Virus record (IMG/VR): IMGVR_UViG_3300037692_000177
Location: 1 to 31,519 of that record
DNA: 31,519 nt
Strand: one strand, 5' to 3'
Source: a virus
Taxonomy: Duplodnaviria; Caudoviricetes
In this document: positions 1-31,519 of the stretch, piece by piece
Layout of the letters: the number at the start of each line of letters is the position of its first letter
Position numbering within the stretch: position 1 is the stretch's first letter
Notes under the pieces: model-generated
What the model was told of the DNA's origin: nothing
The model's input: the letters and a program-made list of their open reading frames with translations, nothing else
The model's database searches: none
Position numbers and translations under genes: made by a program

Positions 1-122
1 GCGTTGTTGGTCAGATGTTGCCGCCGACATGGGTATTTTCCGTCTCTTGCGCTTGTCAAAAAATTGCCAGATTTTCCGTGTACGGAACGCTATCTAGCGT
101 TTGCGTATGAAGGACAACAACC

Positions 123-188
123 ATGAAGCTCTATTTCAATCTGGCGATTTCAGCTTGGCTCTGCTCGACTTTGCTCGGTTGCCTGTGA
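123..188 (+). CDS. Putative 21-aa hydrophobic peptide (MKLYFNLAISAWLCSTLLGCL)
   Basis: ATG at 123 preceded by GAAGGA RBS; TGA at 186-188 abuts the stop of the convergent gene; below the ORF-track cutoff. Confidence 0.35.
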   Translation: MKLYFNLAISAWLCSTLLGCL

Positions 189-590
189 CTATCGCGACCC
201 GAGCATGACCCTGACGGGCTTGTCCTGCTTCGGCGCGACAGAGCCCTGACGCCGCCATTGGAACACAGCAGGGCATTTCCAATTGGAATTCTCAGCCTGT
301 GCCATCATGCAGAAATCGGAGAGATCGCGACTTGTCGTCATTCCCTCCATTGCTCTTACCATGGCGTCCATCTTGTCCGTCATAGAGCGCTGATATTGCT
401 GCGTTTCGTGCTGAAAGTCACGGAGATATAGTGCGGCGAATAGTATCGTAATAACGATGGATGCTACCTTGCCGATACTGACGTACATGCTTGATGGATC
501 TACGACAGGCCGATACTGAATATCGTAATTGTTGCCGCGCGAGCGCGACTGCTGGGGCGGCCCTTGCTCGCTCATCTCGCTTGCTTTCAA
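189..590 (-). CDS. Single-TM membrane protein at the end of the lysis module (possibly holin-related)
   Basis: One hydrophobic segment (VASIVITILFAALYL) followed by a helical region; lies after the spanins. Start may be ATG at 575. Confidence 0.55.
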   Translation of the reverse strand: MKASEMSEQGPPQQSRSRGNNYDIQYRPVVDPSSMYVSIGKVASIVITILFAALYLRDFQHETQQYQRSMTDKMDAMVRAMEGMTTSRDLSDFCMMAQAENSNWKCPAVFQWRRQGSVAPKQDKPVRVMLGSR

Positions 591-637
591 TTAATCGGTG
601 AAAAACCGTGATTTCCTATGAAATCCAGTAGGGTGAG

Positions 638-901
638 CTACCCTTTTCTGCATTCCTCGTGCGCAACGATGGCCCGTTTAAGGGCACGGTTCTTGGTCCG
701 GTTCTGGATCACCAGTCGGGCAGCGATCTCCGCTGCGGTTTCGCCCTTCAGGATCGGAGCACGCTTGCTCTCGGCGACGATATCAAGGGCGAGTGGAGGG
801 CACATGAGGGAGATTTCCACCACGGCCGGCGGCGAGCTGTTGCAAGCCAGCAAGTTCTGAGACGCTAAGGCGACAAGCGCCAGGATTGCGGGTCTCTTCA
901 A
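638..901 (-). CDS. Outer-membrane spanin (Rz1-like lipoprotein)
   Basis: Overlaps the 3' part of the Rz-like gene in another frame; TTG start at 901 with GGAG upstream gives MKRPAILALVALASQNLLAC (lipobox LLAC) followed by a Pro-rich segment. Confidence 0.7.
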   Translation of the reverse strand: MKRPAILALVALASQNLLACNSSPPAVVEISLMCPPLALDIVAESKRAPILKGETAAEIAARLVIQNRTKNRALKRAIVAHEECRKG

Positions 902-1154
902 TGACTTTCTCCAATTCGGCTTTCTCGCGCACAAGTTCGAAGCGGTCGATCTCAGCGCGGGCGGCGTCGGCGCGGAGAAGGCGCTCTTTCTGCTGGGCGG
1001 CGTCGGTGAGGGCTTCGACCTGCTGGCGCCAGTGGTCGGAGTTCGAGGCGTTCCAGCCCTTCACGACGCCGGCGGAAAATCCGCTGAAGGCAACCACGGC
1101 GACCACGATCCAGGCGGCCGGGTTGAAGGCGAGGGAGGCGAAACCTGCTATCAT
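783..1154 (-). CDS. Inner-membrane spanin (Rz-like)
   Basis: N-terminal TM, coiled-coil region and a Cys near the C-terminus; ATGA overlap with the endolysin stop. Confidence 0.72.
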   Translation of the reverse strand: MIAGFASLAFNPAAWIVVAVVAFSGFSAGVVKGWNASNSDHWRQQVEALTDAAQQKERLLRADAARAEIDRFELVREKAELEKVIEETRNPGACRLSVSELAGLQQLAAGRGGNLPHVPSTRP

Positions 1155-1972
1155 CCGATTTTCCCTTCGCGACCCGCTTGAAGCCGCCGCATGACCACGA
1201 TGCCGAGACCGATAGCGGAAATGGCCAGCAGAAGCGTAGGCGTCATTTTGATGAGCACATCAAAGGGGGAAAGCGTCGTCTTGAGCGCGATGACCTCCGG
1301 CCCTGCCTCTTTCACCACACCAAATAGCCAGTCGTAGGCGTCGATGAAGAACTGAGCGAGCCAAGCCGCGAACGACAGGATTGCCCCCCTTATGGTCCAG
1401 CTCCGTATGATGATCTCCGGGATGCGCTCAGCGGGTGCTTCATCGACGCGCTGAGGCATCGCGGGCGCCTTCAATACCTCGCCCTCAAGCACGGCGTCGG
1501 CGATCTTGTCTTCCATCGGCTCCATGAACAGAGCGCCTTCAGCCGCGCGACGGCGCACGAGGCCAGCGTATTTGACGCCGCCAGCATTGACCCACTTCAT
1601 AAGCTGGGCCGGAACCTGATCGTACTTGCCTTGGTTCAAGACTTTTCGTAGAGTTGACCGTTCAAGAGCACCAACACCGCAATTATATGCGAAGCTGACG
1701 AGGGCCGCGAATTGATTTTCGTTGAGTGGAACGGTTATCAACCGCTCGACGGCATCTTCAAAAATCGCCAATTCCTTGGCGAACATCCGGTCTCCTTCCT
1801 CGGCAGTGCAGATCATCCCTTCGCGGATGCCGCGCGTCAGGCCGCAATACAGCGTCCACACCGGAGGCTTCGCCAAGGTGTCAAGATATGCCTGATACCT
1901 GCCGTCCGCTCGCAGCTTGTGCTTGCCCTCAAAGCTGACGATCAGATCGATACCGCGCTGCGAAATGTCCAT
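1151..1972 (-). CDS. Endolysin, GH24 phage lysozyme with C-terminal TM segments
   Basis: MDISQRGIDLIVSFEG...AYLDT...VWT...G, LNENQFAALVSFAYNCG, GLVRRRAAEGALF are typical GH24 motifs; two hydrophobic helices at the C-terminus; start reassigned to ATG at 1972. Confidence 0.93.
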   Translation of the reverse strand: MDISQRGIDLIVSFEGKHKLRADGRYQAYLDTLAKPPVWTLYCGLTRGIREGMICTAEEGDRMFAKELAIFEDAVERLITVPLNENQFAALVSFAYNCGVGALERSTLRKVLNQGKYDQVPAQLMKWVNAGGVKYAGLVRRRAAEGALFMEPMEDKIADAVLEGEVLKAPAMPQRVDEAPAERIPEIIIRSWTIRGAILSFAAWLAQFFIDAYDWLFGVVKEAGPEVIALKTTLSPFDVLIKMTPTLLLAISAIGLGIVVMRRLQAGREGKIG

Positions 1973-2068
1973 GCTGTTCCTCTCGCGCAAAGAAATACCC
2001 CCATAAGGGGGCTGCAAAGTCTCTAGATCGTGCTTGCTCAGAGCTTAGTATGTGCTACAGCATCACCC

Positions 2069-2188
2069 ATGATTTGGGTCGATGGCGAAGGTGGGGTATG
2101 GTTTCGGAAGAAGTCAGGGCGCCGAGTTAGGCTTCCTGATTGGGCCAACATTTTCGCGCCACCATGTTTGCGTATTGGAGTCTGTTGA
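2069..2188 (+). CDS. 39-aa small ORF translationally coupled to the methyltransferase
   Basis: ATG 2069 to TGA 2186-2188 (MIWVDGEGGVWFRKKSGRRVRLPDW...); its TGA overlaps ATG at 2188 (TGATG). Confidence 0.4.
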   Translation: MIWVDGEGGVWFRKKSGRRVRLPDWANIFAPPCLRIGVC

Positions 2189-2937
2189 TGCTCGAAGTTT
2201 ATGCTGATCCGCTTGATACGGTTAAGGATTCCGCTCTCGAATTTAAAGCTAGGCTAGAGGTCATTAGGGCAACGACTGAGCCAGACAACGGGCTGCCATG
2301 GTATCCGTATGATAGCATGAGCAATATATGGGCGCTTGAACCGGTGCTAACGGGCGAATACCGGAGATTGTTCTACGACCTCATCAACACCCGCGCCCGC
2401 ATTGCAGATATTGGCTGCGCCGATGGCGACATGGGCCTGTTTCTGCAAACTCAGGGCTGCCAGGTTGATCTGGTGGACAATCCGCCGACGAACATCAACG
2501 CGTTTCTCGGGGCCCGCAGGCTTGATCGCGCGCTCGGTGCCGGGGTGAACTTCCACGAAGCTGACCTCGACCAGCAGTTTTCGCTCCCTGCCGACTATGA
2601 TTTCGCGCTGTTCCTCGGCATCCTCTACCACATCAAGAACCCGTTCTATGTCCTTGAGACCTTGGCTAAGCGGGTGCGCCGGATCGCCCTATCCACCCGC
2701 GTCACAGGCGGCATCATGGGCAACGTCCCTGGCGCCTATCTCCTGGCCCCCGATGAGTGCAACAACGATCCGACGAACTTTTGGATCTTCACCGATGCTG
2801 GACTTCGGCGGCTGTTCGAGCGCACCGGCTGGGACGTCTTGACGTATACGATCATCGGCGGCGATATGGAGACCTCCGATCCGGCGAGCGCAGAGGGCGA
2901 CAGGCGGGCATTCTGTTTGCTGCAAAGTCGTCGCTAA
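2188..2937 (+). CDS. Class I SAM-dependent methyltransferase (CmoB/DUF1698-like), accessory gene
   Basis: Motif I IADIGCADG; YDFALFLGILYHIKNPFYVLE; opposite strand to the flanking late genes. ORF track start is 2140; 2188 preferred because of the TGATG coupling. Confidence 0.85.
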   Translation: MLEVYADPLDTVKDSALEFKARLEVIRATTEPDNGLPWYPYDSMSNIWALEPVLTGEYRRLFYDLINTRARIADIGCADGDMGLFLQTQGCQVDLVDNPPTNINAFLGARRLDRALGAGVNFHEADLDQQFSLPADYDFALFLGILYHIKNPFYVLETLAKRVRRIALSTRVTGGIMGNVPGAYLLAPDECNNDPTNFWIFTDAGLRRLFERTGWDVLTYTIIGGDMETSDPASAEGDRRAFCLLQSRR

Positions 2938-5354
2938 GCGGCTTCGTAGGTCATGGTCATCATCAACCGATTGCCGTTTGCCCCCGGAAATGCGCCATTA
3001 TTAAGCGTGACATTTGCCCGCGAATTCGTGCCGTCTACATAACCTGACAATATATTGCCATTGGCGAGTTCGTAACCAGAAAGCCCGCCCGAATACGCCA
3101 CATTGGCCGCCACCACAGGAAGCGTGATTCTTACGGCTCCTCCGGGAGCCGTGCCAGCGCTCGTGATGGAGACGTCGACCAAAACATGTACCAACTTTCC
3201 GACCTGAAGATACCGCGCACGATTTAATGTTTGGGTGCCGAGCGTGCCTGACGCGGACGTGAAAGTCGGCGTGTAGGTTGTCCAAGCTGCTGTTGCTGTG
3301 CCGGCCTGCGTAAGGTCAAGCGCCCCGAATGCCAACGCCGTTCCAGCACTGTTGACGCGCAGAACCTGGTTGGCCGTGCCGGTGATGTCCTGGACGTATC
3401 TCGTGGTGTTTGTTGGCGTACCCTTCACTGAGAGGAATGCAGCCTTGGTCGGCCTAATAACGGATGATCCCGTACCCAGCACAGGTTCAGCGGAGGAGTT
3501 TGCAAGGTCTTCCGTTACGAGCACATTGTCGTTCGTGCCTGCGGCAAACCCCGCTTCGGTGCCCCTGATTGTGAACTTACCAGCCCCGGCCCCCCAGCTA
3601 CAGCCGATGAAATAATTGCTAGCGCCGCCGACAGAACCGCCGCCGGTTGTGCCCTTGAGGTCGAAATCGAGACCGGTGCCAAGCGAGAAATGACGGCATC
3701 CGATAAACACATTATTGTCGGCGCTCTCAAGAAAATACCCTGTGCCGTTCTGGGTCTGACCAATGCAATTCTTGAAAGTGTTGAACGATGTGTTAGCATT
3801 GCTGCTACCAGTGAGGTAAAGGCCGTGCGCACTTTGGACAGCCGCAACGTCGATCAAGCGCCAGCGCAGACGCTCGAAGAGACCATCCTGAATGTCGGCA
3901 GCTTCGCCGTAATCTGTGCTGGTGATCCCCGCAGTGAACCAAAATGCCCTGTTCGTCGCGTCCAGCACGAAAATGTCTCGAACAAGAAGTTGACGCCGAC
4001 TGAGCACTTGCAGACCGATCCCGCGAATTCTGGCGCAGTCGAGCATAATGTTCTCAATGCCACCGCCGGTCAGGACAGGATTTGAAGCGCCGAAAGGTGA
4101 AGAGATCAAGACCATGGCGTCGTTGGCGTCGGTGGCTCCCGCCCATGTGAACTTAACCGCCGCGTTCGCCCCTTGCGTTCCCACATCGTGGAAGCTATCC
4201 GGGCCGAGGCCACGCATGAGAACGTTCGCATAGGTGTTGTCGATCCGAGCGGTGATCCGGCAATTGAAACCAGCAGGAAATTCTAGAACACCTCCGCCAG
4301 CAGCATTAAGAGCAGCCAGCCCCGCGTTGATCGCCGCAGCGTCGTCGGTCGAGCCATTACCTGTGACGCCAAAATCCCTGGCATCGACCCGCTCGCGTAG
4401 CTTGGCATGCTGCGTTCGCGTCACCGCCCCAGTCCCTGATTGCAGGAAATGCGACATAGGCACGACATTCCCGGCGCTGTCTTTGAAACCAACGGTCGTG
4501 ACGCCAGCGCCATCGTCAAGCGCCCTGACCCGAGCGACATTCGCTGCTGGACTTGCAGGTTCTGCTATCTCCGTAAGGTCGATGTGCTTGGCGAACAGCG
4601 CGCTTTGGTCGGAGCGAAACCGCACGGCCTCAACAGGCACCGTTGAACCATCCGGCGTTGTGGCGATAATCCACCGGCCCGGCATATCGTTCGAGCCCGG
4701 CGTACCATCGACCTCGCAATAGATGGCACCGGCATATTCATAATCCGTGCCGTCAAAGCCGAAGGACGAAAACAGCGCCAGCCGATCGCCTGACTGCACC
4801 ACGGTTGGAACCGCTATCGTTCCCCTTGACCGTACCCCAGCCCAGCATGCTGCGTTAAGCGCCGTGCTGCTATAGCGTCCAACCACTTGGCAGACTTCGG
4901 CTGCTTCGTCATTGTGGATGAAGAAATCGACGCCTACCGGAATCCCGGAAAAGGTAAAGGTCTGGATATTCGCTCCGAGCGAAATACGCTCAAGGGCTTC
5001 GTCGAAAAATATGCCGCTCGTGGCACTACCGATATTGATGGTGCCTTTGGTGGCGTTCGAGGTTGAGGTCAGGCGGAGATCGTCACCGGAACCGGTGCCG
5101 CCCGTAATCGTCAGTCCGCCCGCTGCCCCAGTAATGTCGTCATTGTCATCAATGGTGATGCCGGAGTTCTGAAGCGCACCATCAGTTCCGTTGAAGCGGG
5201 CAATGGCATTATCTGTCGTGACGCCGATATCTGCAATACCGCCAAGGTGAGCCTTTCGCGAATTGCCCCCGCTGACGACGTACACGATATCGCCAGTATC
5301 ACCCGACGACAGCGTGCCAATACTAGTGAGGCTGGAGAGTGTTTTGTCGGCCAT
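2934..5354 (-). CDS. Tail fibre/tailspike with beta-helix (pectate-lyase-3-like) region and C-terminal beta-sandwich
   Basis: FLQSGTGAVTRTQHAKLRERVDARDFGVTGNGSTDDAAAINA is the typical tailspike head-to-beta-helix junction; G/T/N-rich repeats; C-terminal WTTYTPT...ARYLQVGKLVHV. Confidence 0.88.
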   Translation of the reverse strand: MADKTLSSLTSIGTLSSGDTGDIVYVVSGGNSRKAHLGGIADIGVTTDNAIARFNGTDGALQNSGITIDDNDDITGAAGGLTITGGTGSGDDLRLTSTSNATKGTINIGSATSGIFFDEALERISLGANIQTFTFSGIPVGVDFFIHNDEAAEVCQVVGRYSSTALNAACWAGVRSRGTIAVPTVVQSGDRLALFSSFGFDGTDYEYAGAIYCEVDGTPGSNDMPGRWIIATTPDGSTVPVEAVRFRSDQSALFAKHIDLTEIAEPASPAANVARVRALDDGAGVTTVGFKDSAGNVVPMSHFLQSGTGAVTRTQHAKLRERVDARDFGVTGNGSTDDAAAINAGLAALNAAGGGVLEFPAGFNCRITARIDNTYANVLMRGLGPDSFHDVGTQGANAAVKFTWAGATDANDAMVLISSPFGASNPVLTGGGIENIMLDCARIRGIGLQVLSRRQLLVRDIFVLDATNRAFWFTAGITSTDYGEAADIQDGLFERLRWRLIDVAAVQSAHGLYLTGSSNANTSFNTFKNCIGQTQNGTGYFLESADNNVFIGCRHFSLGTGLDFDLKGTTGGGSVGGASNYFIGCSWGAGAGKFTIRGTEAGFAAGTNDNVLVTEDLANSSAEPVLGTGSSVIRPTKAAFLSVKGTPTNTTRYVQDITGTANQVLRVNSAGTALAFGALDLTQAGTATAAWTTYTPTFTSASGTLGTQTLNRARYLQVGKLVHVLVDVSITSAGTAPGGAVRITLPVVAANVAYSGGLSGYELANGNILSGYVDGTNSRANVTLNNGAFPGANGNRLMMTMTYEAA

Positions 5355-5608
5355 CAGATAGTCACCCGATTTGTATTGTTTGCCACAGGAGTTCCCGTTA
5401 TTCTCCGAGTGTTGAGACTGGCTTCGGCTTCGTCGCCTTCGAGCATGAGCTTGTCGGCATCAGATTGCTCATCGCCTTCGAGCAGCAGATATCCGCTTTC
5501 ATCGCCCTCTAGCAGAAGGAGGTTGCTGGTGAGTTCTGATGCGATAACGCGCGATGTCTGCCCACCGGATGCAACGGCGCTGATCCGTTTGGTTATCGTC
5601 GTTGTCAT
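5354..5608 (-). CDS. Small tail-fibre-associated protein with LLLEGD repeats
   Basis: Three L(L/M)LEGD repeats; stop overlaps the tail fibre start. Confidence 0.65.
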   Translation of the reverse strand: MTTTITKRISAVASGGQTSRVIASELTSNLLLLEGDESGYLLLEGDEQSDADKLMLEGDEAEASLNTRRITGTPVANNTNRVTI

Positions 5609-5661
5609 TAGGTTTCCTGGATGGTAGAAGAACGACTTGCGTTGACGCGGGGGTACTAGGT

Positions 5662-5928
5662 ATGCGTGCGCTTAAGATCGGGATGCTACTGCTCGTCATT
5701 TCATTCGGCTGCGCGTTTATTCTCGCGGCGGCTGGCGTATCCGGTCATGGCCTTGCCAGCGGTCGCGCCATCGGCGAAACTATCGGTGCCGGCATCTTCA
5801 TTTTCGTGATTGCCCTACTGGCGATCGGTGTGACGGCAATTTTCAGCCGCAGAGCCGAGACGATGTTTACCGTTGGAGCGCTGGCGGCTGTTGGCGTCAC
5901 GTGCTTGAACTGGCTGGGAAGCGTCTAA
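5662..5928 (+). CDS. Small 3-TM membrane protein (moron)
   Basis: Three hydrophobic segments; antisense to the late operon; ORF track start 5602, ATG at 5662 more plausible. Confidence 0.6.
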   Translation: MRALKIGMLLLVISFGCAFILAAAGVSGHGLASGRAIGETIGAGIFIFVIALLAIGVTAIFSRRAETMFTVGALAAVGVTCLNWLGSV

Positions 5929-6114
5929 ATGATGTATCTGATCAGCTTAGCCATCGGTGGTTTGATCGTTCTCGCTTCGGAGCGTCGAGAACTGATGGCT
6001 GTGTATAGACGTGCAGGCACATTCAATTTTGGTTTCAGCTTCCTTTCCCGTACAATCTGGACAGCCATCATGGTTTACATCGGCATCTGGGCAACGTTGA
6101 TTCAGATAATCTAA
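5929..6114 (+). CDS. Small 2-TM membrane protein (moron)
   Basis: 61 aa, two hydrophobic segments, starts immediately after the previous stop. Confidence 0.5.
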   Translation: MMYLISLAIGGLIVLASERRELMAVYRRAGTFNFGFSFLSRTIWTAIMVYIGIWATLIQII

Positions 6115-9100
6115 CGCAACCCAATAGCCCGCGCGCCGGCCGCCGGGCCAAGGAAATCCTTGAACTCGACCTGTCCAGTTTGCTCGATGATTTCTTCGAT
6201 CTTATCCTTGGCCAATAGCGTCCGCTTCATCTCAGGCCAGGACGCCCTGACCTCGTCATAGTCGTAAATCCGTGAGATAGTGCCGCCATTGGAAGATCGT
6301 TTGATGATCTTCTCGCGCAACACACCGGCGATTTCCGGGGAGATTGTCTCCAGCTCTTCCAGATACGGCTTGATCGGCATCGGCTCGCGCTTCTCATAGC
6401 CGGGACGCTGCAATGCGATCAGGGCGTTGAGAGGCTCACGCCGATTGATCTCGGCGAGAATTTCCACCGCCGCGCCGCGCGCTTCACGTGAGACTTCGGT
6501 GCGGTTGTCCAGTTTACTCGTCACGCGCACATCGATCCGATTGGCGACAACATCGCGCTGGGTAGCGCTGACCGCCCTTATCATGTCCTGGGCGCGAACC
6601 ATCGGATGCAGGCTGCGCTGATCCTTATCGTAGTGGCCATTGAGGATTGCGAACGCCTTGGCGTCATCATCTTTCATGCGAACGTCAAAGAATTTACGGA
6701 TATCGTCCTTCGACCAAGCCTTGTTATCAACCGCCTCGCTCTTATAACTAGCACCAGCCTGCGCGAACACACCGTCGCGCCCCATCAGGTCCCAATAATC
6801 CTCACTCCCGCGGCTGGAGCGCGACCCGCGCGTTGTGCGAATGAACGGGTATTCCTGCCAGCGGAGTTCCGGCTTCTCCGGATCAAGCGTATCATAGGCC
6901 CTCAGAATATCCCGTGACCAGTCCGAGCCGATCGCATTCATGGTGTATTCGACCATGATCGGACTGACATCGAATGGTGCGATCGGCTGGATGGCTTCAG
7001 CAAAGCGGCGAGACAGGTTCGATGTGTAGGCGGTATAGCGATCCTCCGGCATCTTGCCTTGCATGTATTCCGGCTCGATGGCGCTTTCGAAGAAGTTGTT
7101 CCGGTTGTGCTTCCAGCCGATGTATAGGTCGAGGAGCGGGCTGGACGCTGGCGGCAGAAGGCTGAGGGCCAGCGTCTGGCGGAACCGCTCCCAAGCGGTC
7201 GGATCTTCATCAAACCAACTGTCGTAAGTGGCGCGGACAGCATTCGACGCCACATTGATAATGTCGAAACCGCGTGGAATTTTGTAGGGCTGTCCATTGA
7301 TTGTAAACGTCACGTACAGCGCCCGTTCCATCTTGGACTTGTCTTTGCGTTCTTCCGGCGTATTGAATGCAAGCTCGAACAGCAGATGCGCATGGGCGAT
7401 GATGGCGATGGTTACCCACATGCGGGCCGCATCCTTCAGCGCATCAACCTCAGATTTCGTCAGTTTCTGGAATTGCCGATCGCTAAAGAGCGGCAAGAGC
7501 TTCTTGCGGATGAGCTGCGCCGAGGCAAAGCGGCCTTCATTCGTCTGGGCTAGGAACGCCGCCCGGACCATTTTGTCTGGCCCTTGAAGAGCGGGATTGA
7601 AGAACATAATCGTGCGGTTTGCGACCATCTGGCTTGGAGCTGCGCCCATGCGACCATAGTCGGTGTAGTCCCGAGATCGCTGGACCGCCGCCTCCAGGGC
7701 AATAAACGTCTGCTGCTCAGGCGGCATTGTCGGATAGCGGCTTTGCACATCGGCGATTGCGCGGTTGAACGAGATGCGGGCAATGGTCTGGCGGGCATTG
7801 GATTCAGTCCATTCCGCCCATTTCCAGAAATCCTCATGCCATGGATTGATCGTGCGCGCCCAGAAATCACGGCGCCACGGCTCTAGCGTCACACCATCTG
7901 TCCGCAGTTCAGAAATCCGGCCGGATTGCAAAAGCTGAATATCCGTGCGGCCGATGCCGCCCATGATGCCGCCGTGTCGTGCGAGGATGTCGCCCCACGT
8001 TTCGTCACCTCGATTTATGCGTGCGCGGTTCGATGCGATCGTGCGAATGTTGGAAACGAGCGGAAAGTACCCAGCTTGCAGCGCCGACGCTTGGAATGTG
8101 TCGCGGATTAGATTGCGCCACATGAATCCAAAACCTGTCGTGATGCCTTTCTGCGGAATGCGCACTGCGGCCGTGACCATGCCGAAGAAGCTGTCAGCCA
8201 TCGGCGTACCGCGAACGGTCTCGAAGAAACCGAGAATATCCTTTGCAATTCCATGGCCATCATCATGGATCTGCAGCATCTTCAGTTGGCCGCCTTCCAT
8301 GTAATGGAGGATGACATCCTTCCCGTCACCAGCTTGCTCGGAGCGGAACAGGGTCGCCACCGCATCGTCTCCGATCATCGCGGCAACGGCGGAGATCATC
8401 TCCTTGGCGTCCTCTGGCGGAAGTCCTTCTTTGCGCGCGGCGGCTTCGAGCGCGTCGCGAACCTTGATCTCCTGGCTGCGCATCCGCGTCGCCGGAACGA
8501 TCTCGGCATAGCGGCCGGCGCCCGTGACCGCATCCGCCATCTGCGCCAAGAGCAGTTTCGGCTTGTTGACTGCGATCTCGAAGTTGGTGTCGAAGACCTG
8601 CCGTGCTATCCCTTCTATCGGATGGATGAAATCCCGATAGGAGCCGCGCAGCTTGAACTTCTGTGCCACCTTGCGCCCGGAGAGCGCCGACGAACTGCCG
8701 AATATTTGATCCGACATATCCCGGAACCACGGCACATAGTCAGGCGAGTTGAGCTTGTGCTCGTATTCCTCTTGACTATCGAGGCCAGCCTGATAACGCT
8801 TGAGCGCCAGGTCGCGGGAGAACTGGTAGACCATCTGCGCCGCGGCGTCAAAGCCCGCATTGGCCGTGTCGAGTTCGCTGACGGTCATCTCGTGATCGCC
8901 GCGTGTATGCTTGTCAGGCGCGTGCGTGAGTTCGGCTTCCCAGCGATTGCCGAGGAAGACGCGGCGCTGCCGGCGCATGGTGTCGAAATACCAGTCGCCG
9001 GTCTGCGGGTTCTGCGGCGGATTGGCGAGACGTCCCCGGTCCTGCGCCGGGTTCATCTCGAAGCGCTGCCAGAGCCAGCGTCCGCGCCGGGCGATCAGGT

Positions 9101-12100
9101 AAGCGCCGAATGCGTCGCGCTGTTCATCGGTCCATTGATCGTATTGCATGCCGCCGAATGCTGTCGCGAGCGCGTCGCGAAGATTGACAGTGCCCTGTCC
9201 GTTGGCATTCTCCCAGTGCACACCGCGCGTAATGTCGATATAGGATGCGCCATCAGCGGAGCCGATCTTCTGCGCCTGCATCTGCGGATTGCGCCAGGCG
9301 GTGAGATCGAGTCCCTGATTATTTTCCTCAGCCTGACGCGCGATCCGCTGGACAAGCACTCGGATTGGATTCGTCTTGTCGATGCGTGACTTGTAGACCT
9401 GCTCCAGATAGCGCCAGAACATGCCGCCGACGGAGGTCAGCCCGCCTTGGCTATGTTCCTTGCGAATTTCCTGCCATGTCGTCTTCGGCACGCCGGATTT
9501 GATCGCGGCGGTGAGCCGACCGGCGGACGAGGCATTGCGCCATTGCTGGTACTGGTCGCGGATCTCCTGAATATCCTGGAGCGTCTGCGGATCTTCAGCA
9601 TCCATGAACTCTTCGAAGGCCGTCATGAAGCCGGGAGCATGTGCCGTTGCGGCTTGCGGATTCGTCAGATATAAGCGGAAGAACTCAGCAAAACCCTCAG
9701 AGAGCCCTTGCTGGCCCGTTAAGGCGGCGACACCATGCAGTTCTGCGGCATGAGCGTTCTGTAGCCCAGCAAGCGGATAGCGGCTTTCCAGGGCATGCCC
9801 AACCTCATGTGCTTCGGTGTCGATGTCCTGCAAGACGCGGAGGCGGATGACCTCGGTCTTGCGGCTGAACTGGCCCATGAGGGTGCCGCCTGACATCGAC
9901 ACGGCGCGCGACAGTGCCGGGTCAAGACGGCCCTTGGCCACGGTCAAGCCGAGCCGCCGGCGAAGCTCCCGCTGAATATCGATCAGCGATCCGGGCGCAG
10001 ATGGCGTCAGACCCGGCGTAGGACCGGCAGGGGCGGGCGACAGCGGCAGATTGCGCTTGGTCCCCGGCAATGCCATAGGTGCGACCTGGGCGGCCTCTGT
10101 GCCGCCTCCGAACGCCTCTTCGAACCTCCTCGCAAATTCGGCGGCATTCGGGACCGCCATCGCGGCGAATTCACCGGAACGCTGAGCAACAGGCGTCCTG
10201 CGGATATTGCCTGATTTGTCCTTACGGAGCCAGTTCTTTGCGACGGCCTCATCGATCAGCGGGGCCATTTCAGCATCGCTGACGCCAAGCTTCTTCGCCC
10301 ATTGAGAGCGAGGTGTTTTGCTGTCAAGGATGGTGGCGAAGGAAGCACGGAGTTGGCGTGCGGCATCGGCCGCTGGCCGCGCGGCGGAAGGCTCGCTCTG
10401 CAAGACGAAGTGAACTTCTTGCCCGCCCCACATCGCTTCGCTTCGCTGCCGGAGAGTCTTATCCATCCGCTCCGGGAGGTCAAGGCGACCGAGTCCAAGC
10501 CGACGCTCTGGATCCTTCTTCGCCGTATCGACAAGCCGCGCTTTGAACTCTTCGAGAGTACCGGCATCATCGTGCTTTGCCGCATAGGCGTCATAAACCT
10601 GTGCAATCGAAACGCGGCCATCGAAAGTCGCGCCACGCACTGTCGGCGTCTTCAGCGTGTCGGCAATGGCTAGCACTTGATCGGTGAAGGTATTGGACGG
10701 AGCCGCTTCACCACGCATGCGGCTTGGCAGCGCGCCCATCGACTTCGGGAGCAATGGCGATGTAGCGGCCGTAGCAGCCCCAGGAGCCGCCTTAGCCTTC
10801 TTCCCCGCCTTCGGCTTAGGCTGATATGCTAGAAGCTCCTCGAAGCCCTGGGCAAGCTCTGGAGCCTGCTGCTTGATGAGGGCACGGACTTTGTCTATCT
10901 GCTCTGGAGCAAGGCCACGAAGGCGTGCAGCCATGGCGAGGAGTTCGGGGGAGGCTTCTTGCGCATCGGCATCTTCAAACGGCTGCGCGGTCTGAGAGGG
11001 AGCTTTAGGGTGGAGCGCCCTGAGGTTAGTCGCCTCTTCGGCACGGCGGGTGGCTTCCTTCGCCAACATCGCCTTCGCGGTAGCGTAGTTTTTATGACCC
11101 ACCGGTAAGGCAGGTTCCTTCGTAGCCATATCGGCGGCGCTTCTTTCGACGCGCTCGATGATGGTCTCGGCAATATCTGTCCGCCCGAGTTCGAGAGCGG
11201 CCTGGACACTTTTCGTTGCGTCGCCGAAGTCTGGGCTACTCGCGCTTGTCGCGACCCTCAGGGCTGTTTTCAGAGGGCTATGGTCAACGAGATAGTCATC
11301 CTTCGTAAGAGTTTCTAACTCTTCGTCCATCGCGTCCAAGCGTGCGAGATAATCGGCGCGCTCTGGCGATACCACTTCTTGCGTCGCGTCATCGGCGACC
11401 GGCTGCTCTCCTGTCGGCGCGGCTTCTACCGGAGGCGCAGCGGCCTGTTCTGGCGTCACCGCTTCGCTTGCCGGTTCTAACGGCTGCTCAGCGCCCGCAG
11501 CAGGCTGCTGGACGGCGGGTTCCGCAGCCGGTGCCGTTGGGGCAGGTGCCGGCGCTTGCCCCGCTGTGCCGCCTCTACGGCCTCCTGCGCTCTTGGCCAG
11601 AAGCTTGACAACTTCCTGCGCCGTTTGAGCGATGCCACCGACGCCAGCGCCCATTGCCGTATTCGGCACCATGCCTTCGCCAAGGGCCTGCTTGGGATTA
11701 TAGGTTTCCTCGGCGATTAGGTTTTGCAGAAACTGCTGGCCCCCCTCCTGAACACCTTCCGTTAGTGCTTGCCCACCGATGCGGCCAAGGACACGAGCAA
11801 AAGTCGCGCGCCACGGGAGCGGGATTTTCAGCCGTCCCATCAGGACTTCCAAGGGAAGCATATCCGTCGTGCCAGGGGCAACGCCCAGCATGGCGGCTTT
11901 GGTGATCTCATCCTCGGATAAGCCGGGACGTCCGGCCGCACGTTCTGTCTGGTCGAACTGGACAGCACGCTCCAGCGCCTCGCCGCCACCAGCGGCGCCG
12001 AAGAACAATCCTGCCGGGATGCGACCGGCGAGGCCGAACGGAAGGCCGGCAATCAGCGAGCCTACCCCTTCGCCAAGTTGGCGACCGACGCTCTCCTCAT

Positions 12101-12770
12101 AACCGGAAACTGGCGGCAGAATGGTTCTGGCAAAATCCTTGACCGACTCGCTGGCCTTGTACAGCGCTCGCTCGGTAAGCGGCGTGGGGTTGAAGGCGGC
12201 GGCAGCCCGTTCGGCATCGGCGCGCGTGGCTTTTCGCTGGTCCGGTGACTGATGCTGATAGCCGTAGGCGTCGCTCGTGTCAGGAACAGATTCACCGCGG
12301 TCGATGCGGTTCATGACCTCGATCTGATCACGACCGAACGCACCAGCGTTTGATTGGCCGCGAGTTTGAAGCGCCGCGCCGAGTGCCGGAGGCAAAGCCA
12401 ACATGCTGACCGCACCGGACGCAGGACCTTTGATAAACTCCTTGTACTGCTGCGGATCAACCAAGCCCTCGACGAAGCTGCTACCGCGGGCTTCATTCAG
12501 TCTATCGGTGCCTTCGCGCTTGTTGATAGCATCGAGACGCGAAATTGCATCGTTAGTTTCAGGATCGGACGCGAAGGAAGCGCCCGGCGTTGACGGCAAA
12601 TCTGTTTGGGTAGGCGCGGACTGCCCCTTCGGAACAATGGTGTCATTCGCGTCCGCATCATTCTCAAACTGCGAATACGGGTTCTCTGGCGCCTCTTTCG
12701 TAGGTTCGACCACGAACGACGCATCGTCGTTTTCGAATTGCAGATATGGGTTGTCTGATGCCATTGCCAT
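6111..12770 (-). CDS. Large internal virion/DNA ejection protein (polyvalent-protein-like)
   Basis: 2219 aa at the T7 gp16-equivalent position; N-terminal NPYxQFE repeats, Gly/Ala-rich hydrophobic region with EGVQEGGQQ, HEVGH...EGFAEF motif, LPD38-like C-terminal region. Confidence 0.82.
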   Translation of the reverse strand: MAMASDNPYLQFENDDASFVVEPTKEAPENPYSQFENDADANDTIVPKGQSAPTQTDLPSTPGASFASDPETNDAISRLDAINKREGTDRLNEARGSSFVEGLVDPQQYKEFIKGPASGAVSMLALPPALGAALQTRGQSNAGAFGRDQIEVMNRIDRGESVPDTSDAYGYQHQSPDQRKATRADAERAAAAFNPTPLTERALYKASESVKDFARTILPPVSGYEESVGRQLGEGVGSLIAGLPFGLAGRIPAGLFFGAAGGGEALERAVQFDQTERAAGRPGLSEDEITKAAMLGVAPGTTDMLPLEVLMGRLKIPLPWRATFARVLGRIGGQALTEGVQEGGQQFLQNLIAEETYNPKQALGEGMVPNTAMGAGVGGIAQTAQEVVKLLAKSAGGRRGGTAGQAPAPAPTAPAAEPAVQQPAAGAEQPLEPASEAVTPEQAAAPPVEAAPTGEQPVADDATQEVVSPERADYLARLDAMDEELETLTKDDYLVDHSPLKTALRVATSASSPDFGDATKSVQAALELGRTDIAETIIERVERSAADMATKEPALPVGHKNYATAKAMLAKEATRRAEEATNLRALHPKAPSQTAQPFEDADAQEASPELLAMAARLRGLAPEQIDKVRALIKQQAPELAQGFEELLAYQPKPKAGKKAKAAPGAATAATSPLLPKSMGALPSRMRGEAAPSNTFTDQVLAIADTLKTPTVRGATFDGRVSIAQVYDAYAAKHDDAGTLEEFKARLVDTAKKDPERRLGLGRLDLPERMDKTLRQRSEAMWGGQEVHFVLQSEPSAARPAADAARQLRASFATILDSKTPRSQWAKKLGVSDAEMAPLIDEAVAKNWLRKDKSGNIRRTPVAQRSGEFAAMAVPNAAEFARRFEEAFGGGTEAAQVAPMALPGTKRNLPLSPAPAGPTPGLTPSAPGSLIDIQRELRRRLGLTVAKGRLDPALSRAVSMSGGTLMGQFSRKTEVIRLRVLQDIDTEAHEVGHALESRYPLAGLQNAHAAELHGVAALTGQQGLSEGFAEFFRLYLTNPQAATAHAPGFMTAFEEFMDAEDPQTLQDIQEIRDQYQQWRNASSAGRLTAAIKSGVPKTTWQEIRKEHSQGGLTSVGGMFWRYLEQVYKSRIDKTNPIRVLVQRIARQAEENNQGLDLTAWRNPQMQAQKIGSADGASYIDITRGVHWENANGQGTVNLRDALATAFGGMQYDQWTDEQRDAFGAYLIARRGRWLWQRFEMNPAQDRGRLANPPQNPQTGDWYFDTMRRQRRVFLGNRWEAELTHAPDKHTRGDHEMTVSELDTANAGFDAAAQMVYQFSRDLALKRYQAGLDSQEEYEHKLNSPDYVPWFRDMSDQIFGSSSALSGRKVAQKFKLRGSYRDFIHPIEGIARQVFDTNFEIAVNKPKLLLAQMADAVTGAGRYAEIVPATRMRSQEIKVRDALEAAARKEGLPPEDAKEMISAVAAMIGDDAVATLFRSEQAGDGKDVILHYMEGGQLKMLQIHDDGHGIAKDILGFFETVRGTPMADSFFGMVTAAVRIPQKGITTGFGFMWRNLIRDTFQASALQAGYFPLVSNIRTIASNRARINRGDETWGDILARHGGIMGGIGRTDIQLLQSGRISELRTDGVTLEPWRRDFWARTINPWHEDFWKWAEWTESNARQTIARISFNRAIADVQSRYPTMPPEQQTFIALEAAVQRSRDYTDYGRMGAAPSQMVANRTIMFFNPALQGPDKMVRAAFLAQTNEGRFASAQLIRKKLLPLFSDRQFQKLTKSEVDALKDAARMWVTIAIIAHAHLLFELAFNTPEERKDKSKMERALYVTFTINGQPYKIPRGFDIINVASNAVRATYDSWFDEDPTAWERFRQTLALSLLPPASSPLLDLYIGWKHNRNNFFESAIEPEYMQGKMPEDRYTAYTSNLSRRFAEAIQPIAPFDVSPIMVEYTMNAIGSDWSRDILRAYDTLDPEKPELRWQEYPFIRTTRGSRSSRGSEDYWDLMGRDGVFAQAGASYKSEAVDNKAWSKDDIRKFFDVRMKDDDAKAFAILNGHYDKDQRSLHPMVRAQDMIRAVSATQRDVVANRIDVRVTSKLDNRTEVSREARGAAVEILAEINRREPLNALIALQRPGYEKREPMPIKPYLEELETISPEIAGVLREKIIKRSSNGGTISRIYDYDEVRASWPEMKRTLLAKDKIEEIIEQTGQVEFKDFLGPAAGARAIGLR

Positions 12771-12775
12771 GTGGC

Positions 12776-15547
12776 TTATTTCGCCTTGGGTTTGGTGTTT
12801 TGCTCAGGCGCGGGCGACAGATATTGAGCCGCCGAACCCTTCCCATACAATTCTTCGAACCGATCAACCGTTGCCGGGTTCTCCATCAGATAGGCAATGG
12901 CGCGAGCGGGCGGGACTTTAGCCGGAGCGGGCGCAGCAGCGCCGCCCATCGGGCTCTCAGAGTAGGGCATTGCGCCTTCGGTCTGCGTCTCTGGTCTGCG
13001 GAAACTGGCGTCCCCGCCGAGCAATGGACCAACGCCACCCGATTGGCCAGTTGGCTGCGGGCCGAACTTCCGGAACGGCTCGCCCACGAATTCGCCGCCG
13101 AATGCGCGTGTAGCGGCGTTGATCTCAGTCAAATATTCGATGCGGCGAACATCGGTAGATAAGACCGGCTGGCCCTTGAATGCGTTGTCGATTGCGTACT
13201 GAATCTGATCGGCAAGATCTTTATCTTTCACCGCCGTTTCGAGTGCGGCAATGCCAACAGATCGCGCATATGGGCCATAGCGCTCCTGAAGCGTTGCCTG
13301 CATGGGGACGAGCGCTTCCGTCAGCGCCTTGCCCTCCAATCCTCTGACGGGTGACATCAGAACCCGCGCCTCGGCGCGCGTGACTGGCGAGCGCAATCCT
13401 TCCGGAATGCCGACTTTGGCTTGAGCGTCGAGGCGGACGCGGCTAAGGTTCTGCAACGCTTCCGGATCATCCGGCGTGGCGCGAACGGCTTGGATAGCTT
13501 CATCCACTTCCGGAAGCCCTACAACGGATTGCGCCGGGTCCGTGTCGCGCTCTTTCCGCAGATTTTCGACGCGCTTCGTGGCCTTGTCGAAGACCTTCGT
13601 CTTGATCTCGTAAAGCGCCTCGCCCGGCTTCGGCTCAATCGCGGCGAGCCGGTCTTGCAGATCGACCTCCGGCAGCGTATCAAGATCGCTGAGAGCGCGG
13701 TGCTCCAGCGATGCCTCCTGCCAGTCGATCTTTGCTTTCTCGACTTGGTTCTTGGTCAGGAAGCGCTTTGCTCGATCGAGCGCGGTTCGGCCATCGACAT
13801 CCACCGGCGCCTGTCCGGTACGGCGGATCTCCGCTTCGCCGTCTTTCAGCGCCTGCTGGGTCACTTCGCTGCTGGCGATCTTGATTTTGTTTTCCAGCTC
13901 AAGGCGGCGCTTAGGGGAGAGGTTCCGGTAAGGACCATCGTATGACGGGAGCTCCGCGCCGCTGCCATCAACGCCAAGGGCAAGCTTCAGTCTGCCGTTA
14001 AGCCTCGCATCATGGCCACGCTCGCTATAGACGCCGGTGCGGAGCGCTGTCGGGAAATCGCTTTCCAGTTCCTCGCGGTCGGCCTCGGTGATATTGTTCA
14101 GGAACGCGACAGGATCGCCATTGGATGCGGCAAAGGCGGCATTAATCCGCGCCTTGTGCTTTGCCATCCGGTCGATCGAACCTTCGCCCTGCTGGATGGA
14201 ACGATCAGCGAAATAAGCCTGGACGCGCGGATCATTGGCGACATCCGCAGACACGCCAGCCTTCGTCAGCTTCGAGCTTAACTCAGGTGTGATGTTGGCG
14301 GAATACCACCGCATTTCGGCATCATGGAGTTCCACCGGTGCGGACTTGGCAGCATTCGTCCACTGTTCATCAAATGCACGCGTGCCAGGCTTTGCCGTCA
14401 GACCGAACTGCTTGCCGTATTCCGCTGCGAATTTCTGAGCCGAGCCGCCCGAGTTCAGCCCGAAATTCCCATAGGATCGGCTGCCAGCGGAATCAGCCGA
14501 GATATTGGCGACGCCTTCGAGAGGATCGGTCTTGCCGGTTTCGAGCTGGACGGAGATGTTGGCGCGTGCGGCGTCGGGATTGGCGTACTGGCGTTCCTGA
14601 TCCTTATGCAGCCGTTCTGCGTAGGCGGTGGCATTCTCTGGCGTATCGAACATGCCGAGGTATTTGCCAGTCTTTTTATACTGTTCTACCGCATCATCTT
14701 CCGATAGGATCTTGCCATCATCGGAAACCGTTGGAATCAGAACTTCCTTGCCGTCGAAGTTGACCGACATTGAGCGAACGGTGCTGATCGAACCGTCGGC
14801 GTTCTTTACGCGCGGCCGGTTGTTCAGATTGACGTTGCCCGACTGAAGAAGGCCGGCTGGCTTCTCCTCGCGAGTCCTGCCGCGAATGTCGCTCAATATC
14901 GTTTCAATATCTTCGCCGCGATCAACACGGCCCGCGATGTGGGCTTCCTCAAGATCGCCGAAGCCGCCGCGATAAATCTCATCCTTCTCGATTGGCGTCA
15001 GAAACGGATTGGCGCTAACGAGGCTTTTGTAATCCTCGCCAATTTTACTGAGTTCTTCGCCACTTCTGGCCCGACTAAAATATTGATTTTGCTTGGCATC
15101 GTCAATAGACGCCTCCGCTGCACGCTTCTGTTCCGTCCTTGCAAACGTCGATGCTCTACCGTAGAATTCTCGTTCTGCGCCAAACAGCTTGTTATCGTAT
15201 CGGCTCTTTTGGCTCTCGGGGACAGTGGAGAGGAACTCCCTAGCTTTCTGTTTGTATCCAGTCGCCCAATTATCCGCAAGACCGTCGGCCTGTCCTGGCT
15301 CGACCTCGCGCAAAGACTGCTCAAGTCCCTGCTGCTCGCCCCATTTGAATTCCTGAAAGCGTTTTTCCGCATCGAACAGATCGGTTGAACTGCTATAGTC
15401 CGCAACGGCCGCGCCCACCTTGGCAAGGCTCTGTCCGAAGTCTATGATGCCCTTCTGCTCTGCCGATGTATCGACACGAACGATAGAACGCCCAGAGCGG
15501 GCCGATGGCATGCCGCCTAGATCTTCGCGCTTCGGTAGCGTAGCCAA
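12776..15547 (-). CDS. Internal virion/ejection protein with lysozyme-like domain
   Basis: 923 aa, largely helical; internal ETG...ISADSAGSRSYGNFGL resembles lysozyme-superfamily peptidoglycan hydrolases; gp15-equivalent position. Confidence 0.75.
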   Translation of the reverse strand: MATLPKREDLGGMPSARSGRSIVRVDTSAEQKGIIDFGQSLAKVGAAVADYSSSTDLFDAEKRFQEFKWGEQQGLEQSLREVEPGQADGLADNWATGYKQKAREFLSTVPESQKSRYDNKLFGAEREFYGRASTFARTEQKRAAEASIDDAKQNQYFSRARSGEELSKIGEDYKSLVSANPFLTPIEKDEIYRGGFGDLEEAHIAGRVDRGEDIETILSDIRGRTREEKPAGLLQSGNVNLNNRPRVKNADGSISTVRSMSVNFDGKEVLIPTVSDDGKILSEDDAVEQYKKTGKYLGMFDTPENATAYAERLHKDQERQYANPDAARANISVQLETGKTDPLEGVANISADSAGSRSYGNFGLNSGGSAQKFAAEYGKQFGLTAKPGTRAFDEQWTNAAKSAPVELHDAEMRWYSANITPELSSKLTKAGVSADVANDPRVQAYFADRSIQQGEGSIDRMAKHKARINAAFAASNGDPVAFLNNITEADREELESDFPTALRTGVYSERGHDARLNGRLKLALGVDGSGAELPSYDGPYRNLSPKRRLELENKIKIASSEVTQQALKDGEAEIRRTGQAPVDVDGRTALDRAKRFLTKNQVEKAKIDWQEASLEHRALSDLDTLPEVDLQDRLAAIEPKPGEALYEIKTKVFDKATKRVENLRKERDTDPAQSVVGLPEVDEAIQAVRATPDDPEALQNLSRVRLDAQAKVGIPEGLRSPVTRAEARVLMSPVRGLEGKALTEALVPMQATLQERYGPYARSVGIAALETAVKDKDLADQIQYAIDNAFKGQPVLSTDVRRIEYLTEINAATRAFGGEFVGEPFRKFGPQPTGQSGGVGPLLGGDASFRRPETQTEGAMPYSESPMGGAAAPAPAKVPPARAIAYLMENPATVDRFEELYGKGSAAQYLSPAPEQNTKPKAK

Positions 15548-15558
15548 TGGCAGTACTC

Positions 15559-16140
15559 CTAACGGTAACCAGATGAGGAAGTGTCTGGTCCGTATATGTA
15601 TTGGTTGGACTGAAGCTGACGCTTCGGATTGTAGCGGTCGGCCATGCTGGTGATCCCGCCGAGAATGGTACCGGCTGCCGAGTACATCGACCCCTGGCGC
15701 GCGGCCTTGCCTTCGATCCGCCGCCCAGCCGCCTGATCCTCAAGACCAGCACGGCGAGATGCGCCGCCATAAGCCGCCATTTGTTCTTGCAACGAACCGT
15801 AACGCGAGATCTCATCGCTAAGCGCAAGCGCCGTTGGATCGGTCGCGGTGAACCCTGATGCAGCAGAATTGGCCTGCAACGTGGACAGCGCCAAGTTCTT
15901 GCGCCGGCGGAATTCCTCGGCGTCGCGCTGGCTCGCGGCTTGCTCTTCCTTGCCTTTAGCTTCGAGTTGTAAGGCTTCGCCTTTGGCGGTAGCCTCAGCT
16001 TGCTTGCCAGCGGCAATCGTGCCGGCCGCAGTCACGGCGGTTCCGGCAATCGACGCTACCGTCGCGACTGTCGATAAGGTCGGCGCTGCCGCTGCCGCTG
16101 CCGACAGAATTGCGGGCAGTGCGGCAAAAATTGCTGCCAT
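15559..16140 (-). CDS. Small internal virion protein (gp14-like)
   Basis: Hydrophobic Ala/Gly-rich N-terminus followed by a Q/A/E-rich helix; ATG at 16140 overlaps the GNAT stop (TAATG). Confidence 0.78.
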   Translation of the reverse strand: MAAIFAALPAILSAAAAAAPTLSTVATVASIAGTAVTAAGTIAAGKQAEATAKGEALQLEAKGKEEQAASQRDAEEFRRRKNLALSTLQANSAASGFTATDPTALALSDEISRYGSLQEQMAAYGGASRRAGLEDQAAGRRIEGKAARQGSMYSAAGTILGGITSMADRYNPKRQLQSNQYIYGPDTSSSGYR

Positions 16141-16499
16141 TAGGCGGTCCATCGGTAAAGGGTGAGGGATCTGGGATCGAGTTCGAAGCCGAGTGATGTC
16201 AGCCACTCAAGAGAGCGAGGCTCACTGACGTCACGGTCGGCATAAATGAATCTGATATTGTCGCGGCGTAACTCGGCGAAGAAGCGGCGCGCCGCGCGGG
16301 CAATGCGGAATTTGTACTGTCTGGCTTCAGGCTTCAAATCACAAAATGCTTTGTGACGACCATTGATTAACGCAATTCCAGCAATCCCGATAATCTCGCC
16401 GTTCAGTTCCATGACGAGACCGCGAAACGTCGGCGCGCACTTGTCAGGCGCATAGGAAGCCACATCGGCGCGCGTCGCTTGGCGGATGATCGGGCTCAT
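16140..16499 (-). CDS. Virion-module GNAT-fold protein (T7 gp13-like position)
   Basis: MSPIIRQATRADV...GEIIGIAG...SLEWLTSLGF has GNAT-like hallmarks; start reassigned to ATG at 16499 (upstream extension is terminator sequence). Confidence 0.75.
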   Translation of the reverse strand: MSPIIRQATRADVASYAPDKCAPTFRGLVMELNGEIIGIAGIALINGRHKAFCDLKPEARQYKFRIARAARRFFAELRRDNIRFIYADRDVSEPRSLEWLTSLGFELDPRSLTLYRWTA

Positions 16500-16509
16500 G
16501 TCTTCCCAT

Positions 16510-16533
16510 GAAAAAACCCGCCGAAAGCGGGTT
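16510..16533 (-). terminator. Intrinsic terminator closing the RAMP/array cassette
   Basis: Minus strand AACCCGC-TTTCG-GCGGGTT running into a T6 tract. Confidence 0.8.
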
Positions 16534-16544
16534 GTGTGAGTAAT

Positions 16545-16576
16545 GGCGGATGCGGCAGTAAAACGCCGCATCCGCC
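16545..16576. repeat. Perfect 12-bp inverted repeat (REP-like hairpin) at the 3' end of the array
   Basis: GGCGGATGCGGC-AGTAAAAC-GCCGCATCCGCC. Confidence 0.8.
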
Positions 16577-16583
16577 TATGCTT

Positions 16584-17330
16584 TTAGCCGGCCTTGCCGC
16601 TCTGGGCTGTGCCGCGCGCTGCGATGCAGGGACGGACCCGGACTGGACCGGACGCGCCTTGCCTGTCAGAGCGCTGCCAAGCCTGCCTTAACGAGCACTG
16701 CAACGCCAAGCCTCAGATCTGCCACGCCGGGCCGAGACGAGCCTGCCTTAACGAGCAGAACTATGCCGAGCCAAGCCTAGCTGGGCCAGACATTGACCAG
16801 CCGAAACCAACCATGCCTGCTTCGCCTGGCCATGCCGGACCCCACTACGCTGGGACAAGCCCAGCCTTGCCTGCCTATCCTTGCCCACGACTATATTTAT
16901 AGAGCGGCCGATCTCTGCGCTCTCAGTTAGACGGCCTTGCCGAGCAGGGCTGTGCCCTGCCAGACCATGCAGGACTATGCCTGTCCAAGCCAGCCTTGCC
17001 AGACCGCACATCGACTGGCGACATCGCGCCGCAACATTCGATGCCCTGCCATGCCTGACTTACTGTGCCGGTCTACGCTGTGACCAGACCTGACATGCTG
17101 AACAATGCCTGCCTTGTAACGCCCTGCCAAGCCTCGCCAAGCTGGACCGATCTGGGCCCGGCCGAGACAGGACTTGCCTAGCCATGCCGTGCCTGCCGCA
17201 CCAAGCAATGCCTTACCGAGACCAGCCCCGCCGAACCGGGCCAGACCTTGCTGAGCCTTGCCTGCCATACCCGGACAAACATCGCTGAGCAGCGCCGGAC
17301 ACGGCCTTGCCCATCCTTGCCCACAGCCAC
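16584..17330 (-). ncRNA. Array of ~130 GGY/NN pentamers in ~10 units; putative guide-RNA array (VIPR-like)
   Basis: Plus strand parses as (G/A)CC-NN pentamers, e.g. 17191 gcct|gccgc|accaa|gcaat|gcctt|accga|gacca|gcccc|gccga|accgg|gccag|acctt|gctga|gcctt. Units are delimited by a 4-nt step (mostly GCCT-GCC) at 16587, 16681, 16741, 16815, 16869, 16930, 16989, 17053, 17107, 17191, 17260. The repeat is directly visible; the RNA function is inferred. Confidence 0.8.
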
Positions 17331-17332
17331 AT

Positions 17333-17854
17333 TTAACGAGAGGGCCGATCTTCTTCTCTCGACTTCCCGCGAAGCTCGCGGGTTTTGTGAATCACCGGTT
17401 CGACCAAATCGAAGAGCTGCTTGAACCGGCGATAACGCTGTTGAAACGCCAGCAGATCGCGCTCTGCTTGGGCAAGCACCGCTGCCTGTAGTGAAGCGCT
17501 CTCCATGACTTCGGCATAGTGCCGATAACCGACGCCATCATCAGCCTTGATCGACACAAAGGCCGGAACATTCATCTGCTCGCCATCATCATCCAGTGGC
17601 ACGATAGAGCGAATGATGCGGCGCGACGTTTCAGTCCAATGTGCCTCGGCAGCCTTCTCAACATCCCATTCATACAGATGATAGGCTGGATGCTTCGGAT
17701 TGCCCTTTGCATCGCGCCAGAGCTGGTCCGGTTCGGCTTTTCCGTTATTGCGCTTCGCGATCTTGACGATGGCCTCCCCCAATTTCTGGGGGTCGGCCTT
17801 CTCCAGATTTTTGATCGCAAGCACTTTCTCTTCATTGAAGACGTAGCGGATCAT
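17333..17854 (-). CDS. Conserved phage hypothetical protein; accessory gene of the RAMP/array cassette
   Basis: ATG at 17854 with GGAG RBS just after the upstream stop; HPAYHLYEWDVEKAAEAHW...RRIIRSI, PAFVSI...GYR and C-terminal helices match a pattern I recognise from phage hypotheticals. Confidence 0.8.
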   Translation of the reverse strand: MIRYVFNEEKVLAIKNLEKADPQKLGEAIVKIAKRNNGKAEPDQLWRDAKGNPKHPAYHLYEWDVEKAAEAHWTETSRRIIRSIVPLDDDGEQMNVPAFVSIKADDGVGYRHYAEVMESASLQAAVLAQAERDLLAFQQRYRRFKQLFDLVEPVIHKTRELRGKSREEDRPSR

Positions 17855-17858
17855 TGGG

Positions 17859-18611
17859 TCACTCCGCAGCCATCTTGTAGGACGCAGGCATTGGCAGTTT
17901 GCCCTTGCCGTCCTTGAAGGCGTTCCAGGCTTTCTCCTCATGCTCATCGGCAAGATGGAAAGCGCCGAACATGCCCTTACGCTCGTTACGCCATTCGCCA
18001 AGCCCAGAGGCCATGCCGGCTTCCATGATCAGAAAACCCAGCGCTTCATCGGTGATCACCGTCGAATTGAACCGGCCGGTGATCTGCATGGCCCAAACCG
18101 AGAATTGGGCTCTGTAGGCCAAGTTCGCGACCTTGTTCAGCCCCGCGCCGATCTTCACCATATCCTCGCGGCACAGCGGCGGGTGGCTCGGCTGGTCCGG
18201 GTCGCCGCCGTAGATCCGCAACAGCGGCATATCGCAGATCGCGGATGACAGCGCCGGCCGCGTGCGGATCATATGTGCATCGATCCAGAGCGCGCCGAGA
18301 ACTGCGGTACGTGCAATGCCGCGATCCTTGTGTGCGGACGACAAAATCGCGTTTTTGAAACCGGTCGCCGGGAAACCGTAACTGCCGTCCCCCATCTCGT
18401 ACATGCTGTCAACGAAATCCTGATGCGGATCGCGAACTGACTTGCCCGGCTTGATCGCTTTCGCCTGCTTTTGCAGCATTTCCAGCTTGGCCTTATGACT
18501 CCAAGCATGGGTGATAAGCGGCGTGTCTCCGACGATCCAGATGCTAAAGCGCTTGAACGTCGTCGGCTTCGATAGAGCCTTCGTGAGACTCACAATTTCT
18601 TCTTTTGCCAT
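17859..18611 (-). CDS. Stand-alone RAMP/Cas7-like protein (Vipr-like)
   Basis: ATG at 18611 with GGAGA RBS, 250 aa; N-terminal strand FSIWIVGDTPLITH, YGFPATGFKNAI (cf. RAMP P.IPGSSLKGA.R) and C-terminal Gly-rich loop GLGEWRNERKGMFGAF; no other cas genes in the window. Confidence 0.72.
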   Translation of the reverse strand: MAKEEIVSLTKALSKPTTFKRFSIWIVGDTPLITHAWSHKAKLEMLQKQAKAIKPGKSVRDPHQDFVDSMYEMGDGSYGFPATGFKNAILSSAHKDRGIARTAVLGALWIDAHMIRTRPALSSAICDMPLLRIYGGDPDQPSHPPLCREDMVKIGAGLNKVANLAYRAQFSVWAMQITGRFNSTVITDEALGFLIMEAGMASGLGEWRNERKGMFGAFHLADEHEEKAWNAFKDGKGKLPMPASYKMAAE

Positions 18612-18681
18612 TTTATCTCCTGAATGTGGCCGGTTGCAATCCATTGGCCGTTGGCCAAAATGCGATGCCACGTTTACAAGA

Positions 18682-18737
18682 GTGTACGTAAAGTATATAG
18701 CTCTATGCTGTCAACGCTAAATATACGAAAAGTTCAC
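18682..18737. promoter_or_regulatory. Leftward sigma70-like promoter with two flanking 17-bp pseudo-palindromic operators
   Basis: TTGACA on the minus strand at 18709-18714; GTGTACGTAAAGTATAT (18682-18698) and ATATACGAAAAGTTCAC (18721-18737) match at 12/17 as an inverted pair; the -10 element is weak. Confidence 0.55.
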
Positions 18738-18742
18738 AAAGG

Positions 18743-18771
18743 TTGCCGTACCGATGCCAATCGCATACTTT
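18743..18771 (+). promoter_or_regulatory. Rightward promoter for the XRE gene (probably leaderless mRNA)
   Basis: TTGCCG-N17-TACTTT, then 6 nt, then GTG at 18778; no SD sequence. Confidence 0.55.
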
Positions 18772-18777
18772 GCCCGC

Positions 18778-19014
18778 GTGATCACGCCCGCTCAAATCCG
18801 CGCAGCCAGAGCGCTTGTTGGTTGGACCCAAGCCGATCTTTCAAGGGCGTCCGGCGTGTCCGAGATCAGCATCAAGAACATTGAGCGCGGCGTTACCGAT
18901 CCGCGCGCAAGTACATTGGCGGCTATTCAGAAGGCTTTCGATGAAGCCGGCGCCATGTTCCTAGAACCAGGCGATACTCGCGATGGCGGCAGCGGCATCA
19001 GACTCAAAAAATAG
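18778..19014 (+). CDS. XRE-family HTH transcriptional regulator
   Basis: ITPAQIRAARALVGWTQADLSRASGVSEISIKNIERG...PRASTLAAIQKAF...GIRL; divergent from the RAMP-like gene; ORF track start 18754. Confidence 0.9.
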   Translation: MITPAQIRAARALVGWTQADLSRASGVSEISIKNIERGVTDPRASTLAAIQKAFDEAGAMFLEPGDTRDGGSGIRLKK

Positions 19015-19018
19015 GGTA

Positions 19019-22000
19019 TCAGACTCGGTCATTGGTTTGGACCGAAGGAATAATCGCTAAGACCGTACAGGGGCGGGGTGCCTGCGCCCGCAGTTGGATT
19101 CTGGAATCCGCGTTATGCGTGCCGTTCATCGACATGGCAACTTGATCGAAGTCTTCGAAAATCTTATCGGCATCAACGACAGCCCCGCCATCAATGACTT
19201 GAGGCAGTCCATCAAGGTGGCCGGTATCGGATCCGTACTGGAGGCCCCGGCAATGAGTCTTGCTCAGGACGAACGCCACTTGAGCGACGCGTTTCATCTG
19301 AGCCAAAGCCGTGCCGCCTTCAGCGGCGTAAGCCAATTTTGCCGAGCGCCAATCCGCACTATAGGGCAATCCCGCTACTGCGTGATGGACACTTTCATTT
19401 AACGTAATCGTCCCCGCGCCCGTATCGACTGTGTAGAGCGTTTGTGCTGAATTATAGCCGGGCGATAGATCCTTCCCCGCCGTTGACTGCCCTGTGTCGT
19501 CGCTCCAGACCACGACCGACTTGCCCGCGAGATGGCTGAAGCCGGTCAGAACGCTGGCGCGGCCGGTGTCCGTGAAAGAAACGGCACAGTCGGCTAGATA
19601 CGACAGCCCCGTATCGCCTTGGCATTCTGCCTGCATGGCCCATTTTTCGAGGTAACGCTTGGTGACGCTGTTTATAGTACGGCGAATGTGATAAAAAACG
19701 GCGTCCTCGGAGATGCCTGGCAGCGACATCACCCGTTCGACAAAACCGTCCGTTGACCACGTATACCAGCAGATGATCTCTTCCTGTGGCTCGTAGGTGA
19801 GGAGCCCACAGGTTCCGTCGGCAAGAGCCACGTGAATTCGTGTGTCGGGCTGCCGCTGTATCGCGACCGATACGATGCCAGCGGCGAGCAGATCCGGAAT
19901 TAACGTCGTCAGCTCGCTGCCTTCGAAGTCCCCGAACGTAGCGCCGCTCGTGCCTGCGCCCACCATGAAGATACGCTGCTTAGAGCGCTGCACCACGATG
20001 GCCCGGTTGTCCATCTTGAGAGCGCGGAGATTGGCGGAGCCTTGCGTGGAGAACGCGCTGGCGCTAGAATTGGTTGGCGTCACTGGTTCGTCGAGCGATG
20101 ATGATTTCAGCGCGATCTCGGCGCCGGCCGTGCCGATGATCAGCCGCAGCAATGATATCAGATAGACGATATTATCGACCGGCCCGGAGCCGAGCGTGCG
20201 GATGATGGGAGCAGCATCGCCTATTGTGGCGTCATCGAAGCTCTCGAAGTCATCGGAGACGGACAGGAACAGGTTGCCGCCATTGGCATGACCGAGCCTG
20301 CCGCCATGCAACGCCACGGCTGACGGGAAGCTTCTAGCATCAGACCAGTAGCCTTCCTGCCAATTGTCCGATGTGCCGGTGTCGGAAAAGCGGCTCAGAA
20401 CCTCGATGCCAACGGAAGTGTTGGAATTATAATCGGTGACACGGGCGATGCCGGTAACGCCGCCGCCACCATAAGTGATGGCTACCACAGGTACGCCAGA
20501 AGTATATGCAGAAACTCGCGCACGATACCAAACCTTGATGTTGTTATCGTCATCATTGATCGTCCGGCTGAAAGTACCAGTGTCTGTGGCAGCACTCCCA
20601 GCCATGAAATTTGTCGGAACTGGATTAAACCCAAAATCGAGATTATTGATAGATCGCTCTATGATGATTGTGCCAGACCATGTCCCGCTGACAGAGACTA
20701 TAACTTGTCGCTCACTTCCTGCACCGGTACCAGTATCCTGGATGCCAGTGACTTCAATAGCATCGGTCTTCGCATCCAGCGCTCCAAGCCGCCATTGCCC
20801 ACCCTGTCCCTCATTAAAAATGCGGATCAGCGCTCCAACATGCCCGACCGTGAAGAATGGATTGTCCGAATTCAGCGTCGTATTGCCGAAGAAATGGCTG
20901 ACGGACATTCTTGCGGCCGACGAAGGTGCAGCCAGGAAAGGCCCATTATTGGGTGCATAATCTACAACCGACCATGAGCGTCCCGTACCACGGCGCTCGA
21001 TCTTGCTGGACCTGACTGCGGCGCAATCGACATAGACCACGTCTGCCGATTGGTCATATCGTATATTGTCGAGATCGTTCGTATCCCATGGCGCATCGAT
21101 CTCAACCGTGCCACTGTCGCCGATGGCAATAGATTCAACAATCCGGTTTACTAACGCGTCGCTTTGAAAGGTGATATGAAAATCGCTGGATGGCGTAAAG
21201 GCGAGGTTGTGATGTCCTGTGCCAACGGATGTTTCCGAGATAAAATCATCGTCACCCGCCGACGAGCCAACACGCAAAACCACAGGACCGCGACTGACAT
21301 CAATATTCAAGGAATGTTCAACGCCATAATCGCCAGTATCGACAATGACGCGCTTGGTTGCCTTAGCGCGAGATCCAATTGCATTAGCGTTGAGGATGAG
21401 CCCGGATGCATCAAATCTTGCTTGCGTCGAACTGTCAACCTCAAATAGTTCAACTTCAGAAATGAATAGCTCTCCGCTCACATCGCCGCCGCCGGTGATC
21501 TCCTTGACGTTCCACCGATAAAACCGGAAGGCTTGCGGCGATCCGACTGCAAATTCCCGTTTCTCGCTGACCGCCCATCCGGTTTGATCGCCGCCAGTGT
21601 CTAGCGTCGTCCAACTTGCATCTGAGCCTGTATCGATATCGTTGCCTTGAAAGTCCCAACTGCGCGGCACATTATCCAACTGGGAGGAATTCGCTCCAGC
21701 TCGGAGCGTATAGCGAGCAACCGTCTTGGTATTGCCTGCGCCAAAGTCAACCTTCAACCAGCTTGGGAGCGTGCCTCCTTGGAAGGTGCCCGTATCGGCC
21801 CAGCCGGTAGTATTGTTGTTATCGCCAGTCTGCCAGGATCTTCCGCCCAGTCCGCCGCCAAGCGCGTTCGACGATGACGCCGTCATGGTAACACCACTCG
21901 TAGTGTTACTCGTCATGGTAGGAATGAGATCACCTGCCGCTGATGCGACCGTTCCGCCGGTGCTGGCGTTCGTCCATCCGGTATCGCTGAAACTCACGCT

Positions 22001-22327
22001 TGCCACGACGAGCGGACGGCCAAGCAGCGCTAGTTCATGCGCATCCTCACCCAGCCATATGCGCATCTTCTCGTTGGTGAGTTCCGCCAGAGCAACGTCG
22101 GTGGTCGAGGCGACAAATTCGATAAATTCCGCGCCGGTGTCCCGAAGCGAACTTCCCATGAATTTCGTACCGGGCCGGATGCTCATCGCGCCGACTGTCT
22201 CAGGAACCCAGTTGTTGTAGACTTCTGCCGACAAGCGCGTGCGGTCGAGGTCAACACGCGCGAGTGCCTTGGGACTGATAAGCCCTCTATTGAAAGGATA
22301 AAAGTGAGGCGTTTTGACGCATAGCAC
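19019..22327 (-). CDS. Tail tubular protein B (nozzle) with inserted discoidin/F5-8 type C-like domain; start region out of frame
   Basis: FNRGLISP N-terminus, QSADVVYV, WQEGYWSDARSFPSAV, QAPRPCTVLAI C-terminus; follows tubular A. The best SD (GGAGGT) serves ATG at 22322 in another frame. Confidence 0.85.
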   Translation of the reverse strand: MLCVKTPHFYPFNRGLISPKALARVDLDRTRLSAEVYNNWVPETVGAMSIRPGTKFMGSSLRDTGAEFIEFVASTTDVALAELTNEKMRIWLGEDAHELALLGRPLVVASVSFSDTGWTNASTGGTVASAAGDLIPTMTSNTTSGVTMTASSSNALGGGLGGRSWQTGDNNNTTGWADTGTFQGGTLPSWLKVDFGAGNTKTVARYTLRAGANSSQLDNVPRSWDFQGNDIDTGSDASWTTLDTGGDQTGWAVSEKREFAVGSPQAFRFYRWNVKEITGGGDVSGELFISEVELFEVDSSTQARFDASGLILNANAIGSRAKATKRVIVDTGDYGVEHSLNIDVSRGPVVLRVGSSAGDDDFISETSVGTGHHNLAFTPSSDFHITFQSDALVNRIVESIAIGDSGTVEIDAPWDTNDLDNIRYDQSADVVYVDCAAVRSSKIERRGTGRSWSVVDYAPNNGPFLAAPSSAARMSVSHFFGNTTLNSDNPFFTVGHVGALIRIFNEGQGGQWRLGALDAKTDAIEVTGIQDTGTGAGSERQVIVSVSGTWSGTIIIERSINNLDFGFNPVPTNFMAGSAATDTGTFSRTINDDDNNIKVWYRARVSAYTSGVPVVAITYGGGGVTGIARVTDYNSNTSVGIEVLSRFSDTGTSDNWQEGYWSDARSFPSAVALHGGRLGHANGGNLFLSVSDDFESFDDATIGDAAPIIRTLGSGPVDNIVYLISLLRLIIGTAGAEIALKSSSLDEPVTPTNSSASAFSTQGSANLRALKMDNRAIVVQRSKQRIFMVGAGTSGATFGDFEGSELTTLIPDLLAAGIVSVAIQRQPDTRIHVALADGTCGLLTYEPQEEIICWYTWSTDGFVERVMSLPGISEDAVFYHIRRTINSVTKRYLEKWAMQAECQGDTGLSYLADCAVSFTDTGRASVLTGFSHLAGKSVVVWSDDTGQSTAGKDLSPGYNSAQTLYTVDTGAGTITLNESVHHAVAGLPYSADWRSAKLAYAAEGGTALAQMKRVAQVAFVLSKTHCRGLQYGSDTGHLDGLPQVIDGGAVVDADKIFEDFDQVAMSMNGTHNADSRIQLRAQAPRPCTVLAIIPSVQTNDRV

Positions 22328-22355
22328 TTACCTCCGTTCTATTGCATATTTATTC

Positions 22356-23000
22356 ATGACTTATGACCTCACAAATGTGCGAATCAGTAAACTGACAGTT
22401 TTGCGGAAGTCGCATTCCACCCTTGGCAAAGGCATTTACTGGCATTGCACCTGCGATTGCGGCAATGAGGTCATTATACAGGCGTCTAGACTTCACCGAA
22501 AGGCTGTCATGTCGTGTGGTTGCGCCAAAGGACGCCACAAACACTCCGGAAACGGTAAAGATCGGAAACCTTCTGGAACCTATCGAAGCTGGGCCAACAT
22601 GGTTGCTCGCTGCACCCAGCCTTCAAACCCAGCATATGAGCATTACAAGAAACGTGGCATCACCGTCTGCGAGCGTTGGCAAAAATTTGATAACTTTCTC
22701 GAAGACATGGGCGAGCGTCCTGGTGGACACCGCGAATATACCGTTGAGCGTGTCGATAATAATAAGGATTATGAACCAGACAATTGCATTTGGGCGACCT
22801 GGAAACAGCAAGGCAACAACAGAACCCCGAATAACGGCACCGCGAACCCTGCCGCGAAACTAACAGACGAGCAGGTTGCTGCCATACGCCTTGATACAAG
22901 ATCCCAAGCTAAAATTGCCGCTGATTACGGGGTCTGGCAAACTCAGATCAGTCGCATCAAACGAGGTGTTCAACGAAAACTGCCGTCACCCAATGAGTGA
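22356..23000 (+). CDS. Free-standing HNH-type homing endonuclease with C-terminal HTH
   Basis: WHCTCDCG...SCGC, YRSWANMVARC, RGITVCERW, FLEDMGERP, VERVDNNKDYEPDNCIWAT..QQGNNR, AKLTDEQV...IAADYGV...ISRIKRG; AT-richer than flanks and antisense. Confidence 0.88.
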   Translation: MTYDLTNVRISKLTVLRKSHSTLGKGIYWHCTCDCGNEVIIQASRLHRKAVMSCGCAKGRHKHSGNGKDRKPSGTYRSWANMVARCTQPSNPAYEHYKKRGITVCERWQKFDNFLEDMGERPGGHREYTVERVDNNKDYEPDNCIWATWKQQGNNRTPNNGTANPAAKLTDEQVAAIRLDTRSQAKIAADYGVWQTQISRIKRGVQRKLPSPNE

Positions 23001-23624
23001 CCCGCGAGAACCGCGCTCGCGACCATTGCTTCTACCGCCGCGCGCCAAAGTCCAGGAGCCGGGCGGCGAAAACTTAGTTCCCTCGTCCATCGCGTCTAAA
23101 ATCTTTGCCTGCTTGCGCGCGCGGTCGCGGTCCTTCTCAAGATCGGCCTTCAGCGAATTGCTTTGGGTAATCCGCAGACAACTGCGAACGGCAAGCTCCA
23201 ACTCGACGAAGCGCGTGAACGCCGCCGGCCAACGCGTGAGGTCGAGGCCAAGACCGGTGTCGTTGCTGACATAGCGGATGTAGACAGGCGTATTATCCGC
23301 AGACCAGAAGTTGGAATCGTCATAGTAGGACAGCAGCGGGAAGTTCAGATATTCATCCTCGGAGATGCTGATTGTCCTGACCCAATCCGACGGCTTAGCG
23401 AAAACATTGGGATAACCGAACTCGGGCGTGACGCCAGTGTCTGCATCAGCCTTGATCGTCTCCATGGCGAAATTCCAGGAGGCTTCGGCAATGCAATCGG
23501 CGACCACGCGATCATAGCGGCCAACGAGGATACGGCCAGCCTCGACGGCCTCACCGGTGTCGGCAAGCGGGCGATGACCGAGATCGTCCAGGCTTTGATT
23601 GAAGATCCCGAGTTTTGTTGCCAC
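22986..23624 (-). CDS. Tail tubular protein A (adaptor)
   Basis: MATKLGIFNQSL..LG, SWNFAM, F.KPSDWVR, YIRYV, WPAAFTRFVELELA fit the T7 gp11-like pattern. Confidence 0.85.
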   Translation of the reverse strand: MATKLGIFNQSLDDLGHRPLADTGEAVEAGRILVGRYDRVVADCIAEASWNFAMETIKADADTGVTPEFGYPNVFAKPSDWVRTISISEDEYLNFPLLSYYDDSNFWSADNTPVYIRYVSNDTGLGLDLTRWPAAFTRFVELELAVRSCLRITQSNSLKADLEKDRDRARKQAKILDAMDEGTKFSPPGSWTLARGGRSNGRERGSRGSLIG

Positions 23625-23639
23625 GTTCCCGCCTCCCGC

Positions 23640-24116
23640 TTAAGCGGCTTCTGCCGCCAGCTTCGCCGGATCGACCCACGGCAATCCCGTCTTCAGATTG
23701 AGCGGGCAAGGCCTGCCGGTCTTGAGATCGACGCTTGGGCCGACGCAGATCAGATTGACGCCGCATGGATTGTTCATAGCATCACGCACGATGCCGGTGA
23801 TCAGCAGCCAGGCCATGAAGCTATGGTCGGCGGTCGTGGCATAGATCAGCGAATTGACGCGATCGATTTGAGTCTTCGTCGAATTGGCGGCGATCGGGCC
23901 GACGATGGAAGACCATGCAACCGGCTTCATCACATCTTCGAACGTCCAGCCGGTGGGAACGGCAATCGTCATGATTTCCGTCTCGCCATAGCCGAGAGGC
24001 TTGAGGCTGGAGGGAGAGAAGGTCTTCGGCTTGACCTCGCGAAGGGTCTGCGGCGCAGGCTTCATGATGGGCGGAACGGCTTTAGCCGGCTTGGCCGGCG
24101 CGGTAACATCAGACAT
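23640..24116 (-). CDS. Phage hypothetical protein
   Basis: ATG at 24116 with AAGGA RBS; co-directional within the head-tail region. Confidence 0.7.
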   Translation of the reverse strand: MSDVTAPAKPAKAVPPIMKPAPQTLREVKPKTFSPSSLKPLGYGETEIMTIAVPTGWTFEDVMKPVAWSSIVGPIAANSTKTQIDRVNSLIYATTADHSFMAWLLITGIVRDAMNNPCGVNLICVGPSVDLKTGRPCPLNLKTGLPWVDPAKLAAEAA

Positions 24117-24144
24117 GGATTTTCCTTTTGAGGAGTGAATGAAA

Positions 24145-24170
24145 GGAGCCGCCAAAAACGCGGCGGCTCC
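24145..24170 (-). terminator. Hairpin, probable terminator after the capsid gene block
   Basis: 9-bp stem GGAGCCGCC/GGCGGCTCC followed by TTTCATT on the minus strand. Confidence 0.55.
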
Positions 24171-24224
24171 AGTCTGGGAGAAAACGTCAGCCCGTATCGC
24201 CGATAAGGGGAGTGGGCCAGCGCG

Positions 24225-24578
24225 TCACTGCGCCGACGGGGTCATGAAGAGAAGGGAAACGCCTGCGTTGCCAACCCCAGAACCAGCAATCGGCCTGACT
24301 GAACCCGCATAAAGTAGGTCCAAACCAGTTGCTAACTGAAACTTGATATCAGGCGATGTATTGTCATAGAAATCGTGAAAATTTGATGGTGACAGCTCAT
24401 TGCTTGCGCTTACTTTGACGTGACCGCCATTGAAAGTGCCCCAATAGTGAATAGAGGCAAGCCTCAGGCCAGCGCAGTTGAAGACTTGGCCGTCGTCGCC
24501 AGCAGACAGACCGGGCCACTCTACTTTAACGTACCCGCCGGCAAGATTTACCTCAGAGTTGTAGCTAACCGTTGCCAT
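24225..24578 (-). CDS. Small beta-rich protein, possible capsid decoration protein (moron-like)
   Basis: VEWPGLSAGDDG...WGTFNGGHVKVSASN...VRP pattern; AAGGA RBS; AT-richer than neighbours. Confidence 0.65.
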   Translation of the reverse strand: MATVSYNSEVNLAGGYVKVEWPGLSAGDDGQVFNCAGLRLASIHYWGTFNGGHVKVSASNELSPSNFHDFYDNTSPDIKFQLATGLDLLYAGSVRPIAGSGVGNAGVSLLFMTPSAQ

Positions 24579-24606
24579 GGATTTTCCTTATGATTGCCGA
24601 GATCGA

Positions 24607-24634
24607 GGGGCTGGCAAAAATACACGCCAGCCCC
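24607..24634. terminator. 9-bp hairpin downstream of the 91-aa gene
   Basis: GGGGCTGGC-AAAAATACAC-GCCAGCCCC; no clear U tract. Confidence 0.4.
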
Positions 24635-24648
24635 AAGCGGTGTTATGG

Positions 24649-24924
24649 TTACGAAGTGTCGCCGATGATCACCTGACCATCCAGCGTCAACTGGGTGGAG
24701 CCGGTATCGGTCATGCCTGAGATCTTCAGGCCGTAGATGATCCTGCGGGACGTGTCTTGATACTCGACGAAGTCGCCGCTATCGCAGCCCTTCAGTGCGC
24801 CGTCAGTGACAAAGCCAGAAGCAATGACATCAGCGACCGGTCCGGTGTCTTCGTAAGTCCAGGACTTACGACCGGCGATCGACTGCTGACGGAGGTTGAA
24901 GTTGGCGGATTGATAGTTAGCCAT
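24649..24924 (-). CDS. Small head-associated protein (possible decoration/cement)
   Basis: Directly after the capsid gene; AGGAGG RBS; W.Y...D.V..SGFVTDG...GD pattern. Confidence 0.7.
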   Translation of the reverse strand: MANYQSANFNLRQQSIAGRKSWTYEDTGPVADVIASGFVTDGALKGCDSGDFVEYQDTSRRIIYGLKISGMTDTGSTQLTLDGQVIIGDTS

Positions 24925-24938
24925 TAGTTCAGTCCTCC

Positions 24939-25772
24939 TTAAATGGCCGATGCGTCATGCAGGAACTGCACGATGCCGGATTGCTGAAGGAGTTTGGCAC
25001 CGGTGAACGATGACGCGCGGGCATAGGAATAGTCCTGCTCGTCATTGTAGCCGATTGCCGTGTTGAGACCTTCACCGCTGTCGAAGGCACTTCCCATCGC
25101 ATCGCGATGATAGAAGTAGCACTTCTCCGATGCGGTTCCGACGCCGGTGAGGTTCGGATGAAAGATCCAATTGAACCCGCCCCAACGCATGGTGCGACGT
25201 GCAGGCCCTGCCAGATACTTCATATCGACATAGTCGATCTTGATACCTTCCGGGATCTGCATGAAGTAGCCGCGCACCGCAGGGCTGCAGACGGCGAACA
25301 TCTTATCCTGCTCATCGACAGGAACCTCGGCTTCACCCAAGGTCGTCATCGCCTTCGCGACAGCGGCCAGGGAGAACGTGGTTGCTGCACCCAGATTGGC
25401 CGTCGCCGTGTCGAGCTGAGCGATGATGTCAGCGTCGATGCGACGATTGAGCACCTTGCGGGTGGTTTCCTGCATCAGGCGCTTCTGATCGCCCTGAGAC
25501 TGGAAGATGTTGAACCGGGTCTTACGAACGAGGTCGTGGAACTCGGTCAGTGTCGCGGCCGGCTGGCTCATATTATCGGCGCGAGCCGGGATGAGACCAT
25601 TGATGCCGCGAGTTACGGCTGACGCACCGCCGGAGTCTCCGACGATGAACGTAGCCGTGTTTCCTTTGACGACGGCTTCAGTCACGGTAGTCTGGCGGAG
25701 CCAGGACATACCTTCTTCAAATCCCATCACCAGCTGCTGGCGATATTGGATCTGCGGCGCACTCTCAGCCAT
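24939..25772 (-). CDS. Major capsid protein (BPP-1-like)
   Basis: ATG at 25772 with AAGGAG RBS; QYRQQLVMGFE...LRQT, LNRRIDADII..L, WGGFNWI, YHRDAMG; located after the scaffold gene. Confidence 0.88.
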   Translation of the reverse strand: MAESAPQIQYRQQLVMGFEEGMSWLRQTTVTEAVVKGNTATFIVGDSGGASAVTRGINGLIPARADNMSQPAATLTEFHDLVRKTRFNIFQSQGDQKRLMQETTRKVLNRRIDADIIAQLDTATANLGAATTFSLAAVAKAMTTLGEAEVPVDEQDKMFAVCSPAVRGYFMQIPEGIKIDYVDMKYLAGPARRTMRWGGFNWIFHPNLTGVGTASEKCYFYHRDAMGSAFDSGEGLNTAIGYNDEQDYSYARASSFTGAKLLQQSGIVQFLHDASAI

Positions 25773-25973
25773 GTTATGGCATCTCCTTGATATTGCTTTG
25801 GAAATGCCGTCCGTTCGGTGAACCCTTTCCGACACGCTCGCGGGTTGACCCACTCACGAAGAGCAGGCGCCGTTTACGCATCCAAGAGCGCTAGTGACGG
25901 TCGATGGGGTAGTTTTGATCGTCTCCCTTGGCGCCGGCGAGCCGGGTTGACCAGGTGTGGCGATCGTGGTTGA

Positions 25974-27038
25974 TCAGGCTCTCGCCCGATTTTTTTCCTT
26001 CTCAAGAACATTGAGAAGTTCAAGCTCTCGCTTCTGAGTTACATCGCTCCAGTAGCGCTTTGGCTCTTCGGTGCGCATCTTCTGGATGGACGCGAGTTCG
26101 TTCTGGACGCTCATTACGCCGCCGGCTGAATCCTCAACGACGGAGCCGACCGGATTGACCTCCTGCGACAGGGCGACGAACATCCGGACGAGTTCCGGAT
26201 TGTTGGCGATGATCTGACCCGTCGCGCTATCGCGGCCGGTGATCATTTCCTCGAAGCCTTCGCGCCCGCGCGGATGAAACCGGTGCAGCGATGAGATATT
26301 GTTGATCACGCGATCGTATTTCGGACCCAGTTCCTCCTTGAGTTCGCGCGTGGAGGTCCGGAGGAATTCGTCGTCCTTCTGGTCTAGGTCAGCGGCCAAC
26401 TGCTCCTGCTGCTTCAGATACCAGTTGGCGGCTTTACTGACGACCTGCTGGGCGGATGTGGCACCGTGGACAGCTTCGAGAAAGCCGTTCATCAGGGGCT
26501 TATCCATCTCGCCGATGACGGCGCCGTTGGCGAGTTCGATCTGAGCGAACATCTCGCCGGGCTTTTCCGCCCAGCCGAAGGCCTTCTGGAATTCGGCGAG
26601 TTCTTCTGGCTTGGCATCCTTGCCGGGTAGTTTGACGAGCCCGCCGCGGTCGAACTTACCTTCGTATTCGCGAGCGAAGCCATAGACGCCGACCGGAGTG
26701 GAGAAGCGCTGGAGCCGTTTCAATTCCTTAGCATAGGCTTTCTGATCCTCGCCGGCCGTCTCCTTGGCCATCTTCTCGCGCCAGTCATCGGGCCAGTAAG
26801 GCTTCTGCTCGGCTTCCTTGGCCTTGTCGGTAGCATCCGGATCGGCGCCATTGAGCAGCGTCTTCGGCTTCCCGTCGGCGAGGACCGCCTTGGCCGCAGC
26901 GTCTGGCTGTGCCTTGGCGTCCGCCTGCGCGGCCTTATCGTCAGTGCTCTTGTCGCCCCCAGCATCGCCAGCGCCAGAATTGTCGCCCAGCAATGCGAGA
27001 TCGTCCGCGGAAAAACTCGGTGCGGCTTCGCCAGTCAT
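25974..27038 (-). CDS. Capsid assembly/scaffolding protein
   Basis: Acidic low-complexity N-terminus, WPDDWREKMA, LKEELG..YD, NNPELVRMF; between portal and capsid; ATG at 27038 with AAGGA RBS. Confidence 0.78.
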   Translation of the reverse strand: MTGEAAPSFSADDLALLGDNSGAGDAGGDKSTDDKAAQADAKAQPDAAAKAVLADGKPKTLLNGADPDATDKAKEAEQKPYWPDDWREKMAKETAGEDQKAYAKELKRLQRFSTPVGVYGFAREYEGKFDRGGLVKLPGKDAKPEELAEFQKAFGWAEKPGEMFAQIELANGAVIGEMDKPLMNGFLEAVHGATSAQQVVSKAANWYLKQQEQLAADLDQKDDEFLRTSTRELKEELGPKYDRVINNISSLHRFHPRGREGFEEMITGRDSATGQIIANNPELVRMFVALSQEVNPVGSVVEDSAGGVMSVQNELASIQKMRTEEPKRYWSDVTQKRELELLNVLEKEKNRARA

Positions 27039-27040
27039 GG

Positions 27041-27211
27041 TCAGTCCTTTGTGATGTTTTGCATGGCGGCCATCTTCTCGTCGCGGCACTTCATCGCCGC
27101 GGAAAAGCGCGTCTTGTCCTTCTTGATCTTCTCGGCTTCGACGAGCGTGTGCAGATCGCCTTCGGCCATGTATTTCTTCTCGTCGGCAGCGGTGCCGTAG
27201 GGTCCAGCCAT
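27041..27211 (-). CDS. 56-aa phage hypothetical protein missed by the ORF track
   Basis: ATG at 27211 with GAAGGA RBS; MAGPYGTAADEKKYMAEGDLHTLVEAEKIKKDKTRFSAAMKCRDEKMAAMQNITKD*; fills the gap between its neighbours. Confidence 0.7.
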   Translation of the reverse strand: MAGPYGTAADEKKYMAEGDLHTLVEAEKIKKDKTRFSAAMKCRDEKMAAMQNITKD

Positions 27212-27215
27212 CGGG

Positions 27216-27554
27216 TTATCCTTCTTCGCGGTATGGATTGCTGACAGGATTGATTTTCAGCTTCGTCAGTTTGACGATCTGCTGGCCGCTAAATCTGCGA
27301 CCTTCCATAAAGGCACCAATGCGGCCATTGGGATCATTCGCGACAAACGCATTTTCATAGGTCGCGCAGGCATGGTTGATAATCCAATCGAGAGCCCGCT
27401 TGCAGTCGAGCGGCGTCGGCGCAGGCGGCTCCTGACCGGGCTTCCATGGCGTTGTCGCGCCCATAGCAAAAAGGGCAATCGATTGGATTGCCCTAATGTC
27501 GTCGTCGGAATAGGCTGGCGGATGCCAGATCTCCTTGCGTTTACCGTCTGCCAC
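27216..27554 (-). CDS. Bbp19-like protein
   Basis: KRALDWII...AFMEGRRFSGQQI motif immediately after the portal. Confidence 0.75.
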   Translation of the reverse strand: MADGKRKEIWHPPAYSDDDIRAIQSIALFAMGATTPWKPGQEPPAPTPLDCKRALDWIINHACATYENAFVANDPNGRIGAFMEGRRFSGQQIVKLTKLKINPVSNPYREEG

Positions 27555-29238
27555 CTTGAACCACGCTCATCTTCGACTGTGCGCCCTGCTGAGGCGGCAT
27601 AACATCCGCTCCAGCCGTCATAAGCGCATCGAGGCCTTTGCCGCCTTGCTCGGCGATTTGGCCGATCTGAGCGGCCTCCTGTGCCATCTGAGCGGCTTCC
27701 TGATCCTGAGCCTGCTGCTCGCGGCGCGTATCGACGGCTTCCTTCGGCTTGAACCATTTGGCTTTCCAGCCGGCCGAGCGCATGGCGTCACGCGTGGCTT
27801 CGGCAAGATCAGCGGTCTCGATGAGAGATGGGTCAAGCTGCGCGCTCGGCATCAGGATACGGTCACGCACATCGACGAAGATGTCGGCTTCGTTCTGTTC
27901 GGCGAGTTCGTCGAGCGGCGAGCGGAACTTGAACTTGAGCTCGTGCCCCTGTAGGCTCTCCGGCATCTCGTCCATCGGGAAGACATTGTTTTCCAGGAGG
28001 ATCTGGAAAGTGCCGTCGCAAAGCGGATCGTTATATTCCTTCTGGATCGGCTTGGAGATCGGCGCCGCTGCCCGGATGTGCTCTTGGATACGCCGGCGAA
28101 CTTCGGTTGCCGTCATCGCCCGAGACGTTTCCGGCAACTGGATCTTGTCGAGGAAGAAGCCGGAGCGGATGTCTTCCTTAAGCGCCGATGCAATCTCAAA
28201 GCCGATCGGCATGCCGCCGCGGTCGCGCGTGACGGGACGCAGGACTTCGCCAAGCCGCTCATCATATTCGATGTCGGCATTGGTGATGCCACCGGCATAG
28301 AGCGCGATATCGCCACGGATGGCGTCACCGATCGCGAGCATGGGCGGATCGACGTACTTCTCGGCAGCTTCCCTAAGCGTTCGCATCACCACCTGAATGG
28401 TTCTGCCGTCAGGAAGCAGGATGCTCGTCGCCATTGAGCGGCCATAGACGGAGCCTGACACCACCTGCCATCGTGGGATGACGTAGCCGAGCCAGTTCTG
28501 GCCGACCTCTTCCAGCACCTTGTCGGTTTCGATCTCGACGAACAGCGAGACGAACGGGAAAGCCTTGCCGCCCTTGGATTTGTACTCATAGAGCCGTGAC
28601 GGCATGACGACGTGACGGCAACGGAAGATCTTGTCCGGCTCCTTCTCGCAGGCTTTCATCACCTGTTCGGAGACGTCTTTACCGAAATGGTGCTTCAGTT
28701 GCCGCGCCGTCGGACACCAATTGCGGTGAACGCAGTCGATGCGGCCCTCGGCATTCTCAGACCAAACCACATCGCGGAGATGGTAGTTGCGGTAGAGCAA
28801 CGCATCGCCCCTGACGTTGAGGCCATAGTTGATGACGCCATTGCCGAAGCTGGAAAAATCGTGGTTTGTCTGGCTTCTTGCCGTCACCAGATTGGCGCGC
28901 GCATCGTTCATCGCGCGCCACTGGATTTCCGTCAAACGCTCAAGGAAGCGCCGCTCTTCATCGCCCTCGTCAAGTTCCTCGTCATCGACATGGATCGACA
29001 GCCATTTTTCCGGGAATAGGAACTCGTCCAGCATGTTCCCGAGTTCGCGCCGGCAGAGCGACGGGTAGGACGAGAACAGGTGATCTGAATACTCCTCGCC
29101 CTCATTGCGCTTTGTGGTAAAATCCGCGCGATCTGGATAGAAGTTGAGGGCGATTTCCTGGTTGAGGCTGTCAACCTGCTGCTTGTCGCCGAAGAGCTTG
29201 TCGCCCTGGCTGACGATTTCCTTCGCCCTTGCGTGCAT
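27541..29238 (-). CDS. Portal / head-tail connector
   Basis: 565 aa after terminase; FYPDRADF, FGNG, PRW...SGSVYGRS, DPPM, IRSGFFLD, MTATEV..R are T7-type connector motifs. Confidence 0.92.
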   Translation of the reverse strand: MHARAKEIVSQGDKLFGDKQQVDSLNQEIALNFYPDRADFTTKRNEGEEYSDHLFSSYPSLCRRELGNMLDEFLFPEKWLSIHVDDEELDEGDEERRFLERLTEIQWRAMNDARANLVTARSQTNHDFSSFGNGVINYGLNVRGDALLYRNYHLRDVVWSENAEGRIDCVHRNWCPTARQLKHHFGKDVSEQVMKACEKEPDKIFRCRHVVMPSRLYEYKSKGGKAFPFVSLFVEIETDKVLEEVGQNWLGYVIPRWQVVSGSVYGRSMATSILLPDGRTIQVVMRTLREAAEKYVDPPMLAIGDAIRGDIALYAGGITNADIEYDERLGEVLRPVTRDRGGMPIGFEIASALKEDIRSGFFLDKIQLPETSRAMTATEVRRRIQEHIRAAAPISKPIQKEYNDPLCDGTFQILLENNVFPMDEMPESLQGHELKFKFRSPLDELAEQNEADIFVDVRDRILMPSAQLDPSLIETADLAEATRDAMRSAGWKAKWFKPKEAVDTRREQQAQDQEAAQMAQEAAQIGQIAEQGGKGLDALMTAGADVMPPQQGAQSKMSVVQGGRR

Positions 29239-29245
29239 CTGGATG

Positions 29246-29449
29246 TCAGGCCCCGAGCTTGGCGCCGCTTGAGCCAGTCGTCGCCTTGGTCATATCCGTC
29301 ATGATGGTGGACTGACGCCCCATCCGGCGCATGGCGCCTTCGCGGGTCCGCTGGGCTGCGGCCAAGATATTCGGGTCCGTCTCCGTTGGCATGCGAACGG
29401 GCTTTGGAGCTTCAGGCTTGGCAATTTTCGGGGAGAAGAGAGATCCCAT
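29246..29449 (-). CDS. Small virion protein preceding the portal
   Basis: MGSLFSPK..P.P...GRQSTIMT...KLGA pattern typical of this position; ATG at 29449 with AAGGA RBS. Confidence 0.72.
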   Translation of the reverse strand: MGSLFSPKIAKPEAPKPVRMPTETDPNILAAAQRTREGAMRRMGRQSTIMTDMTKATTGSSGAKLGA

Positions 29450-29528
29450 TATCGTTTTCCTTCTGGCTGGTAGACGCGCGAAGCACCGCCGCGTAAGCGA
29501 CGTTGAAAATGCGCAAGGGAGAACTGGA

Positions 29529-31142
29529 TTATCTGTGGCGGCGTTTGGCGTTCGGGTAGGCCAAGTGGACTTTGATCCCTCCTGACCGGCGACCGATTTC
29601 ACGTTTCACTGCCTGATTGCCAGGCGCAAGACACATAACAACGGCGTCGCCCTTGTCCGGCGAGCGGCCGAGGCGCTTCCTGATCTCGTCTTTGCTCTCA
29701 ATCTGGATGCCGTTCGTCTTCACTTCGAATGTCGGCGTTGCCAGATCAGCGAGAAGCTCCGGATCATCCGGAAGCGCGATCACTGAGCCACCTTCGCGAT
29801 CCGGATCCAACTCGCTGCGAAATTTAAACCAGGCTTCGGCACGAGCGTTTATGAAGCGCATGTTGTCGGCACCGATGTTCGTGGACTTGTTGGCGCCGTT
29901 GAACGCCTGATAGGCGATGCCGTTTTCCTTCAGTCTCGACGTGACGTCACCACCATAGCCGCCGCCCATATCGACGATGACAGGAGCATTCGCCCGGCGA
30001 TGAATGACGACACTTGCCGCCATTTCCGAAGCGCGTCTCAATGCACGTTCTGCGGCGGCGTTCTGGTCATCGCCATCCCGCGCCGCATCGACTTTGAGCG
30101 CCACAAGCGGCGCGTACCAGCCGCCATGCCGCCAAACGAGCACAGCGGCGTCCACACCGCCGCCGGCCGGGTCGAGCGCCATTGCCGTCATCTCATAGTC
30201 CCGCCAGCCATCGGGCTTCCAGCGGGCTTGCGCGGCCCTTACCCAAGCAGTCGGGATAAGCTGGCTGTCTGCATCCCGAAACTGTGTCTTGAAGCCGCCC
30301 ATGAGCAGCGAGCGGTACGGCTCCGGCAGCGCATCCAGTTGCCGCTCGTAATCGCTGTCGATATAGTACGGGTTGTCCTTCGTGGACGCTGGGATATAGG
30401 TCCGCGACGTTGGCCGGATGATCTTGCCGTTGATTTCGCGGACATCATCAGGTCCATCGACCCATTCGTCATTACCGTCGGCGTCTGAAATAACCCAGCG
30501 CAATTCGCCTGGCAGCGCCGGCCTCGGATAGCGGTCAGAAAGCCAAGGTGCGAACATCTTCACCACCCACAAGCCTTCAGCCTGGAGCGGCGGATTGGTC
30601 GCGAGCACAGTGCGGGTCCGCTGCCCCTTATCCTCCGTACGCACCCAGCCCATCATAAAACGAACTTGGCTCTCCGCAAATTGCGTGGCCTCATCGATCG
30701 CAAGCAAATCTCTCCCTTGCCCCATACTGCCCTGTTCGTCACCAATTCGGTGGGCGGCGCGGAAGTAGATCACCCGATCCTTATCGATCTTCAGTCGCGG
30801 TGGCGGCGATCCGTTATATCCATCGCGACTGCCATGGATCTTAAGTGCGTCCTCGATTAGCCGATCAAGGCCACCGTATTCTCGGCGCATGACCATGGTG
30901 CGCTTGTGCGCGTTGAAGGCGAGGCCGAGAATAAGTTGGCTCTTACCTCCTCCAGGTTGTCCTCCGTATAGTAGACAATCTGCGGACGAGTAATATGCAG
31001 CTTCCTGCGCTCCCGGATTGGGTTGCCACTTTCCAAGTCGCGCCTTGACCGCCGGCATATTCGCCAGCGCTTTGCGTTTCTCCGGCGAGAGCCCGTCTAT
31101 AAGACGCTCGATCGCTTGGAGATCAGCGAGGGTGGCTGTCAC
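29529..31142 (-). CDS. terL: Terminase large subunit
   Basis: Walker A YGGQPGGGKS, Walker B LLAIDEATQF, ATNPP coupling motif, nuclease ALDPAGGG.D and RSPDKGDA. Confidence 0.95.
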   Translation of the reverse strand: MTATLADLQAIERLIDGLSPEKRKALANMPAVKARLGKWQPNPGAQEAAYYSSADCLLYGGQPGGGKSQLILGLAFNAHKRTMVMRREYGGLDRLIEDALKIHGSRDGYNGSPPPRLKIDKDRVIYFRAAHRIGDEQGSMGQGRDLLAIDEATQFAESQVRFMMGWVRTEDKGQRTRTVLATNPPLQAEGLWVVKMFAPWLSDRYPRPALPGELRWVISDADGNDEWVDGPDDVREINGKIIRPTSRTYIPASTKDNPYYIDSDYERQLDALPEPYRSLLMGGFKTQFRDADSQLIPTAWVRAAQARWKPDGWRDYEMTAMALDPAGGGVDAAVLVWRHGGWYAPLVALKVDAARDGDDQNAAAERALRRASEMAASVVIHRRANAPVIVDMGGGYGGDVTSRLKENGIAYQAFNGANKSTNIGADNMRFINARAEAWFKFRSELDPDREGGSVIALPDDPELLADLATPTFEVKTNGIQIESKDEIRKRLGRSPDKGDAVVMCLAPGNQAVKREIGRRSGGIKVHLAYPNAKRRHR

Positions 31143-31306
31143 GAATGCGACCGGGTTTGATATTCAATTTCCGAACCATCGGCACTGACAATGATGTGGC
31201 GACAGTTCGGACATCCGTCGAGCGCGTTGTCGATGGCGGCGTCGCCATCAAACGGACAGACAGGCGGACCGGCGCACACGATGATTTCGGCGTCGTCATC
31301 TTCCAT
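31139..31306 (-). CDS. Small Cys-rich hypothetical protein
   Basis: CAGPPVCP...GCPNC; stop overlaps the terL GTG; ATG at 31306 overlaps the upstream gene end. Confidence 0.55.
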   Translation of the reverse strand: MEDDDAEIIVCAGPPVCPFDGDAAIDNALDGCPNCRHIIVSADGSEIEYQTRSHS

Positions 31307-31517
31307 TGATGACTTCCCAGTCCTGGCGCAGCCGTTCAAAGTCGCCTTGCTCCATGCCGTTTGCGGCGAAAAAATCGAAGCCCCAAGCTGAAGCCCAGGC
31401 GTACCGGGTCTCTCTCCTCACAGGCACACTCTCAATCCCAAGAGCGAGAGCGCAAGCCACGCGGTGACTTCCGTCGAGCAGTTCCCCGTTGGGATCGATC
31501 GGAATGGCGTACTCAGG
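31296..31517 (-). CDS. C-terminal part of a ParB/Sulfiredoxin-like protein (truncated by window edge)
   Basis: Translates as PEYAIPIDPNGELLDGSHRVACALALGIESVPV...WEVINGR*; LLDGxHR is the ParB/Srx motif. Confidence 0.7.
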   Translation of the reverse strand, partial: PEYAIPIDPNGELLDGSHRVACALALGIESVPVRRETRYAWASAWGFDFFAANGMEQGDFERLRQDWEVINGR

Positions 31518-31519
31518 CA

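Follow-up and report, generated by a model that had tools for sequence, protein, structure and literature searches.

Judged from its sequence, the cassette between positions 16510 and 19014 of the analysed phage DNA (31,519 nucleotides, hereafter the window) is a VIPR system of a kind that has already been published (bioRxiv 10.64898/2026.04.26.720920). VIPR, for which this is the discovery paper, is a CRISPR-related form of RNA-guided gene silencing that was reported only recently. The cassette is located in a virion operon. Its Cas7-like protein likely coats the guides and, as we consider probable, would shut down those genes of sibling phages that match them, among these the siblings' copies of two genes flanking the cassette, by a code in which one target base is skipped for each variable pair. 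Sibling phages without the cassette are the ones likely silenced, and the carrier's own diverged copies are likely spared. The genes, the staggered array, the homology to Vipr, the insertion and the wobble-frame decoding of guides B2 and B4 to homologues of the flanking genes were established directly. The first-pass annotation had linked the cassette to VIPR and suspected that it might not be wholly new; it was right on both points. Its reading as a VIPR-like guide system stands, but it had missed the reading of double-stranded DNA with a skipped base, the stagger that divides the array into guides, and the two guides directed at homologues of the neighbouring genes. Its model of GGY as scaffold and NN as code is supported as well.

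The only PDB sequence match of the 250-aa protein was Vipr of phage SUSP1 (E 6e-4 and 3.4e-5), and comparison of the clade profile with SUSP1-clade Vipr gave an hhalign probability of 97.7% (E 2e-12; 27% identity over 171 columns). A fold search with a predicted model, as proposed at first pass, placed Cas7-family RAMPs and CRISPR complexes (Csm3/Cas7) at the top with modest scores (Foldseek E about 1e-3; best Z 7.4; rmsd 3.9 over 152 residues), so that the original RAMP/Cas7-like call is backed by fold and sequence matches alike. The text of 10.64898/2026.04.26.720927 names H17, R138, D177, W178 and R179 of SUSP1 Vipr as GGY contacts. Within a comparison limited to confidently mapped positions, which leaves out SUSP1 K33 and the E71/M72 pocket, H17, R138, W178 and R179 correspond to H35, R167, W207 and R208, and D177 to E206 (a D-to-E exchange). 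H35, R167, W207 and R208 are invariant across 18 clade members. The protein thus appears to possess the RRM core, thumb and G-loop of a Vipr-family RAMP together with the putative GGY-reading residues. No family of Pfam or PADLOC covered vipr or vap.

A scan with PHROGs revealed no cas gene among the 26 proteins of the window, a 31.5-kb contig that is maybe not the whole genome. PADLOC matched no Cas model in the window, CRISPR repeats are absent from the contig, and the repeated 16-mers of the window all lie inside the pentamer array. These three checks bear out the claim that cas genes and a CRISPR array are missing from the window. What is present is the minimal VIPR locus, vipr with a vap gene and without cas genes or a CRISPR array; the repeat-spacer array and multi-subunit cas operon that define Class 1 CRISPR-Cas were not found in the 31.5-kb contig. 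Comparison with kin phages lacking the cassette at the junction of tail tubular B and the GNAT-like gene identifies it by sequence as an insertion. Of the 15 kin contigs holding both genes, 12 have them separated by no more than about 30 nt, and the gaps in the remaining three (about 0.3, 0.7 and 1.7 kb) contain no vipr; the proposed insertion between the two genes was upheld. The features are listed in Table 1.

Table 1. Features of the cassette and of two neighbouring genes, in window positions.
Feature	Positions	Strand	Basis or remark
XRE/HTH_3 regulator, 86 aa, divergent	18754..19014	+	Pfam HTH_3, E 1.7e-11
Divergent intergenic region: candidate -35 TTGACA (18714-18709, -) and vipr ribosome-binding site	18612..18753	.	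TTGACA conservation
vipr, 250 aa, stand-alone RAMP (Cas7-like)	17859..18611	-	SUSP1 Vipr PDB match; hhalign; Csm3/Cas7 fold matches; PHROG 4652
vap-like accessory gene, 173 aa	17333..17854	-	PHROG 15946; homologue adjoins vipr in 32/34 loci
Block A: six staggered units A1-A6, 10-16 pentamers each, mostly ending in 4-nt GGCA/GTCA/GGCT	16932..17326	-	Periodicity, unit parsing
Spacer/leader ahead of block B, with a small hairpin, a run of A/T and a start resembling GTCGTGGGCAAGGAT	16872..16931	-	Resembles sequence ahead of block A
Guide unit B1	16822..16871	-	Unit parsing
Guide unit B2, 14 pentamers + GGCA	16744..16817	-	Decodes to internal virion protein gene homologue
Guide unit B3, extra base breaks phase; possibly decayed	16684..16743	-	Unit parsing
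Last guide unit B4, 19 pentamers	16583..16683	-	Decodes to GNAT-like gene homologue
3' hairpin 16545-16576 (12-13 bp) and intrinsic terminator 16533-16515	16510..16576	-	Terminator scan; folding z -5.87
GNAT-like virion-module gene, outside cassette, directly downstream of array	16140..16499	-	Homologues are predicted B4 target
Internal virion protein gene (PHROG 418), outside cassette, next but one to array	15559..16140	-	Homologues are predicted B2 target

The array extends on the minus strand from about 17326 to 16583. It contains 38 GGY pairs exactly 5 nt apart, compared with 4.4 +/- 2.2 (maximum 13) in 500 shuffles, and shows autocorrelation peaks at 5, 10, 15 and 20 nt (0.42-0.37; about 0.2 off phase). 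No other stretch of the window resembles it: the top score over 500 nt is 55, and clear of the array the highest is 7. The 5-nt period reported earlier for a GGY/NN array of ~750 nt is confirmed, but not the single run: the array comprises two blocks, divided into some ten staggered units that are each 5n+4 nt long. GGY/NN tracts of about 9-16 units are present, though degenerate, with strict GGY in 69 of 130 in-phase pentamers, a count that takes in some spacer pentamers. The staggered 5n+4 architecture has been published already (10.64898/2026.04.26.720920, legend of fig. S18), and the homologue check suggested at first pass detected pentamer arrays with staggered units in 33 of 34 related loci. 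Tandem Repeats Finder gave only one 19-nt match and otherwise overlooked the array, as its NN positions are variable. The start of the spacer (16872-16907) repeats the sequence at 17308-17343 over 36 nt with 78% identity (family D7); the 60-nt spacer as a whole folded no better than shuffles. Rfam gave no hammerhead ribozyme at E<=5 over 16400-19100 and only sub-threshold hairpin matches in the cassette region, and the terminator claimed earlier was located behind the 3' hairpin. In a public run that possibly represents the source sample, a single contig covers 16406-19300 with zero differences, and an assembly artefact is therefore unlikely. A second public run contained short pieces only, and no RNA run was among the public runs listed as containing the sequence, which carries no information on expression.

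According to the text of the discovery paper, the VIPR code reads double-stranded DNA with one base skipped per NN (10.64898/2026.04.26.720920). Of nine guides tested, B2 and B4 exceeded shuffles, only at a one-base skip and with the skipped base at the wobble position; the other seven gave nothing above shuffles. Skips of 0, 2 and 3 bases produced no comparable signal, the best kin match of B2 being 19, 23, 19 and 20 at skips of 0, 1, 2 and 3. Among 262 guides of the clade, matches with z>=4 near the cassette numbered five at skip 1, one at skip 0 and none at skip 2. By computation, B2, B4 and this clade-wide excess thus all conform to a wobble-aligned code with one skipped base.

B2 matches the carrier's own internal virion protein gene at 15779 in 20 of 28 positions (p 0.02) and the orthologous site in 23 of 28 (82%) in 4 of 16 kin loci, which exceeds the target threshold of 80% given in the text of the discovery paper (10.64898/2026.04.26.720920). 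An unrelated viral contig reaches 24/28 by chance, and the value of 23/28 therefore carries weight solely through its recurrence at the orthologous position within a set of 0.7 Mb. B4 matches the own GNAT-like gene at 16333 in 27 of 38 positions (p 0.007), and its decoded amino acid score was 70 compared with a shuffle maximum of 42. Kin beat the own gene in 3 of 16 loci (29, 29 and 28 of 38), none at 80%. At a position where the own gene encodes H, B4 encodes C/W, and W is found in 17 of 18 homologues. The own flanking alleles match their guides at 71% each, and several of the mismatches are residue-preserving Leu or Ser codon swaps (Arg and Ser in the related locus L027).

Neither the window nor the 60 kin loci contained a match above shuffles to the guides of block A, and B1 had no target above shuffles. 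Candidate pairings of A5 with an XRE gene, A2 with tail tubular A or a vipr gene, and A4 with a gene in locus L066 were within the shuffle range and were rejected. Exact searches of viral contigs with nine-pair patterns of B4 and of B2 gave 0 matches each; the nine-pair search of genome contigs gave 15, none extending past 11 of the 20 remaining bases, and eight-pair searches gave 52 and 5, none in homologues of the tested window genes. A metagenome scan over 9 of 64 parts yielded at least one weak locus.

The same tendency was seen across the clade. Last guides matched the 1.5 kb downstream (p<=0.02) in 7 of 28 cases; for inner guides the figure was 5 of 224, and with swapped loci it was 0 of 84. 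Minus this window the figures are 6/27 and 5/217 (Fisher p 3e-4), in a post hoc test designed after the pattern had been seen in the same loci. The remaining 21 of the 28 last guides matched nothing downstream. Solo or first guides match upstream neighbours in L022, L026 (YqaJ gene) and L027/L029, L022 and L026 not being independent loci.

Three other explanations have to be weighed against silencing of sibling phages. B2 and B4 may instead tune the carrier's own downstream virion genes by partial self-repression, or may be drifted relics copied from the flanks of an ancestor. The own genes are still matched at 71%, few DNA matches of B4 are better than the own GNAT-like gene (27 compared with 29, 29 and 28 in the best kin), and acquisition of guides from neighbouring DNA would account for the proximity to the array. 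We nevertheless regard this as unlikely: B2 fits kin better than self in 10 of 16 loci, B4 carries the W of the family where the own gene has H, the Leu/Ser swaps (Arg/Ser in L027) at guide-self mismatches fit escape and not self-targeting, and the text of the discovery paper reports no self-target of >=80% in the clades checked (10.64898/2026.04.26.720920). It is quite unlikely that the true targets are satellites or prophages with copies of helper virion genes and that the adjacency of the cassette is incidental. The satellites of SUSP1 carry homologues of structural genes of their helper and are the main targets of SUSP1, and true targets were not recovered in our searches; yet the best matches found here all lie in full phage virion modules, and the last guides directed at the downstream gene in unrelated phages would be left unexplained.

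A decaying system with a non-working array appears very unlikely. The low share of strict GGY, the extra base that breaks the phase in B3 and the seven guides without a target would agree with decay, but vipr and the vap-like gene are intact with conserved residues, and the closest relatives are equally or more degenerate and yet retain phase and GGCA breaks; internal degeneracy is also described as frequent in the text of the discovery paper (10.64898/2026.04.26.720920).

For the silencing of sibling phages we propose the following mechanism. As in the published systems, one Vipr per pentamer would coat the guide RNA, GGY would be gripped by the protein, NN would pair with double-stranded DNA, and the target would be repressed without cutting. 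The long transcript may be cleaved at the 4-nt GGCA phase breaks to guides of about 55-100 nt, and the accessory protein may assist DNA binding. With a match of 71% per guide, the own flanking alleles would fall below the working threshold. Because these resistant alleles adjoin the cassette, both would be inherited together in mixed infections.

The closest known system is the staggered-array VIPR (10.64898/2026.04.26.720920, legend of fig. S18), which likewise has a phage-borne stand-alone RAMP with one accessory gene and lacks a CRISPR array. Its units, too, consist of about 9-16 GGY/NN pentamers and are offset from one another by a 1-nt stagger, and its decoding is wobble-aligned with a one-base skip and aimed at other phages. 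In its text the discovery paper gives sRNA confirmation for the ribozyme-spaced and single-guide forms and none for the staggered form. For the latter the text gives no targets, whereas here two guides are directed at homologues of genes beside the cassette itself. The VIPR of SUSP1 (type II, SUSP1/P. fulva; PDB 36PP; 10.64898/2026.04.26.720927; 10.64898/2026.10.15.759431) has a homologous Vipr, about 50 aa shorter, that shares its G-loop and thumb residues with the one here, and its targets as given in the published text are satellites and rival VIPR loci. Its guides are each capped by their own pseudoknot tail, whereas the units here abut via a 4-nt break without tails and are followed by one 3' hairpin pair; the invariant 3' tail per guide, a type II trait, is present at the proxy locus (FSL SP-107) and absent here. 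With the Cas7/Csm3 backbones of Class 1 CRISPR the protein shares a predicted RAMP fold, but here there are no other cas genes or CRISPR repeats, the period is 5 nt and not 6 nt, and the code is gapped.

Taken together, the guides matching flanking genes suggest, from sequence comparison, silencing of cassette-free kin with homing-like linkage. Free-standing homing endonucleases of T4-like phages are described similarly (text of PMC2988022) as intergenic elements with a target in the neighbouring gene of element-free relatives, marker exclusion and biased inheritance. This is an analogy only, as the specificity here would be RNA-borne; no nuclease domain was detected, and any inheritance bias would therefore arise via silencing and selection and not via cut-and-repair. 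Tentatively, and as a possibility that we do not favour, staggered-array VIPR cassettes in general could be RNA-guided, nuclease-free homing elements whose terminal guide acts against cassette-free flank alleles. The carrier alleles would be recoded partly by Leu/Ser/Arg codon swaps, which would be the sole silent escape from a wobble-skipping code, and cassette and resistant flanks would spread together through kin. Guides would then have to be rewritten after each move, and some guide-writing step would therefore exist. A rule linking last guides and flanking genes was not found in the text of the VIPR publications, figures and data files aside. On its own the cassette is one more example of a published system; it adds a staggered-array case in which two guides can be decoded and sites for testing are at hand, and terminal guides that across the clade are directed at homologues of the gene next to the cassette, whichever that may be. 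If true, the rule would bear on the spread of VIPR between phages and on the origin of new guides, and both would become testable.

The accessory protein showed no detectable homology to that of the SUSP1-like phage FSL SP-107, the one proxy sequence for SUSP1-clade Vap1 (hmmsearch score 0.2, hhalign probability 0.5%), and this type II trait is missing as well. Its best Foldseek rows were winged-helix proteins, all non-significant (E 0.26 and up), VIA-align matches were confined to the C-terminal helix pair, Atlas gave unnamed viral clusters only, and tblastn against GenBank phages gave zero matches. The XRE gene had been regarded as part of a complete unit, which applies to this locus but not in general: a divergent XRE gene is located beside vipr in 6 of 34 related loci and is a cassette member in one subclade only. 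As to the promoter claimed for vipr, a consensus scan found none that was convincing, the lone minus-strand call overlapping the start codon. The candidate TTGACA is nevertheless kept with its flanks in the related locus L001, and as TTGAC in L011.

By all features that could be tested here the cassette is a VIPR system, and the link to VIPR proposed in the first-pass annotation holds; each cassette part listed there was found at its position. A search of the protein collection gave 902 homologues of the 250-aa protein, which matched no Pfam family. A sequence search of the PDB gave the Vipr protein of phage SUSP1 as the sole match (E 6e-4 with the single sequence and 3.4e-5 with a profile), and a profile built from 18 clade members reached 97.7% probability against Vipr of the SUSP1-like phage FSL SP-107. 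The proposed RAMP/Cas7 fold was supported by the AlphaFold model (pLDDT 80), for which Cas7/Csm3 chains ranked first in both fold searches with modest scores (Foldseek E ~1e-3; Z 7.4, rmsd 3.9 across 152 residues). GGY-contact residues of SUSP1 Vipr named in the cryo-EM paper (10.64898/2026.04.26.720927) correspond to H35, R167, E206, W207 and R208. Phage records from Mycobacterium (27) and Gordonia (5) contain distant homologues (~31% identity) that are labelled hypothetical.

The array contains 38 GGY pairs at exact 5-nt spacing, compared with 4.4 +/- 2.2 in 500 shuffles, and a scan of the rest of the window revealed no second stretch coming close to this periodicity. Strict GGY is present in 69 of 130 in-phase pentamers, the remainder being mainly GTC, AGC or TGC, and positions 4-5 are of near random composition. 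A one-base phase slip each 54-84 nt, mostly where GGCA meets the following GGC, splits the array into about ten units in two blocks, and the array ends in a strong hairpin and a terminator. The leaders of both blocks are alike (78% across 36 nt) and so are their last units, which suggests that one block may derive from the other by duplication. The TACG.AAAGT near-repeats of the divergent region are a possible XRE operator.

Phased pentamer arrays, expected near the homologues, were present in 33 of the 34 related loci retrieved with the 250-aa protein or its alignment. In these loci, L055 (a locus of a kin phage) and the window, duplicates counted, 227 of 312 phase breaks end in GGCA, GGCT or GGCC; the segmenter used is biased to 4-nt breaks and has no bias for the break sequence. 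These phase-broken arrays are the 'staggered array' described in the discovery paper (10.64898/2026.04.26.720920). The low-GC systems L002-L004, 36-38% identical, carry the array between vipr and the accessory gene vap; their pentamers are mainly GT-rich, with GGCA breaks still present. A homologue of the accessory gene adjoins vipr in 32 of the 34 loci. Homology to the accessory gene of the SUSP1 clade was not detected, and fold searches with the accessory protein yielded no assignment. The system is not of type II. A DNA-binding role, stated for vap genes in the VIPR literature, is putative for the accessory protein by analogy.

The window is an entire virus record of 31.5 kb; a PHROG scan of 26 proteins identified a virion module of podophage type on its minus strand. 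In 12 of the 15 kin contigs holding both tail tubular B and the GNAT-like gene, the two lie at most ~30 nt apart, and vipr lies between them in none of the 15. Because kin contigs join these genes without vipr, the 2.5 kb at this junction are an insertion, as had been claimed. Its GC content (0.58) is the same as that of the remainder of the contig. Since two kin phages hold other inserts there, the junction is an insertion hotspot, and since a terminator precedes the GNAT-like gene, the insertion splits the late operon.

Positions of features in the window and in kin phages
Feature	Position	Strand	Remark
Pentamer array	~17326 to 16583	minus	5-nt GGY periodicity
Final units of blocks A and B	16932-16980, 16584-16630		47-nt shared stretch, 77%
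Near-repeat 10-mer TACG.AAAGT	18685-18694, 18725-18734		divergent region, either side of candidate -35 box
Cassette terminator	16515-16533		just ahead of GNAT-like gene start
Terminase, head-tail adaptor, major head protein, two tail tubular proteins, internal virion proteins, tail spike, endolysin		minus	virion module (PHROG)
2219-aa internal virion protein	6111-12770		LPD38 domain, weak virion RNA polymerase PHROG match
923-aa protein	12776-15547		weak VgrG3-like C-terminal Pfam match under cut-off
Methyltransferase gene	2140-2937	opposite	between tail spike and endolysin
Differing inserts at the junction in two kin phages	L054:15712-17440, L082:4650-5335		~1.7 kb and ~0.7 kb
Distant vipr of kin phage L055	G026:C1 ~11300-11940		24% identity, same capsid module
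Own staggered array of L055	L055:1614-1990		vipr and array at a site other than in the window, upstream of terminase gene

Using the published decoding rule, in which NN pairs are read with one target base skipped, two of nine guides tested against the window itself exceeded shuffles (B2 and B4 of block B), and A1-A6 and B1 did not. B4 matches the GNAT-like gene immediately downstream (27/38, p 0.007) and B2 the following gene for an internal virion protein (20/28, p 0.02), the skipped base being the wobble base in both cases. The decoded peptides are homologous and non-identical to the own proteins, with amino-acid scores of 70 (B4) and 56 (B2) against shuffle maxima of 42 and 40. B4 is readable as LAGVALIGGRWRAFCDLK, where the own gene reads IAGIALINGRHKAFCDLK, and B2 as DEIEKYGSLQEQM, where the own gene reads DEISRYGSLQEQM. 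The codons differ by two Leu swaps, one Ser swap and true substitutions; the own H in the GNAT-like protein is W in 17 of 18 homologues. In a kin set of 60 loci (0.72 Mb) B2 reached 23/28 at skip 1 and 19, 19 and 20 at skips 0, 2 and 3 (shuffle maximum 21), each of its five top rows being the orthologous site, and B4 reached 29/38 (shuffle maximum 26).

Across the clade, 262 guides gave five matches at z>=4 in their own neighbourhoods at skip 1, two of them from the window, compared with one at skip 0 and none at skip 2. When 211 guides were compared with the whole contigs of 27 records, four of six matches at z>=4 lay within 2.5 kb of vipr, and seven of twelve at z>=3 within 4 kb (28% expected). 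In a post hoc test on 28 loci, the related L022 and L026 among them, the last guide matched DNA within 1.5 kb downstream (p<=0.02) in 7 of 28, compared with 1/28 for penultimate guides, 5/224 for inner guides and 0/84 for swapped loci; three quarters of the loci showed no such match. Five loci were left out as duplicate, truncated or array-less and three had no downstream DNA. Minus the window, this post hoc comparison was 6/27 against 5/217 inner guides (p 3e-4). Because the genes downstream of the cassette vary among phages, the guide follows the site.

By analogy to SUSP1, the array transcript is most likely cut into guides on which Vipr polymerises, and the complexes would most likely repress matching genes in competing phages, as reported for SUSP1 VIPR in 10.64898/2026.10.15.759431. 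Targets would include two virion genes of siblings without the cassette. Self-regulation by B2 and B4 is a possible alternative. The kin locus is the better match than the own gene in 10 of 16 loci for B2 and in 3 of 16 for B4, which reaches at least 80% in none of the 16. Satellites are also possible targets. The sequence collections scanned contained no exact target for the guides; in the whole viral collection one unrelated contig matched B2 at 24/28, a chance score for a search of that size. If sibling phages are the targets, aim beside the insertion site may link the weapon with its resistant alleles. In this aim the cassette recalls free-standing homing endonucleases as described in PMC2988022; these are nucleases, whereas none was detected in the cassette, and a homing-like element is a tentative reading that we consider somewhat improbable. 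Guide targeting of neighbour genes was not found in the VIPR texts consulted (passages of 10.64898/2026.10.21.760802 included).

Upstream neighbours are matched by solo or first guides in loci L022, L026 and L027/L029. Upstream of vipr, the solo guides L022:1236 and L026:3835 directly follow a recombinase/exonuclease gene, which in L026 is a Pfam YqaJ gene, and each guide decodes to a homologue of this adjoining gene. In L027 the own gene equals the guide peptide across ten codons with differing Arg and Ser codons, which at the codon level is apparent silent escape. Guides L014:5380 (z 4.8) and L019:5289 (z 5.3) decode to homologues of own genes far from the cassette, the former with an HEXXH motif, the latter at 6.8 kb. 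The peptide read from guide L005:5303 belongs to another vipr gene and differs from the own copy (z 3.1), which is consistent with the published anti-VIPR guides.
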